IMG/VR virus record: IMGVR_UViG_3300045977_000336
Coordinates: 14,419-78,418 of that record
Strand: one strand, 5' to 3'
DNA length: 64,000 nt
Source: a virus
Under the pieces are notes generated by a model. It ran no database searches, was not told the DNA's origin, and saw only the letters and a program-made list of their open reading frames with translations. How positions within the stretch are numbered: position 1 is the stretch's first letter; every line of letters starts with the position of its first letter. Of the stretch, positions 1-64,000 are shown piece after piece. The position numbers and the translations under genes are program-made.

Positions 1-538
1 CGCTGCTGGATGCGATCGCGCCCGCCAATGACCGGGCCGTTTGCTTCGTCGCCTCGCCGGCGCTCGTAACCCCGCCGCTCAGCGCGCGCTGCATCTGCTT
101 GACCAGTGCCCCGCTGCTGCTGATCGCACTCGCCAGGGCGCGCAGCGTTTGCCGCGTTAAGGCGCCGCTGCCAACCATGACGCCGGTCAGTGCGGTAACG
201 ATTGTGCGCGCGCCGCTGACACTGCTACTGCTGCCGGCCGCCCCACCGAATGGCTTTTGCGTCTGCTTCAGCAGCGCGCCGCTGCTCGTGCCGGTGCCGG
301 TCATCAGGTGCGCGATCGCCTTGATCGACGCGCCTGCCTCGGTCAGCGTGCCTGCGCGAATGACATTCGCCTGGCGCGCGAGCGCTCCGCTCGATGCGAG
401 CGTGCCGCCGACATCTTGCGTAAACAGCGTGCCCGTCGTGTGCAGCAGTTCGATGTCAAACCAGCCGGCGCTTTGCCCGACCTCGTCGAACCAGCCTTCG
501 GTTTTGATCGTTTGATCGAACGTGCCGAAACGCGCCAT
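1..538 (-). CDS. Virion structural protein with ~19-aa repeats (partial, runs off the left edge)
   Basis: Not in the ORF track. ATG at 538 reads MARFGTFDQTIKTEGWFDEVG..., open to position 1, with recurring SSGALxKQxxRxLxG units; lies 2 nt after the 541..1407 stop. Confidence 0.75.
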   Translation of the reverse strand, partial: MARFGTFDQTIKTEGWFDEVGQSAGWFDIELLHTTGTLFTQDVGGTLASSGALARQANVIRAGTLTEAGASIKAIAHLMTGTGTSSGALLKQTQKPFGGAAGSSSSVSGARTIVTALTGVMVGSGALTRQTLRALASAISSSGALVKQMQRALSGGVTSAGEATKQTARSLAGAIASSS

Positions 539-540
539 GG

Positions 541-1407
541 TTATGCCTTGATGACTTGCGCCACGACTTGTCGTACAGTGATCGCGTGCGATGCACCTGT
601 CGTCAGCGCGATGCCGACGATCAGCGGCAAGCCGGTAATGTCGAAGGCCGCGCTGGTGCTGACGCGCACCTGCGCCTTGCGCGCGGCGTTTGAAAAGCCC
701 GTGGTCGTGAGGTTATCGTCCATGCACCAGAGCGCTTGCGCTACGCAGGAGGCTGAGATCGGCCCGCGAATCGTGCACAAGATATCCACCAGCGCTTCGT
801 CGGCCACAGCCGTTTCAGTGTCGCCCGTAAACGAATTGCGCGCCGTATCGCCTGTCGTGCCGTTCGCGCCGAAGCGAATGTCCCAGGTCTCGGTCGCCGT
901 GGCTGCGCCGGACTTGGCGACGCTGATGCGCCATTGCAGCACCGTGCCGATCGACGGATTGGCGTCGAAGCGCAGTGCCGATCCCGCGAGGTACGCCGTC
1001 GCGCTCGCACCGATCGATTGATCAGAGGTGGAAGCATTGGGCGTGGTCGGCAGGCGTGGCCCGACGACAAAGAAGCCGACGCCTTCCACATATTCCAATG
1101 TTTCACCGGGGCGCAGCGTCGCGGCGAACAATTCATAGATCGTCGCGTTTTGATTGAACTGCACCAGCACCCCGACGCTGGCTGACGTGCTGCGATTGCG
1201 CGCGTTGAGTGTCTTGAGATTGCGCTGTGTCGATGACGCCGGCGCGGCCAGTACATCGGTCGTCGTGGCCGTGCTGATGGCCGTGTTCTGACGCAGCGGC
1301 GTAACCGTCGTGCCGCTGAGATCGACGGCCGAGACATGCACATCGACGGTCACGGCGGCGTCCGTCACGATCTGAATCTTATCGGTGGTGGCCGTCAAAA
1401 GAATCAT
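541..1407 (-). CDS. Putative virion structural protein (beta-rich, Thr/Ala-rich)
   Basis: 288-aa ORF, stop/start coupled to its neighbours in the late operon. Confidence 0.6.
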   Translation of the reverse strand: MILLTATTDKIQIVTDAAVTVDVHVSAVDLSGTTVTPLRQNTAISTATTTDVLAAPASSTQRNLKTLNARNRSTSASVGVLVQFNQNATIYELFAATLRPGETLEYVEGVGFFVVGPRLPTTPNASTSDQSIGASATAYLAGSALRFDANPSIGTVLQWRISVAKSGAATATETWDIRFGANGTTGDTARNSFTGDTETAVADEALVDILCTIRGPISASCVAQALWCMDDNLTTTGFSNAARKAQVRVSTSAAFDITGLPLIVGIALTTGASHAITVRQVVAQVIKA

Positions 1408-2087
1408 TCGAGCCTCATACTTGCTTTCGGAAACGTCGAAAAGTCAGGACGTATTTTGGCAAACACCGGATTGCCCGATTTGAAAGCGACAGTGGAATTA
1501 CAGTAGGTCGTCGTGGAGTTGGCTGTGAAGTTCGCATTGTAGCTGCCCGTTGCGCCTGTGATTTTATAGCCCGACGCATTGCCGTCTTGAATGTCGCCTT
1601 CCGTAAATGTATTGCCGACGGCCGTGATCACCGAGTCGTTGATGCTGTGCGAACAGATGAACGTATCGGCCACCGCGATCGACACGCTCGCGCCCGGCAG
1701 CGGCGAGGCGCTGCTGCCGTCCGTGACCACGTTGACGGCCTCAGGCGTCGGATTATCGATACCCGATACCTCAAACACCCACAGGTATTTGGTGCGATTA
1801 CCCGAACCTGTGATTGTCAGCGTGATCGACGTTTTGCCCGACGCGCTCGGCGTGAGAATCCAGACATCCGTCCAGTGCTGCCCGCTGCCGAACGTGGCGC
1901 GCGCGCTGCCGACCTGTGAGAAATTGTTCGTGCCGTCACTGACGCCCGTGACGGTCGCGCCGTTGCCGTAGCCGCCAGCCATCGCAATGAGCAAATTGCC
2001 TGAGCCAGTCGGGTCAACCGTCACCGCCAGTGTGTCGCCGCTGTCCGTCGCGAAGTTGGCTTTGTGCTGCACCAGCACGATCGCCAT
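1404..2087 (-). CDS. Putative virion structural/fibre protein (Gly/Ser/Thr-rich)
   Basis: 227-aa ORF with overlapping stop/start; composition typical of phage fibre or decoration domains. Confidence 0.6.
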   Translation of the reverse strand: MAIVLVQHKANFATDSGDTLAVTVDPTGSGNLLIAMAGGYGNGATVTGVSDGTNNFSQVGSARATFGSGQHWTDVWILTPSASGKTSITLTITGSGNRTKYLWVFEVSGIDNPTPEAVNVVTDGSSASPLPGASVSIAVADTFICSHSINDSVITAVGNTFTEGDIQDGNASGYKITGATGSYNANFTANSTTTYCNSTVAFKSGNPVFAKIRPDFSTFPKASMRLE

Positions 2088-2734
2088 TAGCCACCGCTGT
2101 TCAGCGTCAGCGTATAGGTGAATTGAATCGAGTCACCCGATCCGACGTTGATCGCTGCGAACACGCTGCGATCGAGCAGCGTCCCGCCGCCGGTGGCGGC
2201 CTGGGTAAAGATGCCGTGCTCGGTGATCGCCGCCGAAGCGTCAAACGTCAGCGTGCCGATGGTGCGCATTTGATTAGCCGCAGGCTGCGACTTCGTGCCG
2301 ATGGTGCGCGTCGAATCTGGATTGAGCGCCGTAGTCGATTCGGTTTGCAGCGTCGTGTCGCCTGCGGCTTCGGCATTCGTGCCGGTGCCCGCGCCGTGAT
2401 AATTAAAGTTATCGATGGCGTTAGCCCCGCCGTCCCAGTCATCGACGATATATGCCACGCCGGCGTCAGTCACCACGCGATAAGACAGCACGCCGTAATC
2501 GACGCGCGACCCATCGGCTTTGATCCACACCGCGCGCAGCTCGGCATACGCCGTCATCAAACCGAAATGGTTCGCCAGCGGCCCGATCAGTTGGATGCCC
2601 AGCCACGCCTTGATAAATGACCAGCGCAGCACGTTCCGCACGCGCCAACTGAGTGACGCCGACTGTTGCCGATTAACGGTTGCAGTGAGTGATCCGTGCG
2701 CGAACCTGGAGTGGCGTCGAAGGGATTTGATCAT
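2087..2734 (-). CDS. Putative virion structural protein
   Basis: C-terminal GAGTG...ITEHGIF...LLDRSVFAAINVGSGDSIQFTYTLT resembles a widespread phage fibre/baseplate-associated family. Confidence 0.6.
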   Translation of the reverse strand: MIKSLRRHSRFAHGSLTATVNRQQSASLSWRVRNVLRWSFIKAWLGIQLIGPLANHFGLMTAYAELRAVWIKADGSRVDYGVLSYRVVTDAGVAYIVDDWDGGANAIDNFNYHGAGTGTNAEAAGDTTLQTESTTALNPDSTRTIGTKSQPAANQMRTIGTLTFDASAAITEHGIFTQAATGGGTLLDRSVFAAINVGSGDSIQFTYTLTLNSGG

Positions 2735-2976
2735 GTCACAGCCTCCAATGCGCCGGGCGGCGCGATGACGGCCAGCGCCGCCGCTTCGAGCGGTGTCACT
2801 TCGATGGTGTCGCCTGCGATATAGATTGCGCCGTTCGTCAAACCCACGCGCGGTTCAAGCGGCGGCTTCATTTCACCTTGCGGCGTCGCGGCGCGCGCGG
2901 TTTCGACGTGCGCCGCATAAGCGGCGAACGTTTCATCCGTGATGCGAAAACTTTGCTTGACAAGAAATTTGCTCAT
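2731..2976 (-). CDS. Small hypothetical phage protein
   Basis: 81 aa, AAGGA RBS, coupled to the downstream gene. Confidence 0.6.
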   Translation of the reverse strand: MSKFLVKQSFRITDETFAAYAAHVETARAATPQGEMKPPLEPRVGLTNGAIYIAGDTIEVTPLEAAALAVIAPPGALEAVT

Positions 2977-3003
2977 GTGCTGTTCCTTTGCCTGTGGCGC
3001 GCG

Positions 3004-3258
3004 TCAGGCGTCGCTATCAGCGGCTGTCGTACCTTTCGTGCGCGGCGTACGTTTGACGGCCGTCGTGCGCGGCGGTTCATCAAAGGCCGTGGTCTGCACA
3101 GGCGGCGCTTCGCTGATCTCCATGAACGCGCCGGGCGCATCGCGCAGCAGGAATTCGCCGCGCGTTTGATCGACGGTGATTTCCTTGCCGGGTTCGTACT
3201 CGACGCCCAGCGGCCCGTTACGATACCGGCTCAACACTTTGAGTTTCATGTTGTCCAT
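3004..3258 (-). CDS. Small post-capsid protein (short beta domain with a basic tail)
   Basis: AAGGAG RBS; MKLKVLSRY..YEPGKEITVD..GEFLL pattern typical of small genes after capsid genes. Confidence 0.6.
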   Translation of the reverse strand: MDNMKLKVLSRYRNGPLGVEYEPGKEITVDQTRGEFLLRDAPGAFMEISEAPPVQTTAFDEPPRTTAVKRTPRTKGTTAADSDA

Positions 3259-4027
3259 TCTCCTTGCGCGGCGCGGCTGACCATGCTTGATCGGTGTCCC
3301 ACTCGCCCCACGTCGTTTTGTTGGGAAAACGCGCGCTGCCGATGTGGCGCAGGCCCACGCGGCGCGTCACGCACACGCGCGCCCCGGCCAGCGCGCACTG
3401 GCGCGAAAAGTACCAATCTTCCGGCTCGACGTCGGCGATAAACTTGCCGTCGCCATTCGTGAAGATGGCGTCGTTGATCTCGAAGTGCACGCGCTCGGCA
3501 AACGGCTGCCGCACGTCGAGCAGCAGCAGGCCCGTGTTGACCAGCAGCACGCCGTCCGGCGAATCATCGCTGAACAGGTGCTGTATGTCGTGCACGTCAA
3601 ACAGATCGGGCAGGCGCGTCGCTTCTTTGATGGTCAAGCGCCGCCGCCTGAATTCATAGCGCCCTTGCGCGTCGGGCGGACCCAGGTGCGGCAGATACGC
3701 GGTAGACGTCAAGCCGTGCCCGTCTTTGATCGGCACGATCGCGCCCAACACATCGGCGTGCGCTTCTTCCATGTCACTCAGCATCTGAATGAGGAAGCCG
3801 CGATCGGGCAGGATGTCGGCGTGCACGATCAGCAAGTGGGAGATGTCGGGGCGGTTATTGAGCGCGAGGCACAGCAGTTCATTGTGTCCCAGCGCGAGCA
3901 ATGAAACCGCCTTGAAGGCGACGGTGTACACCGGGCAGTGCGGCAACGCCCCTTCGGCAATAAGCGCCGCCGCCAGCCCGGTGTTCACCTTGTCATCATA
4001 AGTCGGGACGCCGATTAAAACCGCCAT
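3218..4027 (-). CDS. Glycosyltransferase, GT-A/GT2-like
   Basis: N-terminal VLIGVPTY, DxD-like VHADI, NTGLLLLD, EPEDWYFSR and VGLRHIG motifs. Confidence 0.75.
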   Translation of the reverse strand: MAVLIGVPTYDDKVNTGLAAALIAEGALPHCPVYTVAFKAVSLLALGHNELLCLALNNRPDISHLLIVHADILPDRGFLIQMLSDMEEAHADVLGAIVPIKDGHGLTSTAYLPHLGPPDAQGRYEFRRRRLTIKEATRLPDLFDVHDIQHLFSDDSPDGVLLVNTGLLLLDVRQPFAERVHFEINDAIFTNGDGKFIADVEPEDWYFSRQCALAGARVCVTRRVGLRHIGSARFPNKTTWGEWDTDQAWSAAPRKENGQHETQSVEPVS

Positions 4028-4039
4028 GACATAGGCCGA

Positions 4040-4450
4040 TCAGGCGGGCAGCAGCACGCCGACTAAAACTGCGTCGATGTCCAGCGTGTTCGGGGCGAAG
4101 TTGGCGTCTTGCACGATATTCAACGCGACGACTTTGCCCGCTGCGATCGGATCGGCATTGACCCGCGCCGTCGCGACCGCTGTCTGTGTGTTGGCATTGA
4201 GCGTCACGCTCGGCCCGCCCGTCAGCGCGGTTGTATTGGCCGTCACTTTCACGACGCCGCTGCCGCCTTGTACGGCGGCATTGACTTCGGCGTGCAGCAG
4301 CATCGGATGAAACTTGTAGCCAGTCGGCACGACGAAGCCCGCGCCGCCCTGCGTCAGCGTGAGCAGCGTGGTTGCGTTTCCGGCCAGGTTCGCTTTTCCA
4401 TACTGCAACGCCAGCGGCAAACCATATTCGTAAGACAGATCGCCAGCCAT
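4040..4450 (-). CDS. Putative capsid decoration/cement protein
   Basis: 136-aa beta-rich ORF immediately after the major capsid gene; AGGAGG RBS. Confidence 0.55.
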   Translation of the reverse strand: MAGDLSYEYGLPLALQYGKANLAGNATTLLTLTQGGAGFVVPTGYKFHPMLLHAEVNAAVQGGSGVVKVTANTTALTGGPSVTLNANTQTAVATARVNADPIAAGKVVALNIVQDANFAPNTLDIDAVLVGVLLPA

Positions 4451-4477
4451 ATGTCAGCCTCCTATTGCCTGTGACGG

Positions 4478-5836
4478 CTACGAGAATTTGATGTGATGTG
4501 CGCCGGCCGTGTGTACCGCGGTGCTGCGCGTGCCGCGCGCGGCGACCGCGATGCGGAATGAAGCCACCATCACCAACTGCCGCTTCTGGATCAAGCGGTC
4601 CACTTCGATCATGAGTTGACGCCGGAAGCCCACGCGCCATGACGGGCGATGAAAGACGGCCATGGACCCGTAGACGTCATTAGTCGCGGGCGTGGTCGTC
4701 GTGTACTTGCCGTCCGTGTCCACCAGGCTCAGCGCGCCGCTGACCAGCACGGGCACGTTGGCATACTTCGCCAGCTCGCCCGTCAGTACCGTCGCGTTCG
4801 GCCCGAACTTATCGAGCGTCGCGACGTTGGTCAGGCCCAGCATGGCGATGTACGTCAGCGCATCGACGGCGATGCCGAGGTTGCTCGTGTCAGCCGCATA
4901 CTTGCCCGTGCGCCCGATCGCGGCCAGCACCAGCGCATCGGTCAAGGTCGTATTGAGCGCGACGCTTTGCGCCGTGTTGTCCACGAGAAACAGGTGGCGA
5001 ATGCCGTCTTGCCCGGCCGAGAGGAAGTACGAATCGTTGGCGGGGTTGGCGTCGTCGCTGTTGATGTTGCCCGTCGCGGCGTCGGTCGCGTCGGCGTTCA
5101 TGATGAAGCGATCGATCTGCTCGGCCCCGTCGCGCGTGATCTCCTGGCGCAGCGACGGCAGCACGGCAATGATTGAATCCTCATCGAGGTCATACGCCCA
5201 GTCAGCCTCATACACTTGCTCGGTACTCGTCAGCGTGCTCTTGGCCGTGGTCGCATCCTGCGCGGTGATGGCGGTGTTCGCCCCGCCCTTGCGCCACGCG
5301 CCAGTTGCCCAGCCCAGCGGGATGTCGAACGGGTCGGTCGGCATATTGATCGCCGGGATCGACCCGCCGATCTTCGCGGCCAGGAACATGTCCTGCCACA
5401 GCTCCGCCGCCATGCCGGTCGGCACGTACTCGTCGCCTGATCCGGCCGTGGTCGAGTCGAGGGCTTTGGTTAAGCCGATCGCGTTCTTCAATTCAGGCGA
5501 CGGCGGCCTGACGCGCTCGCCGCCCACCTGCTGGGCGCGGCTCAACAGCCAGTGCGTGAAGATCAGATCATCCACGCGCGCGCCGTCGAACTTGCCGCCC
5601 TGCACCTCGCCCTTCGAACGCACGCGGAAGCCGGGCGGGCCGATCAACTCGCCCTTGCGGCGCGGGCGGTTGGCCTCCGCGTCGTCGAGGCGCTTCTGCA
5701 CCTGCTGATCCACCAATCCGCTGACGGTCTGCGCCAGCCGGTCATAGTCAATCGTGGCCTTATCGCTTCCATGCTCCTTGACCACGGCGGCGAGTTGCGC
5801 AATCTCGCCACGGATGTCTGCTAACTGGTCACTCAT
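4478..5836 (-). CDS. Major capsid protein, HK97 fold
   Basis: Start reassigned to ATG 5836 (GGAGG RBS); coiled-coil delta-domain-like N-terminus, then KAL-DSTTAGSGDEYVP; follows the protease gene. Confidence 0.9.
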   Translation of the reverse strand: MSDQLADIRGEIAQLAAVVKEHGSDKATIDYDRLAQTVSGLVDQQVQKRLDDAEANRPRRKGELIGPPGFRVRSKGEVQGGKFDGARVDDLIFTHWLLSRAQQVGGERVRPPSPELKNAIGLTKALDSTTAGSGDEYVPTGMAAELWQDMFLAAKIGGSIPAINMPTDPFDIPLGWATGAWRKGGANTAITAQDATTAKSTLTSTEQVYEADWAYDLDEDSIIAVLPSLRQEITRDGAEQIDRFIMNADATDAATGNINSDDANPANDSYFLSAGQDGIRHLFLVDNTAQSVALNTTLTDALVLAAIGRTGKYAADTSNLGIAVDALTYIAMLGLTNVATLDKFGPNATVLTGELAKYANVPVLVSGALSLVDTDGKYTTTTPATNDVYGSMAVFHRPSWRVGFRRQLMIEVDRLIQKRQLVMVASFRIAVAARGTRSTAVHTAGAHHIKFS

Positions 5837-7919
5837 GTTGGATAACCTCCTTAACGGTCGCCATGAGAGTGCGTAACTCGCCGACGAGCACGCGCTCGTC
5901 TTCGTCGCTGAGATGTTGATCGCCGCTAAGTTCATCTGCGGCTTCGTTCAAAGCCCGCGCGAAGTCACGCAGCGCGGCGGCTTTTTCAAACTGGGCTTGA
6001 TGACGGTTGAGGTGTGCTTCGACACCGGCCCGATCGCCTTCGGGAATGTCGCTTTGCGGCAGGCGCGCCTTCGCATTGTTCACGCCGCGCAGCACCACGC
6101 GCCCGTCGTTCAGGTGATGCGGCAACTTATAGGAAGACTTCGCATCCGGATCGCCGTCGCCGTCCACCCAGGCATGGATCTTGCGCAGCGCGCCGCGCTC
6201 GCTGGGGCACTCGCGCAGCACCTCACCCGCGTCCCATGCCGTATCCGGATCGGCCTTCGGTGTGGTGTGGGAAGGAATCGCGCCCTTGATGACGATGCCC
6301 GGCTCGACGGCGCTGACTTCAAGCAGCGTTTCATCCTTCACGGCATCACTGAATGGCACATTGAACACGCCGCTCGCGGGGATGACTTCAAACGTGCCCT
6401 GGCAGTTCGGGCAGCGATACATCCCCCAGCTCAGCGCCGGGATCGACGTACCGCACTCGAACGGGCACGCCACGCGCACGAACGGGAGCGGGTCCGCCGC
6501 CGCGCCGCGCATCAAATCCAGCGCATGCTGATCGAGCACCAGGCCGTCGTTAGCGTTTGCTTCCCTTCTCCCCTTCTCCTCTTCCTCCTCCTCTTGTTCC
6601 TGCACCTCCGCCAGCACCTCGTTCAAGTGATCGCGCGCCGCCTCGATCTTGCGCTCGTTCTTCTTGCTCAACACGCGGCCCGCCTTCACCTCGATCGGTT
6701 TGCTGTGCCGGTGCCAGCGCTTTGTCAGATGCAGCGCGCGCTCGAACACCTTATCCGTGAGAATGTCCACCGGCAGCAATTGTTCAAACGTCGCCACGTT
6801 GCCCGCCGCCTTTGTCCCGCCGGTGGCATTCGGCGCATCGTCCTGCGGCAGCGAGTCGAACACCTCGCCCAACGCTTTGACCTCCCACAGGTCGTGCGCG
6901 ACCAGCGTCTCGTCGGCCTCGTCGCGCCGCTCGATGGCGTGTACCTGATCGCCTCTGGCGAGTTGCAAGGGCGGCAAAAACACCACGCGCTTGAACTTGA
7001 CGGTGGTGCCGCGATCGGGGTGCGGCTGCTCGTTGCACTCGCCCAGTTCCATATCCATCACCAGCACCGTCGCATCCTCAGGCACGTCCACCGTGCGTGT
7101 CGTGAAAGCCGCGTAATGGTGGCGCGCCTGGTCGGTTTCCACCACAATTCGCCGCAGCCACGCCTTCGGCTCGACTGGCGCTTCGGCTTCATCGTCGAGT
7201 GACTCGGCTTCCTGCAACGTCGCTTCACCGTCGCGTACCTGGCACTCGGCGCAGCGCAGCATCAGTGGATCCATCAGGCTCATGGCGTACAACGTCGCGC
7301 TGACCGGCAGTTCGCGCCCGCAAGCCGTGCAGGCCGCTTTAATGACCCTCACACCCTCCGGATCGTCGATGCTCTTCACCGCCAGCCGCAGCGCTTCCTG
7401 ATTCGCCGGCACAGGCACCAGCGAGAATTCAAGCAAATCCCAGTCGGTAAAGTCGTGGCCGCCGACGTTGTTCTGCTTGGCCTCAAGTGGCTGAAAACCG
7501 ATTGAAGCCGCCTTGATCCAGCCGCCGTTCCACAACAAGAGCACAATCGTTTGGGGATCGAATTCATTGGCCGCCGGCCGCAATTCAAAATCGGCAACCA
7601 ATCCTTCCGGCGAGCGCGTCAGTGTGAGGGTGCGCCCGATCGTGGCGAACGGATCGCGGTAGTTGTGGGCCCATTGCACCACGGGATTCTTGAGGTAGTT
7701 TTCGACGCGCGCCCCGGCCGGGAGCACCCGATCACGCTGGCGATCGACCGCGCCCGTGTTGATCAAAATGCGCCCACCGTTCTCTTGCCGGTCCAGCACC
7801 TTGACGGTGAAGACCTTGTGCACAACGCTGGGCGGCGCGCCACTGGGTGGCGCATTCATCGGAGTGGCCCTTTCGCCCTCGGCAGATTTCTTTTGATCCT
7901 GGCGCGTCTTGTTTCGCAT
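5829..7919 (-). CDS. HK97-family prohead protease with a long multi-domain C-terminal extension
   Basis: YLKNPVVQWAHN, ASIGF and LLEFSLVPVPANQEAL motifs; extension has CxxC pairs, GRVLSKKNE and a YKLPHH-containing domain. Confidence 0.9.
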   Translation of the reverse strand: MRNKTRQDQKKSAEGERATPMNAPPSGAPPSVVHKVFTVKVLDRQENGGRILINTGAVDRQRDRVLPAGARVENYLKNPVVQWAHNYRDPFATIGRTLTLTRSPEGLVADFELRPAANEFDPQTIVLLLWNGGWIKAASIGFQPLEAKQNNVGGHDFTDWDLLEFSLVPVPANQEALRLAVKSIDDPEGVRVIKAACTACGRELPVSATLYAMSLMDPLMLRCAECQVRDGEATLQEAESLDDEAEAPVEPKAWLRRIVVETDQARHHYAAFTTRTVDVPEDATVLVMDMELGECNEQPHPDRGTTVKFKRVVFLPPLQLARGDQVHAIERRDEADETLVAHDLWEVKALGEVFDSLPQDDAPNATGGTKAAGNVATFEQLLPVDILTDKVFERALHLTKRWHRHSKPIEVKAGRVLSKKNERKIEAARDHLNEVLAEVQEQEEEEEEKGRREANANDGLVLDQHALDLMRGAAADPLPFVRVACPFECGTSIPALSWGMYRCPNCQGTFEVIPASGVFNVPFSDAVKDETLLEVSAVEPGIVIKGAIPSHTTPKADPDTAWDAGEVLRECPSERGALRKIHAWVDGDGDPDAKSSYKLPHHLNDGRVVLRGVNNAKARLPQSDIPEGDRAGVEAHLNRHQAQFEKAAALRDFARALNEAADELSGDQHLSDEDERVLVGELRTLMATVKEVIQHE

Positions 7920-7955
7920 CTTCGCCTCCTACAGATCCTTCCAGGCCATAAACGC

Positions 7956-7990
7956 AAAAAGCCCACAGCGGCTTGACCGCTATGGGCTTT
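7956..7990 (-). terminator. Intrinsic terminator/attenuator-like hairpin upstream of the head genes
   Basis: Minus strand AAAGCCCATAGCGG-TCAAG-CCGCTGTGGGCTTTTT. Confidence 0.65.
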
Positions 7991-8109
7991 GAATGAACAG
8001 CTATTTTCCGCTTGCGCTGGACGCGCTCTATAAGGCGCTTCAGGTAGGGTGCCTCGTCCAGCGGCTAACGGTTATCTCACATTCTCAACTCTTACTCCCT
8101 ACGCTCACC

Positions 8110-8139
8110 ATCTTACACCAAATTGTGTACCAGTGTCAA
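8110..8139 (-). promoter_or_regulatory. Sigma70-like promoter for the head operon
   Basis: TTGACA-N18-TAAGAT on the minus strand; overlapping TACAC-N6-GTGTA palindrome. Confidence 0.65.
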
Positions 8140-8148
8140 TATGACTCA

Positions 8149-8736
8149 CTATTCATACGTCGACCACCACACAATACACTGCACCGCCGCCTTGAACGGC
8201 CCGGCTGAGTCCAGCGGGTGAGTATAGTACACCAGCGTCAACGTCTCCCCGGCGTCCAGCTGCACGTAATCCGGCGCAAAGTCAAACACCTGCGCCACCG
8301 GCGCACTCGGCTCGGCATAATGATCCCATTGCAACTTCGCCACGATCGCCCCGTCGCGCGTGCGCAGCACCGTCGCATCGCCGTCGCCCAGGGCGCCGTG
8401 GTACATCCCCATCCACAGGTACGCCTTGCGGATGCGCAGCGGCGTGCCGAGCGTATTCGTAAACACCAGCGTGCGCACCTCGCCGTCCGCCGTATATTCC
8501 CGCGTGTCAAACACCACGCTGCCGGTCAGGTCGCCGCCGGTCAGGTCCGCGCCGGCCCGCCCGCCGTCACTCTCGGCGGCCGTTCGTTGGGCCATCCCGA
8601 GCGCCGCTAAAACGACGCTTAACATGATGATGAGCAAACCCACCAAAATAAGGAAAAATACAATTTCAGCCGGCCATTGCGTGAGCCGCTTCGACCCACT
8701 CCGTAGTTGCGAATTCATTCGCCATCTCCTGACCAA
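8149..8736 (-). CDS. Membrane-anchored hypothetical protein
   Basis: N-terminal hydrophobic helix (IVFFLILVGLLIIMLSVVLAAL) followed by a beta-rich domain; start uncertain. Confidence 0.6.
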   Translation of the reverse strand: MVRRWRMNSQLRSGSKRLTQWPAEIVFFLILVGLLIIMLSVVLAALGMAQRTAAESDGGRAGADLTGGDLTGSVVFDTREYTADGEVRTLVFTNTLGTPLRIRKAYLWMGMYHGALGDGDATVLRTRDGAIVAKLQWDHYAEPSAPVAQVFDFAPDYVQLDAGETLTLVYYTHPLDSAGPFKAAVQCIVWWSTYE

Positions 8737-8791
8737 TCTCCCCGCTGACTAACCTACCAACTTACTAATTTACCAATTACCAACCTCCCCC

Positions 8792-9007
8792 TCACTTCGG
8801 CAGCCACCGCGCCTGCGGACGCTCGTAATTGATCCAATTGCTCCCATTATAGAACGCAATCAAAATTCCGGGCCGGTGCTCGCCTTCGACCGCCCGCATG
8901 TAATTCAAGATCGCCTGCTCATCGGCGCGCAGGGCTTCCCCGGTATTTACCTGGGTGAGCACACCCGCGCGCGACAGCCCGCTGCCGTTCTCTGCTGGTT
9001 TACCCAT
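8792..9007 (-). CDS. Small hypothetical protein
   Basis: MGKPAENG... start with GAGG RBS; distal part of track ORF 8792..9493. Confidence 0.5.
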   Translation of the reverse strand: MGKPAENGSGLSRAGVLTQVNTGEALRADEQAILNYMRAVEGEHRPGILIAFYNGSNWINYERPQARWLPK

Positions 9008-9015
9008 CGTCTGCC

Positions 9016-9597
9016 TCACGCTTTCCTCAACACGCTCTCCGGATCGATCACGCCGTCTGGCCAAAAGGCCGAACAATCCTTGCAGCGCACGTAACCCTTC
9101 AACCCGGCCACGGCGTCGTGCACGCTCCAGTGCAAGTGAATGGCTTCCGTGCCCGTGCGGCCTGCGACGCCCAGCGGCGTGCCGCGTTTGACGATCGCGC
9201 CGGGCACGACGAAGATTTGAGACAGGTGCGCGTACAGCGTGCGCCAACGATCGGCTTCTGCGCCCCACGGATGCTTGAGCACGACGTGCAAGCCATACGA
9301 CGGCGAATCGCCGCGCTGGCACACGTACTCGACCACGCCGTCTTGCGCGGCGACGACGATCGCGTTGGTGCCCGTCGTGTTGTCGAAGGCGTCGCCGTCT
9401 GCGCCTTCGTGCTTGCCGTTGGCATAGTTGCGCGGCGCGTTGAACTTGCCGCCGTCCGTGATGCGCGGCGCTTCGTGCGACTGAATCGGCCACGCCACCC
9501 AGAACGGCTCAGGCGGTTCGGGCAGCGGCACTTCGACGGGCACGGGCGTGAACGTGAACGAACCTTCATGAATGGACAAGGCATAGAGTTGCGGCAT
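9016..9597 (-). CDS. M23-family metallopeptidase (endolysin-like)
   Basis: HEGAD (HxxxD), YAHL and HLH zinc motifs. Confidence 0.9.
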   Translation of the reverse strand: MPQLYALSIHEGSFTFTPVPVEVPLPEPPEPFWVAWPIQSHEAPRITDGGKFNAPRNYANGKHEGADGDAFDNTTGTNAIVVAAQDGVVEYVCQRGDSPSYGLHVVLKHPWGAEADRWRTLYAHLSQIFVVPGAIVKRGTPLGVAGRTGTEAIHLHWSVHDAVAGLKGYVRCKDCSAFWPDGVIDPESVLRKA

Positions 9598-9608
9598 AGT
9601 GGACTCCT

Positions 9609-11633
9609 TTACGTCGCGATGATGCGGATCGACGTGTTAGCCGGATGCGTGCCGGGTTGCGGCGTCACCGTCACACGCGCGGCGGCTGAGGCGGGCACGA
9701 CGCTGTGCTGAAACGTATAAGTCACAGGCGGCTGCGCGGCGGCGAAGCGCGTCTCGATCGACGTGTTGGCTGTCAGGTTGAACTGGTAATCTTTGTCACG
9801 GCTGATCAACGCGCCCGTGGCTTTGTTGTAGTGCCCGTCGAACACGAGGTCGGGCGGCGGCAGCGTCGGCACGTAGTCTTTCAGGCCGCGCGGAATGTCC
9901 TGCCGTGTGACCCATTCCTCCCCGCTGCTGGCGAAGGCGTCGCCTTGCAGCGTGAAAAAGAACACGCCTGCCACATACGGTTCGAGCGTCGTGGCATACT
10001 GCCCATAGAGCAACCCCACCTCGCGCGGCGTGCACGTGTAGAACTTGAGCGACGCTTCGGTGATCCAAATCTTTTGCGTGCCCGTCAGGCGCGGCTGAAA
10101 GCGCCGATAGTAGCGCAGTTCGTCGTTGTTATCGACGTGCTCCAGCTTGCTGCCGTAGGCGTGCGCGCCGATGCCGTCGCAGGCGGCATACACGCCGCCG
10201 CTGGCAAAGGCGTCATCCCACGTCGGCGTGGTGGCGTTGGGCGACAAGCCCGGCGAGATGATCTTCAACGCCGGATGATTCTGGCGCAGGATTTGAATGA
10301 CGGACTTCGACCACGTGACGAAGGTACTGACACCCCACTTCCATTCGTCGCTGAGGTTGACTTCGTTCAAAAATTCCAGCCAGAAGATTTGATCGGCCAG
10401 CATTTCCAGCACGGGCGTGCGGCAGACTTGATTATAGAAATCCTGCGCGGTCGGCAGTGTGCTGATATTGCCGACGTCCCAGTACAAGCGGTTAATGCAA
10501 TTGGCCGCAGGCACGCCGAGGTTGACCAGCGCGCCGTGATTGTTCCGCGCATCCGACGTGAGGAACTTGTAGCCGTTCAAGCGCGGCATGGCGAGTTGAA
10601 TCGTCGCTTTATCGAGCGCGGTGAGATCCCCGCCGTTCGAACGTGAATTGACCCCAATGATCTGCGCCACGGATTGGCCTCCTGTGCGTTGAATTTCGCT
10701 CGCCACCTGTGCGTAAGCGGTCACGGCATCGGACGTGAAATCACTCTCGGCCCCTTCGCTCAATTGGAACGCGCTCGCCCATAACACATAGTCATCCCTG
10801 ACGATCTCTTGCCCGTACCATTGCGCGTCAGCCATTTGCGCAGGCACGTCGCCGGTCGCTTCAAAGCCGTTGCCCCACCAGAATTCGCTGAGCACGAACG
10901 GCACGCGGCAGTCAACGGGCAGCGCGGCGTAGATCTCGCGGTAATACAGCGCGCCGCTGCTGGGGCTAGTGCGCAGCGCGCCTTCGATGCCGTAGGCGTG
11001 GCAGTCGAAGATATCGCCATGTTTCTTGGCCGCTTGCAGCATCGGGTACAGGTGTGGCAGCACGTCGAGTTTCGGCCCGCCCGACGCGAAAGACCCAATA
11101 CACAGCCGCGCGCCGTGCTCATGCGCAATATCCTGCGCGCGGCACGTCCACGCATTCATCCAATCGGCCTTAGCGAAGCGATCGTCGCCTTCTCCCAGGT
11201 CCCATTCGTTGTACGGCGCATACCACGTCTCTTGCGACAGCAGCCAGTATTCGGTCAGATTGAGATTCGCGCCTCGCGCCGTGTACGGAATATGCAGCTG
11301 TTGCAAGACGCGCTCAAGCAGTAGCCGGGCGCGCTCGCTTAAATTCTGAGGTTTGTCCAGCGGCACGAAGATGCGCTTCTCCAGCAGCTCGTAATTGGCC
11401 GACGCGATCGGGTCCTCCTTCTCAAAATACCGATCGACTCCGCACGCGTCGGGCAGGCGACCCCACACATCGTTCTGAATGCGCAGCACCGTCAGCACGT
11501 TGGGATACAGTTCGCGCACGCGCTGATTGAGGCAGTACAACCCGGTCGGCTGCGCCTCGTTGACGAAGTCGCCGAGGCCGGTCGGCTTCAATCCGATCAT
11601 GAACGACAGCGGGCTGGTCATCGAGATGGACAC
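9609..11633 (-). CDS. Tandem double glycoside hydrolase (clan GH-A-like TIM barrels)
   Basis: Two repeats of NE (YNEWD; LNEVN), HAYG and nucleophile strand (LSEF; ITEAS). Confidence 0.7.
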   Translation of the reverse strand: MSISMTSPLSFMIGLKPTGLGDFVNEAQPTGLYCLNQRVRELYPNVLTVLRIQNDVWGRLPDACGVDRYFEKEDPIASANYELLEKRIFVPLDKPQNLSERARLLLERVLQQLHIPYTARGANLNLTEYWLLSQETWYAPYNEWDLGEGDDRFAKADWMNAWTCRAQDIAHEHGARLCIGSFASGGPKLDVLPHLYPMLQAAKKHGDIFDCHAYGIEGALRTSPSSGALYYREIYAALPVDCRVPFVLSEFWWGNGFEATGDVPAQMADAQWYGQEIVRDDYVLWASAFQLSEGAESDFTSDAVTAYAQVASEIQRTGGQSVAQIIGVNSRSNGGDLTALDKATIQLAMPRLNGYKFLTSDARNNHGALVNLGVPAANCINRLYWDVGNISTLPTAQDFYNQVCRTPVLEMLADQIFWLEFLNEVNLSDEWKWGVSTFVTWSKSVIQILRQNHPALKIISPGLSPNATTPTWDDAFASGGVYAACDGIGAHAYGSKLEHVDNNDELRYYRRFQPRLTGTQKIWITEASLKFYTCTPREVGLLYGQYATTLEPYVAGVFFFTLQGDAFASSGEEWVTRQDIPRGLKDYVPTLPPPDLVFDGHYNKATGALISRDKDYQFNLTANTSIETRFAAAQPPVTYTFQHSVVPASAAARVTVTPQPGTHPANTSIRIIAT

Positions 11634-11652
11634 CTGTTGCGAGCAGTGCTCG

Positions 11653-11997
11653 TCAAATACTAGAGGGCGGCGGCGGCGCAGGCAATGTTTCAGGCGCTTC
11701 GTCCGCCACTGGCGTCTCGGCCGCCACTGGCGCCGCCTCCGTCTTCAGCAGCCAGCCGTTGATCTTCCGCCCCTTGTGTTCGACCTCAACAAAAATCCAT
11801 GCGTCTGCTTCGCTCAATTGCAGCAGTTCTGCGCCGGCCGCAAGATGCTCCAGGACGCGTGCATACTGCGCCGGCGTGACGCGCAGCCTCGCATCCGGCG
11901 CGCTGACCCGCCATTTGCCCCTCGTGGAATGAATGTTATGAATGGCCTCCTGTTTCGATTTGCGCGGCTGGTGCGTTGAGTTGCCCGTGCGAGACAT
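11653..11997 (-). CDS. SH3b-like cell-wall-binding domain protein
   Basis: ARLRVTPAQYARVLEHL..WIFVEV...GWL pattern; start uncertain. Confidence 0.55.
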   Translation of the reverse strand: MSRTGNSTHQPRKSKQEAIHNIHSTRGKWRVSAPDARLRVTPAQYARVLEHLAAGAELLQLSEADAWIFVEVEHKGRKINGWLLKTEAAPVAAETPVADEAPETLPAPPPPSSI

Positions 11998-12172
11998 ACG
12001 CGCCGCGCCTGACGTTTTCAAAACACGCCTCGCACAACGATACAACGTGGCTAACGTCAATGACGCTCTCAAGCGTGATGCCGATCTTGACCGTAAAGAC
12101 GAACTCGCGCGTGGCAGGATTGAGACATTGCTGCCCGTCTCTTTGCACAGCGCATTGCTTGACCGCATTCAT
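11936..12172 (-). CDS. Small Cys-containing hypothetical protein
   Basis: MNAVKQC...C...CEAC with AAGGGA RBS. Confidence 0.5.
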   Translation of the reverse strand: MNAVKQCAVQRDGQQCLNPATREFVFTVKIGITLESVIDVSHVVSLCEACFENVRRGAYVSHGQLNAPAAQIETGGHS

Positions 12173-12211
12173 CTTGGCTTCCCTTCTCGCGAAGCGTGTC
12201 CCGCAGGGACA

Positions 12212-12304
12212 CGTCACCCTGTCACGCGAAGCGTGTCACACTGTCACATTGTCATCCCTTCACCTTGTCACCCCGTCACCCCGTCACCCCGTCACCCTGT
12301 CATC
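12212..12304. repeat. Degenerate 8-bp tandem repeat (YTGTCACC)n; also at 17645-17684, 17993-18047 and 18386-18416
   Basis: Directly visible, e.g. ccttgtcaccccgtcaccccgtcaccccgtcaccctgtcatc. Confidence 0.85.
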
Positions 12305-12664
12305 AACCTCGCGCAGGTAAATAACGTGCGACCAGAAAATCAAGCGTCCCTCCTCGCACGGCTCGCGCGGCGTGGACCAGCGGTAATCGCGCGTCCGCAC
12401 GCGGGCAATAAACGAAGTGCGATCGGCGCGCTGGCAAATATACTGCGCATCGGGCAGCGCCTTCCCCGGCTCGTGGCGCAACCGGTCGGAACGTTTGACC
12501 ACCAGATCGGCCGATTCGCGCGCCACCAGGTCGAACACGCTCAAGCGCAGCATGGCCTCGCACGACGGGTAACGAAACAATTCGCGCAGCGCATCGTTGA
12601 CACGCCGCACAGTGATGCCGTCGTGCAAAAGAACGGCTTGACCGATCGTGTCGAACATGCGCAC
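12284..12664 (-). CDS. Stand-alone PAS domain protein
   Basis: MFDTIGQAVLLHDG..VNDALRELFRY..LSVFDLVARE..CQRADRTSFIARV matches the PAS pattern; GTG start with AAGGAC RBS. Confidence 0.7.
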   Translation of the reverse strand: MRMFDTIGQAVLLHDGITVRRVNDALRELFRYPSCEAMLRLSVFDLVARESADLVVKRSDRLRHEPGKALPDAQYICQRADRTSFIARVRTRDYRWSTPREPCEEGRLIFWSHVIYLREVDDRVTG

Positions 12665-12682
12665 GGCGAACCGTCCTTGAAA

Positions 12683-14167
12683 TCACGCTGTCCCTTTCTG
12701 CGCATCGTCGGGCGCGTCATCGGAAGCGGCGGGCGGCAAGTCGATGACACCCTGTCCGCCACGGTAATGCGCCAACACGTCGGCCACCACGGCGATCGCG
12801 CTCACAAATTCGGCGAATTGAATCTTCTGCGCCGTAACAGGATTGGTCGTCTCGCCGATCAACAGTTGCATGGCTTGTGCTTGCGATGGAGTTAGCGCGG
12901 GTGCGTCTTTATCTTGCGGCGCAGGCATGCCCGCGCCGCCGACCGGCACCAGGTTCGCCGGTGCCCACCAGACATCTCCCCACGGTTGTTTTTTCAACCC
13001 GTGATTTTCGTTGTATTCGTTGATCGTCACGTGGCCGCCCGCGATGCGTTCCTTGTCGCGCTTCCATTCCGCATCAGCCGCCTCTTGCAGTTCGGCCACA
13101 CCGCTGTAGTCGGTGAAGAGCTCCTCGTTGTCGGCCAGCAAACCGAGCCGCCGAAAGTCCTTGGTCAGTTTGCCGTCGCGAAAGCCCAGTAGCGGCTTGA
13201 TCGTCAGCGAATACAAAGCCACGATCGCGGCCGTGCGCTTCACCTCGTTGTCGTAGGTATCGTTGCCGAAGCCCGCCAAAATATCAGGCACGCCCAATCC
13301 GCCCGCGATCTCGTCCCGTGAGAACTTGCGTAGCTCCAGTTCGCCCAGGTCCTTCGGTCGAAACGACAAGATCTTGATGTCCGTAATACCTTCTTCCAGC
13401 GCGATGACCTTGCCCGCGTTCTGAACACCGCCATGCTTCTGGTAAATCTTCTTCTCGATGTCTTCGCGCTCGCCGCGCGTCGTGCCCTGCGGGGCCACCA
13501 CGGCGTAGTCCGGGCGCGCATTGTTCACAAATAGAAATTTTTCCCAGGCCTGCGCGAAGACGTCGATCGCAATCGACATGCGCAGCGCCAGCAGCGGGCC
13601 GACGCCCCGCCACGGGTTGCGCGGATTGAAGAACTTATAATGCATGAACTCGTCCGGGTTCAGTGAGTACGGCTCGCCTTGCTTGTCGTCGATCTCATAA
13701 TGATCCACCACGTAGTATCGCTTCAACTTGGGATCCGGCATCACACCGAAAACGTGCGGCTGGCGCGGCCAGATCTCGCCGATGCGCCCGTGTCCGTTGT
13801 GGACCAGTTCCCAACCCTCCTCGCCGCCCAGCAGCATATCGGTGCACCACCAGCGCCACAGTTCTGCCGCCGAGTGCTGCTCGTTGGGATTATTGAGCAG
13901 TTTCAGCGCATCATGCTTATCGATGCGTTGAGCGCCGCGCTGCACGTACAATGGCAGCGGCGCGGCATTGTCGCAAATGATCTTCACGCCCTTCATCACC
14001 CACACGTGATTCTCATTGGCCACCAGCGCATCGAGGTACGAATACGGCGCCAGCATCTGGGCATCCGAGCGCACCGACATCAAGTGCTCGCGCGTCGTCG
14101 TCTCAGGATGCTGCGCCGCCAGGTCTTTACCCCGTGCCCGCGCCGAAATGCGTTGAAAAATATTCAC
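12683..14167 (-). CDS. Portal protein, HK97 family
   Basis: AAPLPL, LLNNPNEQHS, FNPRNPWRGVGPL, NNARP and TINEY motifs. Confidence 0.92.
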   Translation of the reverse strand: MNIFQRISARARGKDLAAQHPETTTREHLMSVRSDAQMLAPYSYLDALVANENHVWVMKGVKIICDNAAPLPLYVQRGAQRIDKHDALKLLNNPNEQHSAAELWRWWCTDMLLGGEEGWELVHNGHGRIGEIWPRQPHVFGVMPDPKLKRYYVVDHYEIDDKQGEPYSLNPDEFMHYKFFNPRNPWRGVGPLLALRMSIAIDVFAQAWEKFLFVNNARPDYAVVAPQGTTRGEREDIEKKIYQKHGGVQNAGKVIALEEGITDIKILSFRPKDLGELELRKFSRDEIAGGLGVPDILAGFGNDTYDNEVKRTAAIVALYSLTIKPLLGFRDGKLTKDFRRLGLLADNEELFTDYSGVAELQEAADAEWKRDKERIAGGHVTINEYNENHGLKKQPWGDVWWAPANLVPVGGAGMPAPQDKDAPALTPSQAQAMQLLIGETTNPVTAQKIQFAEFVSAIAVVADVLAHYRGGQGVIDLPPAASDDAPDDAQKGTA

Positions 14168-14225
14168 GTCGCACCGTCCTTAATTACCAATCCCTAATCC
14201 GCGAAGCGTCTCCCAACCTCTCTCT

Positions 14226-14450
14226 TCACCCATCGATGAGCCTCCGCCCATCCTGAAACCCCTCACGCGCCGCAATGACCATACGCCGTCCCACGGCAAA
14301 CAAAACGCCCACGGCGAAAGCCAGCACGATCGGCGCGAGCACCAGCGCGATCAAAATCGCCTCGCGCGCGATGATGCCGGCGCGCAGCAGGGCACGCCTG
14401 GCCAGCGGCAGCCATCGCACGCGCAGCAGCGCCATGCTTTGACGCATCAT
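14226..14450 (-). CDS. Small membrane protein
   Basis: Hydrophobic segment AILIALVLAPIVLAFAVGVLFAV. Confidence 0.5.
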   Translation of the reverse strand: MMRQSMALLRVRWLPLARRALLRAGIIAREAILIALVLAPIVLAFAVGVLFAVGRRMVIAAREGFQDGRRLIDG

Positions 14451-14998
14451 GGCAGCCTCGCCACCCACAGCCGCTGGCTCGCCAGCAAATCAACCGACGC
14501 CACCGGCTGCGTCTTAAAGAAATCCTGCACCGCCCCCTTGACCTCGCCGTAATCGTCGCCGCACACGATCCCGCCCGCCTTGACCTTCGGCACCCACGCC
14601 AGCAGATCCGCCGTCACCGCATCGTAACTGTGCTCGCCGTCGATATAGACCAGGTCCACCGCCGACACCTTAAACAGTCGTGCCACGGTCACGCTCTCGC
14701 CGTACAACGGCACCACGCGCCACCCGGACACGTTGGAATGCACGTGATCGAGAAACCGCATATACAGATCAAGCGGATCATCCACAGCCCCGCAGCCGTG
14801 CGACCCGCGCCAGTGATCCACGCAATACACGCGCCCGGCGCAGCCCTGCGCTAAGGCCAGCGCTGAATGGCCCAGCCACGAGCCAACCTCTACCACCGTA
14901 TCGAGTCCGTACACCAGCTCCGTCAAATGGCGCATCATCTCGGCCGGATGCCACCCCTCAGGCGCCTTGATCGTATTTGGATTCGTCATTGCTTGCAC
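14447..14998 (-). CDS. Class I SAM-dependent methyltransferase (Methyltransf_24-like)
   Basis: VEVGSWLGHS, VDHWRGS, YIDGEHSY and GGIVCGDDY motifs. Confidence 0.85.
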   Translation of the reverse strand: MQAMTNPNTIKAPEGWHPAEMMRHLTELVYGLDTVVEVGSWLGHSALALAQGCAGRVYCVDHWRGSHGCGAVDDPLDLYMRFLDHVHSNVSGWRVVPLYGESVTVARLFKVSAVDLVYIDGEHSYDAVTADLLAWVPKVKAGGIVCGDDYGEVKGAVQDFFKTQPVASVDLLASQRLWVARLP

Positions 14999-15068
14999 CT
15001 TCCTTCTCGTCTTCCCCTCTTCTTGTCTTCTTTGTCATGCTGTCACCCGCCGCGCTGTTCGCGGCGCG

Positions 15069-16550
15069 TCACCCCTTCGACCTCAACCAGGCCCACATGC
15101 GCAGCGCATCGCAGGCGTGATTATTCTCGTCGATGGGCTGCTCGTTGTCCCGCTTGCTGCTCTCGGCATCGGGATAAACATACCCCTCGGCCATTTCGGA
15201 AATGAGATTCCGGCAGCGCCGGTTGACGCGAATCGTTCGATACTCGTTGCCATCACACACCAGGCTTCTGACTAAGCGGATACCCTCCACGATCGGGTGC
15301 AGCGCGTGCCGGCTTGGAATATCCGCCTTGCGGAAGCGCCTGTGCAGCTGCGTCGCCTCATGCGATCCCACGGCGATCTCCGGCAGCCGCTTGGCCCGTC
15401 TAGACCAGCCTTTGGCCAGCGCCCCCGCGGCGTCGTCAGGTTCTTCGACGTCTTGCCCGCCCTCGTCTAGCCAGCGCCAACCGAACCGCTCACCACAGCG
15501 CTCGACCGCCTCCTCCACGCACACCTCCTCCAGATGCCGCCTGTGATACAACTCATCGAAGACCAAAATGCGCGTGCCTGTGCGCTGAATAAACAAAATC
15601 GCGCGCGGGTCGATGTAGCCGTCGTCGAACGCAATCTCGAAAGGCAACTCCAGGTCCGGCTCATCGTCGGTCAGATTCTCCTCGCCAAACGTGCCATACA
15701 CCAGGCCCGCGGCCCCGGCGCTCCACTGGGCCTCCAGCAGCACGTCGGCCTCTTCCTTGGTGAGCGAGTTGCGCCGGTTGCGCTCATACTCCGGATCGAG
15801 GTTCGCCGAGTTGTCGCGCGTCAGCAGCGTGATCACCAAAGCGTTGCGTTTGAACTCCTCAAACTCCCCGCCGGCGCTGGTATCGATCGGACCGAAATAC
15901 CGGTAGATCCACCCGCGCCCTAATTCGGGGGTGGTCGTCAGCCAGAGTTGGGGCGATTCTCCAGACGGCCCCGTAATGCGGATACGGCCGTCGAGCACCT
16001 TCAGCGCCGCCGGCCGCTTGGCTCGCCGGGCCTCGTCAAAGTGCGCAAAATTGACGTTCGGCCCTTCCCAGCTGCCGGGCTCCTCGATGCCCCCACAGTA
16101 CAGCGTCGAGATGCCGCCCAGCATATTGTAAAAGTGCAGTTCAAAGCCGTGCTGCGCTTCCCATGTCTCCGACAGGCGATAGCGGTCCTTTTCGACCACC
16201 GCCTCCGGAGGACACCAGCGCCGGAACTCCGGCCAGAGCGATTTCTTGAAGTGGGGCAGGTCCGGCGAGACCAGGATCCCGTTCATGCCCGCCCGCAGCC
16301 GATTGAGATCCTTGACGATCCCGAAAACGCTTTTCCCGCCGCCCTCGCCGCCCTTCGCCAGCATGTAGCGCGGCCTGTCGCAAGCCTGGGCGCTCTGTTC
16401 ATCCGCGTGATGCGGTTGATAGGCGCGCCCTGTGTCTCGATTGCGATACTCAGGCGGCCAGGCCTCAGCCTTGCTCGCCCGGGCTGTCTGCCGCCGGTGC
16501 GCGCGAAACGATAACTTGCCCTGCGGCGACAAGTATTGCTCGAGCCCCAT
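15069..16550 (-). CDS. terL: Terminase large subunit
   Basis: Walker A GGEGGGKS, Walker B FAHFDEA, TTTP coupling motif, nuclease DDGYIDP and NHACDALR. Confidence 0.92.
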   Translation of the reverse strand: MGLEQYLSPQGKLSFRAHRRQTARASKAEAWPPEYRNRDTGRAYQPHHADEQSAQACDRPRYMLAKGGEGGGKSVFGIVKDLNRLRAGMNGILVSPDLPHFKKSLWPEFRRWCPPEAVVEKDRYRLSETWEAQHGFELHFYNMLGGISTLYCGGIEEPGSWEGPNVNFAHFDEARRAKRPAALKVLDGRIRITGPSGESPQLWLTTTPELGRGWIYRYFGPIDTSAGGEFEEFKRNALVITLLTRDNSANLDPEYERNRRNSLTKEEADVLLEAQWSAGAAGLVYGTFGEENLTDDEPDLELPFEIAFDDGYIDPRAILFIQRTGTRILVFDELYHRRHLEEVCVEEAVERCGERFGWRWLDEGGQDVEEPDDAAGALAKGWSRRAKRLPEIAVGSHEATQLHRRFRKADIPSRHALHPIVEGIRLVRSLVCDGNEYRTIRVNRRCRNLISEMAEGYVYPDAESSKRDNEQPIDENNHACDALRMWAWLRSKG

Positions 16551-17151
16551 CCTCGCCCAACTCCGTGATCACTTCATCCGGCGTGATCACGCCGGACTTC
16601 ACCTGCTCAATAAGTTCGGACTGCCACGTCTCCAGTTTGACCCGCTCCGCAAATAGGCCGTGATACTTCCCGATTTGAACCAGCGCATCCTTGGCGTCGT
16701 ACAACTCAATCGAAACACCCTGCTTCGTCTTGCTGTACTTCTTCAGCAGGTGCAGTTTCCCAGCATCCTTGGCGCGCTTCAAATCCAGGCTGACCCCCTT
16801 GCCGCGCGGCATCAGAAAATCACCCAGGTCCGAAGTGGCCATCTCGCTCAGGCGGGCCAGCACCTCGTCGGCCGACAACTTCAGGCTCGTCAACCGCTGC
16901 TGAATGAGCGTCGCAACCTCTTGTTTTCTCTTGTTCTCGTACCCCGCCTGCTCCGGGTCTTTATAGCCGGCCCGGCGCGCGGCGTCGGTCGCGTTCCATG
17001 TCTTGAGGTATTCCTCCACGAACACGCGCTGCTTATCCGTCAATCCATCCGCATCGACCGTCTCGGGGGACGTCGCGCTTGCCTGCCGTCCAGCGCCCTT
17101 CACCGCGCGCGTTTTCTTGGAAGTCCGTTTCGTCGTGCGTGTTCTGCCCAT
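16465..17151 (-). CDS. terS: Terminase small subunit
   Basis: LTDKQRVFVEEYLKTWNATDAARRAGY HTH signature; adjacent to terL. Confidence 0.9.
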   Translation of the reverse strand: MGRTRTTKRTSKKTRAVKGAGRQASATSPETVDADGLTDKQRVFVEEYLKTWNATDAARRAGYKDPEQAGYENKRKQEVATLIQQRLTSLKLSADEVLARLSEMATSDLGDFLMPRGKGVSLDLKRAKDAGKLHLLKKYSKTKQGVSIELYDAKDALVQIGKYHGLFAERVKLETWQSELIEQVKSGVITPDEVITELGEDGARAILVAAGQVIVSRAPAADSPGEQG

Positions 17152-17215
17152 TCTATTTACTCATGCCCGCTCGCCTATTTACCCGTGTCCGGTGTTTCGA
17201 CTGGCGCGCCGCCAG

Positions 17216-17231
17216 TGTTTCCGTGGAAACA
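17216..17231. promoter_or_regulatory. parS-like palindrome, site 1
   Basis: TGTTTCCGTGGAAACA within CAGTGTTTCC-GT-GGAAACACTG, upstream of terS. Confidence 0.7.
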
Positions 17232-17400
17232 CTGCTCGCCAATTACTAATAACCAATTACTGATAACTGACGACTGACAACTGATAACGACCTCTCAACT
17301 CAAACTGCGCGCCGGCGCCAGATACGTATCGTAAATGCGCCAGTTGCGCCGCTGCCGCATGTGCAGCAGGAGGCGCGCCCGCAGGGCCTCTCTGAAAGCC

Positions 17401-17652
17401 TCAATCGGATCCATGGCGCCACAGCCTCAACTTTCTCAAGGTCCACCAACCCAATGCCGTCGCGATCACGCCCAAGCCCAACACCGCGCTCAGTCCGACG
17501 ATCACCACGCGCCCCAGGTCGGGCAACGCGCAGTCAAGCGCCGCGCATCCGGGCTCAGCCAGCACCAGCGGCGGAAAGATCGTTGACGCGTCAACACTGG
17601 GTGTCTCTTCCTGCCAATCTGGAATCGGAAACCACAGGTCGCTTCTTGTCAC
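17401..17652 (-). CDS. Small membrane protein
   Basis: C-terminal TM helix VVIVGLSAVLGLGVIATALGWW. Confidence 0.5.
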   Translation of the reverse strand: MTRSDLWFPIPDWQEETPSVDASTIFPPLVLAEPGCAALDCALPDLGRVVIVGLSAVLGLGVIATALGWWTLRKLRLWRHGSD

Positions 17653-17729
17653 CCTGTCACCCCTTCACACTGTCATCTTGTCACGCGCTGAATGTTGCTC
17701 ATTTTCCAATTTACCCGCTTACCCATCTA

Positions 17730-17999
17730 CTAACTCACCAGCCACAGCCCGCGCGGCACGGCAGCATCCCGCCCGATCAAACCGTCGCGCTCCAACCGAT
17801 CCAAGTGATACTTCACTAGACTTGTCGTCGTGATCCCGACGCCCTTTCCGATCTCGCGCAGCGTCGGCGGATAATGCCGCTCGGCTATAAACTGCTGGAT
17901 GTAATCCAGCACTGCCTGTCGCCGAGCCCCCAGCACCAGCGATGGAAGTGGCGTTGACGCGGCAACGGCTGACGCATTGTTGGTTGGCTCAACTGTCAT
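17730..17999 (-). CDS. LexA N-terminal DNA-binding-domain-only protein (copy 2)
   Basis: RRQAVLDYIQQFIAERHYPPTLREIGKGVGITTTSLVKYHLDRLERDGLIGRD..PRGL; no peptidase domain. Confidence 0.85.
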   Translation of the reverse strand: MTVEPTNNASAVAASTPLPSLVLGARRQAVLDYIQQFIAERHYPPTLREIGKGVGITTTSLVKYHLDRLERDGLIGRDAAVPRGLWLVS

Positions 18000-18159
18000 C
18001 TTGTCACCTTGTCATCCCTTCACCCTATCACCAGGTCACCCTGTCATCGTCCTGCTCGAGCACCGCTCCATCGCGCAGCGCCAGGCCGATAATCCTCAAC
18101 AGCAATATCGCGTAATATGCTCGAACCTCCGCGCTCATTCGACCTTCATCCTGAAGCCT

Positions 18160-18393
18160 TCACCCTGAGGCCTTCACCGTGAAATAGATCTTGCCGTCTT
18201 CATCCACCGCGAACAGTTTCCCCATCCGCTGCGTGATTTCTTCGGGTGTCGCGCTCGGCCCGTTCAGCGAATTCGACGGCGTCTCGTCCGCCTCAACCAC
18301 CCGCAGCGTCAGCACTCGATCTTCCCTGCGGCATTGCAGGCACGACTCCCGCTCGCAGCCGTCGCATCGCTCGTAGATCAACCAGTGTGTCAC
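18160..18393 (-). CDS. Small Zn-finger-like protein
   Basis: CDGC...CLQC. Confidence 0.45.
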   Translation of the reverse strand: MTHWLIYERCDGCERESCLQCRREDRVLTLRVVEADETPSNSLNGPSATPEEITQRMGKLFAVDEDGKIYFTVKASG

Positions 18394-18397
18394 CCTG

Positions 18398-19009
18398 TCA
18401 CCTTGTCACCCTGTCAATAGTCTCGGCCATAACCGGCACCTCCAGTACATACGCCGGTGCCAGCCCCGCCTCCGTCGCCTGCTTGACCAGCGCCGCCACC
18501 CCCACCGCCATGTCGAATAACTGTTGCTTCAGCGCGGTGTTCTCCTCGCGCAGCGTTTGCTGCGTCTGAGCGGCGAGTTTGAAAGCCGCCTTCACGTCGG
18601 CCAGTTCATCACGCAGCTTGGTCAACTGGCTGCGCAAATCCTCGGCGATCACGTCGGCCTTGCGCCGCATCTCCATTTCTCGATCGAGCCGGGTTTCATA
18701 GGCAGATAGCGCCGCCGCCTGCGCGTCGAGCCGATTCTGGAAAGCCCCCTGCTGCTCAGTGATGATGACCTTGAGATCGATAATCTGCTGATCCTGCAGC
18801 GCGACGATTCTTTCGGCGCTCTGGATCAGCGTCAACTGCGCCTCAGCCTCGGTCTTGCCGGCGTCGGCCTGGGTCTTGACCGCATCGACCTGTTGCCGTC
18901 GATCGTCGCGCCGGGCATTCGCGCGCGCGTTGAACGCATCGATCGCCGTCTTGCCCAGCGCGCCGATCCCGCCGCCCAGCAACAGCGGAACCAAATCATC
19001 AGGATTCAT
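18398..19009 (-). CDS. N-terminal membrane anchor plus coiled-coil protein (lysis cassette)
   Basis: LVPLLLGGGIGAL followed by a long heptad-rich region; follows the holin-like gene. Confidence 0.6.
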   Translation of the reverse strand: MNPDDLVPLLLGGGIGALGKTAIDAFNARANARRDDRRQQVDAVKTQADAGKTEAEAQLTLIQSAERIVALQDQQIIDLKVIITEQQGAFQNRLDAQAAALSAYETRLDREMEMRRKADVIAEDLRSQLTKLRDELADVKAAFKLAAQTQQTLREENTALKQQLFDMAVGVAALVKQATEAGLAPAYVLEVPVMAETIDRVTR

Positions 19010-19046
19010 CGCCCCCGCCCCAACACACACAACGGCGAGCCAGGTC

Positions 19047-19514
19047 CTAAGACCCGCTCGCCGACAGTGGTGCCTTTTGCGCTGCCTTGATTTCTTTCAC
19101 GTCGTTGGTGTCCGGGCTGACCCGATCGGTAGTCTGGTTGGCGATCAGCGCCAGCAGAATCACCTGCACCAAGTACCAGAATCCTCCGGTAGGACATACA
19201 ACGAAAGGGAAGCCGGTATTTGGCGAACAGGCCAGAGCATAAATCACCACGCCAATCAGGATATTGGCCAGAGCCATGATGAGGCGTTTATAGTCATCCA
19301 GCAGCGCCGCCCACCACGTGCGGAAGCGGGGCACATAGGAAGCCGCCAGCGAGAGCACCACGCCCAGGACCGCGGCCAGCACTTCAGGCGTCAGCGCTAC
19401 GGCTGGCTCTTGCGCCGTCGGGACCGGTTGCGCCGGCGCCGCGGCCGCCACATTCAACATCGCCACGGAAAGAATCAAAACGATCACGATTGACACCAAC
19501 ACCTTTGCCTTCAT
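19047..19514 (-). CDS. Holin-like multi-TM protein
   Basis: Signal-like N-terminus, three further hydrophobic helices and a charged C-terminus; GGAGG RBS. Confidence 0.6.
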   Translation of the reverse strand: MKAKVLVSIVIVLILSVAMLNVAAAAPAQPVPTAQEPAVALTPEVLAAVLGVVLSLAASYVPRFRTWWAALLDDYKRLIMALANILIGVVIYALACSPNTGFPFVVCPTGGFWYLVQVILLALIANQTTDRVSPDTNDVKEIKAAQKAPLSASGS

Positions 19515-19786
19515 GTCTGTCCTCCAAAGAAATGTGAAGAAACCGGGGTTCCGGTCCGCTCGATGAGCCACAGGCCGCGCGGCACTGCCTCCGCGCGACC
19601 GATGTAGCCATATTGCACTAGGGCGTCCAGGTGATACTTGACCACGCTGGTGGTTCCAATGCCCACTCCGGCTCCAATCTCACGGTACGTAGGCGCGTAA
19701 TGATGATCGGCGATGAATTTGCGTATGTAATCCAGAATCGCCTGCCGTCTCTGGCTTAAGGCGGGTGGCGCCGATCTCTCCAACAT
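19511..19786 (-). CDS. LexA N-terminal DNA-binding-domain-only protein (copy 1)
   Basis: LSQRRQAILDYIRKFIADHHYAPTYREIGAGVGIGTTSVVKYHLDALVQYGYIGR..PRGL. Confidence 0.85.
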   Translation of the reverse strand: MLERSAPPALSQRRQAILDYIRKFIADHHYAPTYREIGAGVGIGTTSVVKYHLDALVQYGYIGRAEAVPRGLWLIERTGTPVSSHFFGGQT

Positions 19787-19808
19787 GACCTATCCTTGCC
19801 TGAAACGG

Positions 19809-19846
19809 AAAAAGCGCCGTCACCCCCCACGAGGGCACGGCGCTTT
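19809..19846 (-). terminator. Terminator/attenuator-like hairpin at the head of the late operon
   Basis: Minus strand AAAGCGCCGT...ACGGCGCTTTTT. Confidence 0.6.
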
Positions 19847-19893
19847 GGATCTCCGCACAGAGTTAACTGATTGAATTTTAGAACCGGATCACG

Positions 19894-20073
19894 TCACATA
19901 ATTGGATCGAAGTGCTCCGTGATTTTCGGCTTGACCGTTTTTCCGTGGCACTCCACCTCGATCGTCTTGTGGCCGTGCGTGATGTCATCGCTCTGCTTCA
20001 GCATCCAGAGGATAATGGCTTCCAGCCTAGCTGGCACTTCCTGCTTCTTTCCATCGGGGAGAACGATGACCAT
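19894..20073 (-). CDS. 59-aa leaderless protein, first gene of the late operon
   Basis: MVIVLPDGKKQEVPARLEAIILWMLKQ..., below the track length cut-off; ATG 6 nt after the -10 box. Confidence 0.6.
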   Translation of the reverse strand: MVIVLPDGKKQEVPARLEAIILWMLKQSDDITHGHKTIEVECHGKTVKPKITEHFDPIM

Positions 20074-20079
20074 ATCCCT

Positions 20080-20109
20080 ATTTTACGCCCGCTTCGTTTG
20101 AAAAGTCAA
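20080..20109 (-). promoter_or_regulatory. Sigma70-like leaderless promoter
   Basis: TTGACT-N18-TAAAAT-N6-ATG. Confidence 0.65.
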
Positions 20110-20162
20110 TATAGTGAACCACTACAAAAACGGTACACAATACAAACCGCGGGGGCAAACAG

Positions 20163-20272
20163 ATGGGCTTGACAATTAGCGTCAGGCCCATTTTTAACGC
20201 TGCGCGCGGCTGCCGAATAGCCACCGAAACTGCTTGAAGGTGGTTACTGGGCAAGCGTAAACTACACTTACA
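20163..20272 (+). repeat. Diverged direct repeat, copy 1 (hybrid att-like site)
   Basis: Homologous to 29000-29112: 23/29 identity in hairpin A, 40/50 in palindrome B, shared CTTACA end. Confidence 0.8.
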
Positions 20273-20351
20273 GAGGTTGTGTGTCAAACGTCATGCGCGG
20301 CGGATGACAAACGATCCGCAAACTGCCATCATCTGATTCACTACTACACGG

Positions 20352-21176
20352 CTAAGTATTCGCTCTGTCTAATTTTGGAGAAAATGGAGGAAGCTCTGAG
20401 GCTGCTCGCACGATATTCGATAATCCGCTAATTGTTCGTTGTGGGAATTCATCCCAAGTACGACCATCCAAAATGCGGCCACCCGCACTTGGGGTGCGTC
20501 CCCCCCACTGCTTAAAGAAGAAAGCAATACCTGTTCGACGACATCGATCTCGAAGATCCTTGATCCAATCCGGTTTACAGGTGCGATACCCAGGGCCGCT
20601 TTCTCCGCCTGCAATCAGCCAGTGAATATCTTTCAAGTCTAAGCCTTTCAGTGAGTCTAGTAGAGGCTCAGCGCTTATGAAACGGATAGCAGATGGAACT
20701 TTGCGAAGTCGATCGACGCGCCACGCATAACTCATTGTTTCGACAGATACACCCATCCAAATGTTCATCGGCCATGTTGTTGAGCCAGTGATCGTACTAA
20801 GATGTCGGGTAATAGCGGGCACCAAACTAACTAGGCGTGAAGGGCGCTTTGTAAGCACCTGATAAGTGTGCCAGTTTGCTAACGCCATTGTTGTAAAAAC
20901 TTGCAGGATGAACTGCTCGGGGATATCACGATGGAAGAGATCAGACATCGAATTAACGAAGATGCGCCGGGGCTTCTTCCAAGTTATAGGGTAATTGAGT
21001 CGTTCCGGCCATAGCCGCAAATCAAACCCTTGCTCAAAGTGATGCCCTGGGATTCCTCTCCAGCGTTCAGCAAAGGTTCTGGCGTAACAATGATCGCATC
21101 CAGGCGAAACTTCTGTGCATCCAGTGACAGGGTTCCAAGTGGCGTCTGTCCATTCGATAGTCGAATTAAGACTCAT
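20352..21176 (-). CDS. DUF5131 / phage Gp37-Gp68 family protein (radical-SAM-like, CX6CX2C)
   Basis: IEWTDATWNPVTGCTEVSPGCDHCYA, FVNSMSDLFH, GGESG and FFFKQWGG motifs. Confidence 0.92.
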   Translation of the reverse strand: MSLNSTIEWTDATWNPVTGCTEVSPGCDHCYARTFAERWRGIPGHHFEQGFDLRLWPERLNYPITWKKPRRIFVNSMSDLFHRDIPEQFILQVFTTMALANWHTYQVLTKRPSRLVSLVPAITRHLSTITGSTTWPMNIWMGVSVETMSYAWRVDRLRKVPSAIRFISAEPLLDSLKGLDLKDIHWLIAGGESGPGYRTCKPDWIKDLRDRCRRTGIAFFFKQWGGRTPSAGGRILDGRTWDEFPQRTISGLSNIVRAASELPPFSPKLDRANT

Positions 21177-21226
21177 TCCTTTCTCCCCCTATAGAACATC
21201 TTACCTCATTCATGTGTCACCTAATG

Positions 21227-22399
21227 TCACAACGCAAAAGTTATCCGGGTGTTGTCATCACTTAATGCGCCATCATGAGAAAGAATAATACCATCTTTAA
21301 CCAGCTGCCTCAAGGCCTCGGTCACGTGAGGGCCCTTGATCTGACCAAAGTGATGCTCCAGTAATAGCGCATGAAGATCGAGGCGCGTGAGAGAGTGCCC
21401 ATTGCCTTGGGCGTGCCTGCCAGCCGTAGTCATATATTTAGTGATATCTTGCACTTTCGCCTCAAAAATTTCTTTAGGACTAGGATCGATGATAGCAAAC
21501 ATGGTCATTTGAGGACTGGCCTTATAGTGCTCCTTATAGCGCTCAAGATCCCGTTGATACTCCTCCTCAATCTTATAAACGATGTTACTGGCCAGAATCA
21601 ACCCCTTCTTGTTGGCTGTTGCAAAAATTAAATAATACTTGATATCCTCCTGCAGTGAGCCAATACGATATGCAGCCGAATAACCCTGCCCTTTATTCCG
21701 AACAAAATCCCTATTCAAACGTTGAAGGTACAGTTCAACTGCGCGCTCCTTACGTGCTTCGGGATCGGCCGCCTGCAAAGCCTGATGGAGCTTATCGTTG
21801 TCTGATATTCCATAAACACGAGTTAAAATCTCGAATTGCTTATCTGCACCAGGCAACGAGGATCTATAGTAACCATCGCGGCGACGCACTTCATCGGCGT
21901 CAAATCTTAGCCAAAGGTCGGTGGGGGGTTTGCGCGCTATTAACTGTTGGACGGCTTTCCAGTCCATTCCGTCTACACCGAATGGATCTAAAAAGCACAC
22001 TGCCGGATATCGTCCCATCGCTTTCAGAATTGTGGCAATACTGTCGGCAAATGTTCCTGAGATATTCTGGACATACTGTGCATAGGAAACAGTTACCCTT
22101 TCGAGTTCATCAAATGTGTCCCGATCGGATTCAACGTTGATACATCGCAGAGCGTAAGGCTTCGAACTTGCCGCAAACTCCTTTGCCAGCTGGGCGGCCT
22201 GCAACGGAGATCCAGGAATTTGAACCTCACCGGCCTTCCCGTAGCTGCCTCGTCCGGCGAATCCATCTAAATAATAGACGCGGCCATAACTGCTTAGGAT
22301 TTTGGTCGAGCTCTCCAGATATTGTTTGATCAGTTGGAGTTTACGCTCGGACCATTCTTTAAGATCGTCGAAAAATCTGAGATTGGCGGATGGCGTCAT
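21227..22399 (-). CDS. tcmP: Three-Cys-motif partner protein (methyltransferase-like)
   Basis: WSERKL, YLDGFAGRG and FLDPFG motifs; adjacent to DUF5131 as is typical. Confidence 0.85.
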   Translation of the reverse strand: MTPSANLRFFDDLKEWSERKLQLIKQYLESSTKILSSYGRVYYLDGFAGRGSYGKAGEVQIPGSPLQAAQLAKEFAASSKPYALRCINVESDRDTFDELERVTVSYAQYVQNISGTFADSIATILKAMGRYPAVCFLDPFGVDGMDWKAVQQLIARKPPTDLWLRFDADEVRRRDGYYRSSLPGADKQFEILTRVYGISDNDKLHQALQAADPEARKERAVELYLQRLNRDFVRNKGQGYSAAYRIGSLQEDIKYYLIFATANKKGLILASNIVYKIEEEYQRDLERYKEHYKASPQMTMFAIIDPSPKEIFEAKVQDITKYMTTAGRHAQGNGHSLTRLDLHALLLEHHFGQIKGPHVTEALRQLVKDGIILSHDGALSDDNTRITFAL

Positions 22400-22452
22400 T
22401 GGCTTCCTTTCGGCTGAACGACAATCAGGCATGGATTAGTGGCTGCGGTTTG

Positions 22453-23151
22453 CTATCGCAGTGCTTCAAGTTTTTTAAGCAGCAAATTCAAAAAGACGAT
22501 AAATGCCCCACCCTCCTCAGGCGAAGGATCTATTAAGCGATGTGCGTACGGGTTACGGATCACCCCAAAAACGCCGGCATATAATTCGCGATAACCTTGC
22601 AACTCAGATTCATTAGTAAATTTATGCGCTAGTGTTCCTTCTTTACCAAAGATGGCATTGACTAAATTGCGGCCGTCACTTTTGGGGCCAGTAATTCCAC
22701 TAACATCCTTAAGTCGCTCCTCCAGAATTACGGCGGCGGTGCGTACGGCAGAATCCCACAGCACCGGGTCAGTTCCACCAGCCGCAAGAAGGGGTAGGCA
22801 CCGCTGCTTGATCTCTTCATCGAAGTCTGAAATATCGTCCAATGGCGTAAGGTATTTCAAGAAGGAGTTGTCAGGCTGTTGAAAGTTGGAATCAACTGCT
22901 TCAAACGCAGTGCCAGTCAACACAAACCGCCACGTGTGCCGACCACGGTCAACTATATTGATCAACTGGTTCGATTCAAGCACAGTTAATGTCCCTTGCT
23001 TAAGATCTGGATGGTCACCGCGATAATTGATTACGCTTGAGCCTCCCATAGTCCAGGTCACCATTATCTCTTCCCCCAGAGAGCCGTTACGAGACTGTTC
23101 GACAAGAAACTCAATTACTGCTTTCTGACTATCCGTAAGGTTGTATGGCAT
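22453..23151 (-). CDS. TIGR02391-like (Ymh-type) protein
   Basis: AVRTAAVILEERLK..DGRNLVNAIF..GVFGVIRNPYAH. Confidence 0.75.
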   Translation of the reverse strand: MPYNLTDSQKAVIEFLVEQSRNGSLGEEIMVTWTMGGSSVINYRGDHPDLKQGTLTVLESNQLINIVDRGRHTWRFVLTGTAFEAVDSNFQQPDNSFLKYLTPLDDISDFDEEIKQRCLPLLAAGGTDPVLWDSAVRTAAVILEERLKDVSGITGPKSDGRNLVNAIFGKEGTLAHKFTNESELQGYRELYAGVFGVIRNPYAHRLIDPSPEEGGAFIVFLNLLLKKLEALR

Positions 23152-23220
23152 GATTGTTTTATACTCTCACATGAAAATGACAGGCTGGCAAGCAGCAGAA
23201 GAGACTGGTTACCATGGCGC

Positions 23221-24129
23221 TTATTCTGAATCACTTGAGGGTAATACCGCGTCTTCATCATTCTCTACTACCGTGACTTCAGCGCCGTGGGCCTTCCAGT
23301 CCTCCACAAGTGCAAGGCGATACTCTTCGTCTGGCTCTGCCTCACACAAAGTTCCCAATTCAACCCCAATATCAGTTAACGGGTAACATCCAATTTGTAG
23401 CCAGGGTTGAGCATTAATAATATGACGTTTGTCAAAATACGTGGCCTCAAATGGATTATTTTCTTCGGCAACAGTTAGGGCGGCGTCAGATGTAGCCGAT
23501 AACAGGCCTAGTGATTGAAGGTGGACAAGGTCAATGAAACCCAGGTCTCGTCGTTTCATAATTTCTGTTGACGCGCCACCGTACAGATGAACATATCCAT
23601 TCCATATATAAGCATTAAAGCGCTGGAATAATTTGGCATCCTCTGGGCTCAGCACCCGAACGGTTTGTAGCGTACGAAGCGAGAAACTTCCCGGTTCTGC
23701 AACTTCCCCAGCAAGCAACTTTGCCCACAGCTGCTGCATTTCATTATTTCCAATATCTTGGGCGTAATTGAAGAATTGAACAATCCAATCCTCATCGACT
23801 GGTTGATTGTTTACAGACGTCGGCAATTGATCAATTGCTTGGTCAACAATAACATCAATGTTTCGCTGCCGTCTGATTTCCAGATTCTTCGTACGCTCTT
23901 GGGCCTGCTCTGCCAGCAGTTGCAATTCAATTTCACTTTCAGCCTTAATTAAGGCAGCGTCGCCTTCAGCGCGCGCGGCAACCCTCAGCGCGTATGCATC
24001 AGCGTCCGCTTTGCGGCGAATGCGCTTTGGCTCATACGATGCACCCACCGCTGCTCTTACAGCCTCGATTAACTTGCTGATAGGCTCAGTTAGATTGAGG
24101 TTAATCAAAGAGGATGACGGATCTGGCAT
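23221..24129 (-). CDS. DUF2806-like protein
   Basis: RRQRNIDVI, VDEDWIVQFFNYAQDIGNNEMQQLWAKLLAGEVAEPGSFSLRTL. Confidence 0.8.
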   Translation of the reverse strand: MPDPSSSLINLNLTEPISKLIEAVRAAVGASYEPKRIRRKADADAYALRVAARAEGDAALIKAESEIELQLLAEQAQERTKNLEIRRQRNIDVIVDQAIDQLPTSVNNQPVDEDWIVQFFNYAQDIGNNEMQQLWAKLLAGEVAEPGSFSLRTLQTVRVLSPEDAKLFQRFNAYIWNGYVHLYGGASTEIMKRRDLGFIDLVHLQSLGLLSATSDAALTVAEENNPFEATYFDKRHIINAQPWLQIGCYPLTDIGVELGTLCEAEPDEEYRLALVEDWKAHGAEVTVVENDEDAVLPSSDSE

Positions 24130-24193
24130 TAGACCTCCCAATTTCGCCTTAACCCAGTCGGCGCGCAATCAAAGATTATCGATCCCATCGCGA

Positions 24194-27013
24194 TTAGTCC
24201 GACTTAATATTGGCGGCTCGCTCCAGATTCAACGCCAGCAGCCGCGCCAGGATTTCATCATCGCTCAGGTCGGTCGGCCAGCCATAAGCGGCGAAGACGG
24301 CCGCGTCGAGTTTTTTGTGCGCGTTGTCGAGCCAGGTTGGCCGCGCATTGTACAGGTTCGTCAGCGTTTGTTTCTTTAACTCGGCTTCACTCGCGTCTGG
24401 TGGGTTAAGCCACGCGTCACGCAACTGAACGAGATCCCGCGCAGCCTCAGCGATAGCCTGCACAAGTGGATTAGTCTTGGGCTCTTTGCCCGGCGGCCAC
24501 GGAAAGGCGAACGTTTCAAAAGTGGATGTGGGCGTGTAACGTGTTCCGCTCTCCGCTTCTCGTAGTTGCGTCGCCTTACGACGCGACCAAAGTTCATGAA
24601 TCCTGGAATGCAGTACACCAAAGAAGTAATCGTCATCCCGTGCGACAACGATCACGAGGTTTTCAGGCACAACATTTATGGATTGCCATACAAATATACG
24701 ATGCTTTGATACCATCGGTGTTACTATATACCGCATCAAAGGCGTGATAGCCCTGCGCATTCCGGGCCTGGTATCTCCAAAGAGCCACCACTTTTTACGA
24801 TGCGCTGCTCGGCGCACTTTATCCCGTACTGGCTTGACGTGCTTTTTCACATACTCAAATGGCATTTCATATTTGGCCGCTTCGGCAAGTGGCATATCTG
24901 GTCCGAAGTCGATGATCCACATACGCCGCGGATTCTGTGTCACATCGATTGCATTTATCCACGGTTTAACTACATCACTGTTTGGGCGCTTGTTAGGATT
25001 CCCTTTTGTGGCGAGCATTTCTTGAGCTTGTGGCTCAGTCAGATCAAATGGTCCCGACTTCTGAGTGCCAACGAAGCTCAATCTCGCATTCTCCGTCAAT
25101 GTTTCCGCTGTTGTTAGATCAGCAGTGCTCGACAAATCAGAGTTGATATTGCCAACTTGCTTACCGTCTAAAACCCGCTTTCCTTCCATCCCCTTATCAA
25201 ACCCTATCATCGCAACATGGACTATGGCACCATCGAGAACCCAGTCTCGATCAGATTCAGCAAAGAAGATATCTCCAGTTTGCTTGATGCGATCCAGTAC
25301 CGTCCGATTCAGTCCCCCCCGAATACCTTGCGTTGCGAGCAGACCAACCCTCTGCGTAACGCCCAACTCGATCATACTCCTCGCCTTCTCAAGCCAATAG
25401 CAGACAAGATCGCTTCCGCCGGGAATGCGATCTGTATACAGAGATCTCAATGCATCAACGTATTTATCGCCGAGTTCGCGACGCATTTTCCGATCGCCAA
25501 CGAACGGCGGATTGCCGACGATCACATCGGCAGCCGGCCACTTTGGCTCGGCCGGCTGGCCAGTCTCGTCGAAGGCGAGAATGGCATCCATCTGCTGAAC
25601 TGTATCGATGGGCCTCAAGATCGGCTCGGGTGGAAAGCCAAACCCATTCAGATCGAACCACTGAATATAGCCGATCCAGATGGTGGTCCGCGCCAGTTCC
25701 TGGGCGTATTCGTCCTTCTCGATGCCGTATAATTGCGCCGGCGACGGAGCCACGTCTGGCATCGGCATCAGGCGCGGAAAGCCTAACTCGGCCATGAGGT
25801 TTGAAACTTCTTTCCACAGGTCGAGCAGCGAGACCAGGGCGAGATAGAGAAAATTCCCGCTACCGCAGGCAGGGTCGAGCACGGAGGTGTCGGCCAGTTC
25901 GGTGGCAAATCCGATTAGCCGATCGCGCAGTTGCTTGTCGAGTTTCGTCTTCTTCGCGCCGGCGGCCGCTTTGCGCTGCGCGGCCAGGTCGCTGGCCTGC
26001 TGCTGCACCTCGGCCCATTTCCGGCGCAGCGGCGCCATGAGCACCGGCTCAAGGATTAAAAGAATATCCTCTTTACTGGTGTACTGCGCGCCTAACTGCG
26101 CACGCTTTGATGGGTCCAGGCTGCGCACAAACAACGTGCCGAAGATCGACGGCTCAATGCTGGACCAATCGAGGGTACTCACCCGCCGCAAGATCTCCAG
26201 GCCGTCAGTGTCCAACTCAAATGCAGCCGCATTGTCGAACAGCCGGCCGTTGAAGTATTTGATTTCATCGGCTCCAAAGAAACCGCCCGTGGCCATGGCC
26301 TGAAAAAGTTGCCGCACCTGGGGCACGAACGTCTTCGGTTTTTGACGGGCCTGTGTCACGATGCGCGTAAACAACCGATCGGGCAGTAACCCCACGTCCT
26401 CGGCAAACAGGCAGAAGAGACAACGGATCAAAAAGTGCGCGGCCTCGTGCGGAGGCGTGCCATATTGGCGCAGCAGCTCGGCCAACCGGGCAAATTCCGC
26501 GGCTGCTTGCTGGGTCACCTGCTCGGTGGTTTGAGCGGCTTTGAAGAAATCGGGATCGTGGAAGACGGCGCGCACTTGGTGCAAGCCGTCACTCGTGACA
26601 AGATCTTTTAGTGTGATCGTGTGGACCTTGTGGACCGTGTTGGTGAAGTTGGTGTGCACCACAATGCGATCCATGTCGCACACGACCAGCAGCGGCGGGT
26701 TAAGCAGGTCGGAGCGATACTGAAGCAGTTGGCTGTATGCCTTGTCGAGGTTGGCGTGCTTGCCCTTATACTCCCAGCCGAAGAATCCACGCTTGAAAAC
26801 ATCGGCGAAGCCGTGGCCGCCGTCTTGTTTGGAGGCGCCGTATTCGAATGCGAAGCGCTCACCGGTGGGATCGTCTTCGGCCGGCGTCGGGTGGCCAATC
26901 AGATGGCAGAGGTCGAGGAAGTGTTCCTGGCAAGCAGCCCGTTCTTTGAGTTCGACGTGCCGCCATTTATCGACGAAGGCCTGCGGGGTCAGGATCGGTG
27001 ATATACTGGACAT
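24194..27013 (-). CDS. MmeI-like type IIG/IIL restriction-modification enzyme (nuclease + m6A MTase + TRD)
   Basis: N-terminal ADVF..WEYKG PD-(D/E)xK motif; LDPACGSGNF motif I; GNPPF motif IV; C-terminal TRD. Confidence 0.88.
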   Translation of the reverse strand: MSSISPILTPQAFVDKWRHVELKERAACQEHFLDLCHLIGHPTPAEDDPTGERFAFEYGASKQDGGHGFADVFKRGFFGWEYKGKHANLDKAYSQLLQYRSDLLNPPLLVVCDMDRIVVHTNFTNTVHKVHTITLKDLVTSDGLHQVRAVFHDPDFFKAAQTTEQVTQQAAAEFARLAELLRQYGTPPHEAAHFLIRCLFCLFAEDVGLLPDRLFTRIVTQARQKPKTFVPQVRQLFQAMATGGFFGADEIKYFNGRLFDNAAAFELDTDGLEILRRVSTLDWSSIEPSIFGTLFVRSLDPSKRAQLGAQYTSKEDILLILEPVLMAPLRRKWAEVQQQASDLAAQRKAAAGAKKTKLDKQLRDRLIGFATELADTSVLDPACGSGNFLYLALVSLLDLWKEVSNLMAELGFPRLMPMPDVAPSPAQLYGIEKDEYAQELARTTIWIGYIQWFDLNGFGFPPEPILRPIDTVQQMDAILAFDETGQPAEPKWPAADVIVGNPPFVGDRKMRRELGDKYVDALRSLYTDRIPGGSDLVCYWLEKARSMIELGVTQRVGLLATQGIRGGLNRTVLDRIKQTGDIFFAESDRDWVLDGAIVHVAMIGFDKGMEGKRVLDGKQVGNINSDLSSTADLTTAETLTENARLSFVGTQKSGPFDLTEPQAQEMLATKGNPNKRPNSDVVKPWINAIDVTQNPRRMWIIDFGPDMPLAEAAKYEMPFEYVKKHVKPVRDKVRRAAHRKKWWLFGDTRPGMRRAITPLMRYIVTPMVSKHRIFVWQSINVVPENLVIVVARDDDYFFGVLHSRIHELWSRRKATQLREAESGTRYTPTSTFETFAFPWPPGKEPKTNPLVQAIAEAARDLVQLRDAWLNPPDASEAELKKQTLTNLYNARPTWLDNAHKKLDAAVFAAYGWPTDLSDDEILARLLALNLERAANIKSD

Positions 27014-27211
27014 ATCGACGTGGACGCTCCGCGTTGATCAAGCCCCGGCTGTTGGTAGCAGTGCGGGGCGTTCTGCTGGCAGTATAGCACACGCCGGTGA
27101 TTAGCAGAAATGCGACTGGAGCGCTGACCGCATCTTTTCTCGGAAACACTGGCTTGAATACTACATCGGTCACGCTGTTATGCCCTACGCCCTCGCTCAT
27201 TGCCCAGTCTG

Positions 27212-28147
27212 TTACTTGGCCCACTCGGCCTGGTCAACCACGATTTCGTATCTATCATTTGATTGTGTTGGTGCTTTCACTATCACCTGGTAGGTAGATA
27301 ATTGTCCGGGAAAAATGACATCGCTATCTGGTGCTCCATAAACGGTGTTGAGCACATGATTACTATTGTCTTTAATTCGGAGCAATAACCGTATCCGATC
27401 AATTGGCAGATCACATAGATTCTTGAGCGTCCCAGATACCTGTATATTGGCGGCCGTACGTTTCGCTTCGCGTGACATGATCCCTATACATGTCACTACA
27501 CTCGTCGATCCGAATCGGTTAATAATGGGCGTTACAGTTGCCGACACAGCGGCCGGGGCGGACTGTATATTTGTCGTCGCCGGTGCCCTTGGCGCGGCCC
27601 AGACGATCATCGCGCCGGTTGCCAATCCACCTAACAATAATACAACTAACACGGCCTGTCGTGCCATTACTGCACCAGCCATTGCCCCGGCCATAATCAA
27701 CCCGAATACCATGATATTTTCAGGCTGAATCGTTATACCGCGCCACACAAGATAGGATATGCTTAATAGCCCGACTCCGGCGCTTATCAAAACGCCGCGC
27801 CTAGGAGTCGCTAGCCGCCCGATAACCAGACCGCCTATGAAGAAGCTGAGCGGATAAGCAAGAAACAAACCAAGATCGATTGATGTAGTGAAATCAATCG
27901 TGCCCTGCTGATACATCGAGCGAATAATTCCGGTACTGACATAGAACAGAACGCCGGCAACAAACAGGCCCACAAGGGCGGCCGCCCCTGAGCGCCAGTC
28001 AAATCTGATTTTTCCGCTGTCTTTGGCTGTGACTTGCATAGATGGTGTGACCGCAGAGGGCACATGCACACGCAGATCATGTCCACAATACCGGCAAACA
28101 ATAGCTGCTTCTTGGATTTCCTCGGCGCAGTAAGGGCAACGCTTCAT
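27212..28147 (-). CDS. Zinc-ribbon membrane protein with a C-terminal extracellular Ig-like domain
   Basis: [13 protein letters not shown], about five TM helices, VSGTLKN domain. Confidence 0.75.
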
Positions 28148-28192
28148 GGCTTCCTCCAGGGATTCAAGTGTTATATTTGCTATGGTGTCCTC

Positions 28193-28768
28193 CTAGCTCT
28201 CGCACCCGATCCCGTCGCCATCCTTGTCAAATCCATGAGGGTCGGGTGGCAGGACCCGGAACTTTTTATGCGGCGCCAGATCCTTGCAATTCAAATCGGG
28301 CGGTGGCGGAGCGATGCAGAAATCTGGATAGGCCGGATCGCAATTCCCCGTCTGCGGCTCAGGCGTCCAGGTCCACGTCGGCTCCGGCAGCGGCGTATCC
28401 GTCGGGATGATGGGCTGTGGGGTGTTCGTAGGGACGATCGGGACTGGCGTGTTGGTCGCCACGATCGGCGCTGATGTGCGCGTTGGTGCAGGCGGTTTCG
28501 TCGGGGCCTTGGTCGATGTGGCCACCACCGTCGCGCTGGGCTGCGGCGTGATAGACGGTCGCGGGGTATCAGTTGCTGCCAGCGTTGAGGTTGGCAATGG
28601 GTGTCGCGTGTCTGTGGGAAGGATCGTCGTCAACGTCGACGCGGGTGTGGCGCTGGCCACCTCAATGACCATCTCGACGGTTGCCACAGGCGTGGCCGGC
28701 GGCCGGTCCGGTACCGCACAGGCGGCGAGTAATGCCGTCACGATTACAGCGAGGGATCTATGTCTCAT
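28193..28768 (-). CDS. PT-rich lipoprotein with an excalibur-like Ca-binding C-terminus
   Basis: Lipobox LAAC; CDPAYP..C..DLNC..DPHGFDKDGDGIGCE. Confidence 0.8.
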   Translation of the reverse strand: MRHRSLAVIVTALLAACAVPDRPPATPVATVEMVIEVASATPASTLTTILPTDTRHPLPTSTLAATDTPRPSITPQPSATVVATSTKAPTKPPAPTRTSAPIVATNTPVPIVPTNTPQPIIPTDTPLPEPTWTWTPEPQTGNCDPAYPDFCIAPPPPDLNCKDLAPHKKFRVLPPDPHGFDKDGDGIGCES

Positions 28769-28999
28769 CGTTGGACTCCATCCAGATTGATGGTCAGACA
28801 ACAAAACGCGAGAGATAGCCTGTCACCATCTCCCGCCCCCGCTGACTTCAGTGTATTACGATTGCGTCGTTCTGTAAATAAGTAAAACTACGTAGGACAT
28901 CCGTTCTGAGTCCTGGTGTTTCCGCGGCACCCTATGGCCCGCCGCTGACGGCGGACACGGGCAAACACGTCCGGCGCAAGGTCTCGCCATGAAGAAAGG

Positions 29000-29112
29000 A
29001 CGGGCCTGACGATAAGCGTCAGACCCGTCACCGTACACCGCTCTCGCGGCTGCCCAGTAGCTTCCTATACTGCCAGGAGGTGGCTACTGGGCAATTGTGA
29101 ATCACTCTTACA
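29000..29112 (+). repeat. Diverged direct repeat, copy 2
   Basis: Homologous to 20163-20272. Confidence 0.8.
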
Positions 29113-29129
29113 CATGAGCGGTTCACAAT
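29094..29129. other. Candidate attP of the serine integrase
   Basis: ATTGTGAATCACTC-TTACACAT-GAGCGGTTCACAAT (arms 12/14 symmetric) centred on CA at 29111-29112, 23 bp from the integrase stop. Confidence 0.6.
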
Positions 29130-29152
29130 GTCCGATACAGCGGGCCATTCTA

Positions 29153-30676
29153 TCACCGCCCCAGGTTATGCCGGATGGGAATGACCTTGGACCGCCCAAA
29201 GATCGTCTCGATCACAATGCCCCGCCGGCCGTCGCTCCGCGCCTTCAGCACCACCCGCACCCGCAGCGCCTCCAGCACCTTCTGCCGCACCACCTCGTCG
29301 GGATCGTCCAGCATCTCGCGCAGCTGCTCGGCATTTTCGCTCACCGTCACCCGGGCTTGTTCGTCCAGCGCCGCGTCGCGCTGATCGGCCTGCTCCCCTG
29401 CCCGTTCGGCTTCCAGCGCCTTGATGTCGCGCGATAAGGTCCGGATCTTATCGGCGGCGACCGTCGCCAGTGTCTCGTCGTCGGAGAAGTCGTCCATCAG
29501 CACAGCGATGCGTTTCTTGAGACGCTCGATCTGGCGCTCGATTTCTTCCGCGTGCGCTGGGGGCTGGCGCGTCTTGCGCTTTTGCTGTGCCTGATGAGTC
29601 CCCTGCTCTAGTCGCTCGGGCGTCAGCTGCTCGCGCAGGTGATCCCACACCACCGACTCGATCGACGACCGGTACACCTTGCCGAAACCGCAGCGGCCAA
29701 CCACCGTAGCATGGCCCGCAGCCTGCCCTCTCTTTTCGGGGGTACCGGCCACCGGCGCATTCTGCGACGTGCAGCGATACAGGATCCCGCTCTCGCCGAA
29801 CATCTTGCGGCCGCAGGCGCACAGCAGCCGGTTCGACAACGCATACTCATGTTTCCGATTGCGCCGCGCGAATTCCTTATTCTGCGCTTTGAGGCGCTGG
29901 GCCAGGTCAAACTGCCTGCGCTCGATGACGGCCAGCTCCGGCAGCGGAATCAGAATGCCGGCGTATTCGATCTCGCCGATGTAGGCGCGCGTGCTCAGGA
30001 TGCGCTTGACGGTGCTCCACCACCACACCCCGCCCGTCGGCGACGGTACGCGCTCCCGGTTCAGTGCTTCGGCGATGGCGCGGATGCCCAAGCGCTTCTG
30101 TGTGTAATCATTGAAGATGCGCTGCACGACCTTCAAGACCGCCGGTACTTTCACCAGCCGTGACTCACCTTTGAGTCCCTCTTTGCGATAACCATACGGC
30201 GCATGGCCCCCGCCTGGCCACTTCCCCGCCCGCGCCTTGCCACGCCGCCCGGCGATCGAGCCGCGCACCAGGATGTCGATCTGGTATTGGCTGAACGCGC
30301 CTTCGACGTTACTGGACAGGTTCGCTTCCGGCGTGTCTTCGATCAGACCGCGCGTGGTCGTGTACAGTTGCAACTTGAGCCGCTTGATCTCACTGCGCAG
30401 CGCCAGCTGCACCTCCAGCCCGCGCGAGAGCCGATCCATGACGAACACGACCACGGCCCTAATCCGGCCCTGCTCGGCCAGGGCCCGCATCGTTCGCACG
30501 TCCTTGCGATCGGCCGTGAATCCCGTCTTCGCCTCGGTGACGAATTCGACGATGCGGATCTGGTGCGTATCCGCAAAATTCTGGATGGCGCGCTTCTGCT
30601 CGGGGACCGAATACCCCTGCCGTTCCTGTCTTTTGCTGGAGACCCGGATCATGCCGAGCGCGGGAATCAACGCCAT
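29153..30676 (-). CDS. int: Large serine recombinase (phage integrase)
   Basis: IRVSS catalytic Ser, DRLSR, PYGY recombinase domain, CACG/YRC zinc ribbon, coiled coil. Confidence 0.95.
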   Translation of the reverse strand: MALIPALGMIRVSSKRQERQGYSVPEQKRAIQNFADTHQIRIVEFVTEAKTGFTADRKDVRTMRALAEQGRIRAVVVFVMDRLSRGLEVQLALRSEIKRLKLQLYTTTRGLIEDTPEANLSSNVEGAFSQYQIDILVRGSIAGRRGKARAGKWPGGGHAPYGYRKEGLKGESRLVKVPAVLKVVQRIFNDYTQKRLGIRAIAEALNRERVPSPTGGVWWWSTVKRILSTRAYIGEIEYAGILIPLPELAVIERRQFDLAQRLKAQNKEFARRNRKHEYALSNRLLCACGRKMFGESGILYRCTSQNAPVAGTPEKRGQAAGHATVVGRCGFGKVYRSSIESVVWDHLREQLTPERLEQGTHQAQQKRKTRQPPAHAEEIERQIERLKKRIAVLMDDFSDDETLATVAADKIRTLSRDIKALEAERAGEQADQRDAALDEQARVTVSENAEQLREMLDDPDEVVRQKVLEALRVRVVLKARSDGRRGIVIETIFGRSKVIPIRHNLGR

Positions 30677-30747
30677 CGCGTTAATCCTTTCCTTTCACAA
30701 CGCACATTGACTTTCAGGCTGAACTTGCATTAGAATTTATCTGCCCG

Positions 30748-30954
30748 TTATTCATCGTCCGCCTGCGACGATTGCCCTTGAGCGGGATCAGGACTATACC
30801 CGCCTTGTTCGCTAGTCGCATCTCGATCGTGAGACATGTTCGTCCAGTGTTCAGAGGAATGGGACTCGATAGCGCGCGTGAGTGAGAACAAGGGCGGCGG
30901 AGGCGGCTGCGGCGGAACGACTTCAGGTTCAGGTGGTTTTTCATCGTCGGTCAT
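30748..30954 (-). CDS. Small low-complexity hypothetical protein
   Basis: 68 aa with GAGG RBS; Pro/acidic. Confidence 0.35.
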   Translation of the reverse strand: MTDDEKPPEPEVVPPQPPPPPLFSLTRAIESHSSEHWTNMSHDRDATSEQGGYSPDPAQGQSSQADDE

Positions 30955-30975
30955 GCAAACCTCATAAGGAGCCGG

Positions 30976-31464
30976 ATGGATAACATTGACGGTCTTAAGG
31001 TCGGTGTCGAAGAGATGAATCGCAATCTCAAATTGCAGTATGAAGGCATTGATTCGCTCAAGGCGACGGCGCGTTCCGTGCTTTCAGCAGCCAGCCTGAT
31101 CACAGGCCTGATGTCGCTGCTCCAACTGGCCCGGCCGACGATTCAACCTGACTACGTCGCCTTGTTCAACCTGGGCATCGTCCTCACCCTCATACTGTAC
31201 GTACTGTTAATTGGCGCCTGTCTGGCCGCGATTTCAGCCCTGACGCTGAAAGCGCCCGTCGCCGCCGATTGGGTCGTGATTCAAAGATTCTTCGGCGGTA
31301 AGACCGGTACTGAGCTTATGAACCTGCAAATCTCCGCCCTGCTCCACGCCATCACCACCAACGAGCCGATAATTGCGCGTCAGCGCCGCCTGGTGATCAT
31401 CGCCTGTATTCTGCTGCCGATCATTGTTGTGATCCTGCTAGGGCTTAGCCTCATTCCACGGTAG
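30976..31464 (+). CDS. Three-TM membrane protein (moron-like, opposite strand)
   Basis: AAGGAG RBS; three hydrophobic segments. Confidence 0.7.
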   Translation: MDNIDGLKVGVEEMNRNLKLQYEGIDSLKATARSVLSAASLITGLMSLLQLARPTIQPDYVALFNLGIVLTLILYVLLIGACLAAISALTLKAPVAADWVVIQRFFGGKTGTELMNLQISALLHAITTNEPIIARQRRLVIIACILLPIIVVILLGLSLIPR

Positions 31465-31583
31465 TCAGCAGTTCGCTCCATCTCGACCTTAGCCATGGCC
31501 CGCACGCGCGGCCCCTTAATTCCAGGGAAAAAGTAGAAGTCGATGATTTCAATGTTTCGGATTGCGCTCATCGTTTTGTACCC

Positions 31584-32198
31584 TCAATCACTCAACCAGG
31601 TCCAGGTCCCGCAGTCTTCCGTCTCAAATTGAAAATCGCTGGCCAGCAGATAAGCCGTGCCCCCACCCGCGCCAAAATGATTGTCGATAATGTCGCCCGT
31701 CATGGTCGAGCGTTCCCAATAACAATTGTCGGTGGTGCCGTCGTTACGCCAGAGGCCGGGCGCCATATCGACCCCGACGATATAGAAGCCGTCGCCGTGC
31801 GGCAGTTTCATCTCGGCCTCCACCATCGCTTCGGCGGTGGCCCGGATGCTGGTCGCCTTGGCCCTGGCCGTGGCCGTGGCCTGCGCGATCGCAGCCTGGG
31901 CGGTGCTCGTGACTTGTGCCGGCGGCAGCGTCGGCGTGGCCGTGAATTTTGGCGTCGGCGTCGGCCTCGGTGTCACCTCGACGATGCGTGTCACCTCGGC
32001 CAGGACGGTCACCTCAATGGCGATCGTCGGAGCGGGGGTGTAGGTCGGCGGCGGCGTATAGGTCGGATAAGGCGTCGCCTCCTTGGCCAGCGCGGTGACT
32101 TGAGCGACGACAGTGGATTGAATCTGTTCAGGTGAAACACTGGGAGCACATCCGACGATAAGGACAACGACGAAGATCGCAATCAGCCACTGCTTCAC
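31584..32198 (-). CDS. Lipoprotein A (PT linker plus DG..VG.D.APG...CYW..CGTW domain)
   Basis: Lipobox IVGC; disulfide-containing secreted domain. Confidence 0.8.
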   Translation of the reverse strand: MKQWLIAIFVVVLIVGCAPSVSPEQIQSTVVAQVTALAKEATPYPTYTPPPTYTPAPTIAIEVTVLAEVTRIVEVTPRPTPTPKFTATPTLPPAQVTSTAQAAIAQATATARAKATSIRATAEAMVEAEMKLPHGDGFYIVGVDMAPGLWRNDGTTDNCYWERSTMTGDIIDNHFGAGGGTAYLLASDFQFETEDCGTWTWLSD

Positions 32199-32237
32199 GT
32201 CTTCCTTTCTTTCTCCCCCGCGTTAAGATCGTTTCGG

Positions 32238-32840
32238 TTAAGGCGTGATCAGCAGACGTGTGACGAACTGCTCGTCTGTCAGTCGCCCTGCGCTGAAATC
32301 AACCAAATCCTGCCAGGTTCCCGCCACGGTCTGCTTTGGATTCAGTTTCGCATCGCGCATGATGATATTGAACGCAAATAGATCCGGCTCCAGCGCAGGC
32401 TTCTGGCTAAGAAAGCCGGCCAGCAGCCCCACCACCGACCCCGCCGCATTCGCGTCATATACCTCGCCAGTATGTTTAGCCTCCACGTGCAAAATGGTCC
32501 GTGGTCCCTTGGCGCCGTCTTCATAGCGCACGTCGATGATGGCGATCGAGGTCTCATCCAGTTTGGCGAGTAAGGCCGTCAGGCTCTTCAGCAGCTGCGC
32601 CTCGTCGAGCATCTTCGGCGCTTTCGGCGTGGCCGTGGCGCGTGGCGTCGCTGTGGCGGCGCTAGTCGCCGTGGGGGCCGCCGTCGGCGTCGCGCTGGGG
32701 CGTGGGACATCCGTTGGCGTCGTCTGTGCTGTCACTGGCGCAACGACAGTGGATTGAATTTGTTCAGGTGAAACACTGGGAGCACAGCCAACTATGAGTG
32801 CGAGGCAGACTACCACCGGGCACAGCGTCAAGCGCTTCAT
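32238..32840 (-). CDS. Lipoprotein B (PT linker plus an unrelated alpha/beta domain)
   Basis: Lipobox IVGC; shares IVGCAPSVSPEQIQSTVVA with lipoprotein A. Confidence 0.8.
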   Translation of the reverse strand: MKRLTLCPVVVCLALIVGCAPSVSPEQIQSTVVAPVTAQTTPTDVPRPSATPTAAPTATSAATATPRATATPKAPKMLDEAQLLKSLTALLAKLDETSIAIIDVRYEDGAKGPRTILHVEAKHTGEVYDANAAGSVVGLLAGFLSQKPALEPDLFAFNIIMRDAKLNPKQTVAGTWQDLVDFSAGRLTDEQFVTRLLITP

Positions 32841-32869
32841 GCGTTGCCATCTTTCTCCCCCGCGCTGAA

Positions 32870-32950
32870 TGTTTGCCCGTGTCCAGTGTTTGCCCGTGTC
32901 CGGTGTTTCCGTGGAAACACCGGCGGGCCACTAGGTGCCGCGGAAACACT
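32870..32950. promoter_or_regulatory. parS-like cluster (full site 32904-32919, partial site 32933-32948, two TGTTTGCCCGTGTCC boxes)
   Basis: Directly visible; inverted homolog at 28914-28969. Confidence 0.7.
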
Positions 32951-33128
32951 ACGCGGACGCCCTAATCCCCATTATCGTCAGTTGATCTTTGGGCGGCGGA
33001 TTCGTCCGCTCGTCCCTGGACACCCGCCGTGGCCGGAACAGCCAACGCCAAAACACCCTCCAACCGACGTAGACCTGTTGAGCGAAACCGAGCTTGGATA
33101 GCATGGCTTTGAATTCGTGGTCGCTCAT
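32949..33128 (-). CDS. 59-aa peptide, paralog of 33208..33420
   Basis: MSDHEFKAMLSKLGFAQQVYVGWRVFWRWLFR...; AGGAG RBS; not in the track. Confidence 0.7.
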   Translation of the reverse strand: MSDHEFKAMLSKLGFAQQVYVGWRVFWRWLFRPRRVSRDERTNPPPKDQLTIMGIRASA

Positions 33129-33207
33129 GTTTTGGACTCCTACGGGCGCAGCTTTCCGCTGGGCCCTCTCTCCATCACGGCGCCCAGCCTCTTCCCCTGC
33201 CCGTATC

Positions 33208-33420
33208 CTACCCTAACAAGTGCATCACCACATACTGTTCGCTGATACTCCAGGACCGCCGATGTATTTGCTGTGGCAGTCGCCGCGTCAACTGACGCGT
33301 CAACTGACGCGTCAGCCCCTTTTGCCGGAAAAGCCAACGCCACCACACCGTCCCCCAGACCGTGATCTGTTGGACGGTCGTGAGTGCCGCCAGCATGGTT
33401 TTGAACTCGTCGTTATTCAT
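33208..33420 (-). CDS. 70-aa peptide coupled to the repressor gene
   Basis: MNNDEFKTMLAALTTVQQITVWGTVWWRWLFR...; ATGA overlap with the repressor stop. Confidence 0.7.
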   Translation of the reverse strand: MNNDEFKTMLAALTTVQQITVWGTVWWRWLFRQKGLTRQLTRQLTRRLPQQIHRRSWSISEQYVVMHLLG

Positions 33421-33791
33421 GACTTTGACTCACTACGGCGCGGCTTCTTCCGCTGGGTCCGCTCCCACTTACTACGCACCATCGCCCGGAAGTCTTCCTG
33501 ATCTTCCTCGGAGAGATCGTTCAGCATGGAGGCCGTGGATTCGACGATCGGGTTGTACTTTGGAGTTTCCGATGAAGCGGCCAGGCCTGCGATTTCTAAG
33601 ACCTGGATGTCGGTCATTCCAAATGCCCGTGCAATTCCTCGGCAGAATTCCACGCCGGGATTACGCTCACGACTTAACACCTTACTCAGGTGGCCCGTGT
33701 GAAGATTAGCCAAGCGCGCCAAGTCTGCCTGACGCAAACCACGCGCATCCATTTCGCTTTGGAGCCAGTCGGCAAAATCCGTTTTTGTCAT
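33417..33791 (-). CDS. XRE-family HTH immunity repressor (no peptidase domain)
   Basis: GLRQADLARLANLHTGHLSKVLSRERNPG; divergent from the early operon. Confidence 0.88.
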   Translation of the reverse strand: MTKTDFADWLQSEMDARGLRQADLARLANLHTGHLSKVLSRERNPGVEFCRGIARAFGMTDIQVLEIAGLAASSETPKYNPIVESTASMLNDLSEEDQEDFRAMVRSKWERTQRKKPRRSESKS

Positions 33792-33799
33792 TTGGGTTT

Positions 33800-33891
33800 A
33801 TTTACTCACATTTGGCACACACAGTGGCGAGTAAAAATTGCCTATTGACAAGTCAAGAAAAGGCTATATACTATTGTCATCAGCGAGTAAA
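33800..33891 (+). promoter_or_regulatory. Divergent switch region: early promoter and putative operators
   Basis: TTGACA(33845)-N16-TATACT; GAGTAAA/TTTACTC occurs three times. Confidence 0.65.
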
Positions 33892-33908
33892 TGGAGTCAA
33901 GAGACAAC

Positions 33909-34199
33909 ATGCCAACCAAAGCCGCCTATTCCCTGAAAGCCGAGACCGTCAAAATCATCAAAGAGATTGCCGACAAGACGTATCGTTCGCAAAGTGCCGT
34001 GGTCGATATGGCCATCGCCTTGCTGGCCGAGAAAGTTCTGGCCGAAGACGGCGCCGTCGATCTCCCCACCCCGCCCCCGGCCGCGCCCGCGGCGCGCGCA
34101 CCTCGCAAGTCACCCAAGTCTTCGTCAAAAAAAGCACTCCGCGCGATCCCCGGCGTGCAGCGCGGGCTTAAGCAGCAAACCCTCTTGGAGGCCGCATGA
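33909..34199 (+). CDS. Cro-position regulator, ribbon-helix-helix-like
   Basis: KAAYSLKAETVKIIKEIADKTYRSQSAVVDMAI. Confidence 0.6.
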   Translation: MPTKAAYSLKAETVKIIKEIADKTYRSQSAVVDMAIALLAEKVLAEDGAVDLPTPPPAAPAARAPRKSPKSSSKKALRAIPGVQRGLKQQTLLEAA

Positions 34200-34437
34200 C
34201 ACATACCACCCGTACGGGCAGACCCACGTGTCTGCCTCTGACCTCCGACCAACTCGACGCCATGACGGAGTTGTGCGAACAACTGCTCGCCTATTTTCCG
34301 ACCTGGCAGGCCAAGCGCGCCGCGCAGAGCGCCGCCGCTGTGCCGCAACGCGCTTCAGCACACGCCAAGCGCACTCGGCGCGCGGCTGCCACATCCCGGC
34401 CGCAGAATCGTATCCGCCGAGAACAGGCTATCACACG

Positions 34438-34755
34438 ATGAATGCCTTGACGCTATCTGCACTCTTTCTGGCGGTCATCTGGGGCGCTATCTACGCCGCC
34501 TTCTTGCAGTTCACCACGCTGGGCCGCTGGATGTGCAATCGGCGCACCTACATAACCGTCATCGTCGGCATCGGCATCGATTTCGCCATCATGTTGCTGG
34601 TCATTCCCGTAGAGTACGTCTTAACCGCTTTCGTGGTCGTTGGGCTGTCCGCCGTCGGCATCGTTATCCGCTCGATCTTGAACGAACTCTCAGAGCATCG
34701 AGAACTGGAGAGCATCAATGCCTCGCCTGCCCACGAACGCGATCAACGGTATTGA
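34438..34755 (+). CDS. Three-TM membrane protein
   Basis: MNALTLSALFLAVIWGAIYAAFLQ... Confidence 0.65.
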   Translation: MNALTLSALFLAVIWGAIYAAFLQFTTLGRWMCNRRTYITVIVGIGIDFAIMLLVIPVEYVLTAFVVVGLSAVGIVIRSILNELSEHRELESINASPAHERDQRY

Positions 34756-34945
34756 GGACATCATGTGCCTGTGCCGCAAGGCACGTCGTGAATGGCAGGA
34801 TGCAATGGATCGAGCGCTCAAGACCAATGACGTGATTGAACAGGCCAGGCTGGGGTTGCTGCGCGATACCCTGGCCGAGATCGAGCGCAAAGCCCGCGAT
34901 GCGCGTTCGAACAGATATGAAGATGAATCGGCGTTAGCGGGATAA
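34718..34945 (+). CDS. Small helical hypothetical protein
   Basis: GGAG RBS; 75 aa. Confidence 0.55.
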   Translation: MPRLPTNAINGIEDIMCLCRKARREWQDAMDRALKTNDVIEQARLGLLRDTLAEIERKARDARSNRYEDESALAG

Positions 34946-35047
34946 AAAAACAGCCGATTGGCTGCAACCCAATCGGCAAGGCAAGGTCAGGTGGACGAGC
35001 GTCCACCATCACTTGCAAGTGTAGCAGAAAGTGAAGGCAAGGTCAAT

Positions 35048-35512
35048 ATGCAAAAAAATACCCGTCGAACCTGCTGTGTCAAAGGGTGCCCCAACACCCC
35101 GCTCAAAGGCCGCAAGACCTGTGGCCGCCACGGCAAGCGATCATCAACCGCTACCCATCGCTCACGCTTCCTCCACCTCAATTGTTCCATCCCCCTCTAC
35201 CGGATGGACATGCCGGACGCCGCCGCTGCTCAACCGCTCAGCGATCTTCCAGCCGATCGGCCCTACAGCCGTGACGTCACCGTCCGCGCGAACTCCCGCC
35301 AGTTAGTCGCCATCGTCGGCCTGCCCACCAGCCGCGAGAACATGATCGCCTTTCTCGAAGACTGGCTGGCTCGCCCCGGCCACACCCTGGCCGACCTCGA
35401 ACGCCTCACCCCCGCGCAGCTGCTCCCCTCGCCGCAAATGGCCAACGCCTACTGCGACGCCGCCCGCCAATTGGTCCTGGCCGACCTTTCGCAGAACGGA
35501 GGTGCGGAATGA
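35048..35512 (+). CDS. Hypothetical protein with an N-terminal Cys/His finger
   Basis: CCVKGC...CGRH. Confidence 0.55.
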   Translation: MQKNTRRTCCVKGCPNTPLKGRKTCGRHGKRSSTATHRSRFLHLNCSIPLYRMDMPDAAAAQPLSDLPADRPYSRDVTVRANSRQLVAIVGLPTSRENMIAFLEDWLARPGHTLADLERLTPAQLLPSPQMANAYCDAARQLVLADLSQNGGAE

Positions 35513-35988
35513 CCGATCAGACTCGCACCCTCCCGCAAATAGCATGGCCCGCAGTACCGGCCACCGCCGAACTGGATGCGCTGAAAGCCGCTGCCGATGA
35601 GAAGCACGCGGCCTTCAAGCAACGCGGCCAGGTCCCGATCGAGGCGTACACCCGCTCGGGCTACGTCGCCTACTTCGACCACGCCGGCGCGCGCTACTCC
35701 CTCAGCACCTTCCTGTGCAACTGCGCGGAGCTCTCAATCACCTTGTCATCCGACAATACCCCGCGCGAATACCTCAACGCCACCTACACCTGCGCCACCC
35801 ATGGCGCTCACCAATCCACCGCCATCCGCTGCGCCGCGCCCAGCGTGACGCACACGGACAGCGCCGCGTTTGCCTGGGTCGAACAGCGCCACCGCCGCGA
35901 CCGCCGCGTTCAGTGGGGCATGGCTAGACACTCTCTCCCTTCCACCTTTGGGGGAGGGGCTGGGGGTGAGGGAGGGGGCCAATCATGA
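35509..35988 (+). CDS. Hypothetical protein
   Basis: GGAGG RBS; ATGA coupling at both ends. Confidence 0.6.
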   Translation: MTDQTRTLPQIAWPAVPATAELDALKAAADEKHAAFKQRGQVPIEAYTRSGYVAYFDHAGARYSLSTFLCNCAELSITLSSDNTPREYLNATYTCATHGAHQSTAIRCAAPSVTHTDSAAFAWVEQRHRRDRRVQWGMARHSLPSTFGGGAGGEGGGQS

Positions 35989-36740
35989 ACGCCAACTGGT
36001 CAGACTACGAACGATTCCTCAAACCCATCCACCTCAAAGGCGGCGAGCGCACCCTGACCATCACGCGCATCAGCGAAGAGGACACCCACCCGCGTCCCGG
36101 CGAGACAGTCAAGTCGCCCGTCCTGTGGTTCCGTGAACTGCCCTTCGGCCTCATCCTCTCATCCACCAACCGGCAGACTCTCATCGCGCTCTACGGTGAC
36201 GAAATCGGGCAATGCATCGGCAAGCCCATCACGGTTCTTGCCGTGGACGTCAAAGTCGGCGGCAAGCCCAAACAGCCGATCCGCATTCAAAAGAAGCGCC
36301 CTAACGCCCCGCACGTCGAACCATCCACCGGCGAGATCGTCCCCCCTCTCCCTGTTGGGAGACGAGACAGTCCCCATCTTTTGGTGGGAGGGGAAGCCGC
36401 AGGTGCCGATGCGGTTCCGGCAGTGGGTGAGGTTGAGGTCACTCCAGATCAACCCGCCGAGACGCCCACCAGCACACCTGCGCCGCTCAGCGAACTCGAC
36501 GCCCATTTCGGCACACCCAAAATCACCGCCACGGCTGAACCCAAACCGGAAATGACGCCGATCGAAATCCTGCCCTCGACTGAGGCTCAGTTTAGTGGCT
36601 GGCTCAAGCATCACGGCTGGAACGGCAAAGAGACGCATAACGTGCTCGGCACGGATGCCAAGACCTGGCTGCGCCAGAATTCCGGCAAAGGCTGGGCCGA
36701 CATCGCCCAGCTCGTCGCCGCCACACTGGGACAGCAGTAG
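35985..36740 (+). CDS. Phage protein, putative ssDNA-binding/recombination family
   Basis: FLKPIHL..TLTI..VLWF..LILSSTN..LYG..IGKPITV resembles a widespread phage replication-module family. Confidence 0.5.
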   Translation: MNANWSDYERFLKPIHLKGGERTLTITRISEEDTHPRPGETVKSPVLWFRELPFGLILSSTNRQTLIALYGDEIGQCIGKPITVLAVDVKVGGKPKQPIRIQKKRPNAPHVEPSTGEIVPPLPVGRRDSPHLLVGGEAAGADAVPAVGEVEVTPDQPAETPTSTPAPLSELDAHFGTPKITATAEPKPEMTPIEILPSTEAQFSGWLKHHGWNGKETHNVLGTDAKTWLRQNSGKGWADIAQLVAATLGQQ

Positions 36741-37272
36741 GAGATCCCGCATGGAATCTGCCATCCAGATCCAACATCGGCAATTCGTGGCCGACCTCAT
36801 CAAGTGCGCTCCGCACGGCGAGCGCGCCCGCGAACTGCGCGTCATGATCCGCCGCCTGGAAGCCGTCGCGCCGGAATTGGAACAGGAACGGATCGGCGCC
36901 ATGCAAGCGCACCTGGGCCGCGTGCCACCCAGCCTGCCCGCTGCGCTCGCCGGCTTGAGCGGATACCCCTACGACTCGGAGGCGCAATGAATGGGCGCAG
37001 TCTTGGCAGTGAGTATAGCGTGCCTTCTGGTGCTGTTGTTCCTGTCTTATCACTCCAGCCGGGAAGAGGCGTCTTGATGGTGCGCCTCAACGTCCACCGC
37101 AACACGTGGCACGTGCCCATCGAACTAGACCGCACCCTGTGCGGCGAGCAATTCATTCATGTCGAAGAAGTCGCAGTTGGCGCGCCATATATGGCGCCGC
37201 AGCCCTTCATGTGCGGCCAATGCCGCCGGCGTCTGTGCACTCACTCTAACTCTCACTCATCAGGAGGCTATC

Positions 37273-38475
37273 ATGAACATCATCGACGAACTATTCGAAC
37301 TTGGCTCAGCCGTCATCGACCACGAACGCGACGCCGCTGAGCAGGCGCGCGCCGATCAACGGGCGAAGGATGACGCGGAGTTTCGTCGCAAGGTGGACCT
37401 CATCGCCGACGCCACCGGCACCGACGCCGACACGCTGATCAACAGCCTTGGCCTGCGCTACACAAGACAATTCGACTATCCATTCCTGCTGACTTATCTG
37501 GGCCACACGGCCTCCATCCGGGTCGCTCCGCCGCGTGGCTTGGGCAACGGAACCAGCCCAGACGAGGTGGTCTTTGACAGCGACCACAAGGCCGCAACCC
37601 CTCGTGAATCACTCGCGAAATTCATAACGTGCGCCCGGACCAACTACTTGGCCAGGAAAGACAAGTTGGTGAAGCGGCTGCGCGCGGCTGAAGGGCTGGA
37701 AAGGTTCTCTTCCCTCCAGCGCGAAGAACCGGCGTGGCACGAGGCCGAAGTGCAGCGGGCCGCCATCGCGCATTTATTTTGTTTTGAACCGACCGCCGGT
37801 GCACCCAGCTGGCACATTGAACTCTGGCTGTCCAACGCCGCCATGTTCGACGCCGATCCTCTCAACGTGCTGAAACTCATTGTCCGGCAGCGCTATGAAA
37901 CCGATCAAAAGCGCGAGCACCTGCTGTCCTGCATTAATCGCCGCGCTGATCCGGGCACCGGGCACACGCTCGACCACGTGGACGATGAATACGATCGCTA
38001 TGCACGAGTGCCGCTCACGCGCGCCTCCCTCGACGTGCTGTGGTCCGCCGCGCAGGATGCCGGCCTGCCCGCTGACGGCGCCGTCGTGCGCGCCATGTCC
38101 GAATTGGAAGACGAACTCACCAATTGGCAGCACCGATGCGATCTAGAACAGCAGCGCGTCGAACTCCAGCAGGCCTCGTTCCGGCCGTTCCGCTACTACG
38201 AAATCCGCTATTCGCTGCTCGGCGATAGCGACGACGGCGAAGAGCGCGAGGTCGAATGGAACAACTTCGACGTCCTGCGCGAGCAGCCGGAAGCGGACGG
38301 CTTCTATCACACGCTCGGCGGCAAAGTCATCAAACCGCGCAGCATCTTCGCCGTGCTGCGTCACGAAGTCGCGACAGTGCAGGACTATACCGCCATGGGC
38401 TGGTCGAAGCGCTTCACACAGCCGACCGACTGTGGCGACATCCGCGTCGTGCCGGATGGAGCGGAGTTGATCTAA
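37273..38475 (+). CDS. Hypothetical protein
   Basis: AGGAGG RBS before MNIIDELFELG. Confidence 0.7.
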   Translation: MNIIDELFELGSAVIDHERDAAEQARADQRAKDDAEFRRKVDLIADATGTDADTLINSLGLRYTRQFDYPFLLTYLGHTASIRVAPPRGLGNGTSPDEVVFDSDHKAATPRESLAKFITCARTNYLARKDKLVKRLRAAEGLERFSSLQREEPAWHEAEVQRAAIAHLFCFEPTAGAPSWHIELWLSNAAMFDADPLNVLKLIVRQRYETDQKREHLLSCINRRADPGTGHTLDHVDDEYDRYARVPLTRASLDVLWSAAQDAGLPADGAVVRAMSELEDELTNWQHRCDLEQQRVELQQASFRPFRYYEIRYSLLGDSDDGEEREVEWNNFDVLREQPEADGFYHTLGGKVIKPRSIFAVLRHEVATVQDYTAMGWSKRFTQPTDCGDIRVVPDGAELI

Positions 38476-38486
38476 GGTGGATGTCA

Positions 38487-39407
38487 ATGCCTAAGATTTG
38501 CTACACCCCTAAACAATTTTCAGAAGGCTCACTGCTCATCATCGCCAAGGCGAATGCGATCATTGCCGAATATGCGCGGCTTGGCTTTGACCTGACATTG
38601 CGGCAACTCTATTACCAGTTTGTGAGCCGCGGGCTGATTCCAAATAAGGACACCGAATACAAGCGACTGGGCAGCATCATCAACGACGCCCGGCTGGCCG
38701 GCCTCATCGACTGGAATGCGATCACGGATAGAACGCGCAATCTCCGCGGACTGAGTCACTGGTCAAACCCTGGCGACATTATCCACAGCGCGGCGAAGTC
38801 GTATCACGTCGATAAATGGGAAGACCAGGAATACCGGGTCGAGGTGTGGATCGAGAAGGACGCCCTGGTCGGCGTGATCGGCGGCGTCTGCCATGAACTG
38901 GACCTGCCGTATTTCAGTTGCCGTGGCTACACCAGCCAGTCTGAAATGTGGGTGGCCGCGCAGCGTCTGCTGGGCTACATCCGCAAAGGCCAGACACCTT
39001 TGATTCTACATCTGGGCGATCACGATCCGAGCGGGAAAGACATGACGCGCGACATCACCGATCGACTCGTGCTGTTCACCGAGAGCGAATTCGATCTGAA
39101 ACGGCTGGCGCTGAATATGGATCAGGTCGAGACATACAGCCCTCCGCCGAATCCCGCGAAGATTACCGACTCACGTGCCACGGCCTACATCCTGCAATAC
39201 GGCAACGAGTCCTGGGAACTGGATGCCCTGGAGCCGACGGTGATCGCTGACCTCATCCGAAACGCGGTGGACGATGTGCGCGATCAAGAGAAATGGGATA
39301 AGGCCGTCGAGCGTGAGAACCGCGGGATCGCGCTGCTGGAACGTGCCTCGAGCGATTGGAGCACGGTCGAGCAACAGCTGACCAGGCGGATGAAAGCGGA
39401 GGAATAA
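38487..39407 (+). CDS. Topoisomerase VI-A/Spo11-like protein (winged helix + toprim)
   Basis: LTLRQLYYQ (catalytic Tyr motif), WIEKDAL, RGY and GDHDPSG (DxD). Confidence 0.75.
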   Translation: MPKICYTPKQFSEGSLLIIAKANAIIAEYARLGFDLTLRQLYYQFVSRGLIPNKDTEYKRLGSIINDARLAGLIDWNAITDRTRNLRGLSHWSNPGDIIHSAAKSYHVDKWEDQEYRVEVWIEKDALVGVIGGVCHELDLPYFSCRGYTSQSEMWVAAQRLLGYIRKGQTPLILHLGDHDPSGKDMTRDITDRLVLFTESEFDLKRLALNMDQVETYSPPPNPAKITDSRATAYILQYGNESWELDALEPTVIADLIRNAVDDVRDQEKWDKAVERENRGIALLERASSDWSTVEQQLTRRMKAEE

Positions 39408-39409
39408 GG

Positions 39410-39631
39410 ATGGCGGCAGCGATATTGCCCAGGCCCGGCGCGCCGACCGGGCCGTGCAAACAAGACTGCAATCACAAAGATTGCGCCGAGACCCGGCACA
39501 TGGCCGCCGAACTCTGCACGCATTGCCACCACCCGATCGGCTTCGGCGTGCGCTTCTATCGCGACGACGATCACCTGGTGCACGCCCTCTGTTTTGAACA
39601 GGCCGTCGAAAGAGAAATGCTACTCGACTGA
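39410..39631 (+). CDS. Small Zn-finger protein
   Basis: C..DCNHKDC, CTHC...HALC. Confidence 0.6.
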   Translation: MAAAILPRPGAPTGPCKQDCNHKDCAETRHMAAELCTHCHHPIGFGVRFYRDDDHLVHALCFEQAVEREMLLD

Positions 39632-39981
39632 GGTGGAGGTGATGAACATGAGCCCCTTACTGGTTATCGTCATTGTGATCATGATCGTCCTGTGGCTATA
39701 CAGCATCGTCGTCGTGGGCAGCCGCAGCGACCGTCACTGACCCTATCATTCCCGCGGTAGGAAGCGGGAATCCAGAAAATCAGGAGTAAATATGCGCATT
39801 AAAAACACTCAACAAACTTTCGCCAGCCAGGTGGCAGGGCGTCGCCGCTGGTGTGACAAGTGCCACCAGATGGTCAGCACGCAGCTCGGCAAATACGTCC
39901 CGCACGGCCGCACCGACGCAGCCACGTTCCAATGCCCGAACAGCGGCCAACCGGTGCCCAGGGCCTCGTAATCGGACCGCT

Positions 39982-40746
39982 ATGACCCTGCAACTCGCTC
40001 CTACTCTGAAACGCGCCCTACGCGACAACAAGAACTCCAGGTTGCACATCCTGTTGGTTCTCCTGTCGCAGGCCTGCGGACCCGTTCCGATCGCGACGCC
40101 CGCCAGCGAAATCGCGCACGAACTGAACCTCAATCGCGACACCGTGAACGACGCGCTGAGCGCGATGGAACGCGACGGCTACGTCAGCAAGGTGACCTTG
40201 GGATGGATTGCTTCCACCAAGGCCCGCCAGCTACCGCTGTCCACTCTCTTTTTGGAATCCGGCATGGAGGCCCTCCAGTCAGGTCTGTTGCCGGATCCGG
40301 GAGGGGATTGTTTCGCAGCGCCGGGGCGGAAAATTTCCGCCTCCTCTGTTGTTGTTGTTGATCAAATAGATCCCAATCAGCTAGCTGATCAACAACAACA
40401 AACAACACACGCCGCCGAGGCGGAAAAATCCCGTAGCGCCGATCGGGAAGGGGTGCGCGCGGCTCTGAAAGCGGTCGGCATCAAGCCCGGCCGGCATCAT
40501 CGCGAACTGATCGCCGACCCGTGGGTCACGGTGGAGCGCGTTCGCCACTGGCAGATCGAAACGCAACGCATGATCGCAGAAGATGCCGCCGAATTGACCA
40601 ATTGCCCTGGATACATCATTCGCCGCCTGATCGAGCATGAAGAGCCACCGGTGCTGAACCGTCCCATTCGTGATAGCCATGTCGCCGCGAGCCATTCTGT
40701 CGCGGAGGAGTGGGCCCGAGTCTTAGCGCAACGCAAACGATCGTGA
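39982..40746 (+). CDS. Putative replication initiator (N-terminal wHTH)
   Basis: ASEIAHELNLNRDTVNDALSAMERDGYV; internal repeat-rich linker; C-terminal PGYIIRRL. Confidence 0.6.
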   Translation: MTLQLAPTLKRALRDNKNSRLHILLVLLSQACGPVPIATPASEIAHELNLNRDTVNDALSAMERDGYVSKVTLGWIASTKARQLPLSTLFLESGMEALQSGLLPDPGGDCFAAPGRKISASSVVVVDQIDPNQLADQQQQTTHAAEAEKSRSADREGVRAALKAVGIKPGRHHRELIADPWVTVERVRHWQIETQRMIAEDAAELTNCPGYIIRRLIEHEEPPVLNRPIRDSHVAASHSVAEEWARVLAQRKRS

Positions 40747-40747
40747 C

Positions 40748-40763
40748 CGTTTCCGCGGAAACA
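40748..40763. promoter_or_regulatory. parS-like palindrome directly upstream of parB
   Basis: CGTTTCCGCGGAAACA, 20 nt before the ATG. Confidence 0.7.
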
Positions 40764-40783
40764 CTCATCTGATAAGGAGTCCC

Positions 40784-42658
40784 ATGACCGAGCAAATCAT
40801 CGACATTGCCGTCACCCAAATTAAGCCCAACCCGCATCAGCCGCGCCAGGAATTTGACCCCGGTAAGTTGCAGGAACTGGCCGACTCGATCAAAGAGCAC
40901 GGCATTCAGCAGCCCTTGATCGTCGAGCCCAGCGCCAACGGCGGCACCCATATCCTCACGGCCGGCGAGCGCCGCTGGCGAGCGGCCCAACTCGCTGGCC
41001 TGACCCACGTCCCCTGCATCGTGCGCGCCGTTGCCGACGATCGCCAGCGGCTGGAATTAGCCCTGATCGAAAACGTCCAGCGCGAAGATCTGTCGGCCGC
41101 CGAAGAAGCCCGCGCCTACCAACAGCTGCACGCCGAATTCGGCCTGACCGATGAACAGATCGGGCAGCGCGTGGGCAAAGCCCGCAGCACCATCGCCAAC
41201 CTGCGCCGCCTGGCCGAACTCCCCGCCGACGTCCTCAACCTCATCGGCGAAGGCCGCGGCCAGTTAAAGATCCGCGACGCGCGCCAACTCATTGCCGTGT
41301 CGCGCCTGGTCAAGCCCGACGCCCTGACCAGGACCGCCGCCGCGATCGCCAAACTCGATCCCGACGAGCGCCGCGACATCGATCAACATCTCGCCAGCCT
41401 CATCGAAAAATCCGCGCAGCTCATGGTGGCGTCCTGGGACCGCGCCTGGCCCAAGACCCCCATCCCTCTCCCTTTGGGAGACCATGGCACCGAGCGCAGC
41501 GAGCGTGGTGGTAAGGATGAGGGAGATGGCGGGGTGAGGTCCATCCCCGCTTGCACCGGCTGCGAATCCTACCTGGTGCTGCACGGCCGCTGGAACGGCA
41601 CGACCGAATACTGCCTCAACCCCCAGTGCTACGCCGCCAAAGACAAACTATTTTCCGCGCACGAACTCAAACGCGTCAGCGACAAGACCGGCATTCCCAG
41701 CGCCGCCGACGGCGACGCGCAGCGTGCCGCGCCGCTGACCCTGAACCACAGCGTCATCGACAAAGTGCGGCGCTGGATTGCCGCCGCCGAAGCCGGACAC
41801 CCGCCCGAGCACTTGCGCCTGACGCTCAACGGCAACCCCCAGCGCGCGGATGGTCACTACCATCGCTCCATCACAGAATCCGCGCGCGTCTTCCTGGCCA
41901 GTGTCGATCCGGACGCGCTGAAAGATAAGCCCACCCCCTCAACCAGCAGCCGGGCCGCATCGGCGAGCACATCCGCGAGACCGGCGCCGAAGGAAACGCC
42001 GGAAGCCAAAGCCGCTCGCTTGAAGGCCGAAGAAGAAACCCGTCGACAGCTCGAAGCCGAGGCGCAAAAAGAACGGCTCGCCCGCCGCAAAGTCCAGGGC
42101 CAGGCGCGCAAAGCGCATGCCGACAGCACCTGGCTGTTGACTGCTGCCGCTCACTTCGTCGCCACCAAACTGCCCTTGAGCGGTCTGTATCTGGACGTGC
42201 TCGCCGCCTTCCTCTTCGAGGAGATCAGTTACTTAAACACCGAGACGGCCAGCGAACGCCTCGACGCCATCGACAAGGCCATGAAGTCGGCCAAAGGCCA
42301 GGCTCGTGAAGGCCTGCTGCGCGAGCAGATCACCTGGTTCTTGATCGACAGCGGCAGCCCGCGCGAAGAGGACTGGCCCGCCGTGAAGAAACACGTCACG
42401 GAACTGCTGACCGGCGCCGGTAAAGGCCGCGGCTTTGGCCTGAAACTCCCAAAAGACCTCGCCGCGCCGCCCATCTATCACACCGCCGCCAACTGCTGGA
42501 CCTGTGGCGCCTTCGCGCCCGAAGAAACCATCACCGCCGACGACCTGAGCGACGGCTGGACCATCCAGCGCGCAAGCCAGCAGCCGTCCGACGTTCGCTG
42601 CCCCGCCTGCAGCAAGAAGGCCAAGCCGCCCGCCGCCAAGGCCAAAGCGAAGAAGTAA
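40784..42658 (+). CDS. parB: ParB/Spo0J-family CTPase with a long Zn-binding C-terminal extension
   Basis: PNPHQPR, LADSIKEHGIQQP, AGERRWRA, ENVQREDL and HTH GKARSTIANL. Confidence 0.92.
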   Translation: MTEQIIDIAVTQIKPNPHQPRQEFDPGKLQELADSIKEHGIQQPLIVEPSANGGTHILTAGERRWRAAQLAGLTHVPCIVRAVADDRQRLELALIENVQREDLSAAEEARAYQQLHAEFGLTDEQIGQRVGKARSTIANLRRLAELPADVLNLIGEGRGQLKIRDARQLIAVSRLVKPDALTRTAAAIAKLDPDERRDIDQHLASLIEKSAQLMVASWDRAWPKTPIPLPLGDHGTERSERGGKDEGDGGVRSIPACTGCESYLVLHGRWNGTTEYCLNPQCYAAKDKLFSAHELKRVSDKTGIPSAADGDAQRAAPLTLNHSVIDKVRRWIAAAEAGHPPEHLRLTLNGNPQRADGHYHRSITESARVFLASVDPDALKDKPTPSTSSRAASASTSARPAPKETPEAKAARLKAEEETRRQLEAEAQKERLARRKVQGQARKAHADSTWLLTAAAHFVATKLPLSGLYLDVLAAFLFEEISYLNTETASERLDAIDKAMKSAKGQAREGLLREQITWFLIDSGSPREEDWPAVKKHVTELLTGAGKGRGFGLKLPKDLAAPPIYHTAANCWTCGAFAPEETITADDLSDGWTIQRASQQPSDVRCPACSKKAKPPAAKAKAKK

Positions 42659-42719
42659 CAACGCCCCTCTCCTCCCGTGTCCGCGGAGCGGCGGGAGGAG
42701 AGGGGTAGGGGGTGAGGTG

Positions 42720-42759
42720 TGTTCCCGCGGCACCGTGTCCGAGTGTTTCCACGGAAACA
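42720..42759. promoter_or_regulatory. parS-like pair downstream of parB
   Basis: TGTTCCCGCGGCACCG (42720) and TGTTTCCACGGAAACA (42744). Confidence 0.7.
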
Positions 42760-42806
42760 CTCGGCAGCGCGCCAGGCGCAACACCCGCTTGATAAAGGAT
42801 CAGCCC

Positions 42807-45800
42807 ATGGACTATCAAACCTACATCGAAAGCAAAATCGAACTGGCCCAGCCGATCGGCCTGGCCGACCCGTCCGGCCTCACGCTGCACCCCAGCACCT
42901 ACCCGCACCAGCGCGACGCCATCCACTGGGCGCTGCGCAATGGCCGCGGCCTGATTGCCATGAGCTTTGGATTGGGCAAGTGTCATGGGGCTGGTACGCA
43001 GCTCCTCATGGCAGACGGCACACTCAAAAACGTTGAAGATATTCGTGTAGGCGATTGCCTCATGGGGGATGACAGCCTGCCGCGCCGTGTCTTGTCATTG
43101 GCCCGTGGCCGCGAAGCACTGTATCGGATCACGCTTAAGAATGGCGATACCTACACCTGCAACGAATCACACATGCTGAGTTTGCGCGTATCGAACAAGT
43201 ACCACCAACACCGCTATGGCGATGTTGTGAACATGTCGGTTCGCGAATACCTGACGTTGCCGGACTACGTTAAGCACAACTGCCTCAAGCACTATAAGGT
43301 TCCAGTTGATTTTGCCGCACGGCCTGTTCCGTTTGATCCCTACCTTTATGGCGCCTGGCTGGGAGACGGAACGGCTAACATGTTAGCCTGGACCATCAAC
43401 GACCGCGACCAGGCTATTGTCGAGCGCATTCAGCAGTTTGCCGACGCACTCGACCTTGACGTGCAAGAGCGACCCGCGCGAGGTTGCACCACGTATGCGC
43501 TCACCCGCCGCGTCCGCGGCCGTGCCTTGCACTGTGATGAATTCTACTTCGTCCAGAGTAGTTCGGACGAGCAGGGGAAACACATCGATCGCCGTTACCT
43601 TCAAAACAGCCGCGAATTTCGCCTGGAACTTCTAGCCGGGTTACTGGACACGGACGGATATTTAATCGACAACTGCTACGAGATCGCGACCAAATGGGCA
43701 GGACTCCGTGACGATATTCTGTTTCTGTGCCGCTCGCTTGGCCTGTCGGTCTCTCACGGGATCAAAGTGGTGGATGACGTTATTTATTACCGCATTTATA
43801 TTAGCGGAAATGTAGAAGCGATACCCTGTGTAACTCGCAAAAAAGCCACCGCTCGCCGACAAATCAAAAACCCATTGGTTTACGGCTTCTGCGTAGAGCC
43901 ACTCGGAGTGGGTGACTATTACGGATTCGAGATCGACGGTAATCATCTCTATTTACTAGGCGACTTTACGGTTGCGCACAACTCTCACATCCAGATCGAG
44001 ATCGCCCGTTCACTCCACGAAATGACGGACCAGTCGTTCTTGCTGGTGTGCCCGCTCGGCGTCAAGCACCAGTTCGAGCACGAAGACGGCCCGCGCCTGG
44101 GCGTGCCCTGGCAGTACGTGCGCACCGACGACGAGCTGCGCGCCGCCGAGACGCCCTACCTCATCACCAACTATGAGCGCGTGCGCGATGGCGATATAGA
44201 CCCGCGCCAACACACGCTCTGCGGCGTCAGTCTCGACGAGGGCAGCGTCCTGAGAAATTTGGGCAGCAAAACCTATCAAACCTTTCAGGACGTCTTCGCC
44301 CACGTGCCGCACCGCTTCGTCAACACCGCCACGCCCTCGCCCAATCGCTTTCGCGAACTCATCTACTACGCCCAGTTCCTGGGCGTGATGGATGCCGGGC
44401 AGGCCTTGACCCGCTTCTTCAAACGCAATCCCGAGAAGGCCGGCGACCTGACCCTGCACCCGCATCACGAAAAAGAATTCTGGTTGTGGGTGGCGTCCTG
44501 GGCCTTGTTCATCTATCGGCCCAGCGACCTGGGCTATAGCGACGACGGCTACGACGTCCCGGAGCTGCGCGTCCACTACCACCGCCTGAATGCCGATCAC
44601 ACCCGCGCCTGGGAACAGCAGGACGGCCGCGGCCAGCGCCGCTTATTGCTCGATGCCTCGTCGAGTGCCACGGCGGCCGTAAAGGAAAAGCGCGCCACCT
44701 TGAGCGCGCGTGTGGAAGAAGCCCGTTCGATCATTGCCGCCAATTCCGATCGCCACTGGCTGATCTGGCATCACCTCGAAGACGAGCGCCGTGCGGTTGA
44801 AAAATCGATCCCCGGCACCGTGGCCGTCTACGGCTCACAGGACCTGGAACTGCGCGAACAGCGCATCCTCGACTTCACACACGGCCAGATCCCGATTCTG
44901 GCGACCAAGCCCGAGATCGCTGGCAGCGGCTGCAACTTCCAGCGGCACTGTTACAGCAACATCTTCCTCGGCATCGACTACAAGTTCGAGGACTTCATTC
45001 AGGCCATCCACCGCACCCAGCGCTTCCAGCAGACGCAGCCGGTGGACGTCCATATCATCTACTCCGAGAGCGAAGACCACGTGGTCGAAGTGCTAAAGCG
45101 CAAGTGGGCCGCCCACGACGAACTGACGCAGCGCATGCAGGGCATCGTCAAACACTACGGCCTCAGCCATCGCGCGCTGGAAACCGATCTAAAGCGCACC
45201 CTGGGCGTAGAGCGGCAGGCAGTCACAGGCCAGCGCTTTACGGCCATCCACAACGACAGCGTGTTGGAACTGGCCGACATGCCCGCTAACAGCGTCGGCC
45301 TGGTTCATACCTCGATCCCCTTCGGCAATCACTACGAGTACACCACCCAGCTGGAGGACTTCGGCCACAATGAAAGCGACGCCGACTTCTGGCAGCAGAT
45401 GGACTACCTGATCCCGCATTTATTTCGTGTGCTCAAGCCCGGGCGGCTGGCTGCCATTCACGTCAAAGATCGCATTCTTTATAGTTATCAAACCGCCAGC
45501 GGCTTCATGGAAGTCGAAGAGTTCAGCGACGACACGGTCAAAGCCTTCAAGCGGCACGGCTTCCTCTATGAAGGCCGCCGCACCATCGTGACCGACGTCG
45601 TCCGCGAAAACGCCGGCACCTACCGCCTGGGTTGGACCGAGATGGTGAAAGACGCCAGCAAAATGGGCAGCGGACTGCCCGAATACCTGCTGCTGTTCCG
45701 CAAGCCGCCTACCGAATCGACTGACCAGTATGCCGACGATTACATCGTCAAGCGCAAAGACGAATACTCGTTGGGCCGCTGGCAAATCGATGCCCACTCC

Positions 45801-46331
45801 CTCTGGCGCTCGAACGGCAACCGGCCGTTGACGCCGGAAGAGATCGCGCTGCTCGAATATCCCGGCGATGTCTTCACCGCCGAGCAGATGTCGACGCCCT
45901 ACGATTACGAACGCCACGTCGCCATCAACGACGCCCTCGAGGCGCGCACGCGGCTGCCCAAATCGTTCATGCTCATCCCGCCGAAAGTCACCCGTGGCGA
46001 AGACGACCCAGTCTGGGACGACGTCGTCGCCATGCGCACACTCAACAGCAACCAGGCCCTGACCCGCGAGCGCAATCACATCTGCCCATTGCCCTTCGAT
46101 ATCGTCGAGCGCGTCATCCGCCTCTACAGCAACCCCGACGACGTCGTGCTCGACTGCTTCGCCGGCCTGTTCACCGTGCCCTACACAGCCATCAAAATGA
46201 ACCGCCACGGCTACGGCATCGAACTAAGCGGCGAATACTACACCTGCGGCGTCCGCTACTGCCAGCAAATTGAGCAGCAGGTCCTGACGCCGACCCTGTT
46301 CGACCTGCTAGCGCTTGAGCAGGGAAAGTAG
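42807..46331 (+). CDS. SNF2-like helicase fused to an N4/N6 DNA methyltransferase; contains an intein
   Basis: FGLGK/S Walker A, LDEGS, TATPSPN, QAIHRTQRF; MTase TSIPF, HICP and VLDCFAG. Confidence 0.9.
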   Translation: MDYQTYIESKIELAQPIGLADPSGLTLHPSTYPHQRDAIHWALRNGRGLIAMSFGLGKCHGAGTQLLMADGTLKNVEDIRVGDCLMGDDSLPRRVLSLARGREALYRITLKNGDTYTCNESHMLSLRVSNKYHQHRYGDVVNMSVREYLTLPDYVKHNCLKHYKVPVDFAARPVPFDPYLYGAWLGDGTANMLAWTINDRDQAIVERIQQFADALDLDVQERPARGCTTYALTRRVRGRALHCDEFYFVQSSSDEQGKHIDRRYLQNSREFRLELLAGLLDTDGYLIDNCYEIATKWAGLRDDILFLCRSLGLSVSHGIKVVDDVIYYRIYISGNVEAIPCVTRKKATARRQIKNPLVYGFCVEPLGVGDYYGFEIDGNHLYLLGDFTVAHNSHIQIEIARSLHEMTDQSFLLVCPLGVKHQFEHEDGPRLGVPWQYVRTDDELRAAETPYLITNYERVRDGDIDPRQHTLCGVSLDEGSVLRNLGSKTYQTFQDVFAHVPHRFVNTATPSPNRFRELIYYAQFLGVMDAGQALTRFFKRNPEKAGDLTLHPHHEKEFWLWVASWALFIYRPSDLGYSDDGYDVPELRVHYHRLNADHTRAWEQQDGRGQRRLLLDASSSATAAVKEKRATLSARVEEARSIIAANSDRHWLIWHHLEDERRAVEKSIPGTVAVYGSQDLELREQRILDFTHGQIPILATKPEIAGSGCNFQRHCYSNIFLGIDYKFEDFIQAIHRTQRFQQTQPVDVHIIYSESEDHVVEVLKRKWAAHDELTQRMQGIVKHYGLSHRALETDLKRTLGVERQAVTGQRFTAIHNDSVLELADMPANSVGLVHTSIPFGNHYEYTTQLEDFGHNESDADFWQQMDYLIPHLFRVLKPGRLAAIHVKDRILYSYQTASGFMEVEEFSDDTVKAFKRHGFLYEGRRTIVTDVVRENAGTYRLGWTEMVKDASKMGSGLPEYLLLFRKPPTESTDQYADDYIVKRKDEYSLGRWQIDAHSLWRSNGNRPLTPEEIALLEYPGDVFTAEQMSTPYDYERHVAINDALEARTRLPKSFMLIPPKVTRGEDDPVWDDVVAMRTLNSNQALTRERNHICPLPFDIVERVIRLYSNPDDVVLDCFAGLFTVPYTAIKMNRHGYGIELSGEYYTCGVRYCQQIEQQVLTPTLFDLLALEQGK
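42981..43982 (+). mobile_element. Intein with a LAGLIDADG homing endonuclease (334 aa)
   Basis: Begins CHGAGTQLLMADG, has TCNESHML block B, GAWLGDG and LAGLLDTDG, ends TVAHN followed by Ser; sits in Walker A. Confidence 0.95.
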
Positions 46332-46343
46332 ATAGGAACCGTC

Positions 46344-48599
46344 ATGAAAAAACGCTCGAAAGTCATTGAACCTGAATTCAGCCCCGTCGAGCTCGGCCAC
46401 ATCCCCGGATGGTGGAAAGTCTTCGAGAAAAAGCCCGGCCAGCGCGGCTATGCCTGCGCCGATGGCTGGTGCGGCTGCGGCGGAGGAACGGCGTCGATCA
46501 TCGAGTCGGTCCTGTCTGCTGGCGGTTACATTGAATATATGGCCGCGGTGAATCACTGGACGCCCGCCATTCTCGTGCACACCAAAAACTATCCGGGCGT
46601 CGCGCACTTTTGCGACAAGATGGAGAACCTCGATCCCAAGGTGGCTGTGCCGGGCGGCCATCTCGACATCTTCACCGCCGGCATAAAGTGCCAACCCTTT
46701 ACCCGCGCAGCCGGCGGCAAGGAGCGCAACGAACAAGAGCGCATGGACGCCTTCCAGGTGCTGCGCTGGCTCAACGACCTGGACGTCTCGCGCCTGGTGG
46801 TCGAAAACGTCCAGGAGTTTCTGGATTGGGGGCCTCTCAATAAATCCGGGCATCCGATCAAGAGCCGCAAAGGCGAGATGTTCAATGCGTGGATCGCGCA
46901 GCTGCGGGCCATGAATTACACCGTCAAGTGGCGGGTGTTGACCGCCTGCTGGTACGGCGATCCGACCAGCCGCGAGCGTCTCTGGATCATAGCCAAGAAA
47001 GGCAATCGAAAAATATTTTTCCCAGAGCCCACACACCGCGATCCCAATAAGCCCGCCGACATGTTTAACGCGAGCCTGCCCGTCTGGCCCGTCGCCCGCG
47101 ACATTATTGACTTCAACCTGCCCACCAAGCCGGTCTTTGGCAGCGCCCTCGTGCCTAACACCCTGGCGCGCATCCTGGCCGGATCAGATAAGTTCGTCGG
47201 TAAACGGCTGGAGTTTCCCGTGTTGCCGGGCCTCCCGAAATTCACGCCCAGGAAAGCCAAAAAGGGCGGTCGCCTGAGTCCCTACGCCGAACAGGCTCAC
47301 CGCTTCCACTATCTCAACCTGGCCATTCGCGCCGCGCAGGGTCTGCCGCTCGGCAAGTTGAACAAAAAATACGTCGCCCGTGTTTCACCCGAGGCTGTGG
47401 AGTTGATCCTGAAGTCTGTCCGTTTCAATCCCTCAGCAGTTGAGGAGTCCAGAGAATTCGCTATCAAATTGTACGGCACCTCGACCACGAAATCCATTGA
47501 CCACGCGCTGCCCTCCATCACGGCGCAGGGCGGGCACATTGGGTTTGTCGTCGTGAACAATGGCGGCATTGATGGCTACGAGCGCAATCACGGGCTGCAT
47601 GAATCAGTCCCCGCCATAACGACCCAGCCGTCCATCGGCATGGTCGACTTCGTTATCTCGCAGCAGTCGGAAGGTGCGCCCCGCAGCATCGACCGTGAAC
47701 TTCCGGCCGTCACCCAGGACGGCGCCATCAACAAGATCAGCGTCATCGCGCGTCAAGAGGAATCTTTCCTGATCGCGCATTTCGGCGAGCATGAAAATAA
47801 ATCCCCGCGCACTCATTCGATCGATCAATCCTTTCCCACAGTAACCCAACGCGGTGCCGGCGATCTGGTCGCGCAGGTCAGTTACCTGGTATCCGGTGAG
47901 CACTATAACGGCGACGATCGGGTTGCACCGGGCGAGAAAGAAATGCCGACCCTCACCACCAACCCGGACTGGGGCGTCGTCGAAACGCGGGAATTCATGC
48001 TGGGGTTCGGCGGGCGCTCGCTCGACCCGAGTTCATCGCGTGAGCCGACGAAAACCCAGACCGCCAACGATCGGCCCGGCCTCGTCGAGAGTCATTTCAT
48101 TTTCCCTTCCGACCATCGCGGCGAACCGGAAACGGGCCGGCATACGCAGCCTATCACGATCCCGATCCGGTCCATCACAACCCGGGAGCACTGGACGGTC
48201 GTCGGAACGTATTTGACCGAGTACCACAATCACGACGACCGCGATCGGACATCATCGGTGGATGAAGAACTGCCCACCCTCGACACCAGCAACCGCTACA
48301 CGATCGCTTTCCTGGCCGCCTATTACGGCACCGCGGCAGACGGCCAGCGTCTGGATCAATCCATACGGGCCCTGACCACCAAAGACCGCTTCATGTTGGT
48401 GATCCCCGGCATCGGCTACATGGACTGGCGTTACCGCATGCTCGTCTTAAAGGAACTGAAGAAGGCCCATTCGTTTCCCGACGATTTCGATTTCGCGGAC
48501 GTGAGTTATGAAGAGGGCAAGAAGATGGTCGGCAACTCATGGCCCATCGGCATGGGAACCGCCGTCGTCAGCGCAGCATTGCTCGAGAGGAAATCATGA
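46344..48599 (+). CDS. C5 cytosine DNA methyltransferase with an expanded repetitive variable region
   Basis: DGWCGCGG motif I, IKCQPF motif IV, VENVQEF, TSRERL, RML..ELKKAHSFP and VGNSWP. Confidence 0.88.
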   Translation: MKKRSKVIEPEFSPVELGHIPGWWKVFEKKPGQRGYACADGWCGCGGGTASIIESVLSAGGYIEYMAAVNHWTPAILVHTKNYPGVAHFCDKMENLDPKVAVPGGHLDIFTAGIKCQPFTRAAGGKERNEQERMDAFQVLRWLNDLDVSRLVVENVQEFLDWGPLNKSGHPIKSRKGEMFNAWIAQLRAMNYTVKWRVLTACWYGDPTSRERLWIIAKKGNRKIFFPEPTHRDPNKPADMFNASLPVWPVARDIIDFNLPTKPVFGSALVPNTLARILAGSDKFVGKRLEFPVLPGLPKFTPRKAKKGGRLSPYAEQAHRFHYLNLAIRAAQGLPLGKLNKKYVARVSPEAVELILKSVRFNPSAVEESREFAIKLYGTSTTKSIDHALPSITAQGGHIGFVVVNNGGIDGYERNHGLHESVPAITTQPSIGMVDFVISQQSEGAPRSIDRELPAVTQDGAINKISVIARQEESFLIAHFGEHENKSPRTHSIDQSFPTVTQRGAGDLVAQVSYLVSGEHYNGDDRVAPGEKEMPTLTTNPDWGVVETREFMLGFGGRSLDPSSSREPTKTQTANDRPGLVESHFIFPSDHRGEPETGRHTQPITIPIRSITTREHWTVVGTYLTEYHNHDDRDRTSSVDEELPTLDTSNRYTIAFLAAYYGTAADGQRLDQSIRALTTKDRFMLVIPGIGYMDWRYRMLVLKELKKAHSFPDDFDFADVSYEEGKKMVGNSWPIGMGTAVVSAALLERKS

Positions 48600-48865
48600 C
48601 CCCCACATCCCGCAAACCACCCGTCGAACCGATCGCCATGCGCGCCCGGCGCTTCGGCTACTTCCCCAAGACCTTCGTCTGGCGCGGAAAAACCTACAAC
48701 GTCGAAGCCGTGGAGCGCTGTCACACCACCGCCCAATCCCGCCGGGGCCGTCCCCGTTTATCCCGTCACAACTTCCGCGTGCGCTGCGCCGAAGGCACCT
48801 TCGACATCTTCCAGGACCTGCAACACAACACCTGGCACATTCAAGTCCCGAACCAAGGATCTTAG
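48596..48865 (+). CDS. DUF6504-like small beta protein
   Basis: FVWRGKTYNV..FRVRC..FDIFQD..WH. Confidence 0.6.
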   Translation: MTPTSRKPPVEPIAMRARRFGYFPKTFVWRGKTYNVEAVERCHTTAQSRRGRPRLSRHNFRVRCAEGTFDIFQDLQHNTWHIQVPNQGS

Positions 48866-48867
48866 TC

Positions 48868-49932
48868 ATGGCCGACCTAACCCTCATCTCCTGGACCGAT
48901 CGCACGCACAACGAATGGATCGGCTGCACCAAACTCTCGGCCGGCTGCACCAACTGCTACGCCGAAGTCGATACCCCCACGCGTGTGCTCCGCGCCCACG
49001 GCCAGGAAACCTGGGGACCGCGTGGCATCCGCCACCTGACCTCCGCCTCGAATCGCCGCAAGCCCTACGCGTGGAACAAGCAAGACTGGCAAGAGTGCGA
49101 CTGTGGCTGGCGCGGACCCATGAGTAACACGCACATCGATTGCCCCGAGTGCGGCCGCATCGTTCTGCATCCCACGCGCCAGCGCGTGTTCTGTTCGTCA
49201 TTGTCTGATGTGTTCGAAGTCAACCCGCAACTGAAAACCTACCGCCGCGACCTCTTCAAGACGATCGAGGATTGCCGCAACTTGGACTGGCTCTTGTTAA
49301 CTAAACGGCCCGAGTATGTCGTCCCTCTTATTGAAGGTGCTACCGGTCGAACGGCCGCGGCGTGGCTGGCCGACTGCCGTCATGTGCGCATCGGCACCAC
49401 CGTCGAGAATCAGCCCATGGCCAACCAGCGCATACCTGCATTGCTCAAGATCCCGTCCAGCCTGCTCTTCCTCTCGTGCGAGCCACTCCTGGGCCCCATC
49501 GACTTCACGGTCACCGTCGATCCCGGCGACGAATATGGCGACGGTGTGACTCATTGGAACATGCTGTCCGGCGAGCGTTGGATGAAGGACGGCTTCGAAA
49601 AAGACCTTCCCGGCGAGCGTGCCATCGACTGGGTGATCGCGGGCGGCGAATCTGGCCAGAATGCCCGGCCGATGCACCCCGCCTGGGCGCGTTCGCTGCG
49701 CGATCAATGCGAACTCGCGAACATCCCCTTCCACTTCAAGCAATGGGGTGAATGGCTCGTCAGCTCACATCTCATGGTTGGTGAACACCCAGACACCGGG
49801 CAATATGCCCGGCCGTGGCGCGGTGAAGGCGATGACACCCTCATGGTGCGTGTCGGCAAGAAAGCCGCCGGCCACGTGCTCGACGGTCGGATGCATCGCG
49901 CCTTCCCCGACTTTGGAAAGGCCCTGGTTTAA
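48868..49932 (+). CDS. Second DUF5131/Gp37-Gp68 protein with a zinc-ribbon insert
   Basis: ISWTD..CTKLSAGCTNCYA, LSDVF, LLTKRP, GGESG and FKQWGEW. Confidence 0.9.
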   Translation: MADLTLISWTDRTHNEWIGCTKLSAGCTNCYAEVDTPTRVLRAHGQETWGPRGIRHLTSASNRRKPYAWNKQDWQECDCGWRGPMSNTHIDCPECGRIVLHPTRQRVFCSSLSDVFEVNPQLKTYRRDLFKTIEDCRNLDWLLLTKRPEYVVPLIEGATGRTAAAWLADCRHVRIGTTVENQPMANQRIPALLKIPSSLLFLSCEPLLGPIDFTVTVDPGDEYGDGVTHWNMLSGERWMKDGFEKDLPGERAIDWVIAGGESGQNARPMHPAWARSLRDQCELANIPFHFKQWGEWLVSSHLMVGEHPDTGQYARPWRGEGDDTLMVRVGKKAAGHVLDGRMHRAFPDFGKALV

Positions 49933-49934
49933 CC

Positions 49935-50300
49935 ATGCCTCTCTCACATCGCCCAAATCCCAACCAAGCCCAGATCGACCGCCTCACCGGCCCGGCCCGC
50001 GCCTACTACGACTCCTTCACCCGGCACAAACCCCGCGTGGACATCGTCGGCAATCTGGCCGTGTTCACCTGGACGTTTTCCCAGACTCCCTCGCTCAGCC
50101 CCATGCAGATCCACCGCGCCTACAGCCCCCACGCCACCCGCTGGGCTCTGCGCCAGAGAAGGGGCGAACAGGACGCCGCGCACGATCGGGCGCCGGCCGC
50201 CGAGACGACCGGAGTCAATGAGGAGGCCTCCGCGAGAGAAGCCCATAAGGCTCTTGACACACCGGGAGAAAACTGGGGATTGACAAGCGAAGCGAAGTAG
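49935..50300 (+). CDS. Hypothetical protein
   Basis: 121-aa ORF contiguous with the operon. Confidence 0.45.
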   Translation: MPLSHRPNPNQAQIDRLTGPARAYYDSFTRHKPRVDIVGNLAVFTWTFSQTPSLSPMQIHRAYSPHATRWALRQRRGEQDAAHDRAPAAETTGVNEEASAREAHKALDTPGENWGLTSEAK

Positions 50301-50338
50301 AGTAATATATTACAAAATATTACAAAACACTACAATAC
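50280..50338 (+). promoter_or_regulatory. Consensus promoter followed by three 10-bp direct repeats (putative RHH operator)
   Basis: TTGACA-N17-TAATAT, then ATTACAAAAT ATTACAAAAC ACTACAATAC. Confidence 0.7.
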
Positions 50339-50339
50339 T

Positions 50340-50594
50340 ATGGCTAAAAAAGAACCGACCACCGTGGTTTCCATTCGAATTCCAGTCACACTGGATGCCT
50401 GCCTGCAACAGCTGGCCGCTGCCGACGATCGCTCTAAGAACTCCGTGATCGTCCGCGTTTTGCAGCGCGGGGTTCATCTGTACCACCCGCTGCATCCAGT
50501 TCGGTCAGCCCGGTCTCGATCAGCAAAAGCATCTGTTGATTCAGCGAGCGCTTCGCCTGTTTCGCCATCTGCATCATCCGATCGCGCAGACTGA
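50340..50594 (+). CDS. Arc-like RHH regulator 1
   Basis: VVSIRIPVTLDACLQQLAAADDRSKNSVIVRVL. Confidence 0.75.
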   Translation: MAKKEPTTVVSIRIPVTLDACLQQLAAADDRSKNSVIVRVLQRGVHLYHPLHPVRSARSRSAKASVDSASASPVSPSASSDRAD

Positions 50595-50652
50595 CCGGCA
50601 GTCGCACGGAGACTACTACGGTTTCTTCATCGTAAATTCGAGGTCGTGCCAT
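50434..50652 (-). CDS. Arc-like RHH regulator 2 (leaderless; antisense overlap with RHH 1)
   Basis: VVSVRLPVSLRDRMMQMAKQAKRSLNQQMLLLI; TGcTAAAAT-N6-ATG. Confidence 0.8.
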   Translation of the reverse strand: MARPRIYDEETVVVSVRLPVSLRDRMMQMAKQAKRSLNQQMLLLIETGLTELDAAGGTDEPRAAKRGRSRSS

Positions 50653-50754
50653 GAACGCATTTTAGCACATCGTAAAAATAAAACGGGGAGAGTGTTCTGA
50701 CCACTCTCCCCCGGCAGGGCGACTCGACAATCTCCCTGCCGCGATCATTCTACC

Positions 50755-51069
50755 ATGAAAGGACTCGACGCAATGGCTACCGAAGAAAGCGACACCAAAC
50801 TGACTGACCCACAGACAAAGGCTCTGATGCGCTACGGCCGCGACTTGGCGACTCTGCTCTGGCAGAAGGTCATTGCCAGTTCAACACCGGAAACCCGGCA
50901 AGCGTTGTTTACGTGGCGACACTTGATGAGCATGGCTGAAAGCATGTTACCTGAGAAAGACGTGTCGCCGCGCTATCGCAATGTCGAACATGAAAGTCTA
51001 TTGCGGGAAATCCAGGCGGCAGAATACATTTTGACGGGTGCGACGCCGGACATCTTCGCGAAGAACTGA
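50755..51069 (+). CDS. Hypothetical helical protein upstream of tnpB
   Basis: 104-aa ORF with no transposase motifs. Confidence 0.6.
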   Translation: MKGLDAMATEESDTKLTDPQTKALMRYGRDLATLLWQKVIASSTPETRQALFTWRHLMSMAESMLPEKDVSPRYRNVEHESLLREIQAAEYILTGATPDIFAKN

Positions 51070-51098
51070 ACTGACTAACAACTCAAGGCTAAACGAAT

Positions 51099-52298
51099 AT
51101 GCCTGTCAAGAAAGCATTCAAGGTAGAAATCGACGCCACGCCTACGCAGATCATTGTGCTGCGTAAACACGCGGGCGCGCGCCGCTTCGTCTACAACTGG
51201 ATGCTGGCTCAGTGCATCAACGCACGCGAGCAAGGCGAAAAGCGCCCCTCGACCTACGACCTCGTCAAGCGCTTTCGCGCCGAAGTCAAGCCAAATCTCG
51301 AATGGTATGCCGAAATTTCATCGCGCACCGAAGAAGGCGCGGCGCGCGATTTAGACATGGCTTACAAACATTTCTTTCGGCGCATCAAGCAAGGGAGGCG
51401 CGGCAAGCAGGCTGGCTTCCCGAAATTCAAACGAAAACGCGACGGCGTGGGCAGCTTCGCTACATTCGGTAAGATCCGCGTCACTACCGAGTCCGTGACT
51501 ATCCAGAAGGTCGGGCGGTTGAAGTTGAAAGAGCGCGGGTACATCCCGACTGATATTCGCGTTACGAGCGCGACGCTCAGCACGCGCGGTGGGCGTTGGT
51601 TTATCTCCTGCCTGTGCAAAGTTGAGATCGCACCCGTTGAAAAGAGTGGCGTGATCGGCATCGATCTTGGCCTAAAGCACGCCGTCACGCTCAACGATGG
51701 CACTATCTTTGACGCTCCGAAACCGTTTGCGCGCCACGCCCGCAAGATGCGCCGCCTACAGAAGTCCGTCTCGCGTAAGCATATGGACAGCCAGCGCCGT
51801 CGAACCGCCGTAGCAAAATTGAACCGACTGCACGCTCGCATTGCCACTATCCGTGCTGACTTCATTCATAACCTCACTACGTCACTTGTGAAAACCAAGC
51901 AAGTGATCGTGATTGAGGATTTGAACATCAGCGGCATGGTCAGTAATCATCATGTAGCGCGGGCAATTAGCGATGTCGGCTTTTATGAGATTCGCCGCCA
52001 GTTGGAGTACAAAACAGCGTGGTATGGCGGCACAGTGTTGGTTGCCAGCCGGTGGTATCCATCGTCGAAGTTGTGCCACCGATGTGGATTCAAGAATGAA
52101 GATTTGAAGTTGACTGCCCGGGAATGGACGTGCCCGCAGTGTGGCTCATCTCTTGACCGGGACGTTAATGCGGCCTGCAATCTGGCCGCGCTCGCCGCGA
52201 ATTCCTCGGAGAGTCTAAACGGACGTGGAGGGGGGAGTTCAGAGGATGTGCTAGTCGCAACCTCTCAGCCCGCCGATGAAGCGTCAACCTGTGAGTAG
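51099..52298 (+). CDS. tnpB: RNA-guided endonuclease TnpB, catalytic triad intact
   Basis: HAGARRFVYN, FPKFK, GIDLG (D), IEDLN (E), CHRCG/CPQCG, DRDVNAA (D). Confidence 0.95.
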   Translation: MPVKKAFKVEIDATPTQIIVLRKHAGARRFVYNWMLAQCINAREQGEKRPSTYDLVKRFRAEVKPNLEWYAEISSRTEEGAARDLDMAYKHFFRRIKQGRRGKQAGFPKFKRKRDGVGSFATFGKIRVTTESVTIQKVGRLKLKERGYIPTDIRVTSATLSTRGGRWFISCLCKVEIAPVEKSGVIGIDLGLKHAVTLNDGTIFDAPKPFARHARKMRRLQKSVSRKHMDSQRRRTAVAKLNRLHARIATIRADFIHNLTTSLVKTKQVIVIEDLNISGMVSNHHVARAISDVGFYEIRRQLEYKTAWYGGTVLVASRWYPSSKLCHRCGFKNEDLKLTAREWTCPQCGSSLDRDVNAACNLAALAANSSESLNGRGGGSSEDVLVATSQPADEASTCE

Positions 52299-52326
52299 GG
52301 GAATGGAAAAAACCGTCGTGGTTTCC
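52190..52326 (+). ncRNA. Predicted omegaRNA (scaffold overlapping the tnpB 3' end, plus guide)
   Basis: Position typical for TnpB omegaRNAs; GAGG/CCTC stem and ATGAAGCGTCAAC...GGGAATGG end motif; boundaries approximate. Confidence 0.55.
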
Positions 52327-52514
52327 GTTCGTCTTGCAGCGGGGCGTGCACTTGTATCCGCCTCCTGCAAGCCCTTCTCGATCAAGACGATCAACTGCTG
52401 GCTCAGCGAGCGATGCTCAACCTCAGCCAACCGAACAACCTGATCGTGCAGGCTAGCCGGCATGCGCACGGAAACAATCATTGTCGGTTCTGCAAAGCTT
52501 TTTGGACGCGCCAT
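52284..52514 (-). CDS. Arc-like RHH regulator 3 (paralog of RHH 2)
   Basis: MARP..IVSVRMPASLHDQVVRLAEVEHRSLSQQLIVLIEKGL; same TGcTAAAAT-N6-ATG. Confidence 0.8.
   Translation of the reverse strand: MARPKSFAEPTMIVSVRMPASLHDQVVRLAEVEHRSLSQQLIVLIEKGLQEADTSARPAARRTETTTVFSIPLLTG
52303..52362 (+). pseudogene. Internally deleted copy of RHH 1
   Basis: ATG GAA AAA ACC GTC GTG GTT TCC GTT (MEKTVVVSV) fused out of frame to GTC TTG CAG CGG GGC GTG CAC TTG TAT (VLQRGVHLY), the same peptide as in RHH 1. Confidence 0.7.
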
Positions 52515-52554
52515 GCGAGCATTTTAGCATAAAAAGACGGGAGCGAGCACTCGC

Positions 52555-52818
52555 ATGCTCTTCACCTACTCCAACCACAACGCCGGAGCCGTCAAACCGG
52601 AATTTCCCGAAGACTTTCGCAACCGGCTCGAAGCCATCGACCTGGTCGTGCGCTCCGGCCAGCACAGCGCCGAATTCCTGGCAGGCGCCGAACTGGTCCT
52701 GACCGCCCTGGCCCGGCTCTACGGCATTCAGGTCGAACCGGCCGCGTATCCCGAACCGAATCCGAGTCCGTATGGCGCCGGCGTGGTGGTGATTCCACAC
52801 CCGCGCCTCACCCGTTAG
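52555..52818 (+). CDS. Hypothetical protein
   Basis: 87 aa with phage-like codon usage. Confidence 0.6.
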   Translation: MLFTYSNHNAGAVKPEFPEDFRNRLEAIDLVVRSGQHSAEFLAGAELVLTALARLYGIQVEPAAYPEPNPSPYGAGVVVIPHPRLTR

Positions 52819-52843
52819 GCATCCCGGCGCATTCTCCATCGAC

Positions 52844-52859
52844 TGTTCCCGCGGAAACA
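52844..52859. promoter_or_regulatory. parS-like palindrome
   Basis: TGTTCCCGCGGAAACA, intergenic, 14 nt before ATG 52874. Confidence 0.7.
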
Positions 52860-52873
52860 GTTCAGGGGGCAAC

Positions 52874-53452
52874 ATGAGCATTTTTGATCGCGCGAAAAAA
52901 GAAACATTTGAAGTTGTCGATCATCGCACCGGTAAGGTAGTCCAGCGGACTGGGCCTTTGGGCGAGATGCAGCACTCGCAACGCGGCGAGTGGACAACCT
53001 TCAAGACGCCGGACGGCCGCGTGATTACGTGCCCGGCTGATCAAATCGGCGCATATCTTAAAGTCGCCGCCCACGATCGCGCCGGTGTGTACGAAGGCAG
53101 AATCACCCAGCAGCAGTATGCCAATCAAGTTAAGAGCCAAATCGACGCTCAGCTTTATGCGTCACGACAGATGAGCGTTAGCGACCAACTCGCAGCCGAA
53201 TCACGCAGGCGCACCGAACTTGACGAGCAAGCAAGGAAGCGGCACAAAGCGCGCATGTTGCATGATGAGGAGCAGAGGCAATACCCGCGCCACTCGGCGT
53301 CGGAATACGATCTTGAGCGAGATCGGCAGCGCGCCGCCAGTTTAGCCGCCAAGAATGATCGCGCTTACCATCGATTCATGAATAAGATTACATACGGCTT
53401 TTTATTTGTGGCATTCGTCGTGATGGCGTGGGGCGGCATCGTAGGATTCTAA
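52874..53452 (+). CDS. Hypothetical protein with a C-terminal TM helix
   Basis: Ends ITYGFLFVAFVVMAWGGIVGF. Confidence 0.65.
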   Translation: MSIFDRAKKETFEVVDHRTGKVVQRTGPLGEMQHSQRGEWTTFKTPDGRVITCPADQIGAYLKVAAHDRAGVYEGRITQQQYANQVKSQIDAQLYASRQMSVSDQLAAESRRRTELDEQARKRHKARMLHDEEQRQYPRHSASEYDLERDRQRAASLAAKNDRAYHRFMNKITYGFLFVAFVVMAWGGIVGF

Positions 53453-53480
53453 ACCACGTTACCGACGATGAGGAGGCAAC

Positions 53481-53672
53481 ATGAAGGTATTTGAGTGGGA
53501 GCCGGAAGACCCCAAGGGCGTTATCGCAGGCCTTTGGGTCGGGATACTGAGCGAACGCCTCGCTGCCAAGCGGCGCGAGGCGAAGCGGCAAGCTACTAAC
53601 GCGAAAGCAGCGACAGAAAAAAAGACGCGCTTGCGGGACGCTGTCCTAGCACTTCCGGCCAGGAAAAAGTAA
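53481..53672 (+). CDS. Small basic protein
   Basis: AGGAGG RBS. Confidence 0.5.
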   Translation: MKVFEWEPEDPKGVIAGLWVGILSERLAAKRREAKRQATNAKAATEKKTRLRDAVLALPARKK

Positions 53673-53677
53673 ACGCC

Positions 53678-54136
53678 ATGTATCTGAACGATCTCTTCGC
53701 CGACATCATCTGTGAAGTCTTGTTGGCCAATGGCATTGAAACCCGCGTGCCGTTTGGCGAGACATGGCCGGGCGTAATTATCGCCGTTGTCAGCGCCAAA
53801 CGCGATGCCCGCACCATGACGTGGCTGTGCGATGAGATCCGCGTGACCACTATGCAACGCGCCGGCGAGACTGGCTATCGTGTGGATTACAACGAAATAA
53901 ACGGCCGCGGCTGCTACATCCTCAACCATCCAGTGAGAGCGCCACGGACGGCGAATGCCAGCAGCACGACGGTGCAGCCTATCCAGCAGCTGCGCGCGCC
54001 GCGTCCGGTCTATGATGTGCGGGCAGGGCCGTACCCGCCGCTGCTGGCCGCCGTCAACGCAGACAGCGCGGCGCGGCTTGAGGAAATGAAACGGCTCAAA
54101 GCGCACAATCTTAACGGGAGAGGGAGAGCAACATGA
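53678..54136 (+). CDS. Hypothetical protein
   Basis: Coupled (ATGA) to the FtsK-like gene. Confidence 0.55.
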   Translation: MYLNDLFADIICEVLLANGIETRVPFGETWPGVIIAVVSAKRDARTMTWLCDEIRVTTMQRAGETGYRVDYNEINGRGCYILNHPVRAPRTANASSTTVQPIQQLRAPRPVYDVRAGPYPPLLAAVNADSAARLEEMKRLKAHNLNGRGRAT

Positions 54137-55437
54137 GCCGCGAACAACAGATCGCACTACTCAAAACCAGCGGGGCCGCCCTGTATCATGCGGCGCTGGC
54201 CGGGCATTTGAACAACGGCAAGCCGATCGAGATGCAGCCGCCCACGGCCGTCGCCGGTCCGCGCGCCGGCGCGCTGGAAGTCTACGCGGGACTGGACACC
54301 GCCAACTTGCTGCGCCTTCTCTCAGAGCACGACTGCGCCACCGCCGCCCAGTTTATCCCCTGGGAATTCAACAAGGCCTCGGTCTACATGACCGGCCGCC
54401 GCATCCGCATCGAAGCGCCGTGGCCCGATGGGCTCGCCAACAAAGACGTGCGCATCACCGAACTCAACCGGCGCCCCGCGCACTCGGGCCAGTTCGTATT
54501 GGGCATGACGGAATTCGGCAGCACGGCGCTGCTCCAGATCGACGACACCCGGCCCCATGTCCTGGTCGCCGGCACCACCGGCAGCGGCAAGACCACCGCC
54601 ACCAAGACCGCCCTGGTTCAATTGAGCCAGTACGGCGATCTCATCATCTTGCTGGACGGCAAGGGCGGCCAGTCGCTGCGCGGCTTCGATCATTTGCCGG
54701 GTGTGATCGGCCCGCTGGTGACCACCATCGACGACGCCCGCGCCGCGCTCGCCTACGCCGTATCCGAAATGACGCGCCGGCAGGCCTCCATGACCGGCCG
54801 TGAACAGCGCATCTACGTCATCGTCGAAGAAATCTCCACCTTCATCGAAGACGGCGTCATCGTGGCGATGATCAAGCAGATCGCCCAGCAGGGCCGGGAG
54901 AGCAAAGTGCACCTCATCCTCACCACCCAGCGGCCCACGGCCGCCACTCTCGGCGATCCGGCCATCAAGCTCAACACGCCTTCGCGCGTGGCCATGCACG
55001 TGCCCGACGCCTCGTCGAGCATCATCGTCACCGGCCGGTCGGACATCCGGGCCGACTATCTGGGCGATCGGGGTGACGCCTATGCCATCTCGCCCACCGG
55101 TGTGGCCCGTCTGCAAGTCGGCTATTTCTCGCCGCACGAAATTGACCGAGTCCTGACCGAACAGCCCGAACTGACTGACTGGCCTGACTTCGACCCGCAG
55201 ATCCCGGAGTCAGCCGATCGGGCCTTCGACGACCGGGCCGTGGCCGTCAGCCTCATCCACGCCACCCGGACCAACCGCGGCAAACCGCTGGGCCGCCCCG
55301 CGCTGATCGAGATGCTGGACAAAGCCGAAGCCAAACGCCCCGGCACCGACGGCCTGCGCAGCCTAATGAGCCGGGCGCGCGCCATTGTTTCCGAACTCGA
55401 CCGGCAGGGTTACGCGATCAAAGCGCTGACTGACTGA
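54133..55437 (+). CDS. FtsK/SpoIIIE-family ATPase
   Basis: PHVLVAGTTGSGKT, LLDGKGG, VIVEE, GRESKVHLILTTQRP and ADYLGDRGD. Confidence 0.88.
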   Translation: MSREQQIALLKTSGAALYHAALAGHLNNGKPIEMQPPTAVAGPRAGALEVYAGLDTANLLRLLSEHDCATAAQFIPWEFNKASVYMTGRRIRIEAPWPDGLANKDVRITELNRRPAHSGQFVLGMTEFGSTALLQIDDTRPHVLVAGTTGSGKTTATKTALVQLSQYGDLIILLDGKGGQSLRGFDHLPGVIGPLVTTIDDARAALAYAVSEMTRRQASMTGREQRIYVIVEEISTFIEDGVIVAMIKQIAQQGRESKVHLILTTQRPTAATLGDPAIKLNTPSRVAMHVPDASSSIIVTGRSDIRADYLGDRGDAYAISPTGVARLQVGYFSPHEIDRVLTEQPELTDWPDFDPQIPESADRAFDDRAVAVSLIHATRTNRGKPLGRPALIEMLDKAEAKRPGTDGLRSLMSRARAIVSELDRQGYAIKALTD

Positions 55438-55542
55438 CTCAATCCTCCCCTCTCCAGTAGGAGAGGGGGCAGGGGGTGAGGTGGGTGAGGGGTGATCCCC
55501 CCCCTATGCCGTTCAGTCAGTCAGTCAACAGGATGGTCAATC

Positions 55543-55944
55543 ATGAAAAAAAACAATCTCGACGAAATGTGGCGCTTCATGGGCATCTTCATCGCCGTGC
55601 TCATCGCCCTTGCCGTCATCGCCCTGCTGATCTACGGCCTCATCGGCTACATCGATGACACACCCGGCAACCCGCATCGCCTGCTGGCCACGCTGCTGAC
55701 CATGCTGCTGCCCGTCGCCTACATCGTTGGCCGGCGCGAAGGCAAAGCTCACCGCGAAGGCGTCGAACGCGGCATCGGCCTGAAAGTCAGCGCGCAGCGT
55801 CCCGCCGCGGCAGCCCCCAAGCCCGGCTTATCCGGCGCTCCGCCCGGCGCTGCATCGGCCTCTCCACGCTGGCAGGGCGTCGTCCCGCCAGACGTGGACA
55901 TCAAGGTCAGGCAAGCCAAAGACGATGACGTCATTGTATTGTGA
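55543..55944 (+). CDS. Two-TM membrane protein
   Basis: Hydrophobic helices after MKKNNLDEMWRF. Confidence 0.65.
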   Translation: MKKNNLDEMWRFMGIFIAVLIALAVIALLIYGLIGYIDDTPGNPHRLLATLLTMLLPVAYIVGRREGKAHREGVERGIGLKVSAQRPAAAAPKPGLSGAPPGAASASPRWQGVVPPDVDIKVRQAKDDDVIVL

Positions 55945-56151
55945 CATCCTGTGGGGTGTGCTGATTCTAGTGCTGGTGGCCTGGCTGATGGAACTGGCCG
56001 GGTCCCGGCCCCCGCCGCGCAAGCGCAAGCGCACCGGGATCTGGGTGCAGGACGATGCCCGCGGCGTTCGGACGAAGGCCAGGCAGCGGTGATGGGCAAG
56101 TTGACCAGACGAACCTGAAACAACGCGCAGCACAAACAGAAATGAGTTTCG

Positions 56152-56559
56152 ATGAAAGCACTATCCATCAAGCAACCATGGACCTACGCCATTCTCCATC
56201 TGGGCAAGCGCATCGAGAATCGCACCTGGGCGCCGCCGGCCAGCGTCATCGGGCAAACCATTGCCTTGCATGCCAGCGCCAAAGATGATCAAGCTGGTTA
56301 CAGGGATGTCTTCCAGATTGCCGGCGTGCGTGTTGGTCGGGACGTGACGCGCGGCGCAGTCGTCGCCACGGCGAAAGTGATCGGCTGGATCGACCAGCGC
56401 GGCAACTTCAGCGTACCATCCAACTATCCCATCCTCGCGCTGGATGGCAAATGGTTCTTTGGTCCAATCGGTTGGATCCTCGACGACATCAAACCGCTCG
56501 ATCAGCCGATACCCGCTAAAGGCGCCCTTGGCCTGTGGGAATGGAAAACTGATTACTAA
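56152..56559 (+). CDS. ASCH domain protein
   Basis: MKALSIKQPW..GKRIENR..KGALGLW. Confidence 0.9.
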   Translation: MKALSIKQPWTYAILHLGKRIENRTWAPPASVIGQTIALHASAKDDQAGYRDVFQIAGVRVGRDVTRGAVVATAKVIGWIDQRGNFSVPSNYPILALDGKWFFGPIGWILDDIKPLDQPIPAKGALGLWEWKTDY

Positions 56560-56599
56560 TTACTGATCCCTGATCCATAAACCCTGAGGACTGATAACT

Positions 56600-57004
56600 A
56601 TGACTGCGAACACTGCGAGCAAATCTATACGCCATTCCCGCCGGCCATCTTCGCGCCATTCGCGCCCCATGAAGGCTGCGAACAAAATCAAGGCATCCCG
56701 GCCCGCCACGTCCAAAGAAATCGACGAGGTGCGCACCCATTTGAAGTGGATGATCGAGCACGACTTCACCTATTCCATGCTGGAGAAAGATTTGGGCAAG
56801 TCAAGCGGTTGGCTGAACAAGGTGGTGCGCAATACCGATCGCTACACCGTGACTTCGATCGACGTGGCCGTCATCCGGGCCTCGTACCGCTCGGCCTTCC
56901 GGCTGCACGGCCGACAGCAGCGCAAATATGCCCTCATGCAGCAGATCATCGTCAAGGCCGGCGGCATTATGCGCGACGTAGAAGAGTTAAGCCAGGAAGT
57001 CTAG
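56600..57004 (+). CDS. Putative HTH DNA-binding protein
   Basis: FTYSMLEKDLGKSSGWLNKV. Confidence 0.55.
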   Translation: MTANTASKSIRHSRRPSSRHSRPMKAANKIKASRPATSKEIDEVRTHLKWMIEHDFTYSMLEKDLGKSSGWLNKVVRNTDRYTVTSIDVAVIRASYRSAFRLHGRQQRKYALMQQIIVKAGGIMRDVEELSQEV

Positions 57005-57032
57005 GCGCGGCGTTTGGAGAGGCGAGAATAGC

Positions 57033-64000: not shown

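What the first reader, a model, noticed from the sequence alone, without database searches (positions are those of the whole stretch)
50340..52362. Transposase-less TnpB cassette whose predicted guide targets an Arc-like repressor gene that the cassette replaces with a recoded copy
Seen: TnpB has the full D/E/D triad and no tnpA nearby. The unit RHH1(+)/RHH2(-)/ORF104/tnpB begins at ATGG (50340-50343) and ends at ATGG (52303-52306). It is followed by an internally deleted RHH1 homolog (MEKTVVVSV joined to VLQRGVHLY) and an intact RHH2 paralog with the same leaderless promoter. Established: a TnpB guide is the DNA just beyond the element's right end, and IS607-type elements recombine at a GG core. 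Inference: if the right end is GGGAATGG, the guide is AAAAAACCGTCGTGGTTTCC, the first codons of the ancestral RHH gene, and the TAM ends in ATGG. The cassette's own RHH1 reads ATGG-CTAAAAAAGAACCGACCACC and should escape cleavage. The part of the old gene that survives is essentially the guide plus the stretch overlapping RHH3. This resembles RNA-guided intronless homing or a phage-versus-phage nuclease that supplies its own resistant allele. An alternative IS605-type end at TCAA (52284-52287) would give the guide CCTGTGAGTAGGG..., so the boundary is uncertain.
Basis: partly seen in the sequence, partly recalled or inferred. Interest (0 to 1): 0.86.

Follow-up and report, generated by a model that had tools for sequence, protein, structure and literature searches.

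The report
Solo TnpB nuclease beside duplicated phage repressors
A soil phage carries a transposase-less TnpB RNA-guided nuclease whose guide most likely matches the start of a neighbouring, already broken Arc-like repressor gene. This is the usual right-flank guide of such elements, and nothing shows a larger cassette that swaps in a resistant repressor copy.

Summary
They are an intact TnpB (51099-52298), no tnpA, two diverged copies of a convergent Arc-like RHH pair, and a broken right-hand RHH1' copy.

TCAA (52284-87) belongs to an internal omegaRNA motif that closes a covarying long-range helix. In every relative the scaffold runs on past that motif. In the window only 19 nt remain before RHH1' homology starts, so the guide is about 52307-52326, the first codons of RHH1'. 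However, the window lacks the terminal hairpin that relatives have, so the omegaRNA may be truncated.

The cassette idea is not supported.
- The two relatives with DNA (69% identical TnpB, in other phage-like contigs) share only tnpB plus about 12 nt upstream and the 3' scaffold. Neither has RHH genes or ORF104 nearby.
- Their left flanks read TGGG, the known IS607 TAM.
- An ATGG TAM would equal the element's own ...AATGG junction, so self and target could not be told apart.
- No empty allele was found.

Best reading: a solo IS607-lineage TnpB unit lodged between paralogous repressor modules, immobile and possibly decaying. It is a new member of a known kind.

The parts
50280..50339 (+). AT-rich control region upstream of RHH1. 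It holds two sigma70-like promoters (TTGACA-17-TAATAT and ATTACA-16-TACAAT) and two tandem ATATTACAAAA repeats that look like an operator.
   Evidence: The repeat occurs exactly only here in the 64 kb.
50340..50594 (+). RHH1, an Arc-like ribbon-helix-helix gene. The core is about residues 5-47, and the tail overlaps RHH2 antisense.
   Evidence: PHROG Arc-like hits at 2e-5 to 4e-4. Two full-length remote homologs, P0124 (52%) and P0125 (45%). No Pfam hit.
50434..50652 (-). RHH2, an Arc-like gene convergent with RHH1. It has a leaderless-type promoter: TAAAAT at 50659-50664 on the minus strand, 6 nt before the ATG.
50685..50711 (-). Intrinsic terminator on the minus strand, just upstream of the RHH2 promoter.
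50755..51069 (+). ORF104, a phage gene of unknown function. It is not part of the TnpB unit seen in relatives.
   Evidence: One homolog, P0122 (72% identical), has a conserved C-terminus. No Pfam or PHROG hit. Absent next to the related TnpB genes.
51087..51098 (+). Left limit of the sequence shared with related TnpB units: GG followed by a 10-nt leader (AAGG|CTAAACGAAT-ATG).
   Evidence: L002 reads GTGGGG|CTTTATTTT-ATG and L132 reads ATTGGG|CTTTTCGTTT-ATG. No similarity further upstream.
51099..52298 (+). tnpB, 399 aa, with the RuvC D189/E273/D355 triad and the zinc finger intact.
52060..52306 (+). omegaRNA scaffold overlapping the 3' end of tnpB. It has conserved helices, the internal motif GATGAAGCGTCAAC (52275-52288), and a short tail CTGTGAGTAGGGGAATGG. 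The terminal hairpin present in relatives is missing.
   Evidence: Consensus fold with compensatory pairs. Covariance model R1 matches 52218-52306 end to end, 30.7 bits, E 6e-7. Motif comparison.
52307..52326 (+). Most likely guide, AAAAAACCGTCGTGGTTTCC, which corresponds to codons 2-8 of RHH1'.
   Evidence: Inferred from the scaffold end. Unique in the window at 3 or fewer mismatches.
52303..52456 (+). RHH1' pseudogene. The 5' piece is 52303-52332 (MEKTVVVSVR). An 80-nt loss has its junction at 52329-52332. The 3' piece runs from 52334 in another frame (LQRGVHLY...).
   Evidence: The 3' piece is 55% identical to the tail of P0124.
52284..52514 (-). RHH3, an intact Arc-like paralog of RHH2 (46% identical). 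Its C-terminal tail now reads through the deletion scar into the end of the TnpB unit. It has the same leaderless-type promoter, TAAAAT at 52521-52526 on the minus strand.

Best explanation
A solo, transposase-less TnpB-omegaRNA unit of the IS607-like lineage (about 51087-52306, 1.2 kb) lies in the regulatory region of a soil phage. It sits between two old, diverged copies of a convergent Arc-like repressor pair.

Shown:
- TnpB is intact.
- The omegaRNA scaffold overlaps the 3' end of tnpB.
- TCAA is part of an internal scaffold motif, not the end of the element.
- The sequence derived from the element runs out between 52297 and 52306, directly against the first codons of the right-hand RHH1' gene.

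Inferred:
- The scaffold ends ...GGGGAATGG (52306). The guide is then AAAAAACCGTCGTGGTTTCC, simply the element's right flank, as in every TnpB element.
- The TAM is TGGG-like, with a purine at position -3. The element's own AATGG junction would therefore be spared, and so would any RHH allele that starts ATGG.
- RHH1, RHH2 and ORF104 are resident phage genes. They may drive tnpB by read-through from the strong RHH1 promoter, but they do not travel with it.
- RHH1' lost its promoter to the insertion and later decayed through an 80-nt frameshifting deletion. Its paralog RHH1 remains.
- The unit cannot transpose here, because it has no TnpA and almost no left end. Its omegaRNA lacks the usual terminal hairpin, so it may be weakened or dead.
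For: - TnpB domains and catalytic residues are intact.
- The genome has no Y1 transposase and no small serine tnpA.
- The window's CAGCCCGCCGATGAAGCGTCAAC aligns with the internal motif CAGCCGCTCGGCGAAGCAGGAAC of relatives.
- The long-range helix covaries: CCUG:CAGG in most relatives, CUCG:CGAG in L138, CCUC:GAGG in L135, CCUA:UAGG in L134, and GACG:CGUC in the window, L002 and L132.
- All relatives continue 26-79 nt past this motif. They end either ...GTCAA (multi-copy IS605-type elements) or ...AACGG.
- Among the ...AACGG group, L213 and L135 have a resolvase-type tnpA directly upstream.
- The ten subfamily proteins keep a YRN-RNN-YNN codon pattern for three codons beyond TCAA.
- Model R1 aligns window 52218-52306 end to end, pairing GUGAGUA--GGGGAAUGG with the consensus GUAaGUuUUGgaGAACGG.
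- L002 has a strongly folded terminal module (z -3.1) that ends GGGATAATGG.
- The unit shared with L002 and L132 is only tnpB plus short ends. Their neighbours are methyltransferase and T5orf172 genes.
- The left flanks of L002 and L132 read TGGGG and TTGGG. This matches the TGGG TAM and the ...UCGG scaffold end shown for an IS607 TnpB (PMC10690162) and the GG crossover described in PMC10711439.
- The homology between the two modules and the 80-nt loss are shown.
Against: - A model built only from the last 24 nt of the ...AACGG relatives does not pick out 52289-52306, nor the ends I propose for L002 and L132. The exact end therefore rests on weak motif similarity and on model R1, which included L002 and L132.
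- The tree leaves the subfamily in a polytomy with the IS605-type and the ...AACGG groups.
- The window's left flank reads AAGG, not TGGG.
- If the element is removed at the two GG, the rebuilt site (CTCAAGG + AAAAAACC) gives RHH1' no ATG. The simple insertion model is therefore incomplete, and a later rearrangement at the left junction must be assumed.
- GGCTAAA occurs both at the RHH1 start (50342-48) and at the left junction (51087-93). This is unexplained.
- Only three elements of the subfamily have DNA available.
Confidence: 0.58

Rival explanations
1. Decaying relic. The true right end (terminal hairpin plus ...AAYGG) was lost in a deletion that fused the truncated scaffold to the start region of RHH1'. 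GGGGAATGG would then be phage sequence. The RNA has no proper guide junction, and TnpB is inactive or only coincidentally intact.
For: - Every relative has a hairpin module of 26-79 nt between the GAAGCnnnnAAC motif and the end. The window has 18 nt and no 3' helix strand.
- The window's TnpB tail is the shortest in the subfamily.
- The terminal motif is not significant on its own.
- The left flank lacks a TGGG TAM.
- The neighbouring RHH1' carries an 80-nt deletion, so deletions have occurred at this locus.
Against: - The tnpB ORF and all catalytic residues are intact.
- GGGGAATGG closely resembles L002's GGGATAATGG and L136's GGGGAACGG.
- L225 shows that short terminal modules (26 nt) exist naturally.
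Confidence: 0.22
2. The 1.96-kb block 50344-52306 (RHH1 body, RHH2, ORF104, tnpB) is one homing cassette inserted at the ATGG of an ancestral RHH gene. TnpB cuts naive alleles, and the cassette supplies a resistant RHH1.
For: - With ATGG as the crossover, the rebuilt ancestral gene (promoter 50280-50339 + ATGG + AAAAAACC...) has a start codon and a promoter, which the smaller-unit model lacks.
- The guide covers the RHH1' start.
- RHH1 is not matched by the guide.
- The sequence after both GG is CTAAA (50344 and 51089).
- RHH1, ORF104 and tnpB are co-oriented behind one strong promoter.
Against: - Relatives share only tnpB and its short ends, with no RHH or ORF104 nearby.
- A TAM of ATGG equals the element's own right junction, so the naive allele would be as uncuttable as self. 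The relatives' flanks and published IS607 TAMs have G at position -3 (PMC10690162).
- The modules are only about 70% identical, which points to an old duplication.
- No empty allele was found.
- MAK-type starts (ATGGCTAAA) are common, so the CTAAA match may be chance.
Confidence: 0.12
3. IS605-type element ending at TCAA (52287). The guide would then be CCTGTGAGTAGGGGAATGGA, which is mostly non-coding and only touches the RHH1' start codon.
For: - Ungapped DNA similarity among the window, L002 and L132 stops at ...CGTCwA.
- Multi-copy distant relatives end ...GTCAA.
- The protein is as close to ISDra2 TnpB as to other relatives.
Against: - TCAA here lies in the internal GAAGCAGGAAC-equivalent motif whose helix covaries. 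Relatives always continue past it.
- There is no G-rich subterminal hairpin before it.
- Codon patterns stay conserved beyond it.
- There is no left-end homology or hairpin.
- A left end at TTGAC 51031 is excluded, because the ORF104 C-terminus encoded downstream of it is conserved in P0122.
Confidence: 0.06

Closest known systems
IS607-family TnpB-omegaRNA, for example the CboIStron TnpB of Clostridium botulinum and ISXfa1 (PMC10690162, PMC10711439)
   Same: - RuvC nuclease with a zinc finger.
- omegaRNA overlapping the 3' end of tnpB.
- Scaffold end of the form ...YGG, and GG at both junctions.
- Guide equal to the right flank.
- In the two DNA relatives, a TGGG-like left flank.
   Different: - No serine TnpA anywhere nearby.
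- A left end of only about 12 nt.
- ATGG instead of CGG at the scaffold end.
- The terminal hairpin is missing in the window.
- The window's left flank is AAGG.
- The carrier is a phage, not a bacterial chromosome.
ISDra2 TnpB (IS200/IS605; PDB 8EXA, 8H1J)
   Same: Closest natural solved structure (E 2e-69). Same domain order and catalytic triad.
   Different: ISDra2 has a Y1 TnpA, a TTGAT TAM, subterminal hairpins, and a scaffold that ends at the transposon boundary. None of these was found here.
Free-standing phage homing endonuclease genes, such as T4 Seg and Mob (PMC2330249, PMC2790892)
   Same: A nuclease gene without a transposase, sitting between phage genes. It could spread only by cutting naive alleles and being copied in with flanking markers.
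   Different: The specificity would be RNA-guided. Homing is not shown: no empty allele was found, and the TAM logic argues against cutting an ATGG allele.
P22 immI Arc/Mnt-type ribbon-helix-helix repressor pairs
   Same: Small Arc-like repressors in a phage control region, with operator-like repeats in the promoter.
   Different: Here the two genes converge and overlap antisense. The module is duplicated, and one copy is broken next to a TnpB.

Membership tests
TnpB (OMEGA RNA-guided nuclease) | OrfB_IS605 RuvC domain and zinc-ribbon TNB domain, with the D-E-D triad | tested here: met
   Pfam hits at 2e-23, 5e-22 and 2e-15. D189, E273 and D355 align with the DLG, EDL and DRD motifs of TnpB structures and are invariant in the subfamily.
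TnpB (OMEGA RNA-guided nuclease) | Structured omegaRNA scaffold overlapping the 3' end of the gene | tested here: met
   The consensus fold has 13 pairs with double changes. The covarying long-range helix is seen. Model R1 matches at E 6e-7. Rfam has no match.
TnpB (OMEGA RNA-guided nuclease) | Guide-dependent, TAM-dependent DNA cleavage | not testable with these tools
   Needs RIP-seq, a TAM library and an interference assay.
IS607 family element | Adjacent small serine recombinase TnpA | tested here: not met
   The only resolvase-domain protein is a 513-aa integrase about 20 kb away. The relatives L213, L135 and L008 do have one.
IS607 family element | GG core at both junctions and a scaffold ending ...YGG | tested here: inconclusive
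   GG lies at 51087-88 and 52305-06, and the tail AATGG resembles the AACGG of relatives. The terminal-only model R2 gives no significant hit.
IS607 family element | TGGG-like TAM on the left flank | tested here: not met
   The window reads CAAGG. L002 (TGGGG) and L132 (TTGGG) do meet it.
IS200/IS605 family element | Y1 (HUH) TnpA | tested here: not met
   No PF01797 match in the genome.
IS200/IS605 family element | Left and right ends with subterminal hairpins, and a right end ...TCAA at the scaffold end | tested here: not met
   No left-end homology beyond 12 nt. TCAA is part of an internal motif.
   The exact-pattern scan of IMG/VR found nothing. No alternative joints appear in four runs. 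Relatives lack RHH and ORF104. The search was limited because no close relative of the phage is available.
Arc/MetJ ribbon-helix-helix repressors | N-terminal beta-strand followed by two helices, with a match to RHH profiles | tested here: met
   RHH_5 and Arc hits lie at or just under the cut-off for RHH2 and RHH3. PHROG Arc-like hits cover all three. The shared motif is T-V-V-S-(V/I)-R-x-P.

The most novel reading that the evidence does not exclude
The TnpB unit acts as an RNA-guided, free-standing homing nuclease of phages. During co-infection it cuts the start of a rival phage's Arc-like repressor gene and is copied in together with the linked RHH1-RHH2-ORF104 block. This would replace the rival's control module with its own, cleavage-resistant one.
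Probability: 0.1. Interest if true: 0.8.

Novelty: new member of a known kind. Interest (0 to 1): 0.35.

Why it matters
If the plain reading holds, this is one more solo TnpB. It still has some value as an example.
- It belongs to a small phage-borne TnpB subfamily with almost no left end and no transposase. Such elements could persist only by homing or by read-through expression.
- The window copy is a natural omegaRNA that lacks the terminal hairpin. Whether it still works is a simple test of which scaffold parts are dispensable.

The more exciting idea is an RNA-guided nuclease that swaps phage repressor modules. That would be a new kind of phage-against-phage weapon, but the evidence here leans against it.

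Tried and rejected
DNA for the closer TnpB relatives P0002, P0003 and P0006-P0010, for the ORF104 homolog P0122, and for the RHH1 homologs P0124 and P0125 could not be fetched.
- The phage collection gave no DNA match. Rfam gave none.
- IMG/VR holds no close relative of this phage (DUF5131 best 44%) or of the L002 phage (best 37%). No empty site could be compared.
- Scans for ORF104 and for the RHH proteins in viral contigs found nothing.
- The exact pattern for the proposed empty allele found nothing.
- Contigs of four soil runs showed the same junctions and no joints. The RNA library had no contig over the omegaRNA region, so the RNA end could not be mapped.
- An IS605-type left end at TTGAC 51031 was considered. 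It was dropped because the ORF104 C-terminus encoded beyond it is conserved in P0122.
- A long terminal module reaching about 52343 folds well (z -2.7). It was dropped because that stretch is colinear with RHH1 coding sequence.
- A pseudoknot between the scaffold tail and the upstream GAATTCC was looked for by eye. It was not consistent across the three elements.
- ORF104 and ORF87 are not paralogs, so the duplicated unit is only the RHH pair with its promoter and terminator.
- The left breakpoint of the 80-nt deletion lies 23-26 nt after the predicted guide start, near where TnpB cuts. That is roughly a 1 in 4 chance coincidence and is not used as evidence.
Full report
**What the window is.** The window is the last 64 kb of a 78-kb IMG/VR virus record and carries a single tnpB copy. 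The same phage, with identical junctions, appears as short contigs in several soil metagenomes.

**The layout around the finding**:
- A strong promoter region (50280-50339) with two tandem ATATTACAAAA repeats.
- RHH1 (50340-50594, plus strand), converging on RHH2 (50434-50652, minus strand).
- A minus-strand terminator (50685-50711).
- ORF104 (50755-51069).
- tnpB (51099-52298).
- A second RHH module: a broken RHH1' (52303-52456, plus strand) converging on an intact RHH3 (52284-52514, minus strand).

**Checking the observation.**
- TnpB has all three Pfam domains. It matches ISDra2 TnpB structures at E 2e-69. D189, E273, D355 and both CxxC pairs are in place.
- The genome has no Y1 transposase. 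Its only resolvase-domain protein is a 513-aa integrase about 20 kb away.
- All three RHH proteins hit Arc-like families.
- RHH1 was not called by the public gene callers, but it has two full-length remote homologs.
- RHH2 and RHH3 share the TAAAAT-N6-ATG layout.
- The right module is colinear with the left at about 70% identity and lacks 80 nt. That loss shifts the frame, so RHH1' is a pseudogene. It also removed RHH3's original stop codon, so the RHH3 tail now reads into the end of the TnpB unit.

**Where the TnpB unit ends on the right.**
- Only three members of the closest subfamily (57-71% protein identity) have DNA available: the window, L002 (a 124-kb viral contig) and L132. Ungapped similarity among them stops at ...GATGAAnCGTCwA, that is at TCAA 52287.
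- Comparison with more distant relatives changed that. The window's CAGCCCGCCGATGAAGCGTCAAC is the counterpart of an internal motif, for example CAGCCGCTCGGCGAAGCAGGAAC in L139. Four bases of that motif pair with the conserved AACGCCTGTGGAG box.
- The helix covaries: CCUG:CAGG, CUCG:CGAG, CCUC:GAGG, CCUA:UAGG, and GACG:CGUC in the window subfamily.
- In every relative the scaffold goes on for 26-79 nt after this motif, through a hairpin. It ends either ...GTCAA (multi-copy IS605-type elements, where copies define the boundary) or ...AACGG.
- Of the relatives scanned, three have a resolvase-type tnpA directly upstream (two of them in the ...AACGG group) and one has a Y1 tnpA.
- The ten subfamily proteins, whose ORFs read into this region, keep a YRN-RNN-YNN codon pattern for three codons past TCAA. 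They also share group-specific tails.
- L002 has a strongly folded module after its TCAA (z -3.1) that ends GGGATAATGG. L132 has a weaker one that ends GATGG.

**What this means for the guide.**
- In the window only 19 nt (CCTGTGAGTAGGGGAATGG) lie between the internal motif and the point where homology to RHH1 begins.
- A covariance model built from the ...AACGG relatives plus L002 and L132 matches 52218-52306 end to end (30.7 bits, E 6e-7). It aligns GUGAGUA--GGGGAAUGG with the terminal consensus and skips the hairpin module.
- The element-derived sequence therefore ends between 52297 and 52306.

**Two cautions on the right end.**
- A model of only the last 24 nt of the ...AACGG relatives does not find this site, nor my proposed ends in L002 and L132.
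- The tree leaves the subfamily unresolved between the two end types.
- The missing hairpin also allows a different history, in which the true end was deleted and the omegaRNA is defective.

**Where the unit begins on the left.**
- The 250 nt upstream of tnpB show no similarity among the three elements.
- What they share starts at GG|CT, 12-13 nt before the ATG: AAGG|CTAAACGAAT in the window, GTGGGG|CTTTATTTT in L002, and ATTGGG|CTTTTCGTTT in L132.
- The flanks of L002 and L132 read TGGG. That is the TAM and target motif shown experimentally for an IS607 TnpB, whose scaffold ends ...UCGG so that its own junction is spared (PMC10690162). The GG crossover is described in PMC10711439.
- Neither relative has RHH genes or ORF104 nearby. 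Their neighbours are DNA methyltransferase and T5orf172 genes.
- ORF104 has a 72% homolog with a conserved C-terminus. It is therefore an ordinary, if rare, phage gene, and an IS605-type left end inside it is excluded.

**Why the cassette model is doubtful.**
- The conserved unit is only tnpB with short ends.
- The proposed empty allele (...TATGG + guide) carries the same four bases before the target as the element's own right junction (...AATGG + guide). A TnpB that spares itself should spare that allele too.
- The two RHH modules are old paralogs, not a recent recoding.
- No empty allele or alternative joint was found, although the search space was poor.

**What remains unexplained.**
- Removing the unit at the two GG gives CTCAAGG + AAAAAACC, which leaves RHH1' without an ATG.
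- The window's left flank is AAGG, not TGGG.
- GGCTAAA occurs at both candidate left junctions (50342-48 and 51087-93).
- A rearrangement at the left junction after insertion, such as an adjacent deletion that removed the RHH1' promoter, would reconcile these points. It is not shown.

**Verdict.** This is a solo IS607-lineage TnpB-omegaRNA unit lodged against the start of one copy of a duplicated Arc-like repressor module. Its guide is the usual right flank, it is immobile, and it may be decaying. The guide inference probably stands. The homing cassette with a resistant allele remains an unlikely but not excluded reading.

Noticed in passing
window 50340-50652 and 52303-52514: The two Arc-like genes of each module converge and overlap antisense by about 160 nt. 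Each tail lies over the other's core. The RHH1 tail is conserved in two remote homologs, which suggests the overlapping pair is a conserved module.
   Followed up: partly
window 50307-50327: Two exact tandem ATATTACAAAA repeats lie between the two promoter-like sites upstream of RHH1. They occur nowhere else in the window and are likely an operator.
   Followed up: partly
window 52329-52332: The left breakpoint of the 80-nt deletion in RHH1' lies 23-26 nt after the predicted guide start, close to where TnpB enzymes cut. This could be a repair scar or chance.
   Followed up: no
window 51049-51199: A contig from a soil metatranscriptome library bridges the end of ORF104 and the start of tnpB. 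This is compatible with co-transcription, but DNA carry-over cannot be excluded.
   Followed up: no
L002 5258-5268 and 6438-6448: The 11-mer CGGGATAATGG at the proposed right end of the L002 element recurs once inside the downstream methyltransferase gene, with no flanking similarity.
   Followed up: no
window 46344-49932; L002 2970-3695 and 5517-7813: Both the window and L002 carry their TnpB unit within or next to a cluster of DNA methyltransferase genes.
   Followed up: no
window 50342-50348 and 51087-51093: GGCTAAA occurs both at the RHH1 start codon and at the left limit of the TnpB unit. It could be chance, since MAK-type starts are common, or a recombination joint.
   Followed up: partly
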